Of a stretch of DNA of 64,000 bases, positions 1 through 64,000 are shown in pieces. The notes beneath the pieces were generated by a model. The model was not told the origin of the DNA and searched no databases. It saw only the letters and a list, made by a program, of their open reading frames with translations. The first letter of the stretch is position 1, and each line of letters starts with the position of its first letter. The DNA lies in the IMG/VR virus record IMGVR_UViG_3300045988_111115, positions 14,419-78,418 of that record; one strand, written 5' to 3'. Origin of the DNA: a virus. The translations under genes were made by a program, and so were the position numbers.

Positions 1-52
1 TACAGACAATAATATAATTGCTTATACAGAGGATATAACCTCTACTCAAAAG

Positions 53-436
53 ATGTTATGTAAGTCTACTAAGATATGTTCAGAATATCCTAATAAGTTG
101 GATAAACCACTGTTTGATTATGTACTGCTCAATGCACAAAAAGTACTAAGAGAAATAACAGACCTTGACAACTTATCAGGTGGTGAAGCTAAGTTAGCTT
201 TAAAGACTTTTCCTCAATGCGGGCAAGACAGTTATTTCAAAGTGCAAGATGAGGGAGTACATTTTATGTGCTATGTAATTATGGAAGAGAACTACTTTCA
301 TAATGAGTATAAGACACAAGAGGGTTATACTAAGATGAGCATTTATGACCTTGATAAAGATACTCTTGACCCTGTATCTAAAGTGTTTTTAAAGCACTTT
401 ACACACGTACAGAAAGGGGGAAGTGCAAATGTCTGA
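53..436 (+). CDS. hypothetical protein
   Basis: Long + strand ORF in a co-directional gene train. No motif recognised. Confidence 0.35.
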   Translation: MLCKSTKICSEYPNKLDKPLFDYVLLNAQKVLREITDLDNLSGGEAKLALKTFPQCGQDSYFKVQDEGVHFMCYVIMEENYFHNEYKTQEGYTKMSIYDLDKDTLDPVSKVFLKHFTHVQKGGSANV

Positions 437-812
437 TAACTATACTACAACAGGCACGTTTACAAACATTGATATAACACACAAGCCAAAACGTATGCAG
501 GGAGAAAACTTTAAGAATACACCCTTACATATAGGCTTAAAAGATGAAGACCAACCTATTACAGCAAAGGAGAAAGGTACTGTACCTACATACATTACAC
601 TTGAAAGAGCCATAGCATACTTTGAGGAGCAGTCTAACTCTTTAACCCCTGAGGGTAAGTTCTATAGTGCCACTGCTGATTGGTTGAAAGAACTCTTAGA
701 GATAAGAGCCAATAAGGTAGTAAATGTTACAAAAGCACTTGTAGCAACAGCAAAGGATAAATTTATAGAAGACCTTGCTACTACTAATGAAAGTGGGGGA
801 AGTAAAAGATGA
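423..812 (+). CDS. hypothetical protein
   Basis: ORF overlaps its neighbours by a few nt, the usual phage operon packing. No motif recognised. Confidence 0.35.
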   Translation: MQMSDNYTTTGTFTNIDITHKPKRMQGENFKNTPLHIGLKDEDQPITAKEKGTVPTYITLERAIAYFEEQSNSLTPEGKFYSATADWLKELLEIRANKVVNVTKALVATAKDKFIEDLATTNESGGSKR

Positions 813-1396
813 AAGCTGAGATTAAGGTAAATGATAAAGTAATTGAAGTAGAACTAACTACAGAACAAATACAAGAGTTAGGACTATTTGATGAGCCAAA
901 GAAAAAGAAAACGGGTTTTGAGCCTACATCAATAGGCGGAGACTATTATATTATAACAACTCATAATGTTGAAAAGCATATTAATAGAGGGAATGGAAAT
1001 GATATTCAGAATCGGGCTTCAGATAACTATTTCACAAGTTATGACCTTGCTTCTGATTTAAGAAGAGCCTTTCATCTTAATCTCCGAATGTTAAAGTGGC
1101 AAGCAGAAAATGATGAACCTGCATATGCTTATGACATAGAGGGCTTTGCTTTTGGCCGTTATATTATAACTTACTTCTATAATGCTAATACCTATACAGG
1201 AGACTTGTGTCCTAAGTGTGTTAAGCCTGAATACAGTTCACCATTTATGGTGTACTTTAGTTCTGAAGAGAAAGCGTGGAAAGCTATAGAAGAGTTTAGA
1301 AGAGATTTAATATGGTATCACGAAGCATTTAAGTGTAGAAGAGATACTATAACCGAAAGTGATATAAGAGTGAAAAATGGAGGGCAATTATGTTGA
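809..1396 (+). CDS. hypothetical protein
   Basis: ORF translationally coupled to its neighbours. CPKC motif only. Confidence 0.35.
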   Translation: MKAEIKVNDKVIEVELTTEQIQELGLFDEPKKKKTGFEPTSIGGDYYIITTHNVEKHINRGNGNDIQNRASDNYFTSYDLASDLRRAFHLNLRMLKWQAENDEPAYAYDIEGFAFGRYIITYFYNANTYTGDLCPKCVKPEYSSPFMVYFSSEEKAWKAIEEFRRDLIWYHEAFKCRRDTITESDIRVKNGGQLC

Positions 1397-2262
1397 GGAA
1401 GATTATACCCTTAGTCAATAACCTAAGTAAGCTTTATATCCTTAATGAAGAGGGTGTACCTTGTTTTGTACACTCTAAGGAATACCCTAATGTTGCAACA
1501 CAACCAATAGTGCCACGCTTCAATGGTTATACCTGTGTTGAAGACTATATGAAAGATGATATAAAATACATAGTACCTATGACCGCAAAAGAGATTGAAA
1601 GCAAGGAAGAGCAGTTAGAAAAGTTGCAGAGTAAAGACTTCTATGTTGAAGAAAAGTTTGACGGTACAAGAGGTATAATGCACTTTTATACTTGTGACCC
1701 AAAAACACTTAGAGAAAAGTACTACCCGAACTATAAGGAAGATGAAAAGCAGTATCTAAGTGTATGCCTGTTACAAGGAAGCTCGATTGTAGACGGTAAA
1801 CGCAGAATTTATGACTACTTTCTGACACACTCTAAGTCTAAGGATAGAGTAGACTTTTTAAAGCAAGAGTATGGTATAGGAGGGTATACAGGTTATCCCA
1901 TATCTTGTAGCTTTAACAGTAAAGGTTTTACTATAGATATGCCAAGTGACAAAGAGATAAATGGACGTTATAGTAAAAGCATAACTTACACGTGGAAAAC
2001 TATTGCCGAAGAGATACAACACCTGATAGATATAAAGCACTACTATGCACAAAAGGGTTATACAAGAGTGTTCAGTAGACGTGAAAGCAAAAAGACAGGT
2101 TGGCTCACTGAGAATACAGATAGTGTACCACAGCTAAGAGATTTAAACCGACCTGAACTTGCAGGTACTATAATTGATGGTGAGATGTTTATACCTAATC
2201 AACCTTTTAAAGCTGTAGCAAGTACCCTAAACTGTAAGTGGGTAACTAAACTGTTACAATAA
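1390..2262 (+). CDS. ATP-dependent DNA ligase, exon 1 (adenylation domain; interrupted by intron)
   Basis: Motif I KxDGxR is present as EEKFDGTRG, and motif III as IIDGEMF. The ORF then runs into a stop at 2260-2262 and the ligase motifs resume at 4798 onward. The true 3' end of exon 1 is probably a little upstream of 2262. Confidence 0.7.
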   Translation: MLRKIIPLVNNLSKLYILNEEGVPCFVHSKEYPNVATQPIVPRFNGYTCVEDYMKDDIKYIVPMTAKEIESKEEQLEKLQSKDFYVEEKFDGTRGIMHFYTCDPKTLREKYYPNYKEDEKQYLSVCLLQGSSIVDGKRRIYDYFLTHSKSKDRVDFLKQEYGIGGYTGYPISCSFNSKGFTIDMPSDKEINGRYSKSITYTWKTIAEEIQHLIDIKHYYAQKGYTRVFSRRESKKTGWLTENTDSVPQLRDLNRPELAGTIIDGEMFIPNQPFKAVASTLNCKWVTKLLQ

Positions 2263-2843
2263 ATATAAACAAATCTGCACAAATTTGTGCAGTGGTATAG
2301 ATTTTATTAAGCAGAAAGCCCTTTGTATCGAGAAATCGGTGCAAACTCAGTGTTAATTGCTTTTAATCCCTAAAGCCTTACACCTAAACAGTAATCCGAA
2401 AGGATAAACTGAACGGTACGAAAGTAGAAAAAACGTAAGGATGGCATATGGTGAAATAAAAGTACCTCAGTGTTAATGATAGGACAGATAATTTCTGACG
2501 TGACACATTAAAAACGGGTATCCTAAGTGCTTAAGCAATGGGTGTTTAGCAGCGAAAGCCCTAAGTCTTTTTATAAGATATGGGACACGTTCAACGACTA
2601 TCTCCTTGAGGGAGAGTAAAACCACAAGCTAATGGTGGAAGAAAAATACTGCCCCACACTACTATGTGGGTGAAGATATAGTCTACGCTTATGTGAAAGC
2701 ATAAGAGGTCTGTCGGTAACGATAAGACTGCTATAAGGTTGCGACTTATAGTGAATGAGATAAATATATACATATTTAATTTATTTATATAAATCTATTG
2801 ACAACAATATAAAATTATGATACCATAGATATATAAAAATAAT
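2263..2843 (+). ncRNA. group I intron ribozyme core (5' part of IStron)
   Basis: R-like element GTTCAACGACTATC at 2589-2602 and S-like element AAGATATAGTC at 2673-2683 give a P7 pairing of GACTA with TAGTC. Candidate P and Q elements sit at ~2356-2370 and ~2393-2410. The ~480 nt stretch is GC-enriched, non-coding and structured. Confidence 0.6.
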
Positions 2844-2858
2844 ATGGTGGTGAATTTT

Positions 2859-3479
2859 ATGGAATTGTTAAGCATAGGTAAATTTGCTAAAACTGTAGGA
2901 GTAACTACGACAACATTAAGAAGAATGCATCAAAGTGGCGAGTTAATTCCTGCACATATTTCAAATGGTGGAACAAGGTATTATTCTACGGAACAATTAA
3001 AATTATTCCAATCAAGTAATAATGAAAGAATAGTTATTGGTTATTGTAGAGTAAGTACTCCATCACAAAAAGACGATTTAGAAACACAAGTACAAAATGT
3101 TAAATCATATATGTATGCTAAGGGATATAAATTTGACATTATAAAAGACATTGGTTCGGGTATAAATTATAAAAAGAAAGGTTTAAAAGAACTCATTAAT
3201 AGGATAGAAAATAATGAAGTTTCTAAAGTTGTAATTTTATATAAAGATAGGTTGATTCGATTTGGATTTGAATTAATTGAATATTTGTGTGAAATTAATA
3301 ACGTAGAAATAGAAGTTATAGACAATTCGGAATGTAGTAAAGAGAAAGAATTAACAGATGATTTAATTCAAATTATTACAGTTTTTGCGAATAGATTGTA
3401 TGGACAACGTTCAAAGAAAACAAAACGACTTATTAATGAGGTGAGAAACAATGCTGATAACAAAGAAAATCAGACTTAA
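2859..3479 (+). CDS. tnpA: IS607-family transposase TnpA (serine recombinase with N-terminal MerR-like HTH)
   Basis: HTH FAKTVGVTTTTLRRM and resolvase catalytic region YCRVSTPSQ. The ORF track starts at 2844, but the in-frame ATG at 2859 has the better RBS. Overlaps tnpB as in IS607. Confidence 0.8.
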   Translation: MELLSIGKFAKTVGVTTTTLRRMHQSGELIPAHISNGGTRYYSTEQLKLFQSSNNERIVIGYCRVSTPSQKDDLETQVQNVKSYMYAKGYKFDIIKDIGSGINYKKKGLKELINRIENNEVSKVVILYKDRLIRFGFELIEYLCEINNVEIEVIDNSECSKEKELTDDLIQIITVFANRLYGQRSKKTKRLINEVRNNADNKENQT

Positions 3480-4629
3480 ACCGACAACTGAACAAGAAAT
3501 ATTATTTCGTAAAAGTGCTGGTGTATCGAGATGGGCATATAATTTCTTTTTAGGTGAGAATGAACGAATATACAGAGAGTATATTGACAATGGAAAAGTT
3601 GGTAAGAAAAGCATTAGCGAAGGTGATGTTAGGAAATACATAAATAATATATTAAAACCAACTACTCATTCTTGGCTCAAAGAAGTTGGAAGTAATGTAA
3701 TGAAACAAGGTGTTAAAGATGCCAGTCTTGCATTGCAAAGATATTTTAAAGGCTTGTCTGGAAAGCCCAAATTTAAGTCCAAACATAAAGACAGACCGAG
3801 TTTTTATGTCAATTATGAAAGTCTTTCAAGAAAACAAGGTGGTTTTCAAGGAGAAAAAATAGGCTTTGTAAAAACATCGGAGGCACTTCCTAAACTAAAT
3901 AAAAATGAAAAATATTCAAATCCAAGAATAACGTTTGACGGAAAATATTGGTATCTATCTGTTGGCTATGAAGTGCAAGAAAGCACAGTGGAATTAACAG
4001 ACGAAAGTTTAGGAATAGATTTAGGAGTTAAAGATTTAGCAATTTGTTCAAACGGAAAGGTTTATAAAAATATAAACAAAACTCAAAGAGTTAAAAAGTT
4101 AGAGAAGAAACTAAAACGTGAACAGCGAAAATTATCAAGGAAGATTGAAAATAATATTCAATCATATAAATCAAATAGAAACCCTATATACAAAAGACCT
4201 TTGAAAGAATGTCAAAACATTCAAAAACAAAATCGTCTAATACGAAATATACATAGAAAACTTGCAAATATTCGTCAAAACCATTTACATCAAACAACGA
4301 CAGAGATAGTGAAAACCAAACCATCTCGAATAGTTATGGAAAGTTTAAATGTAAGTGGAATGATGAAAAATAAACATTTATCAAAAGCAATACAACAACA
4401 AAAATTTTATGAATTCAAAAGACAAATTGAATATAAGTCAAAACTAAATGGGATTGAATTCATTCAAGTTGATAAGTTTTATCCAAGTAGTAAAACTTGT
4501 AGTTGTTGTGGAAATATCAAGAAAGATTTAAAACTTTCGGACAGAATGTATAAATGTGATGTTTGTGGTCTGGTTATTGACCGAGATTACAATGCAAGTA
4601 TAAATTTAGCAAATTATGAAGTTATATAA
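3451..4629 (+). CDS. tnpB: TnpB (OrfB) RuvC-like RNA-guided nuclease of an IS605/IS607-family element
   Basis: N-terminal IRLKPTxEQ motif, RuvC-I IDLGVKD, and C-terminal zinc finger CSCCGN...CDVCG followed by DRDYNASINL (RuvC-III). Confidence 0.8.
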   Translation: MLITKKIRLKPTTEQEILFRKSAGVSRWAYNFFLGENERIYREYIDNGKVGKKSISEGDVRKYINNILKPTTHSWLKEVGSNVMKQGVKDASLALQRYFKGLSGKPKFKSKHKDRPSFYVNYESLSRKQGGFQGEKIGFVKTSEALPKLNKNEKYSNPRITFDGKYWYLSVGYEVQESTVELTDESLGIDLGVKDLAICSNGKVYKNINKTQRVKKLEKKLKREQRKLSRKIENNIQSYKSNRNPIYKRPLKECQNIQKQNRLIRNIHRKLANIRQNHLHQTTTEIVKTKPSRIVMESLNVSGMMKNKHLSKAIQQQKFYEFKRQIEYKSKLNGIEFIQVDKFYPSSKTCSCCGNIKKDLKLSDRMYKCDVCGLVIDRDYNASINLANYEVI

Positions 4630-4797
4630 ATTCACTTAAAAGAATTATATAACTATGTACCTATCGCTATTAGGGAATTTACGTCTATGGAGTGTCATAA
4701 CAAATGAAAGTAGCTACGGCAAAATCAGACACGTTGAAGTAGAAAGTCTTAATCGTGAGATAAGGCACAGTATAGATTTATATAAATTAGTTGTAAT

Positions 4798-5814
4798 TTG
4801 TATATGTTTATCATAGCGGATAAAGCTATAACAAGACAGCTTGAATTAGGTGGTGTAGTATTCCACGCTTTTGATATACTTTTCTTTAAAGGTATTGACT
4901 TACGTAAAATGCCTTTGGAAAGACGTAAAGTGTATCTGCATATAGTATGTGATACTTTAAATTCACCTTTTGTGAAAGAGGTAAAGTACTATGATGAAGA
5001 CGGAATAGTAGTACCCCTTTTAAGTATGTCTGATAGGGATAGAATATTGAATAACCCTGAACTATATCCGAATTTAGCTGAGGATATAAAGCACTATATG
5101 TCAAATGCACTGTATTATGAGGAAGATGAGAGTAATGACGGTGAGCCTTTACCTTTTAGAATTTCCAAAGCTTCTTACTATGAGTATATAGTCTTTACAG
5201 GAGGAGAGGGAGTAGTAGTAAAGCCTAAGACAGGTAAGTACTATCACAAAAGAGGTAGAGAGTATGAGAAGATAAAGAAGTTCCTAACAAGAGAATGTAT
5301 TATCTGTGGTTTTACCCCACCTACACAAGCGTATAAGGGTAAGTTCCCTGATGATAGTTGGTCCTATTGGATAGACAATGAGACAGGAGAAAAGCAAGAC
5401 CCTGAAGAGTGTGCTAATATGTCAGCTAAGAAGTTACAAAAGACTTGCACACCTGTTACAAAGTACTACTTTGAAAATTGGGTAGGTAATGTAGAGTATG
5501 GAGTGCTAATCTCCGAAGATGAGATTAAGAAGTTACCTAAGAACAAAAATCACGATATTAGGACAGTCGAAGTATTGACAGACTATAATGACAGAAAGTA
5601 TCTAAAAGTACTTGTTGTAGGTGAATGTAGTGGTTTTGATGATGATGAGAGAGCGTGGTTTACTGAACATAAAGATGAAGTAATCGGTCAAGTAATCGAA
5701 GTCAAAGCTAATGAGATATTCAGAGATACAGGTAAACTTAGACACCCTCGCTATTTGAGACTAAGACCTGATAAGTCGGCTGAACAGTGTACCTTTAAAG
5801 AGCATATACTTTAA
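4798..5814 (+). CDS. ATP-dependent DNA ligase, exon 2 (motifs IIIa-VI)
   Basis: FHAFDILFF (motif IIIa), PLERRK, EGVVVKP (motif IV) and EKIKK (motif V). The real 5' exon boundary is probably 10-30 nt downstream of 4798. Confidence 0.7.
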   Translation: MYMFIIADKAITRQLELGGVVFHAFDILFFKGIDLRKMPLERRKVYLHIVCDTLNSPFVKEVKYYDEDGIVVPLLSMSDRDRILNNPELYPNLAEDIKHYMSNALYYEEDESNDGEPLPFRISKASYYEYIVFTGGEGVVVKPKTGKYYHKRGREYEKIKKFLTRECIICGFTPPTQAYKGKFPDDSWSYWIDNETGEKQDPEECANMSAKKLQKTCTPVTKYYFENWVGNVEYGVLISEDEIKKLPKNKNHDIRTVEVLTDYNDRKYLKVLVVGECSGFDDDERAWFTEHKDEVIGQVIEVKANEIFRDTGKLRHPRYLRLRPDKSAEQCTFKEHIL

Positions 5815-5823
5815 ATTTTAAGC

Positions 5824-5839
5824 AAAGCTATTTACAAAT
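5824..5839 (+). promoter_or_regulatory. 16-mer AAAGCTATTTACAAAT, identical copy at 17268-17283; candidate late-gene promoter/activator site
   Basis: Exact 16/16 repeat upstream of the terminase and tape-measure genes. It includes a TACAAAT -10-like hexamer. Confidence 0.4.
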
Positions 5840-5859
5840 TCGGTAAATATGTATATAAT

Positions 5860-5895
5860 AGTCCTGTAATAAATTCATTGCAGGACTATTTTTTA
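5860..5895 (+). terminator. hairpin AGTCCTG-N14-CAGGACT followed by a T-run, in the terminase leader
   Basis: 7-bp perfect stem followed by ATTTTTT. It lies between the ligase stop and the terminase RBS. Confidence 0.5.
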
Positions 5896-5919
5896 TGCAG
5901 TATTTAAGGAGGAGTAACA

Positions 5920-7623
5920 TTGCGTAGACTAAAGATTGAATTTATATTTTTATTTATTTACATTTTAATTTTTGTAGATAGCCATTTGCAGAGGTTATCT
6001 AATTCTATATTTACACTAAAAGCAAATGCAGGTAGAGTAACTACAGCAGAGTTAGTAAACAGAATATATAGTTTTTGTGAAGTACTTACAGGTAAAGTGC
6101 TTTACCCTTATCAAGAGCAGTTCTCAAAGCGTGTTATACGTTCCATTTTAGAGAATGACGGTGAAGAAATAACATCATTATTCGCCCGACAGTCAGGTAA
6201 GTCTGAAACAATATCAGATACAGTATCAGGACTTATGGTTATACTTCCGATACTTGCTAATATGCCAATGTTCGCAGATGATAAACGACTTATGATGTTT
6301 AAAGAGGGTTTTACAGTAGGTATATTCGCACCTGGACAGCACCAAGCACAAATCACATACAACCGTATCCGTTCAAGGTTGACAGGTAAGACTGCACAGA
6401 AAGTACTGCACGACCCCGAAATTATGCTTAACTTCACTACTTCAAACGGTACTACTTGCTCATTAAGTAATGGCTCATTCGTTACAGCTATTTCAGCTTC
6501 CGACCAATCAAACATTGAGGGTGAAAGTTTTATGCTAATCATATGTGAAGAGTGTCAGGATATAAGTAACTTTAAGATAACTAAGTCTATTCACCCTATG
6601 GGTGCGGCTTACAATGCTACTATTGTTAAGATAGGTACTGCTACAACCTTTAAAGGAAACTTCTACTTTGCTATACAGAGAAATAAAAAGAACGACGCTT
6701 TAAAATCTTCACATATCCGCAATCACTTTGAGTATGATTGGAAGATAGCCGCCAAGTACAACCCTAAGTATGCAAGGTATGTAGAGAAAGAGAAGTTGCG
6801 TTTAGGAGAAAACTCAGATGAGTTCAGAATGTCATATTGTCTTGAATGGATTATAGAAAGAGGTATGTTTATAGATATAGATATATTTGAACAGAATAAT
6901 GGTGAGCCATTACTTGATAGAGTAATGTATGATAAAAAAGCCGTACATTGTGCAGGTATAGATATAGGTGGAGCAAATGATGATACCATTATAACTGAAT
7001 GTGAAGTAGATTGGAGTACACCTGTTATCAGTGAAACACGTACTGACCCTGAAACAGGAGAAGATATGATGTATGAGTGTTACAACAGCTACTTAAAAGA
7101 TTGGTTTTGTATCCATAATGTACCAAACCACGAGGAGCAATATCCTATGATTATAGACTACCTGAGCCACTTTAATAATGCAAGGGTGGTATGTGACGCT
7201 ACAAGAGAGCGAAGTGTGTCAGATAGACTACAGGCAAACTTAAAGTGTGAAGTAATACCTTTTGTATTCACCCCAAAGAGTAAGTCGGAATTATACAAGA
7301 CTTTAGAGCGTGAAATAAGTTCAGGTAGAGCGAGAGTTTGTATGTCCGAGAAAGCTAAGCAGTCAAAAGAGTATCAAGACTTTATACATCAGTTAGGAGA
7401 CCTACAAAAAGGTTGGAGAGGTAGTAACCTTGTAGTAGCACACCCTGATGAAAAGGACGCACACGACGATTACCCTGATAGTTGGGCTTTAGCAGTATGG
7501 GGCTGTACTACTAAAGGGTCTACTACAGTACCTGAAACTTTTGGTAACAGCTTTACACAGAAGACACAAAATCAAATAAAATCAAAAAGAAGTGCTAATA
7601 GACTTATGGCACGTAGAAGATAG
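5920..7623 (+). CDS. terminase large subunit
   Basis: Walker A-like ARQSGKSE, the acidic ICEECQD segment, and the nuclease-like C-terminal half. It sits immediately upstream of the portal. TTG start after AAGGAGG. Confidence 0.75.
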   Translation: MRRLKIEFIFLFIYILIFVDSHLQRLSNSIFTLKANAGRVTTAELVNRIYSFCEVLTGKVLYPYQEQFSKRVIRSILENDGEEITSLFARQSGKSETISDTVSGLMVILPILANMPMFADDKRLMMFKEGFTVGIFAPGQHQAQITYNRIRSRLTGKTAQKVLHDPEIMLNFTTSNGTTCSLSNGSFVTAISASDQSNIEGESFMLIICEECQDISNFKITKSIHPMGAAYNATIVKIGTATTFKGNFYFAIQRNKKNDALKSSHIRNHFEYDWKIAAKYNPKYARYVEKEKLRLGENSDEFRMSYCLEWIIERGMFIDIDIFEQNNGEPLLDRVMYDKKAVHCAGIDIGGANDDTIITECEVDWSTPVISETRTDPETGEDMMYECYNSYLKDWFCIHNVPNHEEQYPMIIDYLSHFNNARVVCDATRERSVSDRLQANLKCEVIPFVFTPKSKSELYKTLEREISSGRARVCMSEKAKQSKEYQDFIHQLGDLQKGWRGSNLVVAHPDEKDAHDDYPDSWALAVWGCTTKGSTTVPETFGNSFTQKTQNQIKSKRSANRLMARRR

Positions 7624-7637
7624 AGAGGAGAAGTAGT

Positions 7638-9164
7638 ATGTTAGGTTTTGAAAGAACAAGAAGTTTTAATGACCTGTCAAATGCTAATTTAGTAGGTTTA
7701 CAAGGAGAGTTAGACGCTAAGCAATCGGAGCGTTTGTCCAGAATAAGACGTTATTGGAACTTCTATGAGGGTTATCATTGGGAAGAACTTGCCGAGCAAG
7801 AGGGAACAGAAATGACAGTGAATTACTGTAGAGCCTTTGTAAACAAGTATGTGTCCTTTGAGTTAGGAGATAGCTTTACTTATGGTGTACATAAGAACGC
7901 AGAAAACGCAATAGTAACACCCGACGGTAAAACACTATTTGAGTATATAGAGAGTGTTTGGGTTGATAATAAACAGTACAACTTTTCTACAGAGTTCGGT
8001 CAAATGAAGTCTGTTACAGGCGAGAGTTGGGTACAAGTAAAATATGTAGCACAAGGTGAAGAGCCTGACCCATTTAACAAGTACCCTAACGGTAGAATAA
8101 GATTGATATTACTACCTACTCATACGGTATTCCCTGAATATGCCGAACACGACAGAGACAGACTTGTCAAGGTGACTATAATGTATATGTATGAAGCTAC
8201 TGAACAACCGACCTTTTTAAGAGGTAAAGCAAGTAAGAAGCAAGTAATATATAAGCAAGTATGGACAGATAAAGAGTGTGTTATTTACGACGGAGATAAA
8301 GAGCCACAGCATTTTGTAAACCGCTATGGATTTATACCTTTTGTTAAGACTAATAACCTTGATATAGCAGGTAAGTCAGAGGGAGTAAGCGACCTTGAAG
8401 ACCTTATCCCTTTGAACACTGCATACAACTTAAAAGAAAGTAATATGTCAGAGATACTTGACTATCACGCAGCCCCTGTAACCTTGGTATTCGGTGCTAA
8501 GATAGGTAATCTTGAAAAAGGTGCTAATAAACTATGGGGAGGTATGCCTAAAGACGCTAAAGTACAAAACCTTGAACTAAATGGTGACTTAGGTGCAAGT
8601 AGACTATTTGCAGAAAACTTAAAGCTTGCTATGTGTGAGATAGGTGGTATGCCTGAAAGTACCTTAGGTGGCTCACAGGCTATCAGTAATACAAGTGGTG
8701 TTGCACTACAGTATATGAATTTGCCACTTATTGACCGTACAAAGATTAAGAAGAACAATACAGAAGACGGAATAGAGAGAATTAATGAGATGATGTTACT
8801 TGTATCACTATATGAGGGACTAATCTTTAAGCCTGAAAATCTGCCACTAAGAGAACTACTGTACACTGAGGTAGCTATCCCTGATACACTACCTAAGGAC
8901 ACTCTTCTTGAACTACAACAGATACAGATTGAAATGCAACTTGGTCTTGAAAACCGTAAAGGTGCTATGAGAAGATTAGGTAAAGAGAATATAGAAACAT
9001 ATATGATAGAGATAGACAGAGAAAGAGAGGAACACCCTGAATTTTATGGTAGTGAAAGTCCACAACTAAACAGTGGTATGACTAACGGAGAAACACCAAA
9101 AGAGATGTACAATAAAGAAGTAAATGGTGAAAATAGAGGTCAAGCAAGAGAGACCGAATTATAA
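7638..9164 (+). CDS. portal protein
   Basis: 508 aa ORF directly after TerL with an acidic C-terminus, the usual portal position. Confidence 0.65.
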   Translation: MLGFERTRSFNDLSNANLVGLQGELDAKQSERLSRIRRYWNFYEGYHWEELAEQEGTEMTVNYCRAFVNKYVSFELGDSFTYGVHKNAENAIVTPDGKTLFEYIESVWVDNKQYNFSTEFGQMKSVTGESWVQVKYVAQGEEPDPFNKYPNGRIRLILLPTHTVFPEYAEHDRDRLVKVTIMYMYEATEQPTFLRGKASKKQVIYKQVWTDKECVIYDGDKEPQHFVNRYGFIPFVKTNNLDIAGKSEGVSDLEDLIPLNTAYNLKESNMSEILDYHAAPVTLVFGAKIGNLEKGANKLWGGMPKDAKVQNLELNGDLGASRLFAENLKLAMCEIGGMPESTLGGSQAISNTSGVALQYMNLPLIDRTKIKKNNTEDGIERINEMMLLVSLYEGLIFKPENLPLRELLYTEVAIPDTLPKDTLLELQQIQIEMQLGLENRKGAMRRLGKENIETYMIEIDREREEHPEFYGSESPQLNSGMTNGETPKEMYNKEVNGENRGQARETEL

Positions 9165-9182
9165 AAGTTTGTACCAAACCTC

Positions 9183-9211
9183 TTGACACAGTAATTTTAC
9201 TATGCTAAGAT
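9183..9211 (+). promoter_or_regulatory. sigma-70-like promoter TTGACA-17-TAAGAT
   Basis: Consensus -35 with a 17 nt spacer, upstream of the scaffold gene. Confidence 0.4.
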
Positions 9212-9242
9212 AAGTTTGTAAAAAATTTAAGGAGGAATTACA

Positions 9243-10043
9243 ATGAACACTAAAGGTAATTTTAAAGCAGAAGCAAAGGGAGCAATTAGACGTGTAATGT
9301 CAATGGTAGCACTAAGTGTATTTGCAGATGAGGGAGACCCTCAACCACCAACTAATACAGGTGCTACAAGTACTCAGCAAATCAACTATGAAGAGTTGAT
9401 TAAACAGGCAAGACAAGAAGAGAAAGATAAACTCTACGGTCAAATCAATACCCTAAAGGAACGAAACAAAGTATTAGTCGAAAGCAATAACGAAACACTT
9501 ATTAAGTGTGCAGAGTTAAAGGCTCAACTTGAAGCAGAAATCGCAAAGCAGAACAATGGGGAAAAGACAGAAGAAGTACTAAAACTTGAAAAGCGTATCA
9601 GTGAGTTGGAAGATGAGAATAAGACTTTAAAGGAAAGTACACCTGATGAAGCTACTCTAAGACAACAAATTGAAGCCGAGTTTACGGTGAAAAATCACCT
9701 AAGCACAGTTAAGGAAAAGAACAAAGACAAAGTACTTGATGTCTTTATGGACGAGATTACAGGTAACACTGTAGAAGAAATTGATAACTCTTTGGCTAAA
9801 GCTATTGAGAAGTCAGACAGTGTACGTAAGCAAGTAATCGGTGATAAGCCTGACGGTAATAAGAAACCACAGATTGGAGAAGACCCTAAAGACCCTAAGC
9901 AGAGTAAACCTGCAACACCACCTGTAGCAAACCCTAACGGCGGTAGTACAATGCCTAAAGGTTTTGACCCTGAGTATGTACGTGGCTTGCAACCTGGTAC
10001 ACCTGAGTATGAAGAGTTCAGAAAGTCATTAGGTCTACACTAA
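9243..10043 (+). CDS. scaffolding protein
   Basis: Coiled-coil protein rich in E, K and Q, located between portal and capsid. Confidence 0.6.
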   Translation: MNTKGNFKAEAKGAIRRVMSMVALSVFADEGDPQPPTNTGATSTQQINYEELIKQARQEEKDKLYGQINTLKERNKVLVESNNETLIKCAELKAQLEAEIAKQNNGEKTEEVLKLEKRISELEDENKTLKESTPDEATLRQQIEAEFTVKNHLSTVKEKNKDKVLDVFMDEITGNTVEEIDNSLAKAIEKSDSVRKQVIGDKPDGNKKPQIGEDPKDPKQSKPATPPVANPNGGSTMPKGFDPEYVRGLQPGTPEYEEFRKSLGLH

Positions 10044-10079
10044 AGACCTAACACAAATTGAAAGGAGTTTAACAAAACT

Positions 10080-11111
10080 ATGAAAAGAAACCTATTAAAG
10101 ATGATTATTACATTTATGCAGGGTCTGTTCTCAATGTTCAGTACACCTGTATTTGCTGACAGTGCTATGACAACAGCAGTTGTTGACGGTAGCGGTAATG
10201 TAAAGTTTACAGACGCTGTCCGTATGGTTTACTCAAAAGAAATTGAGTACAAGGCACTACCTGTTATGAGATTTATGCAATTCGCTCAAGTCCGTACTGA
10301 GTTGGGTGTAACACCTGGTCTGACGATAACAATGCTCACCTATAATAACCTTAAACTCGGTGGTGCATTGACAGAAATGACGAAAATGCAGACACAAGCT
10401 ATGAGTGGCTCAACAAAGCAGATTACCGTACACGAATATGGTAATGCTATCGGCTTCTCAGAACTTCTTGTACGTTCGTCATTTGATGATATTATGGCAA
10501 GTGCTACCACACTTCTTGGTCGTGACTATGCACAAGTCCTTGATTGTGAACTAAGAGACGTTGCCCTTGAGGGTACTAACATAGTTTACTCAAAGGGTAC
10601 TTCAAGAGCAGAAATTACGGCGGCAGATGTACTTCAAGTTAAGCAAATCAAGGACGCTATCGAAATTCTTGCTACAAACAACGCACCAAAAGTTGCAGGT
10701 GCTAATTGGATATGCTTTGTTCACCCACACCAAAGCCGTACTCTAAGAGACGACAGTGCTTGGATAAACGCTTCAAATTATGGTGCACCTGAACAGCTAT
10801 TTACAGGAGAAATCGGCAGAATTGATGATACACGTTTTATTGAAACAACCCTTATGTGTAATGGTGCTGTTGCTGAGGACGACCCTGCATATGTTGCAGA
10901 ACTTAAAAAGGGTGAGGGCGGAAACCTAACACCTATTTACCAAGCAGTTATTTTCGGAGAAGCTTATTATGGCATTGCTTTCTCACTTCCTGTTGAGTTG
11001 AGAGACAACGGTGTTGATGATTTCGGAAGAGAAAGAGCGTTGGCTTGGTACTCAATCTTTGGTGTAGGTAAGCTACACGACGAGTACGGTGTAGTTATTG
11101 AAACTGCCTAA
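10080..11111 (+). CDS. major capsid protein
   Basis: 343 aa ORF after the scaffold gene with a strong RBS, the HK97-like head gene position. Confidence 0.6.
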   Translation: MKRNLLKMIITFMQGLFSMFSTPVFADSAMTTAVVDGSGNVKFTDAVRMVYSKEIEYKALPVMRFMQFAQVRTELGVTPGLTITMLTYNNLKLGGALTEMTKMQTQAMSGSTKQITVHEYGNAIGFSELLVRSSFDDIMASATTLLGRDYAQVLDCELRDVALEGTNIVYSKGTSRAEITAADVLQVKQIKDAIEILATNNAPKVAGANWICFVHPHQSRTLRDDSAWINASNYGAPEQLFTGEIGRIDDTRFIETTLMCNGAVAEDDPAYVAELKKGEGGNLTPIYQAVIFGEAYYGIAFSLPVELRDNGVDDFGRERALAWYSIFGVGKLHDEYGVVIETA

Positions 11112-11135
11112 GAATTTAATAGGAGGTAAAGAGTA

Positions 11136-11447
11136 ATGGCAAAGATACCAAGTAGTAGAGGTAAGTCCTCTACAAAAGTTAGTGAAGACACTAACAATGT
11201 AACAATGGACGTTGCAGAGGAAGAGACACCCGTACAAGATACAGGTGTTACTATAGAGGGTTTAGAAGAGCAAGAGAAAAAGACTGTTGCACCTATTCCC
11301 CCTAAAAGCGTTAAGATAAAAATGGCTATGAGCCATAGATGTAACATTGGTGGCACAGTATATAACCTTGAAAAAGGTAAGACATATGTTGTACCTGAAA
11401 ATGTTAAGCACATTCTAAGTAAGTCGGGTCTACTTTTACCTCTGTAA
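11136..11447 (+). CDS. hypothetical head-associated protein
   Basis: ORF with an RBS after the capsid gene. Confidence 0.4.
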   Translation: MAKIPSSRGKSSTKVSEDTNNVTMDVAEEETPVQDTGVTIEGLEEQEKKTVAPIPPKSVKIKMAMSHRCNIGGTVYNLEKGKTYVVPENVKHILSKSGLLLPL

Positions 11448-11473
11448 TGTGACAGTTAAAGGAGGTTGTCAAT

Positions 11474-12253
11474 GTGACTAAAGAGAAGCTGATAAAGTTT
11501 TTAAAAAGTTCTATTCACATTCAAGACCCCGACATTGGAAACGATAGCAAGTACTTGTCAATGACTGATGAGGACTTAGAGTTATATTTAACAGTCGCAT
11601 TATCAAGGGACTTCTCTAAAGTAAGGTCTCTTGACGTTCTACCCGAAGCGTATGTGTACCCCTTAATTCTATTGGCGAAGAAAGAACTCTACTATACATT
11701 AGCAGTTATTGAAGCACCTCTTTATGATATGGGTGCTGATAACAATAACTACTTGAAACGTGAGCAGAGATTTAAACACTATATGGCATTAATAGAACAG
11801 GTGGATAAAGAATACAATCAGTATCAAGCTGATAACGAGACAGGCACTAATGGAACTCTAATCACTTATGATGTACTATTAGGTGATAGGTACTTTACTA
11901 AGAGATACCGAAACAAGGGTGTGGTGCCTGTCGTTTCTTTATATGCAGATGAAGTAGCTACAGACTATGTAAAGTTGTCTTGGGAGCGTGTTATCATAAA
12001 CTTTGCAGAGTTCAGAATTTATCTATCAGAGAAACCAATTTACAATCCATACGATTTGACAAACCCAATAGATAAGGACGCTGTTCTTATGTTCAAAGTA
12101 ATGGAAGATACACACAAAATGTGTCAAATAAACGACTTAAAACCTGATACTGAATACTACATCTGTATAGAATACATTGATAAGAGCGGTCTAAAAGGCT
12201 ACAGTCAAATAGTCATAGATACTACCCCCGAAGAGATAACAGGAGGTGAGTAG
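11474..12253 (+). CDS. head-tail connector/adaptor-like protein with C-terminal FN3/Ig-like domain
   Basis: FN3-like pattern VKLSWERV...KPDTEYYICIEY, in the position expected for a connector. Confidence 0.4.
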   Translation: MTKEKLIKFLKSSIHIQDPDIGNDSKYLSMTDEDLELYLTVALSRDFSKVRSLDVLPEAYVYPLILLAKKELYYTLAVIEAPLYDMGADNNNYLKREQRFKHYMALIEQVDKEYNQYQADNETGTNGTLITYDVLLGDRYFTKRYRNKGVVPVVSLYADEVATDYVKLSWERVIINFAEFRIYLSEKPIYNPYDLTNPIDKDAVLMFKVMEDTHKMCQINDLKPDTEYYICIEYIDKSGLKGYSQIVIDTTPEEITGGE

Positions 12254-12255
12254 CT

Positions 12256-12696
12256 ATGGCTCACGACTATTCAGAGATACAAAACGCTTTCTTAGATGGT
12301 ACACTTGAAATCTTTACTGAACTATTCACAGATAAAGTACAGCTTTATTTGTTAGATACAGAAAAGACTGTTGTTGACCCCTTGTATGAGGAGACATCTA
12401 AGAAGTGTTATAAAGAGCCTATAGACGTGGTAGCACAAGTAATTCTTTCAAGACAGCAAGGTGATAAAACACCCGAAGCAATACTTACCAATGCCGCGGT
12501 TAAGTTACCTGCAAAAGTACTTATAGATTTGAATATCCCCTTTGAGAGTAAAGAGGACCTAAAAGTACTTGAACAAAGTCGTATAAAGTACAAAGGTACT
12601 ACCCTACAAGTGAATGTTGCAGAGCCAAGCACTCTTGTAGGTGACACTTTTATCTTTGTTACTTTATCGTGTACTATGGTAAAGCAGAGGGGGTAA
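12256..12696 (+). CDS. head-tail joining protein (hypothetical)
   Basis: Position in the morphogenesis operon. Confidence 0.35.
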   Translation: MAHDYSEIQNAFLDGTLEIFTELFTDKVQLYLLDTEKTVVDPLYEETSKKCYKEPIDVVAQVILSRQQGDKTPEAILTNAAVKLPAKVLIDLNIPFESKEDLKVLEQSRIKYKGTTLQVNVAEPSTLVGDTFIFVTLSCTMVKQRG

Positions 12697-13181
12697 ATAC
12701 TATGGGTCAGTACTACTTGAAAATGACAGGTCAATGGAAAGAAGCTAACAATGCTTTAAAAAAACTTGCTACCGAACTTAGACCCACCCTTGTTGCCGAA
12801 GTTACAAGTGAGGGAGAGTTAGTACTTGATAAGTTACGAGGACATATCTACTCAGGAGACTTAGATTGGTCTCCCCTTTCACCTGATACAATCCGTATTA
12901 AGAATGGCGATAGCACTATCCTTGTAGAGACAGGCACTTTAGCTAACTCTTTCACAGTACAAAAGTTTGACTTTGGTACAGGTGTTAATGTATTTGTAGG
13001 TATTCCTACAGGTACTTCTCACCCAAGTGGTGTAAGTGCTGATACATTGATGATGTGGATAGAACAAGGTACAAGTCGTATGCCTGCAAGACCTCTTATT
13101 GCACCAACACTTGATGAGGTTGCACAAGAGTTGCCAAGTAAGTGGACAGAAGTGATGAGCAAGTTTATGGGAGGACTGTAG
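12669..13181 (+). CDS. head/tail completion protein (hypothetical)
   Basis: Position in the morphogenesis operon. Confidence 0.35.
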   Translation: MYYGKAEGVNTMGQYYLKMTGQWKEANNALKKLATELRPTLVAEVTSEGELVLDKLRGHIYSGDLDWSPLSPDTIRIKNGDSTILVETGTLANSFTVQKFDFGTGVNVFVGIPTGTSHPSGVSADTLMMWIEQGTSRMPARPLIAPTLDEVAQELPSKWTEVMSKFMGGL

Positions 13182-13182
13182 T

Positions 13183-13806
13183 ATGAGTGAAAGTATTTGG
13201 AGTAGAGAGATTGAAGAGGGACTAAAGAACTTCTTTAATAGCTTTCTAAAGTATATTGATGAAGAGGGAGAAGAGCAACCTATTTCAGTAAAAATCAGAA
13301 AGCCTGAGGGAGATTTTGACGAAGAAACCTACCCTGTAATTTATCTACAGAGTGAACAACAAAAACTTAGTACTGTAAGGTACGACCCTACAAAGACTAT
13401 CATAAGCAGGAATGAAGAGAATAACACAGTTATAGTAGAGGACGCACCTCTACCTTTTGAATGTGTATATCAAATTGACTTCTACTCACTGTATCAATCA
13501 GAACTTAACGAAATGCTACAGAAATTCTTAGCTTACACTCACGGTGGACGTTACTTTAACTTACCTGTTAAAGACCAGTCGGGGCATAATTGGAACTTAC
13601 TTGTTATGAGACGTGGGGGTACAATGACACATAGAGACTATATAGGTAAAGACACAGTGTCTTTTCAGGGTTATACTCAAGGAGACGCTCGACTTTTTCA
13701 CGGACTGTTTTATATAACTGTACATACACAGCTAAATGAAAATATCCGAGAGGAAAAGTACTATGTTACCAACAAAGAAGTAGTCAATACAGGAAATAAT
13801 GATTAA
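13183..13806 (+). CDS. tail completion protein (hypothetical)
   Basis: Position in the morphogenesis operon. Confidence 0.35.
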   Translation: MSESIWSREIEEGLKNFFNSFLKYIDEEGEEQPISVKIRKPEGDFDEETYPVIYLQSEQQKLSTVRYDPTKTIISRNEENNTVIVEDAPLPFECVYQIDFYSLYQSELNEMLQKFLAYTHGGRYFNLPVKDQSGHNWNLLVMRRGGTMTHRDYIGKDTVSFQGYTQGDARLFHGLFYITVHTQLNENIREEKYYVTNKEVVNTGNND

Positions 13807-13818
13807 GGAGGGTTTAAA

Positions 13819-14088
13819 TTGTTTGTAAAGAATAAACTAAACAGTGGTATTACTGTTGCACTTGCAGATAAAAGTATGTGTTTACTTCCTGCAAGTACTT
13901 CTAAGATAATTAAAGATGAACTCATTACAGATGAGTTTTACAGCCTTGAAAGATTAGGGTTTATATCTTTAATACCAGAAGTTAAGAAAGAGCCTATGGT
14001 TGCTGTAGAGAGTGCTACAGAGCCTGAGAAAGAGGTTACTTCTGAAACTACAAATACAAAGAAGACTAATAAAGGAGGAAAGAGATAA
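13819..14088 (+). CDS. hypothetical protein
   Basis: Small ORF directly before the sheath gene. Confidence 0.35.
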   Translation: MFVKNKLNSGITVALADKSMCLLPASTSKIIKDELITDEFYSLERLGFISLIPEVKKEPMVAVESATEPEKEVTSETTNTKKTNKGGKR

Positions 14089-15563
14089 TGGCAGAGTATA
14101 ATGCACCAGGTGTATATATGGAAAGTGTAAAGAATACTTCAAAGAGTATCACAGGTAATTCAAGTGATACTTTTGGCTTTGTAGGTGTTACACCAAGAGG
14201 AAGTATTGACGGACCTATCTATGTTACATCTTGGAATAATTTTATTGAAAAATGTGCAGGAGGTATTTCAAGTCCATTTATGGCAGACCACGACCTATCT
14301 TATGCGTTGTATGGCTTCTTCCAAAACGGAGGTACTAAAGCGTACATTTCAAGAGTTGTGAATAAGACTACTGCTAAGAAAGCAAAGGCAACAAATGAGG
14401 GCGAAACACTTTCATTTGAAGCTAAAGATGAGGGAGAATGGGGTAATCAGCTTACAGTCTCAATACGTGCTAATACCCTTGAAGCAGACCAATTTGATTT
14501 GGTTGTAAATCTTGGCAAGAATAATACGGTAGAAGTACTTACAGGTCTTTCAAATGACAGTACTAAGTATAACTATGCTTTTGATGTTATTAACGGTCAG
14601 AGTAGCTATGTAACACTACCTGATGAAGCTAAGAGTACACTTGCAGTTACAGACACACCACTTGAACTTACGGGTGGTAAGTCAGGTGTGGATAACCTTA
14701 CAGACCTTGATTATGGTGAGGGTATTACACGCTTGAAGCAAGTTGATGAACTTGGTTTTATCTGTGTACCAGGCATTAACACTGATACTACTATCGCTAA
14801 TCTTAAAGCATTTGTTGAGGGTAAAAATCAATATACATTCGCTCTTATTGATATGCCTAAGAGTGTTATGACTAAAGAGGCGGCTATAGAGTTTAGAAAG
14901 AAAGTACAGTCAGATAGTATGGCTGTTGTTGAGCCTTATGGTTATGTTACAGACCCACTTTCAGCAAGTGGACGTTTGAGACTTGTACCACCAACAGGAC
15001 ATTGGTGTGGTTATGAAGCTAAGAATATTCAGACAAACGGTATTCAGAAAGCCCCTGCCGGAACAGAAGCTACAATTTCAGGTTTTGTAAGTCTTGCAGT
15101 AAATTATACTGCTGACGACCTTGAACAGCTAAACCCTGCGGGTATTATTACACTTATTAACAAGAAGAACTATGGTATCGTTATTTGGGGTTGCCGTTCC
15201 TGCTCTTCTGACCCTGACTATAAGTACGTTACAGATAAACTTGTAGATAACTATATTGACGGTTCTATCTATGACGGTACACAATGGGCGGTATTTGAAG
15301 AGAATGACGAAGACCTTTGGGATAACCTTACTACTACAGTTACAGAGTTCCTTGAAACTTGTCGTCAAAGAGGTATTATCAAAGGTAATACATCTGCTAC
15401 TTCATACTATGTAAACTGTAATGAAGACATCAATACGGAAGCTATGCAAAAAGCAGGTAAAGTTATTTGTGAATACGGTTATGCTAAGAAGAAGCCTGCG
15501 GAATTTGTTATCCACAGAGTAGACCACCAAATGTCTTCTGGTGATACTTCGACAGAAGCCTAA
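14088..15563 (+). CDS. contractile tail sheath protein
   Basis: 491 aa ORF directly upstream of the tube gene, the order typical of myovirus sheath-tube pairs. Confidence 0.7.
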   Translation: MAEYNAPGVYMESVKNTSKSITGNSSDTFGFVGVTPRGSIDGPIYVTSWNNFIEKCAGGISSPFMADHDLSYALYGFFQNGGTKAYISRVVNKTTAKKAKATNEGETLSFEAKDEGEWGNQLTVSIRANTLEADQFDLVVNLGKNNTVEVLTGLSNDSTKYNYAFDVINGQSSYVTLPDEAKSTLAVTDTPLELTGGKSGVDNLTDLDYGEGITRLKQVDELGFICVPGINTDTTIANLKAFVEGKNQYTFALIDMPKSVMTKEAAIEFRKKVQSDSMAVVEPYGYVTDPLSASGRLRLVPPTGHWCGYEAKNIQTNGIQKAPAGTEATISGFVSLAVNYTADDLEQLNPAGIITLINKKNYGIVIWGCRSCSSDPDYKYVTDKLVDNYIDGSIYDGTQWAVFEENDEDLWDNLTTTVTEFLETCRQRGIIKGNTSATSYYVNCNEDINTEAMQKAGKVICEYGYAKKKPAEFVIHRVDHQMSSGDTSTEA

Positions 15564-15581
15564 AGAAAGGAGATTAAGTAA

Positions 15582-16076
15582 ATGAGCAAGAATACTATGA
15601 TTAAAAACCTTTTAAGTAAGGTTGCTACACCTGTATCTGCTTCTCGTTCGGTTAAGAGAGACCCTCTACAGAAGTTTATGTTTGAGGTCTCTATACCAGG
15701 TATGCCAACAATGGGTTTTCAAAAAGTTGACGGTCTTGAAAGAGAAATCGCAGTAGTTGAATACTTTGAGGGTATGGCACAACACGCTTACAAACTTACA
15801 GGACGTGAGAGTGTCGGTGAAGTTACTCTTGAAAGAGGGGTTTATGGTGATAACGTAGACGACGCTATGTTGGACTACTTCAAAAAGACACTTACTAACC
15901 CTGCTTGTAGGTCTACAGTAACTATCCGTTTGAAAGACCGTTTCGGTGCTACTCGTAAGACTTATAAACTTGCTGAATGTTGGGCAAGTAAATGGGAGGG
16001 TACAGACGCTGACGCTTCAAGTGATGATGTTGCTATTGAAACCCTTACCCTACAATTTGAGTACTTCCTTGACTAA
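15582..16076 (+). CDS. tail tube protein
   Basis: 164 aa ORF after the sheath gene. Confidence 0.65.
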   Translation: MSKNTMIKNLLSKVATPVSASRSVKRDPLQKFMFEVSIPGMPTMGFQKVDGLEREIAVVEYFEGMAQHAYKLTGRESVGEVTLERGVYGDNVDDAMLDYFKKTLTNPACRSTVTIRLKDRFGATRKTYKLAECWASKWEGTDADASSDDVAIETLTLQFEYFLD

Positions 16077-16174
16077 TAAAAGTTAAATAGTGTAATAAAA
16101 CCTCGGAGAAACTATTGATTTTTTCGGGGTTTTATTATATAATGTGGGTATATTAATAATAAGGAGGGTCTTAA

Positions 16175-17050
16175 ATGCCTAAATTAAAGAGAAATAGCAA
16201 TTCAACCGAAACTATAACTAAGGGAGATTTTGCTAAAGAAGTAGAAGCACTTGAAGAGGAAAAACTTGAACTTCCGAGATGTGATGTCAAAGTCAATGAA
16301 AAGGGTGAGAGTGAAGAGTTTAAACTTCTTGCAGGTTACATTGATGAAGACGGTACAATGCACGACACCTTTGTTATCCGAGAAATGAACGGTAAAGACG
16401 AAGAAATTATCAATCAAGGTAATACTAAGTTAGTCAATGGTGCTAAAGTAATCAATACTTTGCTTGCACGTTGTGTTGTGCGTATTGGCAGTCTCTATAA
16501 GAAAGACTTTGCGTCTCAGAAAGATTGGGAAAACATCATCAAGAAGTTGTATATTGGAGACCAAGACTATATCCTGCTAAAGATAAGGGAGTTGTCTTTA
16601 GGTAAGGAAATTGAGTGTAGTCACCAATGTCCTTATTGTAAGTCACAGATAACAACTTACGTAGACACGGACGAATTTGAGATTATACCATTCAGTGGTG
16701 AACGAACAATTTACTTTGAGTTACCAAGAGGTTATACTGACACTAAAGGCAAAGTGTACTCATCAGGTACACTAAGACTTGCTAATGGTGTTGACCGAGA
16801 AGTTCTTACACCTAAAGCTAAGAAGAATATCGGTGTAGCAAATACCTTAATGCTTGCACGACTTGTCACCTTTGATAACGGTATGCCTACAACAGAAGAC
16901 GTTATACGTAATCTAACAGTTAGAGACAGGGAGTATTTGTTTAAACTAATGAACGAAAACGCATTTGGACCAAAAACGGTTGTTGAAGTTGAGTGTCCTG
17001 AATGTGGCGAAGAATTTTCGGGTAATCTGAACGCAGTTAATTTTATATAA
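16175..17050 (+). CDS. tail assembly chaperone (gpG-like); candidate -1 frameshift extension to 17235
   Basis: It lies between the tube and tape measure genes. The downstream -1 frame stays open for 64 codons (17041-17235), entered from T_TTT_ATA at the ORF end. Confidence 0.5.
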   Translation: MPKLKRNSNSTETITKGDFAKEVEALEEEKLELPRCDVKVNEKGESEEFKLLAGYIDEDGTMHDTFVIREMNGKDEEIINQGNTKLVNGAKVINTLLARCVVRIGSLYKKDFASQKDWENIIKKLYIGDQDYILLKIRELSLGKEIECSHQCPYCKSQITTYVDTDEFEIIPFSGERTIYFELPRGYTDTKGKVYSSGTLRLANGVDREVLTPKAKKNIGVANTLMLARLVTFDNGMPTTEDVIRNLTVRDREYLFKLMNENAFGPKTVVEVECPECGEEFSGNLNAVNFI

Positions 17051-17309
17051 GCACGTTTTATGAGGACGATATACTCCCTGCTATTTCATATGAAGTAGCA
17101 CAGTATGAAATGCACGTATTGGCATACTTCTATCATTGGACAAGAGAAGATGTAAGAAGTGTGCCGAGACGTGAACGTAGAACGTGGGTAAATCAGATAC
17201 GTCGTCAATTAAAGGCAGAAAATAAAGCTAAATAAATGAGAATTAAATTACTTCCTTTCTTTTACTAAAGCTATTTACAAATACTTAGTAGAGGGGAGGT
17301 TTTTTATTA

Positions 17310-20300
17310 GTGTCACAAGTATTTGGACTTGGTTTAGTACTTAACTTCACTGATAATGCTACCGCAGGTATTAGTGCTACTGCACAAGCATTTACAGGAC
17401 TTACTGAAAGTTTAAGTGCGAAGACCACAACACAAGCTATTACAGGAATAGCAAACACAGCAGAGAGTGTCGGCTCAAGTCTAACTAAGAGTATAACTGC
17501 CCCTTTAGGTGGTATGGTTACTATGTTAGCTAAAGCAGGTTTTAGTAGAGCAACTTTTGTACAACAGGCTCAATTCGCTTTCCAATCACTTATGGGTGGT
17601 GCAAAAGAAGCGTCAAGCTATATGCAAGAGTTAATGGACTTTGCTAAAAAGACACCTTTCAGATATGAAACAATTACAAATGGTGCACAGAGCCTTATTT
17701 CTTATGGTGTTGAAGCTAAGAAAGTAATACCTGTAATGACCGCCGTAGGAGACGCTATGGGTGGTATGGGTAAGACCCAAAATGATATGGCAGGTGTTAT
17801 AGATGTACTATCAAGAATTAATGCAGAGGGGTCAGTATCTGCATTACGTTTAAGACAACTTGCTATGAAAGGTATTCAAGCTGATAAGATTATAGGTAAT
17901 ATGCACGGTATTCAAACAATGGAAAAAGCACAAGAGTATGTAAAGAAGATGGACGCTTCACAGTTTCTTGACGACCTAACTAAGGGTCTTGAAGAGGGTA
18001 CTAATGGTGTTTTAGGTATGACCGCCGCTTTTCAAGGTATGATGTCTAATATGAAAAATACTTGGGCGGGTGCAGTAGATACCTTTAAATCTTCTATTAC
18101 TAATGCAGGTCTTGAACTTATGGGTATGTATCAAGATGAGAATGGATTAACACAGTATACAAACCTTGATAAAATGACCCGTTCACTAAACAATATAGGT
18201 ACTGCCGCTAAAGCAATAGCTCCATTATTTAAGCCTATGGTAGATACCATATTTTCAGGTATGGAGAAAGCTTCTGAAAAAATACGTGACTTTGCACAAT
18301 CATTACAAGGAATTTATAACACCGCAGTCGCTTGGAAACAGCTTAAAGAGGGTACTATTACCGCTGAACAGTTTGCCAATGCAACTTGGGGAGCTTCTAA
18401 CGTTGTGCATAGTATGATAGAGAAGTTTAAAACCTTAAATGAGGAGTTTAATGGTGTACCTGCTAAGATTGCAGAAATGATACCTAACATCTTAGGTATT
18501 GCTACTGCTTTAGGCCCTGTACTACTCATTGTTGGTAAGTTAGGAGGTATACCTCTTATAGCTAACCTTATTGGCTCAGCATTTGATGTACTTACAGGTA
18601 AAGTACTATTTGACTTAGTACCTGCTGTAAAAGACTTTGGTACTACTTTAGTACAAGCAAAAGGTGATTTTGCCAAATCTATTCAAGGTTTTAAACAAGC
18701 CGCACAAGGTTTTATGGAAATAGGTAGTGTAGCAGGTAGTGGAATGAAGTTAGTAGGTAGTGCAGTATCTTCTTTAAGTAGTAGTACACTAAAACCTGCT
18801 TTGAGTGCCACAGTACAGTTTGGTAAGAATGTAGGTAAAGCTTTAAAGACCACTTTTACAAGTGTAATACCTGAGTTAGCAAGTGGTGCTTGGAATAATG
18901 TACTTAATATCTTTGATACAATCGCACCTAAAGTGTCAAATAAGCTAAGTGCCTTAGGTACTGTTATTAAGACAGGTATGTCAAACGCATTTAAGGGTCT
19001 AAGGCAGAAGTCAGCAGGCTTTAATGCTATGATAGATTTCTTTAGCGAAACGAAAACAGCCGTACCTGTTATATTTGACGCTCTCAAGACCATAATAAGT
19101 TATAAAATGCAAAGTATAGGCGAAGCTATATCCAATGTCGTCAATGGAATAAAATCAAAGATTTCGCCTATTTTTAGTACTATAGGAAGCACAGTATCAA
19201 AAGCCTTTAGTACTGTAGTAAATATAATGTCTACAGTAGGAGATAAGATAGGAAGTGCTGTTGGTAATATAGTACCTAAAATATCAAATACCACTTCTAA
19301 GATAGGAGAAGTATTTAGAGTTCTTGGGTCTGCGGTAGCTAATAGTTCTTTCGTAACCTCTGCAAAGGGTGTATTCGCTAAGATAGGAGAGACTATCTCC
19401 TCAGGTGCTTCAAAGATAGGTAGTGCAGTAAGTACTGTAAAAGAAGCTACTACTACTCAGTTTGACGGTTTTGGTGGAGAGATAAAGTCTAAGTTTGCAA
19501 GTGCCTTTAGTGGTGTTACTTCGGGTGTTGCAGAAAGGTTATCACCTATAAAAGATAAAGTAGGAACTGCACTTAGTGGTATGGTTAGTAGGGTATCAAG
19601 TAATATGTCCGTATTTAATAGTGTACTTTCTTCTAAGTTTAATCAAGCTAAAGAGCCACCTTATGAATGGGCTGAGGGAGTATCAGAGTACGTACAAAAA
19701 TCTTTTGATTTAACCAAAGGTACAGATATAGCTACGGCAGTAGAGAGAGGTTGGTTAAAGTTAAAGGATACTACGTCTGAGACTACAGAAGATATGTCAA
19801 GCAAGTTTACAGGTGCTTCTGGTAAAATTATGAGTGCCTTATTGAAAGCAGGTAGTGGAGGAGCAAAAGCACTTTCAGGTTTAGCTAAGGGTGCAGTATT
19901 CGCTACTAAAGGTTTGGCTACAGTAGCTAAGGGTGTAGGTAAACTTACTGTTGCCACTGCGAAAGTCGGTGCTAAAATGGCAGTAGGCTCACTTGCAATA
20001 GCAGGCTTCTTTGGGGCAGTAGCTATGGGTAGAAAAGATGTCGGAGAAATGACTAACGATATATCAAATAAAATGACTGCTTTCACTAATGGTATTACTA
20101 ATGTAATGCCACAGCTAACCTCTATGATAACGAGTTTAACAACTCAATTTGCTTCACAGGCACCTCAAATGATTGCAGGAATTAGTACTGCTGTTTCACA
20201 GTTATGCAGTGCTTTACCACAGGTATTTAACCAATTAGTTAGCTTGATACCTACAATACTACCACAGATAACACAAGTAGCTGTACAGTTAGTACAGGGA

Positions 20301-22301
20301 CTTGCAGATTGCTTTGTAAATAATGCACCTATGATTATAACAGGTATTGCCACTGCTTTTACTGCGGTAACACAAAGTATTGATACTTTATTGCCTACTC
20401 TGATGTCAGCAGGTGCTCAAATTATCGCCGCTTTGGTAAATGGCTTAGCACAAAACTCATCTGCATTAATATCAGGAGCAGTACAAGTAATTCAAGCATT
20501 GATACAAGGACTTTCTACTTCCGCACCTATACTTTTAAGTGCAGGACTAAATCTTATCTTGCAACTTGGTAATGGTATTATGAGCAATCTACCGTTATTG
20601 TTAAATATGGCTATGCAGTTAGTATTGATGTTTGTAGAGGGTATTATGTCGGCACTACCTCAACTACTTGCAGTAGGTTTAAGTCTACTAATGCAATTAG
20701 TACAAGGTATTGTATCTGCTTTACCTCAACTAATTACAACCGCTATGCAGTTGATACCTGTAATTATAAACGGAATACTACAAGTACTTCCGCAGTTAAT
20801 TATGGCAGGTGTACAGATAATTATGTACTTAATTATGGGTATAGTACAATGCCTACCTCAAATTATGGCACAAGCTATGGCTCTTATACCTATCATAGTG
20901 AACTCTATTATTTCTATGCTTCCACAGCTTGTTGATGCAGGTATTCAGATACTTCTTATGTTAATAAAGGGTATTATTGAAATGTTACCTATTATGTATC
21001 GAACCACAGGTGAGATGTTTAAAGGTCTCTTTAATGCCATACGACATATTAATTGGTTAAAGTTAGGCATAAATATCATAAAGAATATCATAAATGGTAT
21101 TCTAAGTATGGGTAAAGGTTTAGTAGATATAATCAAAGGTCTTATCACAGGTAAAGGTATAGATTTTTCTTCTGAGGGTCAACAAGCAGGTAATTCTTAT
21201 ACCTCGGGTATTGAGAGTAGTGTATTTAACTTTGAAATGCCACAAATGGACGCACCTGGTTTAGACACAACAGGAGCAAAGAATACCTTAGCAAGTTTCA
21301 CTACTGATGTAGAAAGTACTGCACAATACGCAAATGAGACTTTAGGTGGAATACAAGTACCTAATTTTGAGACAGACGTAGAAGTAAACGGTACTGATAA
21401 TGCTTCTGGGGTTATGGATAATATAGAACAGAAAGCAGGTACACTAAATGGTGTACAATGCAACCTTGAATTTAAAGCGGTAGACAGTGCTACACCTGTT
21501 ATGGATAATGTAACGGCTACTGCAAATGCTGTTTCAGGTACTTCTACAAATGTAAATGTAAATGCCAATGACAACGCTTCGGGAGTTGTAACAGGAGTAC
21601 AAAGTGCAGTATCAGGAGTTCCTGCTGAGCATACTACAGACCTAAAAGCCACAGATAATGCAAGCGGAGCGTGCAGTAATGTTACAGCTAAGGTAAATGC
21701 CATACCGAGAACACATACTACTATTTTAAGGGCTACAGATAGGGCTTCAACCTCTATTAATAAAGTTAAGTCGTTACTTAACAACTTACCAAAAACTAAG
21801 ACTATTACTTTAAATGTACAACAGAATGGTACAATTCCTCATAATGCTACAGGTACTAACAACTTTGTCGGAGGTATGACTTGGGTAAATGAACAAGGTG
21901 GTGAGTTGATTGACCTACCTAAAGGTACTACAATCATTCCGCACGACAAGAGTATCACTGAAGCAATGAACAGAGGTATGCAAATGGGGGCAGACGCACT
22001 TAAAGGATATATTGCTAATGACAATAACACAGAGCCTATAGTTCCTGCCACTATTGCAGTTAATCAATCACAGGATATAAGACAACTTGCAAGAGCAATG
22101 GCTTCTGATAACAGTAATGCAAACGCAAGTCAAGGCAGTCCATCAAATACATATGATTACAGTGTTACTTTTGCACAAGGTAGCATAGTAATTCAAGCAC
22201 CACAAGGTGGTAATGTAGCTGACTACAAAGAGATTGCGGAATACATTATGAAGTATGCAGAGCGTACACAGCAGAAGAAAGCTATGGCAATGAGAAGCTA
22301 A
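17310..22301 (+). CDS. tail tape measure protein
   Basis: 1663 aa protein rich in Ala and Gly, with repetitive hydrophobic helical segments. GTG start after GAGGGGAGG. Confidence 0.85.
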   Translation: MSQVFGLGLVLNFTDNATAGISATAQAFTGLTESLSAKTTTQAITGIANTAESVGSSLTKSITAPLGGMVTMLAKAGFSRATFVQQAQFAFQSLMGGAKEASSYMQELMDFAKKTPFRYETITNGAQSLISYGVEAKKVIPVMTAVGDAMGGMGKTQNDMAGVIDVLSRINAEGSVSALRLRQLAMKGIQADKIIGNMHGIQTMEKAQEYVKKMDASQFLDDLTKGLEEGTNGVLGMTAAFQGMMSNMKNTWAGAVDTFKSSITNAGLELMGMYQDENGLTQYTNLDKMTRSLNNIGTAAKAIAPLFKPMVDTIFSGMEKASEKIRDFAQSLQGIYNTAVAWKQLKEGTITAEQFANATWGASNVVHSMIEKFKTLNEEFNGVPAKIAEMIPNILGIATALGPVLLIVGKLGGIPLIANLIGSAFDVLTGKVLFDLVPAVKDFGTTLVQAKGDFAKSIQGFKQAAQGFMEIGSVAGSGMKLVGSAVSSLSSSTLKPALSATVQFGKNVGKALKTTFTSVIPELASGAWNNVLNIFDTIAPKVSNKLSALGTVIKTGMSNAFKGLRQKSAGFNAMIDFFSETKTAVPVIFDALKTIISYKMQSIGEAISNVVNGIKSKISPIFSTIGSTVSKAFSTVVNIMSTVGDKIGSAVGNIVPKISNTTSKIGEVFRVLGSAVANSSFVTSAKGVFAKIGETISSGASKIGSAVSTVKEATTTQFDGFGGEIKSKFASAFSGVTSGVAERLSPIKDKVGTALSGMVSRVSSNMSVFNSVLSSKFNQAKEPPYEWAEGVSEYVQKSFDLTKGTDIATAVERGWLKLKDTTSETTEDMSSKFTGASGKIMSALLKAGSGGAKALSGLAKGAVFATKGLATVAKGVGKLTVATAKVGAKMAVGSLAIAGFFGAVAMGRKDVGEMTNDISNKMTAFTNGITNVMPQLTSMITSLTTQFASQAPQMIAGISTAVSQLCSALPQVFNQLVSLIPTILPQITQVAVQLVQGLADCFVNNAPMIITGIATAFTAVTQSIDTLLPTLMSAGAQIIAALVNGLAQNSSALISGAVQVIQALIQGLSTSAPILLSAGLNLILQLGNGIMSNLPLLLNMAMQLVLMFVEGIMSALPQLLAVGLSLLMQLVQGIVSALPQLITTAMQLIPVIINGILQVLPQLIMAGVQIIMYLIMGIVQCLPQIMAQAMALIPIIVNSIISMLPQLVDAGIQILLMLIKGIIEMLPIMYRTTGEMFKGLFNAIRHINWLKLGINIIKNIINGILSMGKGLVDIIKGLITGKGIDFSSEGQQAGNSYTSGIESSVFNFEMPQMDAPGLDTTGAKNTLASFTTDVESTAQYANETLGGIQVPNFETDVEVNGTDNASGVMDNIEQKAGTLNGVQCNLEFKAVDSATPVMDNVTATANAVSGTSTNVNVNANDNASGVVTGVQSAVSGVPAEHTTDLKATDNASGACSNVTAKVNAIPRTHTTILRATDRASTSINKVKSLLNNLPKTKTITLNVQQNGTIPHNATGTNNFVGGMTWVNEQGGELIDLPKGTTIIPHDKSITEAMNRGMQMGADALKGYIANDNNTEPIVPATIAVNQSQDIRQLARAMASDNSNANASQGSPSNTYDYSVTFAQGSIVIQAPQGGNVADYKEIAEYIMKYAERTQQKKAMAMRS

Positions 22302-22321
22302 TCTAAGAAAGGAGAGATACT

Positions 22322-23023
22322 ATGGCTGAGATACCTTATTTACAACGTAGTGATGTTTGGACCTTTCGTAGTGATATTCCTGATAGCATTTGGAACAAAA
22401 TGCAAGAGTTACGCAATCAAGTGGGTTTAGACCCTCTTGAAGTAGGTGTAGGTGGTTGTGTTATTGTAGATAAACCCTCTACTGTTTCTTGGAACTCGGA
22501 AGTATGGGAAAATGCCTATGCTAATCAGGAGACTAACTATAATAACTTTTGGAACGAAGCACGTAAAACAGACCCTTTACAGTTCAGTAAAGCACAGTAT
22601 CACGGTTTTATTAAAAACCTTAATACACAAGAGATACGCAGATTTCAATTTAACCCCGAAAAACTTGAATATTCAAGAGGGGTTACTTACTCTGACAGTA
22701 TATCACCTGGTATGGCTTACCCTGAAACACAGTTTAGTCACGGCAATATCCGAGAGTTTGAAACTGAGTTATTTATGTATGACCCTTATTGTACAGGTCT
22801 TATTAAAGAGTATATGTGCTTCTTAGGTACTTTGCTTACACCTGAAACCAATGTTCCGAACTATTCAAGACCCCCTGAACTACTGTTCTACTTTGGTTAC
22901 TTTATAAGAAGATGTGTACTTACTAAGCTAAACATCTCTAATGAGTGGTTAGACGAGCAAGGTACACCTCTTATGACCCGTTTTCAGTTGACACTCAGAC
23001 AAGTAGGAGTTGATGAATTATGA
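22322..23023 (+). CDS. tail/baseplate protein (hypothetical)
   Basis: Immediately after the tape measure gene. Confidence 0.4.
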   Translation: MAEIPYLQRSDVWTFRSDIPDSIWNKMQELRNQVGLDPLEVGVGGCVIVDKPSTVSWNSEVWENAYANQETNYNNFWNEARKTDPLQFSKAQYHGFIKNLNTQEIRRFQFNPEKLEYSRGVTYSDSISPGMAYPETQFSHGNIREFETELFMYDPYCTGLIKEYMCFLGTLLTPETNVPNYSRPPELLFYFGYFIRRCVLTKLNISNEWLDEQGTPLMTRFQLTLRQVGVDEL

Positions 23024-23313
23024 GTATATATAAACACAGTAGGTACACAGAGACCTCCGCTTTTTATAGCGGAGGTACTGTACTTACTTTCAACAGAAGA
23101 AAGAGACTTAACTTTAGTAATGCTAAAGGAGTATATTATACTTGGGGAGAGTATGATACTACAGATACTATTGCGTACAATAACTATGGCAGTTCCAAGC
23201 TATGGTGGGTTATCTTAGACGCTAACCCTCAGTACCAAACAGAACTTGATATAAAAGTCGGGGATACGGTATTTATCCCTGACAGAATGGAGGTATCAAA
23301 CGTCTATGGCTGA
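23020..23313 (+). CDS. tail protein X-like (LysM-like domain)
   Basis: LysM-like segment YTWGEYDTTDTIAYNNYG...IKVGDTVFIP. Confidence 0.45.
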   Translation: MSIYKHSRYTETSAFYSGGTVLTFNRRKRLNFSNAKGVYYTWGEYDTTDTIAYNNYGSSKLWWVILDANPQYQTELDIKVGDTVFIPDRMEVSNVYG

Positions 23314-24715
23314 GGAATTTGACAATAGAGAAACCTTTAATGCTTGGATAGCCTTTAGTATAAACGGTCAAGATGTAGGTTTTGAACGTAAGAAAGCCAT
23401 AAAGAGCATAGAAATAGATGAAGTTGTAGACGGTTTTGATACTTGTACTATTAACATTGAAGACCCCGATATGCTTTATATTTCCGACGACTTGTACTTA
23501 GAAGACGTGCCAATGGGAATTGACTTAGGTTTTCATAACGGAACACCTTATAAAGTCAATTTCTATGGTTATATCTCTTCTATAGACATAGAGTTTGGGG
23601 AGGACGGTATACCTAAGATTGAGTTGTACTGTATAGATAAGTCACACTTGATGAATAGAGTTAAAAACTCTCGTTCTTGGGAGAATAAGACCTCTAAGCA
23701 GTTAGTGGAGTACTTTGCTAATGAATATGGCTTTAAGTGCATAGTAGAGGAAGATTACCCTTTTAATGTTAAAGAGACACTAAGCCAAAGTAACCAAACT
23801 GATATTGAATTTTTACAGAACTTGGCGAAAGACGAAGTACAACCCTTTGTATGTAAGCTAATCGGAGACACTCTGTATTACGTCAAAAAAGGACTTTTGT
23901 CTACCCCTGTACGTTCTTTAAGCTACAAGCAATATCCTTATGAGATACGGAGTTTTAAACCTCAAATAAACAAAGAGACAAAAGAGTTAGAGACTAAGTA
24001 TGCAAATTTAACCTCTAACAAGACTATAGACATAGGACTTGCAGATAACATAAACACTTCAAGAGATGTGCAGGGTTATCCTGTTAGTACTTCTGATGTA
24101 CCTTTTGGAGCAGTTGCCTACAATGAAGACAGAAGAAACCCAAAGTCTAAGGATAAGAACTCAGATAGTCAACAGCAAGCGGATAAACAAATGATTGAAC
24201 TTGAACTTACTACCCTTACAGGTGAAGTACAGTTAAGAGCCTTTCCGAACTTACTACAACTTAAACCCTTTCAGACTGTGATTATCAATGGTATAGGAAA
24301 GTACCTATCAGGACTATACTTTATAACCAATGTAAAGCGTTCTTTAAACAGTGAGGGTTTTAGTGAAAGCATAAGTGTACTAAAGAATGGTTTTGGAGAT
24401 AGCTTGAAGTTAGCAGATAGCCAACTAAAATTACAATCTCCCGAAGATGAGCCACTACAGGTTTCAGCTTCACAACCTATTCAATTAGGTACTACAGTTC
24501 GTGTTTGTGACCTAACTGCAAAATGGGGAGGAGATGAAGACGGAGTTATAGTTCCTGCTTGGGTAAAGACAGAGACTATGACTGTACAAGAGATGAACGG
24601 TGACTTGTGTTTGTTAATGCCAATAGATAAATGGATACACATAAGTTATCTTGTTTATGAGCCTGACAGTCCTTATAAAGTTTTAGACGAATGGACTGAA
24701 ACATCATCAAATTAG
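23306..24715 (+). CDS. baseplate hub / late control gene D-like protein
   Basis: Size and position match the P2-like order X-D-V-W-J-I. Confidence 0.5.
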   Translation: MAEEFDNRETFNAWIAFSINGQDVGFERKKAIKSIEIDEVVDGFDTCTINIEDPDMLYISDDLYLEDVPMGIDLGFHNGTPYKVNFYGYISSIDIEFGEDGIPKIELYCIDKSHLMNRVKNSRSWENKTSKQLVEYFANEYGFKCIVEEDYPFNVKETLSQSNQTDIEFLQNLAKDEVQPFVCKLIGDTLYYVKKGLLSTPVRSLSYKQYPYEIRSFKPQINKETKELETKYANLTSNKTIDIGLADNINTSRDVQGYPVSTSDVPFGAVAYNEDRRNPKSKDKNSDSQQQADKQMIELELTTLTGEVQLRAFPNLLQLKPFQTVIINGIGKYLSGLYFITNVKRSLNSEGFSESISVLKNGFGDSLKLADSQLKLQSPEDEPLQVSASQPIQLGTTVRVCDLTAKWGGDEDGVIVPAWVKTETMTVQEMNGDLCLLMPIDKWIHISYLVYEPDSPYKVLDEWTETSSN

Positions 24716-24725
24716 GAGGTAAAGA

Positions 24726-25184
24726 ATGAAGAATACAGATTTAATGGGTAAGTTTCGTGCTAAGGTAGTAAATATAAATGACCCAAATAGACAAGGCAGA
24801 ATTAAAGTGTCTTGTCCTCGTGTTTTATTTGAAGCTACAAGTGCTTGGTGCTTACCTTGTATTCCTTGTGCTACTGACGGTGTAGGAGATTACTTTCTCC
24901 CGAAAGTCGGAGATAGTGTATGGATTGAATTTGAAGAGGGGGACATCTCTAAGCCTATTTGGAGTGGAGGTTGGTACTCTGAAAATCAAATTCCTATTTC
25001 AGCACAAGAAAGGGTTGACCTGAAAAGAGTAATAACGTATAATGGAAGTACCATAGAACTATCAGAGGGAGCAGTGAGTATTAGTAGTACTTCTACTGTC
25101 AATCTAAAAGTAGGTAGTAGTACTCTTTCTTTAGATAGTGGTAGACTATCCAAACTTAAACGCTTGATAGATAGAGCTGATTAG
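24726..25184 (+). CDS. baseplate spike, gpV/gp5 OB-fold-like
   Basis: 152 aa ORF carrying GRIKVSCPRV. Confidence 0.45.
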   Translation: MKNTDLMGKFRAKVVNINDPNRQGRIKVSCPRVLFEATSAWCLPCIPCATDGVGDYFLPKVGDSVWIEFEEGDISKPIWSGGWYSENQIPISAQERVDLKRVITYNGSTIELSEGAVSISSTSTVNLKVGSSTLSLDSGRLSKLKRLIDRAD

Positions 25185-25186
25185 AG

Positions 25187-25597
25187 GTGATTTATATGCA
25201 AGCTACATCTTCTCTAATGGGAATTAGCTTTCCCTTTAGAATATCCAACTCAGGTGGTGTTGCAACGTCTACTGTAAGTACTGTAGATATTTCGCACATC
25301 ATAGAGAAAATTAAAATAGTCCTTACTACATATGTAGGAGACAGAACTATGGAACAAGGTTACTGTTCACAAGTAGATACACTTGTATTTAAGGACAATG
25401 AAACTGCAACGCATACTTTACTTGAATACCACGTTGAAAATGCTTTAAGGCAGTTACAGGACGTTATATCTGTATCTTCTGTAAGGGCACACGGAGAGGG
25501 AGAGTATATGTATGTTGACATCAAATTTAAACTCTTAGAATACGACAGAGTTTATTCTCTAAGTAATGTAAAGGTAGGTGAAATAACGAATGAGTAA
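25187..25597 (+). CDS. baseplate wedge protein gpW/gp25-like
   Basis: 136 aa ORF with a GISFPFRI N-terminus, located before the J-like gene. Confidence 0.45.
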   Translation: MIYMQATSSLMGISFPFRISNSGGVATSTVSTVDISHIIEKIKIVLTTYVGDRTMEQGYCSQVDTLVFKDNETATHTLLEYHVENALRQLQDVISVSSVRAHGEGEYMYVDIKFKLLEYDRVYSLSNVKVGEITNE

Positions 25598-27290
25598 ACC
25601 TGTAATTGATTATACTAATGTAGACTATGACGGATTTAAAAAAATGATGATAGAGGGTCTTAAGGACACAATGCCTGAGTATACAGACACCTCTGAAACC
25701 GACCCTGGCATTATTATCATTGAATTACTTGCAAGAGGTCTTGATATTATTAATCATTATCAAAATGTACAAGCTAATGAGTGTTACTTATCCACCGCCG
25801 AAAGAAGAGAAAACGTAAATACTTGGTGTGATATGCTTGGCTATATCCCTAAAGTTCCGACCCCTGCAATACATACAGAGGTCATTGCTATTTCCGACTT
25901 AAACACACAGATTGAAAAGTTTACATCTGTACAAACCAAAGCGGCAGATAGCATAACACAACCTATTTACTTTTCTACTTTGGACGACCTAATTCAAAAG
26001 AACAGTGAGGGTAAGTACACTAACCTTTTAGGATATGAACTTTCTGATGGCAGTATTGTAGATACCCTAAAAGACTTACCAGAGGACGACACTCGAACAG
26101 TTAAGAACTACTTGTTTTTAGTGCCCGTAGTAGAGGGAAGCAGAATAAATGATGAGCAGTTAGGGTTAAGTGACGGTACTGAAAATCAAGAATTTGTTTT
26201 GAATAACTCACCTGCTTACATTGATGAGTATGACGATAACTTAAATAGTATCGGAGGTAACTTACTTGAAGTATCAGTCTCAAATAGTGATGGTAGTGCC
26301 GAATATTGGTTTAGAGTAGACAACTTTATGAACAGTGGTAGTGATGATAAACACTATATAGCAAGAGTACTTGAAAATAACAGTGTTCAAATTATATTCG
26401 GTGATAATAAGTTTGGTAAGATACCACCTGCAAACAGTGTTATAAGAGCGTCTTACATCAATGGTGGAGGTACTAAAGGTAATGTAGGTAAGTTTACTAT
26501 TACTGAAATGACTTCGGCAGTAAGTACTGTATCTTATCTGTACAACCTTGAACAAGGTTCTGAACATAGCTTTTATAAGGGCAGAAGTACTAAGTATGCC
26601 GATAGATTAGGTACTAATACCGAGACTATACAAAGCATACGCAGAAATGCACCAACACACTTTAGAACTTTGTGGGGTTGTATCTCTGTAGAGGACTATT
26701 CAGCAAAGCTATTAGAGTTATTTACTCAGGTAGAATTTGCAGATAGTATAAAAACACCTTTAACAGATACAGAAGATGATAACCCTATTGACGGAGTTGA
26801 CGTTTACTTTGTGGTAAGAAACACCGAGACACAACTACTTGAAGAGGGTCTTACTGCTTTATCTGCTACTGCACTTCAACAGGTAAGAAGTATGTATGAA
26901 GAGCGACAGCTTGTAGGTACTCACGTAAACCTTAAGAAGACTACTTTCTTACCTCTTAACATCACCGCCGAAATGTATACCTTTGAGGGAATGGCAGATA
27001 CAGAGGAAGACAAAGCAATATTCCAACAAACCGTCACAGAGGTTAAAGAATACCTGAACTACTACTTTAACAAAGCAGGTAAGTTTGATTATACAACCAC
27101 AGCTTCAATTATTGATATAGAAGCGGACGTAGTAAAGAATATTGATAACGTAAGGTCTTTCCGTATAAGGTCTGTAACACTGCCAAATGACCTTAAAGCA
27201 CTACAAACGTGGGAGACTGATGATGTAATCATACCTTGTAAACACGGACAGATTATAAGCCTAAGTGATGTTTCAGTATCGAGGAGGTAA
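25590..27290 (+). CDS. baseplate J-like protein
   Basis: 566 aa ORF in the J position. Confidence 0.5.
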   Translation: MSKPVIDYTNVDYDGFKKMMIEGLKDTMPEYTDTSETDPGIIIIELLARGLDIINHYQNVQANECYLSTAERRENVNTWCDMLGYIPKVPTPAIHTEVIAISDLNTQIEKFTSVQTKAADSITQPIYFSTLDDLIQKNSEGKYTNLLGYELSDGSIVDTLKDLPEDDTRTVKNYLFLVPVVEGSRINDEQLGLSDGTENQEFVLNNSPAYIDEYDDNLNSIGGNLLEVSVSNSDGSAEYWFRVDNFMNSGSDDKHYIARVLENNSVQIIFGDNKFGKIPPANSVIRASYINGGGTKGNVGKFTITEMTSAVSTVSYLYNLEQGSEHSFYKGRSTKYADRLGTNTETIQSIRRNAPTHFRTLWGCISVEDYSAKLLELFTQVEFADSIKTPLTDTEDDNPIDGVDVYFVVRNTETQLLEEGLTALSATALQQVRSMYEERQLVGTHVNLKKTTFLPLNITAEMYTFEGMADTEEDKAIFQQTVTEVKEYLNYYFNKAGKFDYTTTASIIDIEADVVKNIDNVRSFRIRSVTLPNDLKALQTWETDDVIIPCKHGQIISLSDVSVSRR

Positions 27291-27296
27291 TGAGTA

Positions 27297-28025
27297 ATGA
27301 TAACTGCTAAACAGTTTATAGATTATTTGTATTACAAGTGCTTACCTACTGAATGGACGTCACAAGATATGAATATCTACCCTGTAGCACCTTTCTATAG
27401 GTACTTACAGGCTCTTGTTGGTTATAGCTACAAAGACCCTTACACTGATGAAGAGGGTAATCTTATAACTCAACACATAGGAGGTTTTGAGCAAGTAATC
27501 AATAAGGCAAATGAATTTAATAGCTTGATAGACCCTGATACTTGCCCTTATGAATTTTTTCCTTACCTTTATCAAAGTTTTGGATTGAACTATGATAAAG
27601 TCATAGAGACAAAGACAACAGACGATGGAGAGACAATACCTATCTACTATCACCGAAAGTTCTTAAAGAACATAGGTGAATTGATGAAACGTAGAGGTAC
27701 TATGTCAGGACTGAGATACCTTGTAAGAGTACTTACAGGGTTAGACTTTGTTTATACCTATGAACGTAAAGAAAACGGAAGATTTCTACATATAAACCTA
27801 CAGTTAAAGTCCATACAAGATAAAGCACTTAGTGAAGAGTACCTAAAGGTACTTGAACACTTTTTAACTTTGGTACTTCCGCACTATATACACTTTGAAA
27901 TAGGGTCAAGTATCGCTTACAGTGGTATCTTTATTAACAAGCTATTAAGACCAACAACAACTTACACAGTAGAATATAACTTAAAGTCTGTAGATATGGA
28001 CGCAGACATAGAAAAGGAGGAATAA
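27297..28025 (+). CDS. tail protein I-like (baseplate)
   Basis: 242 aa ORF after the J-like gene. Confidence 0.4.
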   Translation: MITAKQFIDYLYYKCLPTEWTSQDMNIYPVAPFYRYLQALVGYSYKDPYTDEEGNLITQHIGGFEQVINKANEFNSLIDPDTCPYEFFPYLYQSFGLNYDKVIETKTTDDGETIPIYYHRKFLKNIGELMKRRGTMSGLRYLVRVLTGLDFVYTYERKENGRFLHINLQLKSIQDKALSEEYLKVLEHFLTLVLPHYIHFEIGSSIAYSGIFINKLLRPTTTYTVEYNLKSVDMDADIEKEE

Positions 28026-28027
28026 CT

Positions 28028-31000
28028 TTGGCTACTTGGGAGAACAGATACATAACATTACAAGGACAAGAAATAATCAATAAAGTTGCTACAGGTAAAG
28101 GTAAGATTAAGATTACTCGTGTAACAACAAGTAGTGAGTGGTTTCCGTCAGGTACTGACCTTATCACTGTCACCAAACTTAAACACGAAATGCAAGACTT
28201 TGGTGGTATCGGAGGTGTTAGTTGGAAGAAAGCACCTGTCAACGAAGACAACCCTAACAATACCGCTTATGTTATTGAAGCACAACTTGACAACACAGTC
28301 CCACTTAAAGAGACCAACAGCAAAGGTAATGTTTTAGACAATACGGAGGGTTATAGTCTAAGACAAATCGGTGTGTTCTGTAAGTACATCAATGACGAAA
28401 ATGTAGAGGGTGATGAAGTACTTATGTTATTTGTTGAGCCTTTGCATACAGACGCTAATACTGACTATGTACCACCGGATAGCTACCCAATACTTATGAC
28501 CTATTCTTTGCAGTTTAACCTGTTCCAAGAGTTAGGTGATGGTGACGTATTTGTCCAAATGGAAAACTCAGGTGTAGTTACAAAGACCGAAAGAGACAAA
28601 GACCTTGCTAACCTAAAGACGAATAACAAGAATAGCTATTCCGAAGCTATTAATGAAGTTCACAAGGAAAGAGACGACTTAGAAGAAAAGACTAATGGTC
28701 TTATAGGAACTATAAACAAAGCGTTTAAGTGGAGAGGTAACTGTACAAGCACAGATGATTTAAACACATTTATAACATCTGAACACATAGGTTTTTGGGG
28801 TGTACCAAGTAAAAATACTGCCCCTCAAAACTTGCCTGATATTACAGAGGGTACAAACCTTAACTTAACACTTCTAATTTGGGGCAATTCTGATGATGAA
28901 AGTAGCAACATTGTACAAGAGGTGTACTCTACAAATACAAGTGCTGTATATCGTAGGTATTATAAACGTACCTCAAGTACATTTACGTCTTGGAATAGAC
29001 ATAAAGGATTGTTACTCGACCAATTTGCTTTATGGGCTGATAAGGCTACTGCTCTTTCAGAAGACCATATTCCGACTTTTACACCTGACGGTGAATTAAG
29101 AAGTACAGATATAGAGTTCTCCTCTTTAACTTCAAGATTTAGAGGAGTATGGAACAGCAACAGAAAACTCGAAGAAGCTACCATAGCAGACTTAGGTACT
29201 TGGATAATAAGTGATGAAAGTGGTCCTACTGATATGCCTTTGAGTAAACATAACACAGAAGATTGCATACTTATCATACGAGGTGACACCACAAGTAAAA
29301 ATGGTATGATACAAGAGGTGTTTAACACTTATGATGAGCATAGGTGTTATAGAACTTATGATAGAAACAACGGTTGGAGTTTTTGGAGATATGCTATTAC
29401 TTCTTATGTAACAGACGAAGAAACAAGTGGTATACTAAAAGGCTATACCCTTACTCATACGGGAGATACTGCGGACGTAGAATGGCAAGCCCCACCTTTT
29501 GCAGTATGTACTACTGAGGGTAATGTTGCAGAAAAAACAGTCTCTGTTCCAGGCTTTAAATTAGTTGACGGAGCAAGAATAGTAGTCCGATTTAGGTATA
29601 AACACCTAATAAATTCAAGAGCCTACTTAAATGTATCAAATACGGGAAGTAAATCTATATTTCTTTCAAGCACTTGGAGTACTGCTTACGCTGTAGACAG
29701 TACAAATACTTGGGACGAGGGAGAAATGGTAGAGTTAGTATTTTATGATGGCTTTTGGTATGCAGTTGCTTCAAGTTTAAGCTTTACCCTAAATAATACA
29801 CTACCTAAAATTACCCCTACAACTACCCTTGCTACTATATCTCAGGGAGAAGGACATCACACTATGTTAGGTAAAATACAAAAGGCTATAAGTAGCCTTA
29901 TATCCCACCTAAGAGACACAACTAATCCCCATAGTGTTACAAAAGAACAAGTGGGATTGAGGTATGTACCAAATGTAGCAACAAACGACCAACAACCAAC
30001 ATTTACAGAGGAAAGCACACGAACCAATATAGTAAGCGGAGAAAAGCTGAGTGTATTGTTCGGAAAGATTAAAAAGTGGTTTTCTGATTTAAAGACGGTA
30101 GCATTTACAGGTTCATATACTGACTTATCAAACAAACCAACGTCAATGCAAAATCCTTATTCTTTAACACTAACAATGAATAGTTCAGGAGCAACTTATA
30201 ATGGTGGGTCTTCTGCAAGTTTTGCGTGGTATGCACCAACGAGTGGGGGAACAGCAGGGTATAATTTGATTAGTAATGGTAGTGGTGCTCCTGTATGGCA
30301 ACAACCACCTTATGCGGTATGTAGCACATCATCAGGAACAGGTGCAAAAACTGTTTCTATAACAAATTTTAAATTAGTTACAGGCACAAGAGTTTCTGTG
30401 AAATTTTCAAATAAAACAAGTACAACACCTACACTCAACGTAAGCAGTACAGGAGCAAAAGAAATAAAATTAGTACAAACGAATGGTACATATGTAAGTG
30501 TTAATAGCTATAATTCGTGGTCGGCAGGAGAAATTGTAGAGCTTATTTATGACGGTACTTACTGGGTGGCAGTTTCATCAAATATGCGTTTTGTTTCAGG
30601 TGCTCAATCTGCAACAGTAATTGTAGGTACAACTTATTCTTCGGGATATTGTGATTATAGATGTGACGGTTCTAATGATGTATCGATAATAAACACTGCT
30701 ATACAGGACGCATATAGTCGTTTGTACAAAAATGACAGCGATTATACAGGTGTAGCGTATCCTAATCTTGGTGTAAAGGTATTTTTTAAAGCCGGAGTAT
30801 ATAAGGTGAATGGTAATATATACACAGGTAATACCGCTTGGGTTTCAAATAATAATTATATAACGTTGGAAGGTGAAAGTGAAAATGCAGTAACTTTTGT
30901 AAAGACAACAGATAATAGTCATAGCCTTATAGATGCGACTGATATAAGTTTTGTATTTAAAAATATTAACTTTCATTTTGCTCAAGTAGCATCAACTGAA

Positions 31001-31774
31001 ATTAAATGTTCAGGAGTTTCTTTTTATGATTGCAACATAACTCTTAGAACGGCAGGTTATTCGGGCGCTAGTTTCACATTTATAGTAGCTCACAATTCAG
31101 ACAATGGTGTCGTAAGAATGAATGGTGGTTCGTTTACTTTCATAACAGTATCCGGTTGGACGCCATGTATAACAGGTATCGATTGCTATGGGGTTGATAT
31201 ACACAACTGTAATATACAACTTAAGAACGGGGCAAATTCAAACAATGTACCAAGTGGTGACAGTTTGGAATTGAATTTTATATATCAAACACAATCAAAT
31301 GCTATAAGGGGTACATATCCTAATATAATGAGCCATTGCACTTTTAAATGTTCGGGAAATACATCAATTATTGCGAGTACGGAAATAAGTATAACCGAAA
31401 GTGAAATTACGTTGGCGGACAAGAGTAGTAAAATCTCTCATTACGCCACAAGCAGTTCGCAGACGTTAAGAAATATATTCGCAAATAACAGAGTTCATTC
31501 AACCGGTTCATATGTGTATATGCGATTTGGAGTGATAACATGTAATTCATTCGGCAGGGCAGATACTTACGGTTTTGTTAGCTCGTCTTACTCTTATTAT
31601 TTATACAATGAAGTTTGTTGCTCTATTACTGGTAATTTCTTTGTTGGTAGTTGGAGTTTATATTTAGGTTCAAGAAATGCTACTGTAACAGGTAATATGT
31701 ACAAGGGTTCACTGTCAAAGTCAAGTACATCAACAGGTACGGTTACTATGGCTAATAATGTTGCGGCAAATTAG
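28028..31774 (+). CDS. tail fibre protein with C-terminal right-handed beta-helix domain
   Basis: 1248 aa protein with a tandem-duplicated ~95 aa module (PPFAVCTTEG... / PPYAVCSTSSG..., both ending Y.DG.W.AV.SS) and a C-terminal beta-helix region rich in N, G and S repeats. Confidence 0.7.
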   Translation: MATWENRYITLQGQEIINKVATGKGKIKITRVTTSSEWFPSGTDLITVTKLKHEMQDFGGIGGVSWKKAPVNEDNPNNTAYVIEAQLDNTVPLKETNSKGNVLDNTEGYSLRQIGVFCKYINDENVEGDEVLMLFVEPLHTDANTDYVPPDSYPILMTYSLQFNLFQELGDGDVFVQMENSGVVTKTERDKDLANLKTNNKNSYSEAINEVHKERDDLEEKTNGLIGTINKAFKWRGNCTSTDDLNTFITSEHIGFWGVPSKNTAPQNLPDITEGTNLNLTLLIWGNSDDESSNIVQEVYSTNTSAVYRRYYKRTSSTFTSWNRHKGLLLDQFALWADKATALSEDHIPTFTPDGELRSTDIEFSSLTSRFRGVWNSNRKLEEATIADLGTWIISDESGPTDMPLSKHNTEDCILIIRGDTTSKNGMIQEVFNTYDEHRCYRTYDRNNGWSFWRYAITSYVTDEETSGILKGYTLTHTGDTADVEWQAPPFAVCTTEGNVAEKTVSVPGFKLVDGARIVVRFRYKHLINSRAYLNVSNTGSKSIFLSSTWSTAYAVDSTNTWDEGEMVELVFYDGFWYAVASSLSFTLNNTLPKITPTTTLATISQGEGHHTMLGKIQKAISSLISHLRDTTNPHSVTKEQVGLRYVPNVATNDQQPTFTEESTRTNIVSGEKLSVLFGKIKKWFSDLKTVAFTGSYTDLSNKPTSMQNPYSLTLTMNSSGATYNGGSSASFAWYAPTSGGTAGYNLISNGSGAPVWQQPPYAVCSTSSGTGAKTVSITNFKLVTGTRVSVKFSNKTSTTPTLNVSSTGAKEIKLVQTNGTYVSVNSYNSWSAGEIVELIYDGTYWVAVSSNMRFVSGAQSATVIVGTTYSSGYCDYRCDGSNDVSIINTAIQDAYSRLYKNDSDYTGVAYPNLGVKVFFKAGVYKVNGNIYTGNTAWVSNNNYITLEGESENAVTFVKTTDNSHSLIDATDISFVFKNINFHFAQVASTEIKCSGVSFYDCNITLRTAGYSGASFTFIVAHNSDNGVVRMNGGSFTFITVSGWTPCITGIDCYGVDIHNCNIQLKNGANSNNVPSGDSLELNFIYQTQSNAIRGTYPNIMSHCTFKCSGNTSIIASTEISITESEITLADKSSKISHYATSSSQTLRNIFANNRVHSTGSYVYMRFGVITCNSFGRADTYGFVSSSYSYYLYNEVCCSITGNFFVGSWSLYLGSRNATVTGNMYKGSLSKSSTSTGTVTMANNVAAN

Positions 31775-31786
31775 GGGGTGATTTGA

Positions 31787-32179
31787 ATGTTTGATATTAA
31801 TAATTTCTATGATTTAGACGGTGTATTACATCTAAACAAGTATAAAATTGTAGTGAGATACTACGATAGTGTAGAAAAACAGACATATGAAGATGTAACG
31901 ATGTTTTTGAATGATGAAGGCTTGAAAGATATGAAAGAACAACATATTGCTAAACATCAACTATTAGAGTTAATCTCGGAGGAAGTTATAGATACATCCG
32001 ACTATGAGTGGATGGAAGGATTGCCACTTCAAAGCGATAATCCGATTAAAGAGATTGAGGAGATTTATAACTATGGCAGTAAAGAGGCTTATGAAGCGTC
32101 TTTGCCTGAATATGCGGACGAGTTTATGCTTGACGTAGATGTAAGGGTAGCAATGTTAGAAATGGGAATAACAGAATAG
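31787..32179 (+). CDS. hypothetical protein
   Basis: Acidic protein after the tail fibre gene. Confidence 0.35.
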   Translation: MFDINNFYDLDGVLHLNKYKIVVRYYDSVEKQTYEDVTMFLNDEGLKDMKEQHIAKHQLLELISEEVIDTSDYEWMEGLPLQSDNPIKEIEEIYNYGSKEAYEASLPEYADEFMLDVDVRVAMLEMGITE

Positions 32180-32191
32180 GAGGTGATGATT

Positions 32192-32350
32192 GTGAAACAC
32201 GGGCGCTCTTATGGGTTGTGTAAGAAGATTGTAGCTGTTGGAAAAATGGGCAAAGAACAAATGCTTGAAAAATTTGATGTGCTTGTCTTGTCTGGTGGAT
32301 TAACAGAAGATGATTACACAGAGTTGGTTGCAGAAATCAATAAAAATTAG
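32192..32350 (+). CDS. XkdX-like small phage protein
   Basis: 52 aa ORF with a GTG start after TAGGAGGTGA, absent from the ORF track. The GLTEDDYTELV segment and its position before xhlA/holin resemble XkdX. Confidence 0.35.
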   Translation: MKHGRSYGLCKKIVAVGKMGKEQMLEKFDVLVLSGGLTEDDYTELVAEINKN

Positions 32351-32362
32351 GAGGACATTATA

Positions 32363-32647
32363 GTGGAAACAGAAAATGAAAAAGAGTTATGGGAGAGACT
32401 GACTGCGGTAGAACAGTCCACAAAGTCGGCGCACCACCGCTTAGACAGCTTGGACAAACTAACCGAGAGCGTCCACATCATAGCTACAGAAACTAAAGCA
32501 ATGCGTGGGGACGTAAATGATATAACCGAACGTGTGGACGAAATCGAAAAACGTCCTACAAAGCGGTACGAAACAGTAGTTACCGCCATTATTACTGCAA
32601 TAGTAGGCGGATTGATAGGTTATTTTATTAAAATGTTGGGTTTTTAG
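32363..32647 (+). CDS. XhlA-like haemolysin/lysis accessory protein
   Basis: N-terminal coiled coil plus a single C-terminal TM helix (VVTAIITAIVGGLIGYFI). Confidence 0.6.
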   Translation: METENEKELWERLTAVEQSTKSAHHRLDSLDKLTESVHIIATETKAMRGDVNDITERVDEIEKRPTKRYETVVTAIITAIVGGLIGYFIKMLGF

Positions 32648-32674
32648 CATTTTAAAATTAGGAGGTATGTAAAA

Positions 32675-32896
32675 ATGAAAGATTGGTTTAAAGCGGCAGG
32701 AATAAGAGCAATCAAGACGATTGCACAGACAGCGATAGCAACAGTAGGTACTGCTGTTGCTATGGGAGACGTAAATTGGGTATTAGTAGGTAGTGCCTCT
32801 GCACTTGCAGGAATACTTTCCCTACTAACATCTATTGCAGGTCTTCCTGAACTTGATAGCCCCAAAGAAGAAAACAAAGAAGAAAACAAAGAATGA
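32675..32896 (+). CDS. holin
   Basis: 73 aa ORF with two TM segments and a charged C-terminal tail ([10 protein letters not shown]), directly upstream of the endolysin. Confidence 0.65.
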
Positions 32897-32907
32897 GGTG
32901 TTTAGTA

Positions 32908-33746
32908 TGACTGCAATAGAAAAAGTAATACGAGTTGCAGAGAATGAGGTGGGTTATTTAGAGAAAGCGAGTAACTCACAGCTTGACAGCAAAACCGCTA
33001 ATGCAGGTACAGCTAACTACACTAAGTATTGGAGAGACATCAAGCCTGACTATCAAGGTCAGCCTTGGTGTGCGTGTTTTGTCACTTGGTGTTTTGTAAA
33101 TGCCTTTGGTGTTAGCAATGCACTTAAGCTATTAAAGCACTATCCATATGTTTACTGCCCGACTATGGCTTCTCTTTTTACCCTTAATTCCAACCCAAAA
33201 GTTGGAGACATAGTAATCTTTAAGCATAACGGTGAATTTACTCATACGGGTATTGTAACCGTAGTAGATGGAGACTACTTTGAAACAGTAGAGGGTAATA
33301 CAAGTGGCGGTAGTACTATTATAGCTAATGGTGGTGGAGTATGTAAAAAGAGCTACTACAACAGTAACTTACCTGGAACTAAGTTTTGCACTCCTGAATG
33401 GAGTATTGTATCTAATGAAAGTGAGGGACTAACAGTGACACAGTATGAAGAGTTAAAAGACCTTATAACAAAACAAGGTACTATTATTGCACAGCTTAAA
33501 GCTGAAAATGCAGTACTTAAAGAGGAAAACGTCAAGATAATGAATGTATTGGAGAGTACTTTTGTCTTTGACTATGTAGACGAAAATATGCCTGATTGGG
33601 CAAAACCTGCTGTTCTTGCCGCAGTAAAGAGCGGTGCTATTCAAGGTAAAGATGAGAGTGGCAGACTTGGTTTGAGTTATAAGGACCTAAGACAAATTGT
33701 AAGAGAGTACAGACAAGGTATTTATGACAAACCGTCAGTACATTAA
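32908..33746 (+). CDS. endolysin with N-terminal CHAP domain
   Basis: CHAP Cys in QPWCACFVTWCF and His in FTHTGIV, plus a C-terminal coiled coil. The ORF track starts at 32835 inside the holin, and the ATG at 32908 is the likelier start. Confidence 0.7.
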
Positions 33747-33789
33747 TTATCAAAAATTCTAAAAGTAAAATGTATATCTATATCTCAAT

Positions 33790-33834
33790 ACCCCTAATAA
33801 GTCCAAAAAATGACCTTAGGGGTATTTTATTTTG
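33790..33834 (+). terminator. rho-independent terminator after the lysis cassette
   Basis: Stem ACCCCTAA...TTAGGGGT followed by TATTTTATTTT. Confidence 0.6.
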
Positions 33835-34087
33835 CTTCCCTTTAATTTATACCCCTAAAGAGGAATTTGTGTTTTAGAACTGATTTTGAGTGTTTAAAGT
33901 CAATTTATTAAATTTTGCTGATTTTAATAAATTAGCCAAGAGAAATGACGGTGTTTAGAAGTTTTGAACAGTTTTAGTGAAAGTGCGGTGACGAACGAAG
34001 TGAGGAGTTCGCACTACAAGAGTATATACCTTTAGGTATATACGATTGAATATTATATAATATAATAAATATATATATATAATTAAT

Positions 34088-34140
34088 ATTAAATGTGTAA
34101 TTCAAGATTACGCACACACGAGTATTAAGAAAGGAGAGTT
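34088..34140 (+). promoter_or_regulatory. ~40 bp operator/promoter element (GTGTAAT-TCAAG-ATTACGCAC ... GAGTATTAAGAAAGGAG), near-identical copy at 62574-62617
   Basis: Two near-identical copies, each in front of the first gene of a rightward block. Each contains an imperfect inverted repeat. Confidence 0.5.
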
Positions 34141-34198
34141 TTGACAGAACTTTTGACGTATGATATACTTACATAGTATTTTAAAGTGTGAAAGGAGA

Positions 34199-35767
34199 AT
34201 GCTTATGAAGTTGAGTAGGCACATAAACCGTAATGTAACACTTACAGGTGTACAGACTTTGAATAACCCTACTCGTGAGGAAAGAGCAAAAATCAAAGAA
34301 GCATTGACTTTTGATAACCCTGCATATGCAAAAGCTAAAAGGTATAGTGCTTACGTGAGCAGAATTAGTCCTTATTTGCATTATTTTGAGGAAGACAAGA
34401 AAAGTATCACTGTACCTCTTGGCTTTGATTTAAGACCCTTTTTAGAGACGAGAGACCTAACCTCTTATGACAAGAGGGTAGTTAAAAATGTTGTATACCC
34501 TCCGTTTCTGTTGAAGCTGAGAGAGACGCAAGAGGAAGCCTTTCATTCATATTATGCAACAGCAGGGTATAAAAATGCTCCGAGAAACATTATACAGTTA
34601 CCTACAGGAAAGGGGAAGACTATTTTAGGACTACAAATAGCTTATGCACTTAGTCAAAGAACTTTGATTATAGTACACAAAGTAGACCTTTTGAATGGTT
34701 GGAAGAAAGATATACAGAAAGCCTTTGGGGGTAAAGTACAACCTCACATATTACAAGGAACTAAAAATGTAAGTTATGGAGAACATATAACTATTACTAC
34801 TATACAGACACTGAACAGACTATCGGAAAAAGACCTTGAAATGCTATCTACTAAGTTTGGGTTGATAATACAAGATGAAATGCACCATTGCCCCGCAAGT
34901 AGTTATTCAATTTCTTTGGCATTCCAAGCAAAGTACCGTTTAGGACTTACTGCAACACCCGAAAGAAGTGATGGTTTAGGTCACGTAATGACACTATACT
35001 ATGGAGATTTTGCTTATAAGTACAAGAACAAGGTCAACGACAAAGATATATTACCTGTTAAGGTTATATCTGTAACTGCACCTGTTTATTTTGACCCTAT
35101 CTGTACTCAACAGACCAATGGTAAGTGGTTAATAGCAACAGATGAAGATTTAAAAGCAGGTGAAAGTACAGTACTAAAGAAAAATCAATCAAGAATATCA
35201 AATATTAACCCAAATTATAAACCTGACTTGGCATACGCTAATATAGATAATGCAGTAATACAGAATGAGGACTTACAGAGAGACGTTGTAAAGAGAATTA
35301 CAGAGGAACATAAGCAGGGACATAGTGTTGTTGTATTCTTTTCTCAAAAGGCACACGTTAAGCTATTTTATGACCTTTTAAAGCCTGTACTAAAAGATAA
35401 AGTGTTCACTTACTATGGTGATAATTCCGAAAAAGAAAACGAAAGAGTACTTGAAACAGCCGAAAAGATAAGAGACACAGTAACTCTAACCACCTATGCA
35501 AAAGCTACAGAGGGAACTAATGTAAAACAGTGGGAAGTAGAGTTTTTAGTATCGTCCATAAACAATGGCAAGAATGTAGAACAAGCTATAGGACGTATAA
35601 GACGTGTAGCAGATAATAAAATAAGTCCTGTAAGAGTTTATGACTATCAGTACTTATATTGTTATATACTTAGAGGTCATACTTACAGCCGAAAAGAACG
35701 CTATAGAAAAATGAACTGTTTAGGTGAACAAAGTACAGTATCTAAGTCGATATTTAAGAGGGGATAA
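34199..35767 (+). CDS. SF2 DEAD/DEAH-box DNA helicase
   Basis: Motif I LPTGKGKT, II IIQDEMHH, III LTATPERS and VI QAIGRIRR. The ORF track starts at 34160, but ATG 34199 follows GAAAGGAG. Confidence 0.75.
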   Translation: MLMKLSRHINRNVTLTGVQTLNNPTREERAKIKEALTFDNPAYAKAKRYSAYVSRISPYLHYFEEDKKSITVPLGFDLRPFLETRDLTSYDKRVVKNVVYPPFLLKLRETQEEAFHSYYATAGYKNAPRNIIQLPTGKGKTILGLQIAYALSQRTLIIVHKVDLLNGWKKDIQKAFGGKVQPHILQGTKNVSYGEHITITTIQTLNRLSEKDLEMLSTKFGLIIQDEMHHCPASSYSISLAFQAKYRLGLTATPERSDGLGHVMTLYYGDFAYKYKNKVNDKDILPVKVISVTAPVYFDPICTQQTNGKWLIATDEDLKAGESTVLKKNQSRISNINPNYKPDLAYANIDNAVIQNEDLQRDVVKRITEEHKQGHSVVVFFSQKAHVKLFYDLLKPVLKDKVFTYYGDNSEKENERVLETAEKIRDTVTLTTYAKATEGTNVKQWEVEFLVSSINNGKNVEQAIGRIRRVADNKISPVRVYDYQYLYCYILRGHTYSRKERYRKMNCLGEQSTVSKSIFKRG

Positions 35768-35772
35768 AGAAT

Positions 35773-35801
35773 TTGACATTGTAAGTATTATATGCTATAA
35801 T
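35773..35801 (+). promoter_or_regulatory. sigma-70 consensus promoter TTGACA-17-TATAAT
   Basis: Perfect hexamers with a 17 nt spacer. Confidence 0.55.
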
Positions 35802-35832
35802 TACTGCATAACTAAATGAGAGGAGAAAAGAT

Positions 35833-36324
35833 ATGCCAATATCACAAGTAAAAACTATTGAGCAAAAGGTTAAGGAGTATGACAATCTTCGTAAGAAGAA
35901 AAAACAACTTGAAGACCAAATGAAATTGCTTTCACAGGAGATTAAAGATTATTCTTCTATCTATGGTACTAAAGATGATAAGGGTAGTTGCTACGTTGAT
36001 AGCCCTACATACACTTTTGGTACACAGTGTAAGAAGTCAATCAAGTTGAATGGCGAGAAAGCATTGGACTTCTTTAAGACACATAACCTTGAAAAGTACA
36101 TTAAGACACAGGAGTATGTTGATGAAACTACTGTTGAAGCTTTAAGTCAAGACGGTACTATTTCATATGACGACCTTGAAAGTATGTGTAATATAAAAAC
36201 TACATACTCTGTACTTGTAACCAAAAAAGAAGAAGTAACGGCAGAAGTAGAAGAACACGAAGTGGCTTCTATGCCTATTGCGGCTTCTAAAAAACCTAAG
36301 CTAAAGCTATCAAGGAAGAAGTGA
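35833..36324 (+). CDS. hypothetical protein
   Basis: ORF with an RBS. Coiled-coil N-terminus. Confidence 0.4.
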   Translation: MPISQVKTIEQKVKEYDNLRKKKKQLEDQMKLLSQEIKDYSSIYGTKDDKGSCYVDSPTYTFGTQCKKSIKLNGEKALDFFKTHNLEKYIKTQEYVDETTVEALSQDGTISYDDLESMCNIKTTYSVLVTKKEEVTAEVEEHEVASMPIAASKKPKLKLSRKK

Positions 36325-36331
36325 TTTAGCT

Positions 36332-36688
36332 ATGCCAAAGGTAAAGACCTCAGTAAAGCTACCTACAGGAGAAGTACTTGAATTATACTATGTAAAGACT
36401 TTTGCTGACATTATAGGTAGAAGTACACAGACTATCAAGAAGTGGCATAGAGAAAACATTATACCTGATACATTTTTTCACGACAAAGACGGTAGTAAAC
36501 TTTATTCACGAGAGATGATGAATGTGGTAAAAAAAGCTATGGGAATATCCAAAGCTACAAGAGGAAGACGTTTAGACCTATCTCCGTTTAGTCCTACAGT
36601 CTACAGAGAGTGGGAGAAGTTAAAGCTAAAATACACAGGTAAGTACAATCCACAAGTACCTAAGAATTTTCAGAAAAGGAGAAGTTAA
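36332..36688 (+). CDS. HTH DNA-binding protein (MerR/excisionase-like)
   Basis: HTH segment FADIIGRSTQTIKKWHREN. Confidence 0.45.
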   Translation: MPKVKTSVKLPTGEVLELYYVKTFADIIGRSTQTIKKWHRENIIPDTFFHDKDGSKLYSREMMNVVKKAMGISKATRGRRLDLSPFSPTVYREWEKLKLKYTGKYNPQVPKNFQKRRS

Positions 36689-36690
36689 AA

Positions 36691-37029
36691 ATGCCAAAGT
36701 TGAAGAAAAAGAAGACAGAAGAAGTTACAGAGGAAGTTGTACAAGAAGAAACAACTACACCTGCTGAACAAGAGGAACAAAAGCAAGAGAACATAAACGA
36801 GGAAGAAGCACTTGCTCTTGCTAAGCAAGTTGAAGAGGACGAAAATAACACAGTACACACTGATAAGCTGAATAAAGCACTTAAAGTAGTACACGATAAG
36901 TTCGGTTTGGACGGATACAGTGTTATGTCTTTTAAAGACGGTGGCTCTAAAGTTGAGGTATCTGTAACAAACGGTGACTTTGACCTTAAAATCACTATAA
37001 GGGATTGTGAGAATGAGGGAATATATTAA
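36691..37029 (+). CDS. highly acidic protein (hypothetical)
   Basis: Run rich in E, D and Q at residues 10-50. Confidence 0.4.
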   Translation: MPKLKKKKTEEVTEEVVQEETTTPAEQEEQKQENINEEEALALAKQVEEDENNTVHTDKLNKALKVVHDKFGLDGYSVMSFKDGGSKVEVSVTNGDFDLKITIRDCENEGIY

Positions 37030-37042
37030 GGAGTGATATTGA

Positions 37043-37363
37043 ATGAAAAAGCTGAAAGCTAAGGCAGTAGAAAACGCAACAGTAACCAAAGGTAATAATA
37101 GAAAAGGTTTTGAAACTCTCAAAGAGGGAGTACCTTTAGACCACAGTGTAAAAAGTGAAGTAAATGCAGGACAGAAATTTGGCTTGTCAAAAGGTATCAC
37201 CAAGAATATGGGTGACTACGAAAGTCTAAGAGTTGAGTGTTGGTTGTGTGATGAAGTACAACCGAATGAGACACCAAAAGAAGCCTTTAAGAGAGTTGAT
37301 GAAACACTTAATGAGGTAATCGAAGAAATAGTATTCACCACTGTAGAGGACTACACAGAATAA
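37043..37363 (+). CDS. hypothetical protein
   Basis: ORF with an RBS, followed by a terminator. Confidence 0.4.
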   Translation: MKKLKAKAVENATVTKGNNRKGFETLKEGVPLDHSVKSEVNAGQKFGLSKGITKNMGDYESLRVECWLCDEVQPNETPKEAFKRVDETLNEVIEEIVFTTVEDYTE

Positions 37364-37390
37364 GGAGAGCGGTAATGCTCTCTTTTATTT
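37364..37390 (+). terminator. rho-independent terminator
   Basis: GAGAGC-GGTAAT-GCTCTC followed by TTTTATTTT. Confidence 0.65.
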
Positions 37391-37418
37391 TGACTAAAAT
37401 TTTAGTATGTGCTATAAT
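37390..37418 (+). promoter_or_regulatory. promoter TTGACT-17-TATAAT
   Basis: Near-consensus hexamers with a 17 nt spacer. Confidence 0.5.
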
Positions 37419-37448
37419 TTATGAAAAGCATAAAAGAGGTGAGATACT

Positions 37449-37985
37449 ATGAAACGTAATATAGCTAAAACACAAGACCTATTAAAAGGTTTTCGTAATT
37501 TGAGAAATCAAGTAGTAGAGCCTGAGGGTAAGAAATCAAAGAAAAAGCAGGGTAGAAGAAGTAATAAGCTGACTGCATATGAAAAATTTTTAAAGAAATA
37601 TGTAGATTTAGAAAATACAATAGATACCTTTAGACCGATTGACTTGCTATTCTTCTTTCGTGAAAAAGCAGGTGAAGCAGATGTAAGGTATGTAATAAGC
37701 AATCAAGCAAGAGACTGCGGAGTATTTAAGCTACTATTAGACAGATATGACCCTGAGGAAATCTGTTTAATGATTGAGTTTTTATTCCTGAGTGAGCAAG
37801 ACTACTTAGACAAGTCAAGACTACAACCCACAGTACTTGCAAGCAGGTGGTGTAATACTATTTATCAAGACAGTCTTTTGTGGGTTGATGATAAGTATGT
37901 AAACCGAAAGAAAGGTTATAGCAAACCTGAAAGAGAATTTAATGCAAACAATAAAGATACAACACAGTTAGGGGGTTGGAATTAG
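37449..37985 (+). CDS. replication-associated protein (hypothetical)
   Basis: Lies upstream of the DnaC-like loader and has a basic N-terminus. Confidence 0.35.
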   Translation: MKRNIAKTQDLLKGFRNLRNQVVEPEGKKSKKKQGRRSNKLTAYEKFLKKYVDLENTIDTFRPIDLLFFFREKAGEADVRYVISNQARDCGVFKLLLDRYDPEEICLMIEFLFLSEQDYLDKSRLQPTVLASRWCNTIYQDSLLWVDDKYVNRKKGYSKPEREFNANNKDTTQLGGWN

Positions 37986-38626
37986 TGAGACCACTAAGAA
38001 CACACATTAACTATACAAGTCTTGATATTATAGGTATTCCTAAGAAGTTTCAGTCTATGACTTTAGAGGACTTCAATACCTATGATACAGAAGAGTTAGA
38101 AGAAGTAAAAGACTATATGCAAGAGTACATCAATAAGTTTGATACCCATAAACTATATGAGATAAACGGAATACTCTTTTATGGCTCAAATGGTGTAGGA
38201 AAGACTATGCTTGCAAGTTTAATACTAAAGCAAGCATATATACACAGATATTCTTGTAAGCGTATGACTTTTGTGGACTATATCAGTATGTATACAAAAG
38301 CGTGGGGGTCAAAGTCTCCACAAGAGAGAGAAGACTTAACTTATGACTTGTTTGTTCAAGCAAAGGGCATTGAGTTTCTTGTGCTTGAAGAAGTCGGAAA
38401 AGAGATAGATAGTAAAGTAGCTATACCTATTTTGGAAGACTTGCTTAGATACAGAGAAGATAAAGGGTTAGTTACTATAATGTGCACTAATGTCCGACCA
38501 TCTGTACTTGAAGAGAAGTACGGAGCAAGTATAATGTCTTTAATGAAAGGTAATATGTTCCCTATAACTATTGTAGGTAAAGACAGAAGAGTAGCTAATA
38601 CAGGAGGTAGAGATGAAATTAGTTAA
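37976..38626 (+). CDS. DnaC/IstB-like AAA+ helicase loader
   Basis: Walker A GSNGVGKTMLAS and Walker B FLVLEEVG. Confidence 0.6.
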   Translation: MELVRPLRTHINYTSLDIIGIPKKFQSMTLEDFNTYDTEELEEVKDYMQEYINKFDTHKLYEINGILFYGSNGVGKTMLASLILKQAYIHRYSCKRMTFVDYISMYTKAWGSKSPQEREDLTYDLFVQAKGIEFLVLEEVGKEIDSKVAIPILEDLLRYREDKGLVTIMCTNVRPSVLEEKYGASIMSLMKGNMFPITIVGKDRRVANTGGRDEIS

Positions 38627-38970
38627 AAGTGGCTTTAAGCTGAATAAAATTTATAATGAGGATTGCTTTAGAACAACCAAAAAGTTAAAAGTATACGTAA
38701 GGATAATCCTAATCAAAAGTATTATGAGAATATTTTTAATTTCATTGAAGCCAAGAATAATGACGGTAGCTGTCCTTATAAGGCGACGTATTCTACAGAA
38801 TTATGTACCAAATTACTTGATATTTATGCACCTATCGGGTCAGTTGTTTATGACCCATTTATAGGTACAGGTCTACTGCTGTATCTTGTATGAGGGAGGG
38901 TCTTGACTTTATAGGTAGTGAGTTATCTAAAAATCAGTGTGAATGGTCTGAAAACGACTTAAAGATATAA
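38613..38970 (+). pseudogene. decayed beta-class N6A/N4C DNA methyltransferase (internal deletion plus frameshift)
   Basis: N-terminal KIYNEDCF, then PYKATYSTELCTKLLDIYAPIGSVVYDPFIGTG (motif I) in a second frame, then AVSCMREGLDFIGSELS in a third frame. The DPPY catalytic region is missing. Confidence 0.6.
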
Positions 38971-38985
38971 GAATGAGGTGATAAA

Positions 38986-39423
38986 ATGTTACACGGAGAT
39001 ATATCAAATATTATAGGTGCTACTATAGCTTTTAGATGTGAAGACAGCTTGTTTAAACCCAAAGAGGGTAAGTTAGTTGACTTCCTACAAAAAATCGCCC
39101 CAAGTACCAAGCAACGTTTTCTAATGGATAGTCTTAGTGAAGAGTACCTAAAAGCTATGGAGTACATCTATAGAAATACTGAATATACAGTAGATTTGGT
39201 AATCAATGAAGATAATTATACACCGCACGTCGCAAGTGTACTTGAAGACCTGCCTTTTAACCGTATTATCAAAGTTAGAAATGAGGGTAATATCAGTGCA
39301 CGTTTGTTAATAGGTGATATAACTATTTATGTAGATGAGAGTACACAGCGTAGAGGTTATGTAAATAGTAAATATGCAGTACCTCTGAAAGAACTAAGTA
39401 ACTTAATAAAAAGGAGAGCCTAA
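38986..39423 (+). CDS. hypothetical protein
   Basis: ORF with an RBS. Confidence 0.4.
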   Translation: MLHGDISNIIGATIAFRCEDSLFKPKEGKLVDFLQKIAPSTKQRFLMDSLSEEYLKAMEYIYRNTEYTVDLVINEDNYTPHVASVLEDLPFNRIIKVRNEGNISARLLIGDITIYVDESTQRRGYVNSKYAVPLKELSNLIKRRA

Positions 39424-39429
39424 AGAACT

Positions 39430-40752
39430 ATGAGTGAGAATTATGATATAGACAGAGGGTTTATATCTAAGTTGATAGAGACTAAGGATATTAAATTAGT
39501 CAAAGAACAACAGATTAGACCCTCTTTCTTTACAGGAGACAGCAAGCGAGTTTTTGAGTACATAGAGCGAGTGTTCCGAGAGACAGGAAGTATTCCTACT
39601 GAAAGGGTTATAGCACATCAATTTCCAAAGTTTAAGTTAGACCACTTAGACAATAAAGTCGGTAATGAAGAAGACTTAATATTTTGGTGTAATGAACTTC
39701 GTACACGTACCCGACATAACCATTTAGTTGATACAGTACAGAGTATGGCTGATGAGTTAGACAACGGTGATAGTGAAGAAGCATACAAAGTGATGAAGAA
39801 GTCTATAGCCTTTATAGAAAATGAAGTAGTAGGAAGTACTGCCGTAGATATTACACAAGATACCAAAGAGCGTAAACAAGTATATTTAGAGCGTAAGAAG
39901 AATAAAGGTATAGTTGGTATTCCAACAGGCTTAGACCACCTTGACTATGTAGTTAAAGGTCTTAAAGGTGGTACTCTAACTACTATACTTGCTAACACGG
40001 GTGTTGGTAAGACGTGGCTTGAAGTAATTATTGGTGTAAACTGTATGCTTAATAACTATACTGTATTACAGTTCGTAACAGAAATGAGTACTGAATTAAT
40101 GAGGGACAGATATGAAGCCCTGCTCTATGCTAAGTGTTATGGAGAGATAAGTTATAATCAGTTTAAGAGTGGTGCTTTAACTGCCGAAGTAGAAAAGCAG
40201 TACTTTCAATTCTTAGATGAGGACTTGCCAAACTTAGAGCCTTTGTATGTTGAGACCGCTACAAGTGTTTCAGCTATGGAAGCTACCATAGAGAAGTTAA
40301 AACCTGATGTAGTACTTGTTGATGGTGTTTACTTAATGGAAGACGACCAACAAGCGAAAGATGATTGGCTTAGAGTAACACACATCACAAGAGACACAAA
40401 GAAGTTAGCTAAGAGGTTAGACAAGCCGATTATTATAAATACACAAGCTGATAAGACTACAAGTAAAAAAGGACCAAAACTTGATAGCATTATGTATACA
40501 CAGGCTATTGGACAAGATAGTGATGATGTTTGGGGATTGTTTAGAGATGAAGTAATGATAAATGAAAAGGAAATGAGACTTGACGTACTAAAGCAACGTG
40601 AGGGTGTATTAGCTAAAATAATGATGAATTGGAATTTTGATGTAATGGACTTTACAGAGATTTATTCCGAGAACTCAAAAGCACCAGACAACACACAAGA
40701 CGTTGAAAGTAATGTCATAGGTATCGACAATTTAGAAGATGAGGAGGAATAG
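39430..40752 (+). CDS. DnaB-like replicative helicase
   Basis: Walker A ANTGVGKTW, Walker B VLVDGVYLM, and a RecA-fold C-terminal domain. Confidence 0.7.
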   Translation: MSENYDIDRGFISKLIETKDIKLVKEQQIRPSFFTGDSKRVFEYIERVFRETGSIPTERVIAHQFPKFKLDHLDNKVGNEEDLIFWCNELRTRTRHNHLVDTVQSMADELDNGDSEEAYKVMKKSIAFIENEVVGSTAVDITQDTKERKQVYLERKKNKGIVGIPTGLDHLDYVVKGLKGGTLTTILANTGVGKTWLEVIIGVNCMLNNYTVLQFVTEMSTELMRDRYEALLYAKCYGEISYNQFKSGALTAEVEKQYFQFLDEDLPNLEPLYVETATSVSAMEATIEKLKPDVVLVDGVYLMEDDQQAKDDWLRVTHITRDTKKLAKRLDKPIIINTQADKTTSKKGPKLDSIMYTQAIGQDSDDVWGLFRDEVMINEKEMRLDVLKQREGVLAKIMMNWNFDVMDFTEIYSENSKAPDNTQDVESNVIGIDNLEDEEE

Positions 40753-40754
40753 CA

Positions 40755-40949
40755 GTGAATATAAGTAGACCTTGTAAATGTGGTTTTGAGCCACATACTA
40801 CAGAAAGTTGTTATCAAACTGACTGCAAAGGTTATAAAGAAAGAGAGTTAAGGTGCGCTATACTTGAATTTAATAATGAATTTAGCAAACTACAGCATAA
40901 GTATGATGAAAGGGTACGCAAGCTACTTAATTTGAACAAGAGAGGTTAA
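40755..40949 (+). CDS. small Cys-rich protein
   Basis: 64 aa ORF carrying CKCG...CYQTDC. Confidence 0.35.
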   Translation: MNISRPCKCGFEPHTTESCYQTDCKGYKERELRCAILEFNNEFSKLQHKYDERVRKLLNLNKRG

Positions 40950-40955
40950 AAGAAA

Positions 40956-41966
40956 ATGGGTAATCTATTTACTAAAGACCAAGTAGAAGACTTATTGAAC
41001 TATATAGGTGTAGACAAGATACAACAGTGGAAAGGTGATAAGATAAACTTCTGTTGTCCTATTCACGGAGAGACACACCCGTCTTGTGGTATCAATATTG
41101 ATTACACTAATGAAGATAGAGATATTAGTCACGGGCAAGTGTTTAACTGTTTTGCTTGTAATAAGAGTGGTAATTTAGCGTGGTTTACTTTTCTGTCTAT
41201 GCCCGATAAGTTTAAAAACTATTCTGAAGCAGTAAAGTTCTTAGAGCAGAGATATGGTGTAAACGTAGACCAAGTACCTAAACATAAAGGTAAAATACAC
41301 TTGTTAAAGCGTTATGGTGAACTTACAGAGAGTACTGCAAGAAAAGCACTACCTTACTATAAGTTAGCACCTTTCAGAAGTGGTAAAGAAACTTATGAAT
41401 ACTTTTATAGTAGAGGGTTTAGTAAAGCTGAACTCATAGAGTATGAAATAGGCAGAGATATTGAGAAAGAGACAGTAACTATACCTGTATTTTGGGAAGA
41501 CCATACTCTTGCAGGCATAATAGGCAGATATATTGACCCGAACAGACCTAAAAATTACAGGTACGAAATTTACAATGAATTTAGTAAGAGCAGTGTATTA
41601 TTTCCTTTAGATAAGGTAGAGCCTGAGAATAATACAGTAATTCTTGTAGAGGGTCAGTTTGACTGTATGATGATGAGAAAGTGGGGTTATAAGAATACTG
41701 TATCGTCTTTAGGCAATAAGCTGTCTTATGCTCAAAAAGAACAGCTTAAAAGCATATGCAGTACAGTTATAGTATTGTATGATAATGACGAAAGAGGAAT
41801 AGCCGCTATAGACAGAGCAAGGAAAATGCTCAAAGACAGTTTTAAGGTAAAAGTATGTGATTATACAGGTGTTGTAGGTAAAGACCCTATAGAGTGGGGA
41901 GAAGAACAGACTAAGCACATACTAAGTACAGCGACATTAATTAAGGCAAAACTGTATAAGATTTGA
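40956..41966 (+). CDS. DNA primase (zinc-binding + TOPRIM)
   Basis: Zinc ribbon CCPIHGETHPSC...CFAC and TOPRIM segments LVEGQFD and LYDNDERG. Confidence 0.65.
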   Translation: MGNLFTKDQVEDLLNYIGVDKIQQWKGDKINFCCPIHGETHPSCGINIDYTNEDRDISHGQVFNCFACNKSGNLAWFTFLSMPDKFKNYSEAVKFLEQRYGVNVDQVPKHKGKIHLLKRYGELTESTARKALPYYKLAPFRSGKETYEYFYSRGFSKAELIEYEIGRDIEKETVTIPVFWEDHTLAGIIGRYIDPNRPKNYRYEIYNEFSKSSVLFPLDKVEPENNTVILVEGQFDCMMMRKWGYKNTVSSLGNKLSYAQKEQLKSICSTVIVLYDNDERGIAAIDRARKMLKDSFKVKVCDYTGVVGKDPIEWGEEQTKHILSTATLIKAKLYKI

Positions 41967-41991
41967 CAGTATGCCTATTTAATGATATAAT
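41963..41991 (+). promoter_or_regulatory. promoter TTGACA-17-TATAAT
   Basis: Perfect hexamers with a 17 nt spacer. Confidence 0.55.
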
Positions 41992-42049
41992 ATAAGCAAC
42001 CCATTCTTGAAATAGTAAGGTTAATAAGATTAATAAGGAGGTAATAACA

Positions 42050-42811
42050 ATGGGTTTATTTAAGTCAGGCTATAAAGCCGTAGAAGATGAAAAGAAGAGA
42101 CAAGAGAACAGAAGAAGTTTATACCGCTTCTTTGTAACAGGTGACGGAGCAGAAGCAGACATTCGCTTCTTGACAGACATACCTATTACTTTCTCGGAAC
42201 ACAGCATTAAGACAGTGAGAAATGGCAAAGAGTATTATGATAATGCTATTTGTACGGCAGACGAAAGTCCTTGTCCTCATTGTGCTAACGGTGAGAGACC
42301 GTCATTCAAAGGTGCTTATCTAATTTGGGATAACAGAGAATTTGAAGCTAAAGACACGAATGGTAAGAAGAAGAAAGTACACGGCTCTCTTAAGTTGTAC
42401 GTAGCAGGTACTAAAATACTGTCGCAGATACAGCGTTTATACTCAAAGTATGGACTACTTGACAGAGAGTACACAGTAGTCCGTTTAGGAGAGGGAACAA
42501 GTACTACATATACTTTTGAAAGAGGAGATAAGTTAGAGCCTTTAAGCACTAAGGAAATAACAGAAATGCTCCCTGAAAATCTAAGAAAGATATATGACGG
42601 TACAGAGGACAGTCTTTTAAAAGTTGTTGAAAAAGTCCTTGAAAGTGAAATATCAAACAATGCCAACAATAATTCACCTGACAAAGATAGAGACGAAGAA
42701 GAGGACGAGAGAACTTATAATAAAAATCTTGTAAGTGCAGATGAAGACGAAGAAGAGGAAGAGAGACCTAAGAGAACGTCTGCAAAGAGCATTTTAAAGA
42801 GAAGAAAGTAA
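42050..42811 (+). CDS. T4 gp32-like ssDNA-binding protein
   Basis: IRFLTDIP resembles the gp32 segment IRFLPSK. It also has a Zn-site CPHC and an acidic DEDEEEEE C-terminal tail. Confidence 0.5.
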   Translation: MGLFKSGYKAVEDEKKRQENRRSLYRFFVTGDGAEADIRFLTDIPITFSEHSIKTVRNGKEYYDNAICTADESPCPHCANGERPSFKGAYLIWDNREFEAKDTNGKKKKVHGSLKLYVAGTKILSQIQRLYSKYGLLDREYTVVRLGEGTSTTYTFERGDKLEPLSTKEITEMLPENLRKIYDGTEDSLLKVVEKVLESEISNNANNNSPDKDRDEEEDERTYNKNLVSADEDEEEEERPKRTSAKSILKRRK

Positions 42812-42889
42812 TTTGATAAAATAAGGCATATGTGTTATTATAATGATAGCACATATGCTTTTATTAATTATGAGAGAAAGGAGATAAAG

Positions 42890-45016
42890 CATTTGAGTTT
42901 TTATTATAAACCTGTAATGACTTCCTCTATGATAGTAGATGAGTTATGGAAGTTGAAGTCTTTAGCCAAAAAGATGAACTCTATAGAGGAGTTTGCATTT
43001 GATACAGAAACAAATACTAAAGATTGGGTAGTAGCAGATAATGATGTGTTTAGAATAGTAGGCATATCTATTTCGTGGGGTTTTAACAACAACTACTACA
43101 TTCCTTTAGGTCATAGACGTGATGAAGATTACTATAATCAACTCGAAGAAGAGGTAGTAGTGAAGTACTTAAAGCCTTGCTTTGAGAGAACAGATGTAAG
43201 AGTAATTGGACACAATTTAAAGTTTGATATGCACGTTATGAGCCGTATTGGTATTCACATTCAGACAGCCGATTTATTTGATACAATGATAGCAGAATGG
43301 CTTTGTGATGAGAATACACCAAACGGACTTAAAGGCTGTTCTATGAGACGATTAGAGATAGCACAGACACACTTTGCAGAGGTTACGAATACAGTACCTA
43401 ATGAAGTTAAAAAGCAGTTCGGACTAAAAGCAAGTAATAAAGCTACTATGGACTTAACCCTGATTGAAGATTGTGCACCTTATGCTTTAGCCGATAGTTT
43501 TTATACGTGGTGTTTGTATGTAGGCTATCTTGATGAACTGCACAAAGAGAAAATGGATAAAATCTATAGTAAAGTGTACAGAAAGTTTATAAGAGTACTG
43601 TACACTATGGAGGAACAAGGTGCTAATGTAGCTGTAGACCGACTTGAAGAAATGGACGTTGAGATAACTAAAGACCTTGAAGAAATGCTCGCAAAGATGT
43701 TTGATTTAGTAGGTATGGAATTTAACCCGAATAGTAATAAGCAGTTACAAGAGTTACTGTTTGGGTATGTTAAAGACGGAGGTACACCTACTAAGTTAAG
43801 TGATGTTTCTTTCGGTTTCAGACAAATAAGTGCTACTAAAAGTGGTGCACCTCAATGTAACTCAGATACCATTTGGACACTCTCTAACTTAGAGTTTAAG
43901 AATAAGCGAAAAAAGCAAGGTGTAGAATTTTGCAAGCTACTTAATGACTATAAGAGGTTAGGAAAGTTAGCAAGTGCCTTTGTGAGAGGTTTGAAGAAAC
44001 AGTTATATAGTGACGGTAAAGCACACCCTACCTTTAATATCATAGGTACTGATAGTGGTAGAATTTCTTGTTCACGTCCTAATCTACAACAGTTACCAAA
44101 AGCAGGTGATGATGATAAGTACCAAATTCGTAGCTTGTTTATCGGAAGTGACTATGTATCAGATAGTGAGGGAAATTGGGTAAGTGATGATGTCGAAGAA
44201 GCATATAACCATAGGAATTTAGAGATAAAGCGTAAGAAGATAGTAGCACTTGACTTTGCTAACCTTGAAATGCGAATACTAACCCACTTTAGTCAGGACC
44301 AAAACCTACTTGATATGTTTAATAACGGTGATGATACTCACGGTAGTACTGCTGTCAATATGTTTGAGTTAGATTGTAACCCTGATGAGGTAAAGAAGAA
44401 GTACCCACATTTGAGACAAGCCGCAAAGGTAATTAACTTCTTGTTAATGTATGGAGGCTCTGCTCCGACTTTGTATAATAACTTAAAGGGAGACCATTAT
44501 AACCCGATAGATTTAGGAGATAAGAAGTATTTAGAGATGTACCACGTAAAGAATGGTAAAGATGTCGCACAAATCTATATTGATAAGTACTTTACCTCTT
44601 ATGCAGGTGTAAGCACCTTTATTAAAAACCAAAGACGATATGCACACCGCCACGAGTATGTATATACCCTTTTAAAGAGGAAAAGAAGACTGCCGAATAT
44701 AAATTCATACAGTCCAAAGGACGTGTCCTATTGTGAGCGTTTAGCCGTTAATGCGTGTATTCAAGGTAGTGCCGCAGATTTAACAATGTCTGCTCAAAAT
44801 CGAGTTTTTGCAGACCATTGGTACGAAGAACACGGAGTACATATGATACTTCAAGTACACGACGAATTGGTGTTTGACTGTCCTGAAAAGTATGTAGATG
44901 AGTGCATAGAGAGGACTAAGCACTATATGGAACACGCTTTTGGAGATAACGTAAGTCTTAATCTACCTATGAGGGCAGACGCAGACTTTGGAGACAGTTA
45001 TCAAGAAGCAAAGTAA
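42890..45016 (+). CDS. polA: family A DNA polymerase with 3'-5' exonuclease domain
   Basis: Exo I FDTETN, motif A region RISCSRPNLQQLP, motif C HDELVFD. The ORF is open from 42830, and the start is uncertain (TTG at 42890 after GAAAGGAG). Confidence 0.8.
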   Translation, partial: HLSFYYKPVMTSSMIVDELWKLKSLAKKMNSIEEFAFDTETNTKDWVVADNDVFRIVGISISWGFNNNYYIPLGHRRDEDYYNQLEEEVVVKYLKPCFERTDVRVIGHNLKFDMHVMSRIGIHIQTADLFDTMIAEWLCDENTPNGLKGCSMRRLEIAQTHFAEVTNTVPNEVKKQFGLKASNKATMDLTLIEDCAPYALADSFYTWCLYVGYLDELHKEKMDKIYSKVYRKFIRVLYTMEEQGANVAVDRLEEMDVEITKDLEEMLAKMFDLVGMEFNPNSNKQLQELLFGYVKDGGTPTKLSDVSFGFRQISATKSGAPQCNSDTIWTLSNLEFKNKRKKQGVEFCKLLNDYKRLGKLASAFVRGLKKQLYSDGKAHPTFNIIGTDSGRISCSRPNLQQLPKAGDDDKYQIRSLFIGSDYVSDSEGNWVSDDVEEAYNHRNLEIKRKKIVALDFANLEMRILTHFSQDQNLLDMFNNGDDTHGSTAVNMFELDCNPDEVKKKYPHLRQAAKVINFLLMYGGSAPTLYNNLKGDHYNPIDLGDKKYLEMYHVKNGKDVAQIYIDKYFTSYAGVSTFIKNQRRYAHRHEYVYTLLKRKRRLPNINSYSPKDVSYCERLAVNACIQGSAADLTMSAQNRVFADHWYEEHGVHMILQVHDELVFDCPEKYVDECIERTKHYMEHAFGDNVSLNLPMRADADFGDSYQEAK

Positions 45017-45027
45017 GAGGTGATACT

Positions 45028-45180
45028 ATGAAGAAGTTATTGAAGAAGATAGGTAAACTATTTTGCGTACACGAATTTGTTACAAGAAGATATGCACCAA
45101 AGACAGCAGGGTATACAATGACCGAAGTAAGAAAGTGTGCAAAGTGCGGTAAAGTACTTTGGAAAGCATATTATTAATAC
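45028..45180 (+). CDS. small zinc-ribbon protein
   Basis: 50 aa ORF with CVHEF...CAKCG, an RBS and a terminator, absent from the ORF track. Confidence 0.35.
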
Positions 45181-45182
45181 TT

Positions 45183-45211
45183 AGGGTAGCTAATGCTACC
45201 CTTTTTATTTT
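45183..45211 (+). terminator. rho-independent terminator
   Basis: AGGGTAGC-TAAT-GCTACCCT followed by TTTTTATTTT. Confidence 0.7.
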
Positions 45212-45216
45212 GCAAT

Positions 45217-45245
45217 TTGACAGATATATTAAAGTGTGTTATGAT
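45217..45245 (+). promoter_or_regulatory. promoter TTGACA-17-TATGAT with TGn extension
   Basis: Consensus -35 and an extended -10 (TGTTATGAT). Confidence 0.5.
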
Positions 45246-45294
45246 AATCATACAATTTGAAAAGATATGATTGTAGAAAGGAGTTGAAAGCCAA

Positions 45295-45513
45295 GTGAAA
45301 ACGGCAAGAACGACTATTGAGACCAGTGTTACACTTATGGAAGAAGTCAAGAAGAAAGCTAATTCTAATAGTGAAAACATTGGAGACTTTATCACAAGAG
45401 CCTTGCTTAATCAACTTGAAGCTGAGGGTGATTTTGAAATTAGAGAAGAAGTGGAGGAAGAACTAAATGGCAGTTGTGAAAAGAAAATCAGTAACCAAAA
45501 AAGCAGAGCCTAA
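45295..45513 (+). CDS. ribbon-helix-helix-like DNA-binding protein
   Basis: RHH beta-strand TTIETSVTLMEEV at the N-terminus. The ORF overlaps the next gene. Confidence 0.35.
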   Translation: MKTARTTIETSVTLMEEVKKKANSNSENIGDFITRALLNQLEAEGDFEIREEVEEELNGSCEKKISNQKSRA

Positions 45514-46576
45514 AAAGGCTACTACACCAAAGAAGAGCAATCCTGATTTGAATAAGATTGTGGAGGGACTGAATAAGAAGTTCGGAGACAATGTAGTAGC
45601 AGTAGGTTTTAGCAAGACCTATGCACAAAGTAACAAAGTACAAAGAATACCTACAGGTAGCTTTACACTTGATATTGCTTTAGGTGGGGGACTTCCTTTA
45701 GGTAGGTACATTGAAATATCTGGTGCTTATTCTTCTACAAAAACCTCACAAGTACTTGATATTATAAGAGAAGCACAAAAAGCAGGACTTATATGTGCTC
45801 TACTTGATGTAGAGGGCACTACTGATGAGGTGTATTTGAAGCGTAAAGGGGTAGATGTAGATAACTTACTTTATTCAAGACCCGCAGGAATGGAGGAAGC
45901 CTGTGACTTGATGTTAGAGTTACAGAAGAGCGGAGAAGTACATTTAGGTGTAATAGATAGTATCGCCGCTATGTCTCCAAATAAGGAACAAGAGACCGCA
46001 ATAGCCGATAGTGTTCGTATGGGTATCCCTCAACAAATACTCGGAGAGTTTTTCCGTAAGTTTCAAGCAAACAATAATAAACTTGATAGAGAGGGAAAGA
46101 CACCTTTTACACTTATTGGACTTAATCAGCTAAGAGAAAAGATTGGTGCTTATGGTGACCCTGAATATACACCGGGGGGTAGAGCAAAAGGTTTTACCTG
46201 TAGTGTAGATATTCGTCTCCGTAGAGGAGATTGGATAGTACAAGGTACAGGTGTTGACAAAGAAATGGTGGGTCAAGTAGTGAAGTTCAAGATTGAAAAG
46301 AACAAGACCTATAAGCGTATGCAGTCAGGAGAGTTTGATTTTTATTTCAGTGAAAACAATGCAGGAGTACCTGTTTCATACAATGATACAGAAAAAGAAG
46401 TTGTTGTATGTGCCGTTGAGTATGGTGTTATTGAAAGAGCAGGTGCTTGGTTTAAGTATGAAGACAAGAAGTTTCAAGGACTTGCTAATCTTGTTGATGA
46501 ACTTAAAACCAATCCTGAACTACTTGCGGAACTGAAAGAAAAAGTAATGTACTTGAGTACAAGGGAGAACACATAA
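45467..46576 (+). CDS. RecA/UvsX-like recombinase
   Basis: RecA-fold segment IPTGSFTLDIALGGGLPLGRYIEISG followed by a non-canonical P-loop (AYSSTKTS). Confidence 0.65.
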   Translation: MAVVKRKSVTKKAEPKKATTPKKSNPDLNKIVEGLNKKFGDNVVAVGFSKTYAQSNKVQRIPTGSFTLDIALGGGLPLGRYIEISGAYSSTKTSQVLDIIREAQKAGLICALLDVEGTTDEVYLKRKGVDVDNLLYSRPAGMEEACDLMLELQKSGEVHLGVIDSIAAMSPNKEQETAIADSVRMGIPQQILGEFFRKFQANNNKLDREGKTPFTLIGLNQLREKIGAYGDPEYTPGGRAKGFTCSVDIRLRRGDWIVQGTGVDKEMVGQVVKFKIEKNKTYKRMQSGEFDFYFSENNAGVPVSYNDTEKEVVVCAVEYGVIERAGAWFKYEDKKFQGLANLVDELKTNPELLAELKEKVMYLSTRENT

Positions 46577-46577
46577 A

Positions 46578-46850
46578 ATGTCATTCGGAAGAGGTTATGC
46601 AGAGTTAAATACTCGCTTAGAAAAACGGTCAAGATTTACTATGTCGTGTTATAATTGTGACTATTTTTATCAGACCGCAGAAGATGAAGAAGAGGTGTGC
46701 CAAAACCCCAATGTATTACAGTATGATATGGTTGTATCAGAGAATAATATATACTGTAACCTTTGGACTAACTGCAAGGATAAGCAAGACCAAAAGTTAC
46801 GCAGGGAGAAAGCAGTACCTACTGTAAAATCAATATTTAAGAAGAGGTGA
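46578..46850 (+). CDS. Cys-rich small protein
   Basis: CYNCDY...CQNP...CNLWTNC. Confidence 0.35.
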   Translation: MSFGRGYAELNTRLEKRSRFTMSCYNCDYFYQTAEDEEEVCQNPNVLQYDMVVSENNIYCNLWTNCKDKQDQKLRREKAVPTVKSIFKKR

Positions 46851-46889
46851 GTACTTTGAATATAACTTAGACCACAAGGAGGTTAGCAG

Positions 46890-47366
46890 ATGAGTACTGT
46901 TAAGAAGATTTCCCAAAAGCAAGAAGCAAAGGTAGCTAAAGACCTTAATGCTAAGACAGTAGTAGCAAGTGGTGCTTTATGGGGAGCAAAAGGTGATGTC
47001 AGAAGTGATAAGTACCTTGTAGAGTGTAAAACCACAAGCAAGTCCTTTTATTCCCTTACATCAAATGTATGGGGTAAAATAAAACGCGAAGCTATTAAAG
47101 ACGGATTGAGAGTACCTGCTATGTGTATTGAAGTAAAAGGGCAGTCTGTAGCTATAGTTGAGCAAGGGTTAGTTCAGGACTATTTGACAGAACATTGTAT
47201 AAAGATATATAGTGTAGATGTGCTTGCAAAGTCCTTTAGAGTTAGGGCAGATTATGATAAGCCTGTAGCTTATACCTGTATAGATAAGAGTTGGGGCAAA
47301 CACCCTGAAAAACTTGTACAGATGGGTTGGGAAAACTTTGTAGCAATCGCAGATGATTTAATATAA
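46890..47366 (+). CDS. PD-(D/E)xK nuclease, Hjc/Holliday-junction-resolvase-like
   Basis: GDV...VECK motif. Paralogous to 53179-53625. Confidence 0.45.
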   Translation: MSTVKKISQKQEAKVAKDLNAKTVVASGALWGAKGDVRSDKYLVECKTTSKSFYSLTSNVWGKIKREAIKDGLRVPAMCIEVKGQSVAIVEQGLVQDYLTEHCIKIYSVDVLAKSFRVRADYDKPVAYTCIDKSWGKHPEKLVQMGWENFVAIADDLI

Positions 47367-47387
47367 AGAATATGAGGTGAGTACATA

Positions 47388-48284
47388 ATGGCTTTAAAAT
47401 CAGTGTTTAGTAGTATGAAGAGAGAGGGTTATGTGATAAAGCCTTTGGACTACTACTTACTAACACTTAACAAAGAAGACAATGACAGGGCGATTAATGT
47501 AAATGCTCCGTCACAGATAGGTAGCTGTTTACGTTCACGCTACTATGCACGAATAGGAGCAGAAGCAGACCCTAATACTGTTGACGGAAGACAGAGAAGA
47601 ATATTTGATAATGGTACAGGAGTTCACGAGAGACTTCAAGCATACTTGAAGAAGCAAGGTATGTTACTTGCTGATGAAATACCTGTTATTAATACAGAGT
47701 ACAGCATTCAGGGTCATACTGACGGACTTCTAAAGTTATCAAGTGCTGAAATAGGAGTACTTGAAATTAAGTCCATAAACAGTAAGGGTTTCAGTAGCTT
47801 AAAAGGTGCAAAAGAAAATCATAAGTTACAAGGAATATCTTATATCTACTGCTTAGAGGAACGCAGAAAAGCACTTCACGAAAAGTATAAAAATATGCAA
47901 GCGTTCCTATTGGATAAGAAAGCGAGATATAAGTACTATGAACAGTTTTATCAACATTTAAAAGGCGGTACTAAGCATAGCCGAGATGAGAAAATTAAGT
48001 TTCAGTGTGACCTGCATAATCAGTCGGATAAAATACTTATGCAAACGAACATTCCTATAACTAAGGCAGTATTTCTTTATGAGAACAAAGATACACAAGA
48101 ACTTAAAGAGTACCTTATAACTACCAAGTCTGAAGAGGGGGCAAGCTATTTGGACAGTATCTTAAATGAGTGTGCTCTTTTAAATAACTATGTGGATAAG
48201 AAGAAAGCACCACCAAGAGAGGGTACTAACCGTTCCTGTACACAGTGCCGTTGGTGTAACTATAAAATTGAATGTTGGAATTGA
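47388..48284 (+). CDS. Cas4/RecB-like PD-(D/E)xK exonuclease with C-terminal 4-Cys cluster
   Basis: GHTDGLL...LEIKS (D...ExK), N-terminal C47 and C-terminal CTQCRWC...C. Confidence 0.55.
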   Translation: MALKSVFSSMKREGYVIKPLDYYLLTLNKEDNDRAINVNAPSQIGSCLRSRYYARIGAEADPNTVDGRQRRIFDNGTGVHERLQAYLKKQGMLLADEIPVINTEYSIQGHTDGLLKLSSAEIGVLEIKSINSKGFSSLKGAKENHKLQGISYIYCLEERRKALHEKYKNMQAFLLDKKARYKYYEQFYQHLKGGTKHSRDEKIKFQCDLHNQSDKILMQTNIPITKAVFLYENKDTQELKEYLITTKSEEGASYLDSILNECALLNNYVDKKKAPPREGTNRSCTQCRWCNYKIECWN

Positions 48285-48295
48285 GGTGCAAACTA

Positions 48296-48834
48296 TGCCA
48301 AACAAACTACCTAAAAAGCAGAAAATCAACCCACGTAAGATACAAGAGGACTATGCTTCACGCATAGAAAACTCATTACAGAAAGACGGAGTAGCCTTAT
48401 TTGATGAGAAGTACTTAGATATAAATGAGGAGTATTTAAGACTACCAAGAGGGATTACAGAAGTAACATCTAAAGAGTTGGGAGAGTACCTAAATGCTTT
48501 CACGCAACAAAAGATGTACCTAAGAACAGTTGCAGGACGTGTCCTATTGTATATCGAAGAGTGCAGACGTAAATACTATGAGGTAAGTGCTGAGAAGTAC
48601 AGACGTTTGTCAACGGATAAGATGTCAGAGACTGCAAAAGAGAGAATTATTTTAAGTTCCCCTGAGGTAAGACCCACTTACGAAGAGTATATGGACTTTA
48701 AGAATAAAGGAAAGATACTTGAAAATACAATCGCAAACATAGAAGATACAATCTTTTTGTTAAGTCGTGAAATATCACGAAGAACAGGAGATTTCGCAGA
48801 AGACAGACGAGAATATAATGTGTCAAGGAGGTAA
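48296..48834 (+). CDS. hypothetical protein
   Basis: The ORF track starts at 48190, overlapping the nuclease gene. ATG 48296 follows GAGGTG. Confidence 0.4.
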
Positions 48835-48840
48835 AATTAA

Positions 48841-50211
48841 ATGCCAATCTTTAATAGGGGTGCTAAAGGAGTAACACCTAAAATAGACACATCACCTATC
48901 ACTTTAGATGATGTTCAAAAAGAAGCAGTTGAAACAACTTTTCACAAAGTACTTGTAGTAGCAGGTGCAGGTTCAGGCAAAACAAGAGTACTTACTGAAC
49001 GTGTTAAGTACTTACTAAGCCAGGGTGTAAATCCTTGTAACATAATTGCTATCACTTTTACAAATATGGCGGCAGAGGAAATGAAAGAGCGTTTAAAGAC
49101 AGTAGAGGGTATAGGAGACACTTTCATAGGAACTATACATAGTTTTGCTAATAAAGTTATGAGTTTGTCAGGAGAGACCTATACTATATTTAATGACAGT
49201 GTAGACCTTGACTTTCATAAGGAACTCATTGAGAAGTACTGTAAATTCTTAACGCTAAAGAAGTACTTGAAGTACAGAGACTTAAGAGAAGCAGTAGAAC
49301 GAGGAGAACAAAGAGAAAGTACTTTAAACAACTTTTTAACACCAAGTGAAGTGGCAGAACTGCACTATATCGAAAGACCTGATGTAGATAGGTGTGCAGA
49401 CCCTAATATAATCAAGAACTACCCTGAAACAATAAAGACACTTTGTCTTGACAGAGGAGTGATTGACTTTAATCAGCTGTTAAAAAAGGCTACTGAGTAC
49501 TTTAACTCAATTAAGGCTTTTCCTGAACACGTACTTGTAGATGAGTTTCAGGATATAGATAGCCTTGAAGCAAAGTTTCTAAAGTCGCTAAAAGCACAGA
49601 ACTACTTTTATGTCGGAGACGATTATCAAGCTATCTATGGTTTTAAAGGTGGTAATGTATCTCTATTCCGTAATTTATATAAGTGCGCAGATTGGAAGAC
49701 GTACCACTTAAACTATAACTACCGTAACCCTCAATGTATTGTTGACTTAGGTTTTAAAGTAATGTCACAAGTAAAAGAGCGTATTCCGCACAACACAAGA
49801 GTAATGTCTAAAGAAGTGGGAAGTGTGAATATTATGTCACGTTACACAGGTAAGCCATTCCTTGCTGAAAGTCTTTTAAACCTAAGTGCAGAAGAGCGTA
49901 AAAGCACCTTTGTACTAACGAGAAGTAACAAGGAACTGTTTGAGCTAAAGAACTACCTTGATAATGTTGGAATACCTTGCAGTACTTTTAAGCGTGAGGG
50001 AATGTCCTTAGCTGATATAAATTATATTATGAGCCTGTCGACAGTAAAACTTATTACAGTGCATACATCAAAAGGGTTAGAAGCAGACAATGTACATTTG
50101 TGGGGTAACTTCCCTATCTCTGTACCATACTACTTGCTTGATGAGGAAGAACGCAGAGTAATGTATGTAGGAGTAACAAGAGCCAAGAAGAACTTAACAA
50201 TATATAATTAA
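48841..50211 (+). CDS. UvrD/PcrA-like SF1 helicase
   Basis: Walker [16 protein letters not shown], motif II LVDEFQD, motif VI VGVTRAK. Confidence 0.7.
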
Positions 50212-50224
50212 AAGGAGAATACAT

Positions 50225-50518
50225 ATGTTAGATAAAGAGACACCACAAATTGGAGAAGTATATAAACACTTTAAACGTGACCCTGAATTGCCTTGTACGG
50301 ATAATAGCTATTTATACATAGTAAAAGACCTTGCACAGCATACAGAGACCCACGAAGTACTTGTTATCTATCAGGCACTGTATTCACCATTTACAACCTA
50401 TGCAAGACCCTTAGAAATGTTTATGTCTATAGTTGATGAAGAAAAGTACCCTGAGCATAAGGGTGAAAGAAGATTTACACTATTAGGAGGAAACGTATAT
50501 GTGCCAAGAATTGAGTAA
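50225..50518 (+). CDS. DUF1653-like protein
   Basis: YKHFKRDP...[15 protein letters not shown] pattern. Confidence 0.4.
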
Positions 50519-51440
50519 AGAAATAAAAGACAGTGGAGACAGAACAGAGTTTGCTACAGGAGCAGTAAGAGACTTACACGAGGGTAAAGGTCGTTTTGAC
50601 CTTATCCCTCTTGATATAGTAAGTAGGATATTTAATAAAGAGTTTGAAAAGTACAACCCTGTAGCACTTGAAAAGGACTTAAAGCCTGATTATGTTTACA
50701 GGGCAGTAGACAACTTTAAGACTTCGGGTAATGTAACTACTCTTTATGTACTTGCTTACTGCTTTATAAAAAAACTTACAAGCGAGAATACTACACAAGG
50801 AAGTGCTATGTATAAAAGTACTTGGGAGTTTATGCTTGACCTTGCTATCCACTATGAAAACGGTGCTAAGAAGTATGGAGAGAATAATTGGCAGAAAGGA
50901 ATACCTGTACACTGTTGTATAGATAGTGCTTTAAGACACTATACAAAGTACAGAGCAGGTATGACTGATGAGCCACATCACGTTGCTTTTATATGGAACA
51001 TCATAACTGCCATATATGCTATGGAACAGAACAGAGAAGAACTTGACGATTATACTGTGGGCACTTCTAATACAGATGAAAGCTATACACAAGTATGGTC
51101 CAAGACTGCACCTGAAAGACTTATTCATTTAAGCTCAGCAGACGATTGGTATGATTATGCAAAGAATAGTGATGTACACGACTTTGAGAGGTTTATTGAC
51201 TATCTTAGACTATACACAGGTACATTAGACAACGCACTATACCTATACAAAAATGGAAAGCTAAGTGACCTGAAAAAAGATAACCCTCTCGATTACAAGT
51301 GGTTTGTTGATGATTGGTGTACAGGTTATGTAAGAGTTTTAATTGGTCTTATGTGTGCACAAGACTTTTTACAGTTGTCTACAGAAAGCATAAATGAGAG
51401 AGCCGAAAGAGGACTGAATGATAAAGCAAATCTATTTTAG
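50499..51440 (+). CDS. dATP/dGTP pyrophosphohydrolase-like protein
   Basis: FATGAVRD...GKGRFDLIP and [13 protein letters not shown] segments typical of the N-terminal domain of that family. Confidence 0.4.
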
Positions 51441-51457
51441 CCATAAGAGGTGGTAAT

Positions 51458-51997
51458 ATGAAGAAAGAGAAGTTCAGCATCATATCAAAAGAGTACTACT
51501 CTAACTGTCTTATAGAAGCGGTAAAAGCTAAGCTAAAAGACAGGAAAGTAAGTATAACCTTTGTATCACCTTTTGATAATGAGGAGTTCTGCCCTCATTT
51601 TCTTTGGTCTGACGGTGAGTATGATTATGACTTTGGTTGGGAGCATAGAAGAGTACCTTTATTCTTTGCTTGGACACTACATAGAGGTCATATTCGTAGA
51701 AGAGCTTTAGGTTATAATGAAAGATATAAAAACACTTGTAAGAGGTGGAAAAACAGGCACAAGAAGTTTGCTATGACCTATGAAGAGTTTGAAAAGTGGT
51801 ATAAAGATAGAATTACTGACGGTCACTTAGACTTGGTAACTTCAATCTACTGTTTGTTTATTACAGAGACTTTTGATAAAATACCTGAGAACGAACGAGA
51901 GAAAGTATGGCAAGAAGACTACCGTAGAAAAGTAGTACAAGGTATAGTACTTCCTCTTGATAATAGAGTACAAGCACTAACAGGTCGAAGAACATAG
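51458..51997 (+). CDS. hypothetical protein
   Basis: ORF with an RBS. Confidence 0.4.
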   Translation: MKKEKFSIISKEYYSNCLIEAVKAKLKDRKVSITFVSPFDNEEFCPHFLWSDGEYDYDFGWEHRRVPLFFAWTLHRGHIRRRALGYNERYKNTCKRWKNRHKKFAMTYEEFEKWYKDRITDGHLDLVTSIYCLFITETFDKIPENEREKVWQEDYRRKVVQGIVLPLDNRVQALTGRRT

Positions 51998-52072
51998 GTA
52001 TGGAGGTGATTAAGATGTGATACTATAAACTACTTGAAACACTATAGAATTTATTAAAAGGAGAAGAAAGCA

Positions 52073-53041
52073 ATGCAACTAATTTTAGAGCCAAAAGTAA
52101 AAGAGATTGAGTATGAGGGTCTTACCCCTCTAAGCCTTATTGAACGTGTAGGCAGAACTTGTTATAAGTCAACATCTGAGTATACAGAAGAGACCGCAAG
52201 AAAGTTTTTTAATATGCTTGCAAGTAAAGGTCATTATTCTATGTTTGAACACGCAAACCTTGTTTTTCAGCTTGATACAAGCTATTGGTTTGAAGATGTT
52301 ATAAACTGTACCGCATATGATACTGAACTTATTAATGCTTTGAGGTACTTTAATGTCACTCAATTCGGAGACAGAATACTTATCAGCGGAAGTATAAGAG
52401 CCTTTAATGAGTGTACTATTTACCCTATTCGTAATCTTCTTTGGAAATGCGAAAATGACGGTGAAGAGATATACCATTATGATACCACAGAGCACTTGAC
52501 AAGCCCTTGTCCCTACACAGGTAATTTGAGCGGTGTTAGATACATTAAAGACCTGAACACTCTATCAAAATTGACCTTAGATGAGGTTTTAGCACATACA
52601 TATATGACCCTTGATATTGAGTGTGACAGAGGTATTACTCACGAACTTGTAAGACACCGTAATTGTGCTTTTGCTCAGGAAAGTACAAGATACTGCAACT
52701 ATACAGCTGATAAGTTCGGAGATGATATTTACTTTATGCGACCACCTGAGATAGCTTTGAAAGACCTTAAAAAGTATGAAAAGATGAAGCAGGCATATGC
52801 AGACAGTGAAAAACTGTACAAAGAACTTGTTACAGGAGGACTTGCACCTGAATTTGCAAGAGGTATTTTACCTACCGCTTTGAAGTCGGAGATAGTCATT
52901 ACAGCTAATCTTAAAGAGTGGAAACACATCATTGATTTACGCTATAAGGAGACTACAGGAAAAGTACACCCTCACATTAAGCAAGTTGCTAAGAAAGCAA
53001 AGGAATTTTACGACAAAAAGCTACTTTCAGTAATTGGCTAA
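52073..53041 (+). CDS. thyX: flavin-dependent thymidylate synthase ThyX
   Basis: ThyX signature RHRx7S is present as ITHELVRHRNCAFAQES. Confidence 0.8.
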   Translation: MQLILEPKVKEIEYEGLTPLSLIERVGRTCYKSTSEYTEETARKFFNMLASKGHYSMFEHANLVFQLDTSYWFEDVINCTAYDTELINALRYFNVTQFGDRILISGSIRAFNECTIYPIRNLLWKCENDGEEIYHYDTTEHLTSPCPYTGNLSGVRYIKDLNTLSKLTLDEVLAHTYMTLDIECDRGITHELVRHRNCAFAQESTRYCNYTADKFGDDIYFMRPPEIALKDLKKYEKMKQAYADSEKLYKELVTGGLAPEFARGILPTALKSEIVITANLKEWKHIIDLRYKETTGKVHPHIKQVAKKAKEFYDKKLLSVIG

Positions 53042-53096
53042 TTTAAACACTAAAGAGGGTACAGTTATAAAACACTGTACCCTCTTAAATTACTAC

Positions 53097-53125
53097 TTGC
53101 AATTTAATACAATACGTGGTATAAT
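53097..53125 (+). promoter_or_regulatory. promoter TTGCAA-17-TATAAT with TGn extension, preceded by a hairpin at 53054-53083
   Basis: Consensus-like hexamers and an extended -10 TGGTATAAT. Confidence 0.5.
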
Positions 53126-53178
53126 GCACTTAAAATAAAGCCTTGTGTAAAGGTATAATATTGAAAGGAGTAGTAAAC

Positions 53179-53625
53179 GTGAAGTTTAAAGTAACACAAA
53201 AGGGTTTAGCTAATGCAGAGCAAGTACACGAGAGCAATGTTAAGAAAGGCAGAAGAAGTAAAGTCAAAGGTAGCAACTTTGAGAGAGACGTAGCCAAGAA
53301 GTTTAAATCGGTCTACAAAGAAGACTTAACACGTACACCACAAAGTGGTGGTTTCTCTAAGAAGTCTGAAAAGGCTGATGATTTCAGGGGTGATATTGTA
53401 TGTCTTAATCCTGATGTCGATATGCAGGTACACGTTGAGTGTAAAAATGCAAAGACTTGGAGCTTACCTAAGTGGCTTGAACAAGCTGAAAATGATTGTC
53501 CTAAAGGGAAAGTTCCTGTAGTAGTGTTCCATAAACACGGTACATCTAAAGACTACATAGCTTTATCCTTAGAGGACTTTTTTAGTTTAGTGCCTAAGGA
53601 AGCAATCTTCAAGGAGGTAAAGTAG
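53179..53625 (+). CDS. PD-(D/E)xK nuclease, Hjc-like (paralog of 46890-47366)
   Basis: GSNFERDV...GDIVCL...VECKN. GTG start after GAAAGGAG. Confidence 0.45.
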   Translation: MKFKVTQKGLANAEQVHESNVKKGRRSKVKGSNFERDVAKKFKSVYKEDLTRTPQSGGFSKKSEKADDFRGDIVCLNPDVDMQVHVECKNAKTWSLPKWLEQAENDCPKGKVPVVVFHKHGTSKDYIALSLEDFFSLVPKEAIFKEVK

Positions 53626-53626
53626 T

Positions 53627-53992
53627 ATGCACAGTGTATTGTTGTATAGCTTGATAATTGTTATTATTGTACTTATAATACTTTGTATAGTGTATCAGGT
53701 ACTTAGACCCATAGTGGTTTGCGGTGATAGTATGTTCCCAACTCTAAAAGAGAATGACATATTCTTTGCAGTAAGGGTAACTAAGCATACAGAGTTTAGA
53801 GTAGGAGAGATATACATATACCGTCCACCATATTCAAATGGTAGAAAGCACTATGTTATTAAGAGACTGACACGCATTGAACCCTACAGTAAAAAACTGT
53901 ACTTTGAGGGAGATAACAAAGATGTAAGCTTTGACAGTAGAGCATATGGCTATATATCTCGTGAGGACGTTAAGTTTCGTGTATTAGTTTAG
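53627..53992 (+). CDS. type I signal peptidase (S26 family)
   Basis: N-terminal TM helix, catalytic Ser box GDSMFPTL, Lys box VIKRL, and box E GDNKDVSFDSRAYG. Confidence 0.7.
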   Translation: MHSVLLYSLIIVIIVLIILCIVYQVLRPIVVCGDSMFPTLKENDIFFAVRVTKHTEFRVGEIYIYRPPYSNGRKHYVIKRLTRIEPYSKKLYFEGDNKDVSFDSRAYGYISREDVKFRVLV

Positions 53993-54009
53993 AAAGGAGT
54001 AGTAATTCA

Positions 54010-54294
54010 GTGAAAGAATTAAAGCAGATTAAAGTATCAGGTAGCACTTCGGTACATCAACTTGCAAGCAGTATTGTAAAGTTCATCAATGAGGGTTATG
54101 ATATTGAAGTAAGAGCCTTAGGTGCAAGTGCTGTAAACCAAATGTACAAAGGTGTAACCATTGCACGAGGTACTGTAGCACAGAAAGGTAAAGACCTTTT
54201 AATTAAACCAGGTTTTGCTGATGTTACCGAAACAGACAAAGACGGTAATGATAAGTCTAAGACAGTAATGGTTGCACATCTTGTCATTGGCTAA
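54010..54294 (+). CDS. spoVS: SpoVS-family protein (stage V sporulation protein S homolog)
   Basis: Recalled similarity to the SpoVS consensus along the full length: LKVS..S...LA..I...I.E....E..A.GA.A.NQ..K...IARG. Confidence 0.65.
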   Translation: MKELKQIKVSGSTSVHQLASSIVKFINEGYDIEVRALGASAVNQMYKGVTIARGTVAQKGKDLLIKPGFADVTETDKDGNDKSKTVMVAHLVIG

Positions 54295-54307
54295 GGAGGA
54301 CAGCAGA

Positions 54308-54697
54308 ATGAAGAACATCACAGTAACAAAGAGATTTACTTTTGAAGCAAGTCATAACCTTATTAAGTATGAGGGTAAGTGCTCTAACTTACACGGTCAT
54401 TCCTATAAGTTAGAGGTATCTTTTACAAGTGAGTCGAGATTGAATAGCCAAGGTATGGTGTTAGACTTTAATCTCATTGATGAGATAGTAAAACCTATAG
54501 TAGATAGGTACGACCACCACTATTTAAACGACTTCTTCTCTAACCCGACCGCAGAAGTTATGGCAGGAAGCATTTTTAATGAGATACAGTACATCTTAAG
54601 TGATAGGAATAACATTCCGAACTTTGAGGGTATTTACATTTCAGAAGTTAAGCTGTGGGAGACTGAGAAATGCTTTGTGTCCGTAAAGGGGGATTGA
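54308..54697 (+). CDS. queD: 6-carboxytetrahydropterin synthase QueD
   Basis: CxxxHGH motif (CSNLHGHSYKLEV). ATG 54308 follows GGAGGA. Confidence 0.75.
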   Translation: MKNITVTKRFTFEASHNLIKYEGKCSNLHGHSYKLEVSFTSESRLNSQGMVLDFNLIDEIVKPIVDRYDHHYLNDFFSNPTAEVMAGSIFNEIQYILSDRNNIPNFEGIYISEVKLWETEKCFVSVKGD

Positions 54698-54699
54698 AA

Positions 54700-54837
54700 A
54701 TGCAAGGACTAAGATACCACAAACAAGCTAAATGTAAGTACTGCAAAAAGCCGATTATGCTAAGCAGAGCATTAAACCTAAGTGAGCAGAAAAACTATGT
54801 CTGTCCTGACTGTCGTAGAGAGGGGGTACGTAGTTAA
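54700..54837 (+). CDS. 45-aa zinc-ribbon protein
   Basis: CKYC...CPDC, RBS AAGGGGGA, and an end abutting the queE start. Absent from the ORF track. Confidence 0.4.
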   Translation: MQGLRYHKQAKCKYCKKPIMLSRALNLSEQKNYVCPDCRREGVRS

Positions 54838-55488
54838 ATGCTATACTATGATGAGGTGTTCCAAAGTATTCAAGGTGAGAGTACTTCCGCAGGTCTACCT
54901 TGTGTATTTGTAAGACTGTTTGGTTGTAATGTAGGTTGTTCCTATTGCGACCAACCACAAAAGAAAGAGCAGAAAAAGCGTATAAGCGTTGACAAACTCA
55001 TAAATAAAATACTAAGCTACCATATACCAAGGGTATGTATTACAGGAGGAGAGCCTTTATTGCAACAGGAAATATATCCTGTAGTATATGACCTTGTTAA
55101 AAGGGGTTATGATGTATCTATTGAGACAAGCGGTTGTGTTCCGATTGATAACGACGGTTATGTCAGAAAACATAAATACATTATGGACGTTAAGTGCCCA
55201 AGTAGCAAAGTATCACATAAGAATATTTTTGATAACCTTGCTAAACTGCATTTAATAGATGAGGTTAAGTACGTTATTAAGGATAGAGCTGACTATGATT
55301 TTGCAAGGGACATTATGAGAAAGTACCCTACAAATGCAAAGGTACTTTTCAGTCCTGTAATGGAACTTGATGAAAATGGTACTTGGAAATGTGCCGTTTC
55401 TAAAGACCTTGTTAAGTGGGTATTAGAAGACGGGCTAACCAATGTACGTATTCAAGTACAACTACATAAATTTTTGGAGGTGCAGTAA
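54838..55488 (+). CDS. queE: 7-carboxy-7-deazaguanine synthase QueE (radical SAM)
   Basis: CNVGCSYCD cluster and GGEPLL. Confidence 0.75.
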   Translation: MLYYDEVFQSIQGESTSAGLPCVFVRLFGCNVGCSYCDQPQKKEQKKRISVDKLINKILSYHIPRVCITGGEPLLQQEIYPVVYDLVKRGYDVSIETSGCVPIDNDGYVRKHKYIMDVKCPSSKVSHKNIFDNLAKLHLIDEVKYVIKDRADYDFARDIMRKYPTNAKVLFSPVMELDENGTWKCAVSKDLVKWVLEDGLTNVRIQVQLHKFLEVQ

Positions 55489-55919
55489 TGTTAGACAGAG
55501 AGCCTATAAAAGACTTTAGAGATGAACAGGAACTAAATAGCTGTTTAGAAGAGTGGCAGAGAATACTCTACCTTGATGATTGGGTTATTCAAGCACGTCT
55601 CATAGACCGCCCCTCTTTGGAAGAGATGAGTGGTGAAAATCTACAAGGAAGAAATGAATTTAACATCATAAATAAGTCCTCTGTAATTTATGTAATAAAA
55701 GCAGATGATTATGCTAACTCTACTGTGCGGAAATACTGTGCAGAGAAAGTACTTGTACACGAACTATTGCACTGTAAGTATAATTGGCTAAGTCCTCCCA
55801 ATACCTTAGAGGGTAGGTACTTTGATACCCTTGAACATCAGCTTTTAGAAGATATGGCAAAGTCTTTAATACTTGCCCGATACAATATAACTAAAGATTG
55901 GTTTAGGAATATTGGGTAG
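55488..55919 (+). CDS. hypothetical protein with HExxH motif
   Basis: VLVHELLHC. Confidence 0.35.
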   Translation: MLDREPIKDFRDEQELNSCLEEWQRILYLDDWVIQARLIDRPSLEEMSGENLQGRNEFNIINKSSVIYVIKADDYANSTVRKYCAEKVLVHELLHCKYNWLSPPNTLEGRYFDTLEHQLLEDMAKSLILARYNITKDWFRNIG

Positions 55920-56190
55920 ACAAGTCTATCACTGCGGAGAATTTAAAATCTACAGAGCAGGTAAAGGGTACATAGTACATAATACAAACAAGCCTTTTAA
56001 GAGAGGTCATACTCATATAAATGACTTCTCTACAGCAAAGTATATAATACATCTTAGCAGACATAAGTTGATACCTAAGCACTTATCTATTTACCTTTGG
56101 GTGAGCCTTGAAAGAATAAGTGTTAATAAGGAATACTGCAAGAAGCTAAGATGTATCATAGAAGATAAAACTATAAATAACCAATTTTAA
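55912..56190 (+). CDS. hypothetical protein
   Basis: ORF within the modification cluster. Confidence 0.35.
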   Translation: MGRQVYHCGEFKIYRAGKGYIVHNTNKPFKRGHTHINDFSTAKYIIHLSRHKLIPKHLSIYLWVSLERISVNKEYCKKLRCIIEDKTINNQF

Positions 56191-56203
56191 GGAGGAAAAC
56201 AAA

Positions 56204-56482
56204 ATGGCAAACAAAAACGAACTAATTGAACGTGTATCAAAAGAAATGGGTGTTTCACTTACTCAAGCAAAGACAGCAGTAAACGCAGTACTTCAAGGTA
56301 TTGGTGATACAGTTATTGAAAATGGCAGACTTCAACTTGTTGGTTTCGGCACTTTTGAGGTAAGAGACAGAGCTGAAAGAAAGGGTAAAAACCCTCAGAC
56401 AGGTAAAGAAATGACTATCCCTGCAACAAAGGTATTTGCTTTTAAAGCAGGTAAGACATTGAAAGATAAGCTAAACGCTTAA
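56204..56482 (+). CDS. hup: HU-family histone-like DNA-binding protein
   Basis: Full-length HU signature (NKNELIERVS...GFGTFEVRDRAERKGKNPQTGKEM...FKAGK). Confidence 0.85.
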   Translation: MANKNELIERVSKEMGVSLTQAKTAVNAVLQGIGDTVIENGRLQLVGFGTFEVRDRAERKGKNPQTGKEMTIPATKVFAFKAGKTLKDKLNA

Positions 56483-56502
56483 GCCGAATAAAGCAGAGAA
56501 AA

Positions 56503-56533
56503 CAGGGTTAGTATTTAATGCTGACCCTTTTTC
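56503..56533 (+). terminator. weak rho-independent terminator after hup
   Basis: AGGGT...ACCCT 5-bp stem followed by TTTTTC. Confidence 0.35.
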
Positions 56534-56556
56534 TATACACTGAAAGGAGAATATAA

Positions 56557-58251
56557 ATGGATAATGATAAAGTAGTAGCATTATGTAGTGGAGGTTTTGA
56601 TAGTATAGTACTACTCCACGACTTACGACATAACAACCCTGACTTAGAAATACATACACTGTTCTTTGATTACGGTCAGAGAAATAAGGTAGCAGAGCAA
56701 AGGTGTGCCGAAAAGGCTTCAAGAAAGCTAAAGTGTACACTACACATAGTAAAGATACCACCAATATCTTGGACTAACAGTAACTTCTATGGTGAAGACT
56801 TTAAAGACGCACCTACACAGTACTTAGAGTATCGCAATTTAATCTTTTTCTCTTATGCCCTGTCATTAGCACAGAGTTATGGAGCAACAGGAATTTATGC
56901 CGCCATACTGAAATCACATTGGGGATATGCTGATACCTCTAAAGAGTTTATAAGTGCTTTAAATACACTGTCTGAGCTACAAGGTATTTCAATATTTACA
57001 CCTTATGCAGATGTAGATAAGAATGCACTCGGTCCTTTAGCATTTGAGTATGGTGTATATGTAGGCGATTGGTTTTCTTGCGACACACCAAAGGTAGATG
57101 AACAAGGCTTACTTGTACCTTGTGGTGAGTGCCCTGATTGTGTAACTCTAAAGAGGTTTGAATATCAGTTGAGTAAATCGCCTGTACGTGAAGCCTTTGT
57201 AAATGGGAAAGTAGACACAACTACACAGAAGTTTCAGGAGAGCTTAAGAGAGTACCCTATAAGAGAATTAAGGGTACTGACTAATAACTCTTGTCAACTT
57301 AAATGCCCCCATTGCTTCTATGGCTTTGATAAGATGAAAGGAGACCCTTTAACATATGATGAGATGTATTGGGTAATAAAGCAAGCTATTAATGACATAG
57401 GTGTTAAGAGTTTGCACTATGCAGGTAAAGAGCCTTTGTTCAATAGAGATATTTGGAGATACATAGAGAGGGTACGACAGGAATACCCTAACATAGAACA
57501 GAGTATTGTTACTAATGGTATAAACGTCACAAGAGACCTTGACTTGATTGTTAAGAACAAGGTAGAACTCTTTCTAAGTATAGATAGTAGCATTTTAAAA
57601 TCTACTGAGGAGCATATCAGAGATATAGTAGTAACACAAGACCTATTGAATGTCCTAAGAAATAAGGGAGTACCTGTAACAGTCTTTATAGACTTACACG
57701 AGGGTACTTATGATAAGGTATATGAACTAATAGACACTCTGAGAAAGAATTGCGGAGTAAGTAATTTTCATATACGTACTCTAAGACCCATAGGAAATGC
57801 TAAAAAGAATAACATAATGCTAAGTGAGGATAAAGTGATGTACGCTTTAGTACAGGCTTATACCTACTGCAAGTGCTATCCTAATGAGGACTTTAAGATA
57901 ACTGTAGATGTAGGCTTAGACTACTCAACAAAGTTGCTACAGGTAGATAATGAGATTACTCGACTAAGCAAAGAGAATTTTGTAAAAGGTTATTTGAATA
58001 TAGCTAAAAACTTCTCTATCTCTTGGGAGTTATTCTGTAATAAATATGTACATACACTTACTGTATCTCCTGACGGATATATTTTTGGTTGTGGTATGGA
58101 ACTTGCTAATGCAGATTATGATAAAATTTCTGTAGGAAATGCTCGTGAGTACACCTTAAAGACACTGCTTGCTATAGGTAAAGAGAAGAGCGTTAGTATC
58201 AATAAGGACATCTGTAAGGGTGATTGTATCACTTGCAAATTTAATAAGTAA
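56557..58251 (+). CDS. queC: QueC (7-cyano-7-deazaguanine synthase) fused to a radical-SAM/SPASM-like domain
   Basis: PP-loop LCSGGFDS and QueC zinc site SCDTP...CGECPDC in aa 1-210. Then CQLKCPHCFY (CxxxCxxC), AGKEPLF, and a C-terminal Cys cluster CG...CKGDCITC. Confidence 0.7.
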   Translation: MDNDKVVALCSGGFDSIVLLHDLRHNNPDLEIHTLFFDYGQRNKVAEQRCAEKASRKLKCTLHIVKIPPISWTNSNFYGEDFKDAPTQYLEYRNLIFFSYALSLAQSYGATGIYAAILKSHWGYADTSKEFISALNTLSELQGISIFTPYADVDKNALGPLAFEYGVYVGDWFSCDTPKVDEQGLLVPCGECPDCVTLKRFEYQLSKSPVREAFVNGKVDTTTQKFQESLREYPIRELRVLTNNSCQLKCPHCFYGFDKMKGDPLTYDEMYWVIKQAINDIGVKSLHYAGKEPLFNRDIWRYIERVRQEYPNIEQSIVTNGINVTRDLDLIVKNKVELFLSIDSSILKSTEEHIRDIVVTQDLLNVLRNKGVPVTVFIDLHEGTYDKVYELIDTLRKNCGVSNFHIRTLRPIGNAKKNNIMLSEDKVMYALVQAYTYCKCYPNEDFKITVDVGLDYSTKLLQVDNEITRLSKENFVKGYLNIAKNFSISWELFCNKYVHTLTVSPDGYIFGCGMELANADYDKISVGNAREYTLKTLLAIGKEKSVSINKDICKGDCITCKFNK

Positions 58252-58264
58252 CCCTCTTGACAAG

Positions 58265-58293
58265 TATTCAAAGGTATGGTAGTATTTAGACAT
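58265..58293 (+). promoter_or_regulatory. promoter TTGACA-17-TAGTAT with TGn extension
   Basis: Consensus -35 and an extended -10. It is followed by a ~95 nt leader. Confidence 0.45.
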
Positions 58294-58385
58294 AGACATA
58301 AGTAGGTGCTGAGGTTTCATATTTCCCTCACACTGTGTATAAGTCCTTATGCCTTAAAATATGTTGTGAAAGGAGGGTGTTTATT

Positions 58386-58568
58386 ATGCTATTCTTGAAA
58401 GTATATGCAGAAAGTGGCGACAGTAACGGCAACGGAAACCGTAGAGGCTTTGACAGAGACGACGGTGGTGTAGGTGGTCTTCAACCTACTACACGTGCAG
58501 GTGCAAGAGCTGTAGGCAATCGTATTACTCGCGGTGGCGGTGGTAGAACTGGCAGAACTGGCAGATAA
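58386..58568 (+). CDS. 60-aa Gly/Arg-rich micro-protein
   Basis: Strong RBS GAAAGGAGGGTG, its own promoter and terminator, a local GC island, and the sequence ...GGGGRTGRTGR. Confidence 0.5.
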   Translation: MLFLKVYAESGDSNGNGNRRGFDRDDGGVGGLQPTTRAGARAVGNRITRGGGGRTGRTGR

Positions 58569-58589
58569 GTAGGATAATACCCTGCGTGA

Positions 58590-58627
58590 CCCCAAAGGGA
58601 GTTTATTCCTTTTGGGGTTTTATTTTT
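58590..58627 (+). terminator. rho-independent terminator
   Basis: CCCCAAAGGG...CCTTTTGGGG followed by TTTTATTTTT. Confidence 0.65.
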
Positions 58628-58644
58628 AGAAAGGAGAATTTAAT

Positions 58645-58872
58645 ATGAGTAAGAAAATCACAACACCTGCAACAGTAGGCAAATTTAACCCAAATGGTAT
58701 TGAAGTAGACCCACAGTCTACACCTGTAGATGCTTATACAGCTACTGCTAAACCTTTTTCAGGGGATAACAAAGCTACAGTAGGCAAACTTCCACAGAAG
58801 TATTCTAAAGGTCTTTTGAACATTGACCCTCAGGTTACTATGCCTTGTTGCTACACAAAGACAGTAAATTAA
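58645..58872 (+). CDS. small protein with repeated ATVGK motif and C-terminal CC
   Basis: Strong RBS, and PATVGKFNP plus KATVGKLPQKY plus MPCCYTK. Confidence 0.45.
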   Translation: MSKKITTPATVGKFNPNGIEVDPQSTPVDAYTATAKPFSGDNKATVGKLPQKYSKGLLNIDPQVTMPCCYTKTVN

Positions 58873-58882
58873 GGAGGATAAA

Positions 58883-59102
58883 TATGAAGATAGAAGATTA
58901 TGATTGGAGAACAATAGAAGATGGTAATACACTTGTAAGGGCGGCAGAGATACAAGGTGACCCTGAACGTCTTGCAATGGCACAAGCATACCTAAATGCA
59001 CAGCAGTCGGCTACAAGAGTAGCTTTAGGTAAGAAGCCTACGGGTTCCGCACCGTCACGCAGAAATAAAGCTACTATCGGTAGTCTACCACAAAACTTTT
59101 AA
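58883..59102 (+). CDS. small protein ending KATIGSLPQNF
   Basis: RBS AAGGAGGA, and a C-terminal motif shared with the preceding gene. Confidence 0.45.
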
Positions 59103-59111
59103 TTACAAGGG

Positions 59112-59672
59112 GTGCAAGAGATGATTAATAATAAAGTTGAAGAGATAAAGAAACACGTTGAAGCTATTGCGGATATACTCGGTATTGAGAAAACAGAGAG
59201 TAACGAAAATACCCCATTAAGAGTGGCTAAGATGTACTGTAATGAACTATTTGTCAACAGGAATAATGATAATATTGAGGAATTAAATTCTCGTATGAAA
59301 GTATTTTCTGCTGACGGTAATTCATCACCTGTTAAGATGGACAATATACCTTTTAACTCTGTTTGTGAACATCATTGGCTACCATTCTTCGGAACAGTGT
59401 CAGTACACTATGAGCCACAAGATAAGATAATAGGTCTTTCTAAAATTCCGAGAGTGGTTAAGTACTTTTCAAAGAAGCCACAGCTACAAGAGAGGTTGAC
59501 ACAAGAGATAGGGGAATATCTTGTATCGGTATTAAAACCTAAGTCTCTGACCGTAACAATAACTGCTACACATACTTGTGTTATGTGCAGAGGTATTGAA
59601 AGTCCTTGTGATACCACTACGGAGTTTAAATACAATGCTTCGAGAGGGGAGATTAATAGTGAAACTACCTAA
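59112..59672 (+). CDS. folE: GTP cyclohydrolase I FolE
   Basis: CEHH zinc motif, SKIPR, and an overall FolE layout. Confidence 0.75.
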   Translation: MQEMINNKVEEIKKHVEAIADILGIEKTESNENTPLRVAKMYCNELFVNRNNDNIEELNSRMKVFSADGNSSPVKMDNIPFNSVCEHHWLPFFGTVSVHYEPQDKIIGLSKIPRVVKYFSKKPQLQERLTQEIGEYLVSVLKPKSLTVTITATHTCVMCRGIESPCDTTTEFKYNASRGEINSETT

Positions 59673-61689
59673 AAAGGTTACACCCATCTTCAAAAAAGCA
59701 GAGGTAGTAGAGAAACCTAAGTATACCGACCTAAGACAAGTAATGGACTATACACGTCCTCTTAATATTTTCTTTTCGGGTGTTGAGTATGAAAGTTACC
59801 TTGAAATACTTTATAACTTGGGTATTCGTAATTTTCTTATGTCTTATGAGTATTTAAGAGGTAAAGGTATTTCTCAGCTTAAAAAGTACCCTGATATGCA
59901 CTTGTTCATAGATAGTGGTGCTTTTACGTACATCAATGACCCAAAGTATGAGGAGTACACTGTTGAGCAGTGGGAAAACCAAATAGAGAAGTACTTGAAT
60001 TGGGCTGAAAAACACAAAGACCAAATATTTGCTATTGCAGACCTTGACCTACAGTATGTAGTAGGGTGTGAGCAAGTTTATGAGTGGAGAAAGAAGTACT
60101 TTGAGCCGTTTATGCTAAGAACAGGAATACCTGTTTGCTTTATGTATCACGACGAGGGTATGTCTCAATGGGAGTATATGTGTAAGCGTTATCCTTATGT
60201 CGGACTTTCTCTTGTAGTTGATAATGGAAATGATGTTAAAGAGATGTTCCGTATAGCTGAAAAGCATAATACACTTATACAAGGTATGGCTTCTACTAAT
60301 ACTCAGATGTTGGTTAATTACCCTTTCTACACAGTAGATAGTACTACTTGGAATGTTGGATTGAAATATGGTGAAATATCTGTTTGGAATGGCTCTAAAA
60401 TGTCTCGTATCAAGAAGCAAGACTTTCAGTCTAAAGGTTTTCCCATTATACAAAGGTACGACAGAGACTTTGATTTTGACCTTATCTTAGAAGAGGATAA
60501 GACAGAAATGATAAAGGTAAATGCCTATGCGTTTGTTATGGCAGAGAAGTACATAAGGGAGCGTTTAAAGTCAAAAATGTATTGGTTTAAAGCTAAGGCA
60601 CAGAAAGTTGACTTGAATAATCTACCTGAGGACTTCTACCCTACCCAAGAGATGATTAATGACAGGACACTTACACTACCTCAGGCTCAAGAGTATGCTA
60701 AGAAGATGAACATTAACCCTGAATATGAGGGAGTACTGAACTTAGTATGTGATTTGACTACTTTTATGAATTGGGATAACCCCGATTATGCAGAACTTGT
60801 AGAGTGGTACAAAGACCCTGAGCAAGAAAAACTTATACAGGAACTTCACGACATCTATGTAAACCGTATAGTAGAAAGTAAAGAGGATATGTATTCCGAC
60901 CTTACTAAATTCTTTACTGAATGTGTTTCAGGTGAGAATGACAAGTTACTACAGTTAGGTACTAACTTTGACCGAATAGTCAAGGAGAGAGAACACTACA
61001 TAGAAGAGGAAGAGACCGAAGTAGTGGAACTTACAGAAGCACAAGTAAGAGATAGAATTTCTTACTTGCTACCTACCCCTGCTGATGAGGTAGACGAAGT
61101 AGCACTTGCTAAAGTAGACAAGGAGATATACAGCCACCTTGACATAAAACCACAGTTTGATGAGAAAGGTAAATTTCTTAAAGGACAGACTATCGCACGA
61201 AAGCCTAAAAAGGTGTATTCAGATAAGTACCCTAAATTGGCTTGTGATACTTGTTTAAATGCGGCGAAGTGTCCTGAGTACAAAGCAGGTTATGTATGTG
61301 CTTTTAACAAGATGTTTAAGCGTTTTGATACCCGAAATATGACAGATATAATGGAGGGTATGCAGAGTATAGTTGGTTACAATATGGAACGTATGCAAAG
61401 GGCAATGATAAATGAAACACTTAATGGTGTTATTGACCCGACCACTACTTCTTTAATGGACCAAAATATACGTTATATGAATATGCTAAAGCAGATGTAC
61501 GAGAACAGCAGTGCTGAGGTACTAAGACAGTCAAGAGTAATTCGCAATGATGGTACACTTGAAGAGACCACACAAGTAGTTAATCCTCAAAGTGGTGGTA
61601 TACTTGAAAAGATATTTGGTGGAATGAATGAGCCACCTAAGAAAAAGACTGAGGAAGAGAAGATTATCATTGAAGAGAATAAAGAATAA
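59635..61689 (+). CDS. dpdA: DpdA-like 7-deazaguanine DNA transglycosylase (TGT fold) with long C-terminal extension
   Basis: FIDSGAFTY resembles the TGT catalytic DSGGFQ motif. It also has a C-terminal Cys cluster CDTC...C...C and sits among folE and queCDE. The start is either ATG 59635 or GTG 59659. Confidence 0.5.
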   Translation: MLREGRLIVKLPKKVTPIFKKAEVVEKPKYTDLRQVMDYTRPLNIFFSGVEYESYLEILYNLGIRNFLMSYEYLRGKGISQLKKYPDMHLFIDSGAFTYINDPKYEEYTVEQWENQIEKYLNWAEKHKDQIFAIADLDLQYVVGCEQVYEWRKKYFEPFMLRTGIPVCFMYHDEGMSQWEYMCKRYPYVGLSLVVDNGNDVKEMFRIAEKHNTLIQGMASTNTQMLVNYPFYTVDSTTWNVGLKYGEISVWNGSKMSRIKKQDFQSKGFPIIQRYDRDFDFDLILEEDKTEMIKVNAYAFVMAEKYIRERLKSKMYWFKAKAQKVDLNNLPEDFYPTQEMINDRTLTLPQAQEYAKKMNINPEYEGVLNLVCDLTTFMNWDNPDYAELVEWYKDPEQEKLIQELHDIYVNRIVESKEDMYSDLTKFFTECVSGENDKLLQLGTNFDRIVKEREHYIEEEETEVVELTEAQVRDRISYLLPTPADEVDEVALAKVDKEIYSHLDIKPQFDEKGKFLKGQTIARKPKKVYSDKYPKLACDTCLNAAKCPEYKAGYVCAFNKMFKRFDTRNMTDIMEGMQSIVGYNMERMQRAMINETLNGVIDPTTTSLMDQNIRYMNMLKQMYENSSAEVLRQSRVIRNDGTLEETTQVVNPQSGGILEKIFGGMNEPPKKKTEEEKIIIEENKE

Positions 61690-61694
61690 AATGA

Positions 61695-61730
61695 AGTCCT
61701 ATGGAGTGTTTCTGTAGGACTTTTACTTTT
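61695..61730 (+). terminator. rho-independent terminator
   Basis: AGTCCTA-N13-TAGGACT followed by TTTTACTTTT. Confidence 0.6.
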
Positions 61731-61764
61731 GTCTGTTTATATGCTATAATGTAGTCAAATATAA

Positions 61765-62442
61765 ATGAAAGGAGTACTTAAAATGCAAGTACTAAATAAA
61801 TATCAATTAAATAAGCACCTCAGACGAGCAGAATTAGCCCTAAAACAAGGGTTAAGTGTTTTGTCAAGTAAATTGTCATATGGCACACTAAAAGTCCTTA
61901 AAAGCCTAAATTTGCTCCAAATAGAAGATAAGAGGTATACTAACATACTACAACGTAAGTTCTGTAACTTGGGTGTATACAGACTTACACCAAGGGGTAA
62001 ATTCAATGTAAGCTACGTAGTAGAGCCTATACAGCAGACTGACTTTCAAAGATATAAACTATTTGGAGTATTTAAGTGGGAGAGTATGCCACAGTATACT
62101 TACAGTAACAAAATAAGAGTAAGAGCAGAACTTATAGAGTTTCACTATGTGGACGACGTCTCTAAGGAAGTATCTATTGTATCTACTGCACATAATCGAG
62201 TTACCAGATGTAGTATGTCAATAGTAAAAGACAAAGGGTCAGATATACCTATGTACACCCTACAGTATGGCAAAGTTACTACTTGTAACTTTAGTAAGTG
62301 CCGTTATGGTCTTAATTTTATTATCCCCGAAAGAGAAGACACTAATGGTACTGCACTAAGTGTAATTGACAGAGTAATAATTAAAAGGCTAAGTTCAGAA
62401 ATGCCAACAGATGTAGAGATACAGGAGCAACTCATATCTTAG
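61765..62442 (+). CDS. hypothetical protein
   Basis: ORF with RBS AAAGGAG. Confidence 0.4.
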   Translation: MKGVLKMQVLNKYQLNKHLRRAELALKQGLSVLSSKLSYGTLKVLKSLNLLQIEDKRYTNILQRKFCNLGVYRLTPRGKFNVSYVVEPIQQTDFQRYKLFGVFKWESMPQYTYSNKIRVRAELIEFHYVDDVSKEVSIVSTAHNRVTRCSMSIVKDKGSDIPMYTLQYGKVTTCNFSKCRYGLNFIIPEREDTNGTALSVIDRVIIKRLSSEMPTDVEIQEQLIS

Positions 62443-62573
62443 GGGAAATTTGAACTAATTTAATAACTGTAGTATAATAAGTTTAAGTGCAGAGTTTGAA
62501 GTCAAGGTCACCTTGACTAATAAACCTTTAGGTTTATTTTAATACATAACTCTTATATAATATATTTAATATA

Positions 62574-62617
62574 GCTTGCATAATTCAAGATTACGCACGA
62601 GTATTAAGAAAGGAGTG
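62574..62617 (+). promoter_or_regulatory. second copy of the operator/promoter element (see 34088-34140)
   Basis: GCATAATTCAAGATTACGCAC-GAGTATTAAGAAAGGAG. Confidence 0.5.
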
Positions 62618-62636
62618 GTTAAAATGCAATGGATAC

Positions 62637-62963
62637 TTGCAGAAAAAAAAGTTACCTGAAAATAAGAGACCAGTACTTACAACAGTTGTATTCCCTGATG
62701 GTTATAGCTATGTAGGTGTCTCCTACTACGATAAAGATTTGGAATGTTGGAGAGACTATGTGACCGACTTTAATGAACCGAATAGAGTAGTAGCTTGGCA
62801 AGAGTTACCTAAACCCTATGCAGTAAGTACTAAAAAGGCAGTAGCTGAACTTGAAAATCAAGTACAGGAACAGCAGTCAAAGCGTTTAGCAGAGGACAGC
62901 AAGGTAATTCAAATGCTGACAGAGATTAGCGACAAATTAACAGCAATGGAGGAAGAGAAATGA
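62637..62963 (+). CDS. hypothetical protein; start compromised by A8 tract (ATG 62624 is out of frame)
   Basis: The RBS-proximal ATG at 62624 reads only 11 codons. The long ORF lies in the other frame and would be restored by loss of one A from the A8 run at 62643-62650. Confidence 0.4.
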   Translation: MQKKKLPENKRPVLTTVVFPDGYSYVGVSYYDKDLECWRDYVTDFNEPNRVVAWQELPKPYAVSTKKAVAELENQVQEQQSKRLAEDSKVIQMLTEISDKLTAMEEEK

Positions 62964-63028
62964 AGATACAAAGGTAGAAGTGGTTATAGCTGAGTAAGAG
63001 AATAAAGCTTAAGGAGTTGAAGTAAAGT

Positions 63029-63505
63029 ATGTTAGTTCCTGCAATCTTACATAAAGAGCAGATTATAAGGGAGTTTCAAAAGCAGTTTTATACAGAAGAT
63101 ATGTTCCTTGAAACAGGAAATTTCTATCAATGGTGTCCCAAAATATCCGAAAACCCTGATGAGGGACAGTTTGAGTATGCTATAGTAAAAGACTATAGAG
63201 TAGTTGGTTATATATCTTACAGTGTAGACTATTACTGTTCAAAGGTGTACAACTTTGGACTTGTGTCTTTTGATAAAGGTAATTACACAGTTGGTAAAGA
63301 CGTATTTAATAAGATAGAAGAACTTGTTGGAATGTACCACAGAGTTGAGTGGAGAATGATTAGAGGTAATCCTGCTGAAAGAAGCTATGATAAATTCTGC
63401 AAAAAGCATAATGGTAAGAAACATATCTTAAAAGACGCAGTAAGAGATAAATATGGTAATTATCGTGATGATGTTATTTATGAGATAGTACAGAGTACTG
63501 TATAA
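63029..63505 (+). CDS. GNAT-like acetyltransferase (tentative)
   Basis: 158 aa ORF with an RVEWRMIRGNPAERSYDKF segment. Confidence 0.3.
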   Translation: MLVPAILHKEQIIREFQKQFYTEDMFLETGNFYQWCPKISENPDEGQFEYAIVKDYRVVGYISYSVDYYCSKVYNFGLVSFDKGNYTVGKDVFNKIEELVGMYHRVEWRMIRGNPAERSYDKFCKKHNGKKHILKDAVRDKYGNYRDDVIYEIVQSTV

Positions 63506-63946
63506 AATCGGGAGTATAAAAATTGAGGTAATAGGTTGACAAGATATAACACATAAGTTATAATACATAATGTAAGGGTACAGTCCTTATAGTAATTAAG
63601 TGAATAGGTAAGTAGTAATACAAGTAAGTTATTTGTTTTATCCGTTTTGAAAGAGGTATCAACACTACTTAAGCACTTAAATACTGTATAGGTACTGTAC
63701 CCTTATTTTATATTTTTGCATAAAATTTAAAGAAATTGCGGAGAATTATATATTTTATAGCCTTTAAGAAAAAGGCAGAAAATATAGTGCATATATAAGA
63801 AGCAAAATTTCGGGAAAGTGCGGAGAAAGTATAAAAAAGTTTAAAAAGAATAATAAGGGTGTAGTATAAAGAAGTATATAAAGTAATAGCATAATAGAAT
63901 ATAAATATAACACTTGTAAACACCTTATGTCTATCTCTCTATGCCT

Positions 63947-64000
63947 CTTTACTCTTCCCTACTCCCTACTCCCTACTCCCTACTCCCTACTCCCTACTCC
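63947..64000. repeat. tandem heptamer (CTACTCC)n of at least 7 copies, running off the window edge
   Basis: Direct read. On the minus strand it is (GGGAGTA)n. Confidence 0.9.

Follow-up and report, generated by a model that had tools for sequence, protein, structure and literature searches.

A 60-codon open reading frame in the 7-deazaguanine gene cluster of a 64,000-nucleotide stretch of viral DNA (the window) is a real, separately transcribed and conserved protein-coding gene. Its product, together with gp023 and gp024 of the cultured Bacillus phage BCD7, belongs to a new family of tiny, very basic, intrinsically disordered phage proteins. The gene is preceded by a conserved pseudoknotted leader RNA that is absent from Rfam, in which the pairing between a hairpin loop and the flank of the ribosome-binding site (RBS) covaries. 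The explanation to which we lean, tentatively and with a little less than even confidence, is that the gene encodes a basic peptide that is trimmed by the capsid/scaffold protease, is tied to the head or to the DNA and is translated under a structured leader.

The micro-ORF unit and its conservation

The original prediction described a self-contained unit of promoter, leader, RBS, 60-codon ORF and terminator. Every element was found where it had been placed, and the arrangement recurs in relatives:

58257..58285, + strand: promoter of the sigma-A/sigma-70 type; the same arrangement is found upstream in relatives
58292..58385, + strand: 5′ leader of about 94 nt, its start inferred near 58292 from the −10 element; contains a conserved pseudoknot/kissing-loop motif
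58369–58377, + strand: Shine–Dalgarno sequence AAAGGAGGG
58386..58568, + strand: micro-protein ORF, 60 aa plus stop (ATG at 58386, stop at 58566–58568)
58386..58409, + strand: N-terminal extension MLFLKVYA, ending in the motif V-Y-A and followed by E; motif as in scaffold and capsid
58588..58627, + strand: intrinsic terminator, a 14-bp stem (58588–58619) followed by a U-tract

The promoter combines a −35 element, TTGACA (58257–58262), with a 17-nt spacer and an extended −10 element, TGG-TAGTAT (58277–58285). It agrees with the consensus at 10 of 12 positions, in addition to the TG, and is preceded by ACCCTC; an (A)ACCnnTTGAC-17-TGnTAnnAT pattern lies upstream of the micro-ORF in relatives too. 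In nearly all members of the family, AAAGGAGG is found 7–9 nt 5′ of the ATG. In relatives, too, a comparable hairpin and T-run stand after the micro-ORF, and a separate −10 element precedes the gene that comes next. The predicted rise in G+C over the flanks was also observed (0.51–0.54 across the micro-ORF versus 0.31–0.39) and is explained by Gly, Arg and Ala codons. As had been proposed, the unit lies between the gene for the QueC–radical-SAM fusion and folE, but it does not adjoin folE, because two more small ORFs (58645–58872 and 58884–59102) intervene.

That the unit is more than a chance arrangement follows from its recurrence as a whole, at more than 60 loci of related phages, in the same syntenic place between queC and folE. 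BCD7 (NC_019515) is among the carriers, and its homologues of the micro-ORF, gp024 and gp023, are annotated as hypothetical. Two indels that separate the micro-ORF from that of a close relative, of 6 and 9 nt, are both in frame. Moreover, in a six-frame comparison of 20 lineages, only the sense frame was free of stops in all 20; the antisense frames are interrupted by stops both in the window and in a large number of relatives. The probable hosts are Bacillota: BCD7 infects B. cereus, and metagenome-assembled genome bins suggest Eubacteriales and Ca. Fimenecus.

The micro-protein reads MLFLKVYAESGDSNG...GGGGRTGRTGR. The part after the N-terminal motif comprises about 52 aa in the window, with a pI of 11.8 and a net charge of +5; in most members of the family, the corresponding part has a pI of 11–12 and a net charge of +5 to +13. 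The tail is disordered and Gly/Arg-rich. These properties support the earlier reading, made from composition, of a basic product that probably binds nucleic acid. In the family alignment, conservation is confined to the first 6–9 residues, which follow the pattern M-x(0-4)-[KNT]-[VA]-[YFH]-A, with the Ala as the sole invariant column.

Such a protein leaves little trace in databases. DNA similarity searches against INPHARED phages gave no match, nor did a PDB search or comparison of the window micro-protein with PHROG and Pfam. Single-protein scans of IMG/VR, run with the micro-protein and with the QueC–radical-SAM protein, were also empty, and alignment-based scans were therefore needed. A profile of the micro-protein family, run against a set of 5.8 billion proteins, returned only 18 weak matches, all on phage-type contigs of 75–80 kb. 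The group phrog_32714, with no function assigned in PHROGs, consists of the BCD7 pair alone, and we found nothing published on gp023 or gp024. Streptomyces phage BRock encodes DpdA and lacks a comparable cluster, which makes it uninformative here.

An N-terminal motif common to micro-protein, scaffold and capsid

The motif at the end of the micro-protein extension also ends the N-terminal extensions of two head proteins, and a candidate protease for it is encoded in the window:

9180–9188 and 9206–9211, + strand: scaffold promoter, CTCTTGACA (9180–9188), 17 nt, then TAAGAT (9206–9211)
9243..10043, + strand: scaffold-like protein; extension ends SVFA|DEG (codons 26–29, nt 9318–9329)
10080..11111, + strand: major capsid protein (phrog_1357); extension ends PVFA|DSA (codons 24–27, nt 10149–10160)
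53627..53992, + strand: minimal type I signal peptidase of 121 aa (Pfam Peptidase_S26), candidate protease for [VA]-x-A

V[FY]A[DE] occurs four times among the 20,296 residues of the window, and three of the four occurrences are at the N termini of the scaffold, the capsid and the micro-protein. Micro-protein, scaffold and capsid from the same genome form triplets such as TVHA/NVHA/TVHA, KAYA/KAFA/KAHA and KAYA/RAFA/RAYA; in BCD7, the two micro-proteins have NVFA and NVYA, the scaffold, gp101, has TVHA and the capsid, gp100, has NVFA. Across about 60 capsid and about 35 scaffold N termini, position −3 is always A or V, position −1 is always A and position −2 is variable, and capsid homologues that lack the extension start at the predicted mature N terminus. 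In the micro-proteins, −1 is always Ala and −3 is A or V in nearly all; that of lineage L027 is arranged differently, and that of lineage L192 has no N-terminal extension at all. The residue that follows the motif can be D, E, G, S, T, A, Q or K and is never Pro. Because capsid and scaffold from one genome agree in their −3 residue in only about 18 of 25 comparisons, the motif is common to these proteins without strictly co-varying. Cleavage after Glu, as in T4, was considered and dropped, as the Ala of micro-proteins is followed by E, G, T, S, Q, D or K, and that of some capsids by A.

The composition of the micro-protein had originally been called unlike that of any structural phage protein. 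This description fails at the N terminus, where the [VA]-x-A is the same as that ending the scaffold and capsid extensions, and the promoter type is also common to them. The presence of a likely cleavage motif of the capsid/scaffold type on the micro-protein suggests a processed peptide that is associated with the head or with DNA. Within the 64-kb window, exact CTCTTGACA has just two occurrences, one in the micro-ORF promoter and one in the scaffold promoter, and relatives have an ACCnnTTGAC-17-TGnTAnnAT type that is common to the two genes. Judged from these promoter sequences, the common type is a hint that the micro-ORF may be co-expressed with the scaffold/capsid operon.

Type I signal peptidases (S26) cleave after Ala-X-Ala, according to the −3/−1 rule, which makes the S26 peptidase encoded at 53627 the best candidate for the trimming enzyme. 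A first look at PHROGs had suggested a CI/LexA-type S24 domain for this 121-aa ORF, an assignment that was rejected because Pfam assigns it to Peptidase_S26 (E = 1.5e-12; 48.2 bits versus a cutoff of 22.9). The protein has an N-terminal hydrophobic helix, a Ser box (GDSMFPTL), a Lys box (VIKRLT) and GDNKDVSFDSRAYG; GDN..S.DSR is present, and the catalytic Ser (SMxPT) and Lys (KR[LIV]) boxes are both intact. Homologues are encoded in 24 related loci and include gp032 of BCD7. Among the window ORFs of at least 110 aa that were scanned, none matched the Pfam families of known prohead proteases or of Prp. The same cluster encodes another conserved putative protease, marked by an invariant HELLH motif (55488–55919), which is an alternative candidate for the trimming enzyme.

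The proposed cleavage sites resemble those of S26 substrates in having A or V at −3, A at −1 and a variable −2, with an S26 enzyme encoded nearby. Moreover, the capsid extension (MKRNLLKMIITFMQGLFSMFSTPVFA) and the scaffold extension look signal-peptide-like, with n-, h- and c-like regions. They differ from S26 substrates in that the proteins concerned are cytoplasmic virion proteins, and in that the extension of the micro-protein, at 5–9 residues and with no hydrophobic core, is far too short for a signal peptide. Membrane signal peptidases usually face outward; the cytoplasm-facing topology that the cleavage model requires is here a putative one, read from the charge distribution only. In the literature that we searched, we came across no account of head maturation involving a signal peptidase.

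The leader RNA

The leader contains the hairpin noted in the original prediction (TGAGG-11-CCTCA), which covaries in relatives; in addition, its loop pairs with the stretch 5′ of the RBS. The elements in the window are as follows:

58310..58330, + strand: hairpin P1, TGAGG (58310–58314) paired with CCTCA (58326–58330), enclosing the 11-nt loop UUUCAUAUUUC
58318..58324, + strand: 5′ strand of P2, CATATTT, inside the P1 loop and complementary to 58357–58363
58357..58363, + strand: 3′ strand of P2, AAATATG, 5 nt 5′ of the RBS

An anti-SD-like CCTT (58352–58355) precedes the 3′ strand of P2. The pairing of P2 is kept through at least 14 sequence variants in relatives, and a test of loop-to-downstream complementarity in 10 lineages gave a Fisher P value of 3.6e-4. 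Pairs were counted on an N-padded leader alignment that was fitted by hand, because MAFFT alone misregistered the leaders. RNAalifold returned P1 as the consensus structure, with compensatory changes in five of its five pairs. In alignment A8, all seven P1 pairs are changed on both sides, P2 cells are 100% paired and six of the eight P2 pairs show compensatory changes. Overall, 93.5% of A8 cells are paired, versus 38–52% with slid partners, and compensatory changes are seen in 13 of 15 pairs; none of 500 shuffles reached the observed A8 values. Covariance-model searches yielded additional leaders with new P2 variants. Models R1 and R2, which carry only P1, found new members but failed to hold the P2 3′ strand in register; the window's own leader was not reported by the P1-only models at E ≤ 1.

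The minimum free energy of the window leader is no better than that of shuffled sequence (z = +0.63), and single leaders searched freely for pseudoknots scored no higher than shuffled sequences, because the leader is AT-rich. An Rfam scan of the window leader gave no family match; a weak match to NsiR1 corresponds to the terminator hairpin and not to the leader. The original prediction had also stated that the leader does not fit the preQ1-I consensus, and searches with the preQ1-I, -II and -III models bore this out, with no match at E ≤ 10 in 58100–58750, in 58284–58392 or in a typical family member (L015:4120–4262).

Alternative explanations and the proposed role

According to the explanation that we favour, a strong host-type promoter, of the type that serves the scaffold/capsid operon, would drive expression of the micro-protein, which would be made with a 5–9-residue N-terminal extension ending in [VA]-x-Ala. 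We infer both the cleavage of this extension and the enzyme responsible: the extension would most likely be cut by the protease that trims scaffold and capsid, the S26 peptidase (53627–53992) being the best candidate. The mature peptide, Gly/Arg/Asn-rich and about 40–60 aa long, would bind nucleic acid; its DNA binding or packaging is presumed, and it would most plausibly accompany the 7-deazaguanine-modified genome as an abundant, protamine-like peptide associated with the head. The leader, with its loop paired just 5′ of the RBS, most likely determines, or exerts feedback on, how the micro-ORF alone is translated, both this role and what the leader would respond to being presumptive. A bolder version, which we consider unlikely as a whole, is that in BCD7-like Bacillota myoviruses a cytoplasm-facing S26 peptidase cuts scaffold and capsid at Ala-X-Ala and the micro-protein is its third substrate, protamine-like, packaged and autoregulated through its leader.

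A different enzyme would act if the extension were a site for the host protease Prp (aromatic|Ala) and the micro-protein a Prp substrate or a mimic or decoy of the bL27 tail. Prp cleaves F|A in MLxx(D/N)LQ(F/L)F'A(S/H)KK, and in 80alpha, a phage with no prohead protease of its own, it processes capsid and scaffold (PMC5744158, PMC9405229). The probable hosts are Bacillota, and the micro-protein starts with ML and continues with an aromatic residue, Ala and a G/S/K/R/N-rich stretch like the mature bL27 tail, as in the N terminus of BCD7 gp024, MLFMNVF'ATPKG. However, the P3 Gln that is called crucial in a structural review of Prp is absent from the micro-protein, the phage has its own S26 peptidase, and among homologues of capsid and scaffold the Ala may be preceded by K, N, R, L or M, which fits Ala-X-Ala and not Prp; the chance that Prp is the answer is slim. 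The alternative raised in the original prediction, that the micro-protein serves as a precursor peptide for modification by the radical-SAM (SPASM) domain of the QueC fusion, is very improbable. Small peptides are typical substrates of radical-SAM/SPASM enzymes, the micro-ORF lies directly downstream of the QueC–radical-SAM fusion in the window, and a SPASM domain is scored in some homologues of the fusion. The idea is nonetheless unsupported, because the micro-ORF also follows a stand-alone QueC of about 205–267 aa with no radical-SAM domain (in L015–L022, L190, L192, L193 and BCD7). Moreover, the micro-protein has no conserved core residue or Cys, with nothing conserved past its first 6–9 residues, and the micro-ORF has its own promoter and terminator and is not operon-coupled. 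Unlike precursors of ribosomally synthesized and post-translationally modified peptides (RiPPs), it has neither an obligate co-occurring maturase nor a conserved core.

Two further explanations start from the leader. The micro-ORF is always found inside the 7-deazaguanine cluster and never in the head module, which leaves room for a role in DNA modification. In keeping with this, the leader could be a preQ0/preQ1-sensing riboswitch, new in architecture though resembling preQ1-I, and the micro-protein could be an accessory of the modification pathway, for example a basic DNA chaperone for the DpdA transglycosylase that is made at certain precursor levels. The unit always lies between queC and folE/dpdA. 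Its H-type pseudoknot recalls the class I type I consensus (PMC11625349), and, as in preQ1-I (RF00522), a loop-to-3′-tail pseudoknot sits beside the RBS, with a G-C-closed P1, a U-rich L1 after the P1 5′ strand, a pyrimidine-C (UC/CC) that in most members precedes the P1 3′ strand and an A-run on the 5′ side of the P2 3′ strand. Against this stand the lack of any match to the Rfam preQ1 models at E ≤ 10, an L3 of 25–35 nt instead of about 6 A-rich nt, that is, four to five times longer and with an anti-SD-like CCYUU, and a P2 of 5–10 bp instead of 3–4. Furthermore, the cytosine directly 5′ of the P1 3′ strand, which confers specificity, is invariant in class I type I (PMC11625349), whereas the corresponding base is A, not C, in L003, L005, L008, L034, L039, L041 and L060, a variation that is unlike a conserved ligand pocket. 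The regulated gene is neither a que gene nor a transporter gene, and a strong terminator isolates folE. We regard a riboswitch as distinctly unlikely. There is only a slight chance, too, that the micro-protein, instead of being structural, regulates translation or termination as an arginine-rich, RNA-binding protein like lambda N or Tat, its targets being its own leader and perhaps further transcripts, with the N-terminal motif merely a common folding or turnover tag. T4 gene 32 and E. coli rpsO are established cases of autogenous control by way of a 5′ pseudoknot. In the micro-proteins, the C-terminal segments look like arginine-rich motifs (R..RN....NR[IV]RGR), the structured leader abuts the RBS, and strong terminators punctuate the region. 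However, covariance-model searches of the window and the related loci turned up no other convincing instance of the leader motif, the tail is poorly conserved, and both the capsid-type motif and the common promoter type would be left unexplained.

The favoured explanation of a trimmed, head- or DNA-associated peptide has partial precedents. As in 80alpha with Prp, unrelated proteins of one phage of a Firmicute host have a short N-terminal motif ending in aromatic-Ala, with no classical prohead protease in the head module; the differences are a [VA]-x-A motif with no (D/N)LQ core and a variable residue before the Ala, the phage's own S26 peptidase, and a third, tiny basic protein that also has the motif. 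The internal proteins IPI–IPIII of T4 have a short N-terminal capsid-targeting sequence that is removed by the prohead protease, and they are packaged and injected with the modified DNA. They are likewise small and basic, with a short N-terminal tag as on the major head proteins (here, cleavage is predicted), and the connection with a phage whose DNA is hypermodified is a further suggestive parallel. The sequences are unrelated, the T4 gp21 protease cuts after Glu, packaging of the micro-protein is putative, and its gene is in a DNA-modification cluster. In size, extreme basicity and Gly/Arg/Pro-rich disorder, the micro-proteins also resemble phiX174 J and adenovirus VII and mu, which are basic virion proteins that condense DNA, the adenovirus proteins being matured through the virion protease; they share no homology with these proteins, and their own DNA binding and packaging are putative.

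If correct, these conclusions would add a family of basic phage proteins of very small size that had so far escaped annotation, and that is bench-testable at once because two genes of a cultured Bacillus phage, labelled 'hypothetical', belong to it. They also carry the caution that a gene inside a 7-deazaguanine cluster need not belong to the modification pathway. They would further add a new conserved pseudoknotted leader RNA outside Rfam. Finally, they would point to head maturation by a phage enzyme of the signal-peptidase type or by a host enzyme, a route that we did not find described for tailed phages, in which a single Ala-X-Ala tag would mark capsid, scaffold and a cargo peptide.

A transcription unit between queC and folE

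The Gly/Arg-rich micro-ORF downstream of queC lies in a compact transcription unit, whose promoter, leader, ribosome-binding site, 60-codon frame, terminator and local rise in G+C content were all found as the original prediction had described them.

Elements of the micro-ORF unit
58257–58262: −35 element TTGACA, followed by a 17-nt spacer and the −10 element
58277–58285: extended −10 element, TGG-TAGTAT
Between promoter and ORF: leader of ~94 nt
58369–58377: ribosome-binding site, AAAGGAGGG
58386–58568, plus strand: micro-ORF of 60 codons, with its ATG at 58386; product MLFLKVYAESGDSNGNGNRRGFDRDDGGVGGLQPTTRAGARAVGNRITRGGGGRTGRTGR
58588–58619: terminator-like hairpin, the best one of the scanned 8 kb

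The G+C content is 0.51–0.54 across the micro-ORF compared with 0.31–0.39 in its surroundings, a rise due to Gly, Arg and Ala codons. The 64 kb contain two exact copies of CTCTTGACA: at 58254, in the micro-ORF promoter, and at 9180, in the scaffold/capsid promoter, where TAAGAT lies 17 nt past the TTGACA. At both sites, a promoter of the form (A)ACCnnTTGAC-17-TGnTAnnAT is kept in relatives. As judged from sequence, these promoters suggest that the micro-protein and the two head proteins of greatest abundance, scaffold and capsid, would be highly expressed, possibly in coordination.

The window comprises most of a ~74-kb myovirus genome and encodes the large terminase, portal, scaffold-like protein, major capsid protein, sheath and tape measure protein. 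The surroundings of the unit are a deazaguanine gene cluster.

Neighbouring genes (named proteins assigned by Pfam or PHROG)
54305–54697: QueD
54838–55488: QueE
56204–56482: HU-like protein
56557–58251: QueC fused to a radical-SAM domain
58645–58872 and 58884–59102: two more small ORFs, 3′ of the micro-ORF unit
59112–59672: FolE
59578–61689: DpdA-like transglycosylase

The products of the two small ORFs (75 and 72 aa) both carry N[KP]AT[VI]G and DP.ST.P..AYT-type motifs; the ORFs are syntenic in many relatives, missing in the cultured Bacillus phage BCD7 and without a family match. The DpdA-like transglycosylase contains a FIDSGAF motif (phrog_887), and its C-terminal Cys-rich segment is similar to a small terminase subunit (phrog_6902). 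Upstream of the cluster, at a distance of a few kb, lie genes for a protein with a dATP/dGTP diphosphohydrolase N-terminal domain and for ThyX (50499–51440 and 52073–53041, positions assigned by matching the gene order of related locus L001, with window ORFs scanned in batch), which hint at nucleotide-pool remodelling. An ATP-dependent DNA ligase gene is apparently split by an IS607-like insertion encoding a serine resolvase and a TnpB-type transposase (parts at 1390–2262, 2844–4629, 4684–4745 and 4798–5814); directly downstream is a RAGATH-18 RNA (73.5 bits), the sole gathering-level Rfam match in the window.

Conservation of the micro-protein

Two near-identical relatives are present in public assemblies. 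The farther one has two in-frame indels (6 and 9 nt) and, over the C-terminal half, numerous replacements, with promoter, leader and terminator nearly unaltered. Loci in which QueC is only 31–57% identical to that of the window have an ORF of 40–94 codons at the same place, with a AAAGGAGG site 7–9 nt upstream, a preceding gap of 105–170 nt, and a hairpin and T-run on the 3′ side. In total, 73 micro-ORFs were collected from 60 loci, a lower bound to which later searches added further members; some phages carry a tandem pair. Tandem paralogues occur in related loci L021–L026, L035, L068–L078 and L218 (BCD7 gp024/gp023), and the copy at 1469–1600 of L192 is devoid of the N-terminal extension. 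The original prediction would have been refuted by a conserved homologue reading in the minus frame. That is not the case: the sense frame alone stays open throughout the 20 diverse lineages compared, and the antisense frames are interrupted by stops in the window as well as in at least about half of the relatives.

An alignment of 27 micro-proteins contains one invariant column, an Ala within M-x(0-4)-[KNT]-[VA]-[YFH]-A. The region that follows is variable and rich in Gly, Ser, Asn, Arg and Thr, often ending in an amphipathic Arg/Asn stretch (R..RN....NR[IV]RGR), and most post-motif peptides have a pI of 11–12 and a net charge of +5 to +13. The window micro-protein had no match in Pfam, PHROGs or PDB. 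The nearest cultured relative of the phage, BCD7 (58% capsid identity), has the same gene order: signal peptidase, SpoVS, QueD, QueE, QueC, gp024, gp023, FolE, DpdA. Its gp024 (MLFMNVFATPKGAGGGGGR...) and gp023 (MLFLNVYATPKSGGG...), both annotated as "hypothetical", are two copies of the family, on which no literature was found.

It had also been proposed that the peptide may be a substrate of the radical-SAM domain fused to QueC. This reading has a low probability, because the micro-ORF also lies 3′ of QueC proteins that stand alone and come in three lengths, the micro-protein has no conserved core and its transcription is insulated. The QueC–radical-SAM fusion belongs to a large uncharacterized family; the SPASM-like fusion at 56557–58251 has relatives in >120 metagenome protein clusters, mostly on 70–90-kb phage-type contigs.

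An N-terminal tag and candidate proteases

Both the scaffold and the major capsid protein start with a signal-peptide-like extension of 26–28 residues that has [VA]-x-A at its end.

Head proteins with the extension
9243–10043: scaffold-like protein; N-terminus MNTKGNFKAEAKGAIRRVMSMVALSVFA, predicted cut, DEGD
10080–11111: major capsid protein; N-terminus MKRNLLKMIITFMQGLFSMFSTPVFA, predicted cut, DSAM

The 20,296 residues of plus-strand window ORFs contain four instances of V[FY]A[DE]; scaffold, capsid protein and micro-protein account for three of them, each in its N-terminal region. For comparison of the motif, micro-ORF loci were matched with capsid loci on the same contigs.

Motif by locus (micro-protein; scaffold; capsid)
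L011 / L119: TVHA; NVHA; TVHA
L015, L017, L018: KAYA; KAFA; KAHA
L190 / L109: KAYA; RAFA; RAYA
L014, L021: KVFA or KVYA; NVLA; RVHA
BCD7: NVFA and NVYA (two micro-proteins); TVHA; NVFA

Within the clade, the N-termini of about 60 distinct capsid proteins and 35 scaffolds were judged by eye; automatic picking in capsids often hit a later Ala. Position −1 is always Ala and −3 always Ala or Val, with −2 variable (F, Y, H, L, M, K, N or R). Among remoter homologues of the capsid protein, those with no extension begin at the predicted mature N-terminus. The −3 residues of capsid and scaffold of one genome agree in only ~18 of 25 cases, which makes [VA]-x-A a shared motif rather than a case of strict co-variation. 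The N-terminal Ala-X-Ala tag of the micro-protein is common to the scaffold and capsid proteins; we infer cleavage at this tag and the enzyme responsible.

Known prohead protease or Prp families had no Pfam match among the scanned window ORFs of ≥110 aa. The window encodes a minimal type I signal peptidase of 121 aa at 53627–53992 (Pfam S26, E = 1.5e-12, 48 bits versus a cutoff of 22.9), with a hydrophobic N-terminal helix, Ser box GDSMFPTL, Lys box VIKRLT and GDNKDVSFDSRAYG. In 24 related loci a homologue precedes the que genes; one of these homologues is BCD7 gp032. The cleavage site of type I signal peptidases follows Ala-X-Ala: residues −1 and −3 are small and −2 is free, a pattern with which the [VA]-x-A motif agrees exactly. 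The S26 enzyme is a plausible common protease for micro-protein, scaffold and capsid. The phage peptidases have no positive charges before the hydrophobic helix and Arg or Lys after it, which by the positive-inside rule suggests a predicted inverted topology, with the catalytic domain facing the cytoplasm. No report of a signal peptidase in phage head maturation was found in the literature. The known precedent for one protease acting on several phage head proteins is host Prp, which cuts between F and A in MLxx(D/N)LQ(F/L)F'A(S/H)KK of bL27 and the 80alpha capsid and scaffold proteins (PMC5744158, PMC9405229). Prp fits the motif less well than the S26 peptidase: its crucial P3 Gln is absent, and a non-hydrophobic residue may precede Ala. 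A third candidate is a conserved 143-aa protein without a Pfam family (55488–55919, between queE and the HU gene), in which a HELLH motif (HExxH metallopeptidase-like) is invariant in five lineages.

The leader RNA

The leaders of distant loci have in common a hairpin, P1, the loop of which holds a stretch complementary to the bases immediately 5′ of the ribosome-binding site (P2). The P2 pairing is maintained through sequence change, in at least 14 variants.

Leader pairings
P1, window: TGAGG 58310–58314 with CCTCA 58326–58330
P2, window: CATATTT 58318–58324 with AAATATG 58357–58363
P2 variants:
CATATT / AATATG
CGTATT / AATACG
GTATATT / AATATAC
CTTATT / AATAAG
TTGTT / AACAA
ATATTATT / AATAATAT
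CTTTCATT / AATGAAAG
CATAATT / AATTATG
CATCAGTT / AATTGATG
TGTATT / AATATG (G-U pairs included)
AGTATT / AATACT
TAATATT / AATATTA
CTTTCA / TGAAAG
TTTATCT / AGATAAA

In a hand-made alignment of 20 leaders, which was fitted to the structure, 93.5% of cells are paired versus 38–52% with slid partners, P2 cells are 100% paired and 13 of 15 pairs show two-sided changes, values matched by none of 500 shuffles. RNAalifold independently recovered P1, and an alignment-free test of loop-to-downstream complementarity gave p = 3.6e-4 when ten lineages were combined. Taken alone, single leaders show no significant pairing, and the window leader folds no better than shuffled sequences. Covariance models restricted to P1 detect further leaders but did not report the window copy at E ≤ 1. 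A conserved CCYUU element 5′ of the P2 3′ strand could pair with AAGG of the ribosome-binding site. The micro-ORF leader is a new structured RNA.

A ligand-sensing (riboswitch) role of the leader is possible. The architecture is reminiscent of the preQ1-I consensus (PMC11625349) in its G-C-topped P1, U-rich L1 loop, UC or CC 5′ of the P1 3′ strand in most members, A-run before the P2 3′ strand, and P2 adjoining the ribosome-binding site. Against this, the L3 loop is 25–35 nt long, several lineages have A at the presumed specificity position, and neither the window leader nor a typical member matched the Rfam preQ1 models at E ≤ 10, which bears out the earlier remark that the consensus is not matched. 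On a par with ligand sensing, the basic peptide may exert autogenous control, or the leader may simply tune or stabilize a highly expressed mRNA. The micro-ORF unit itself is more than a stray small ORF: it represents a conserved, separately expressed family of very basic micro-proteins, which may bind nucleic acid and be packaged.
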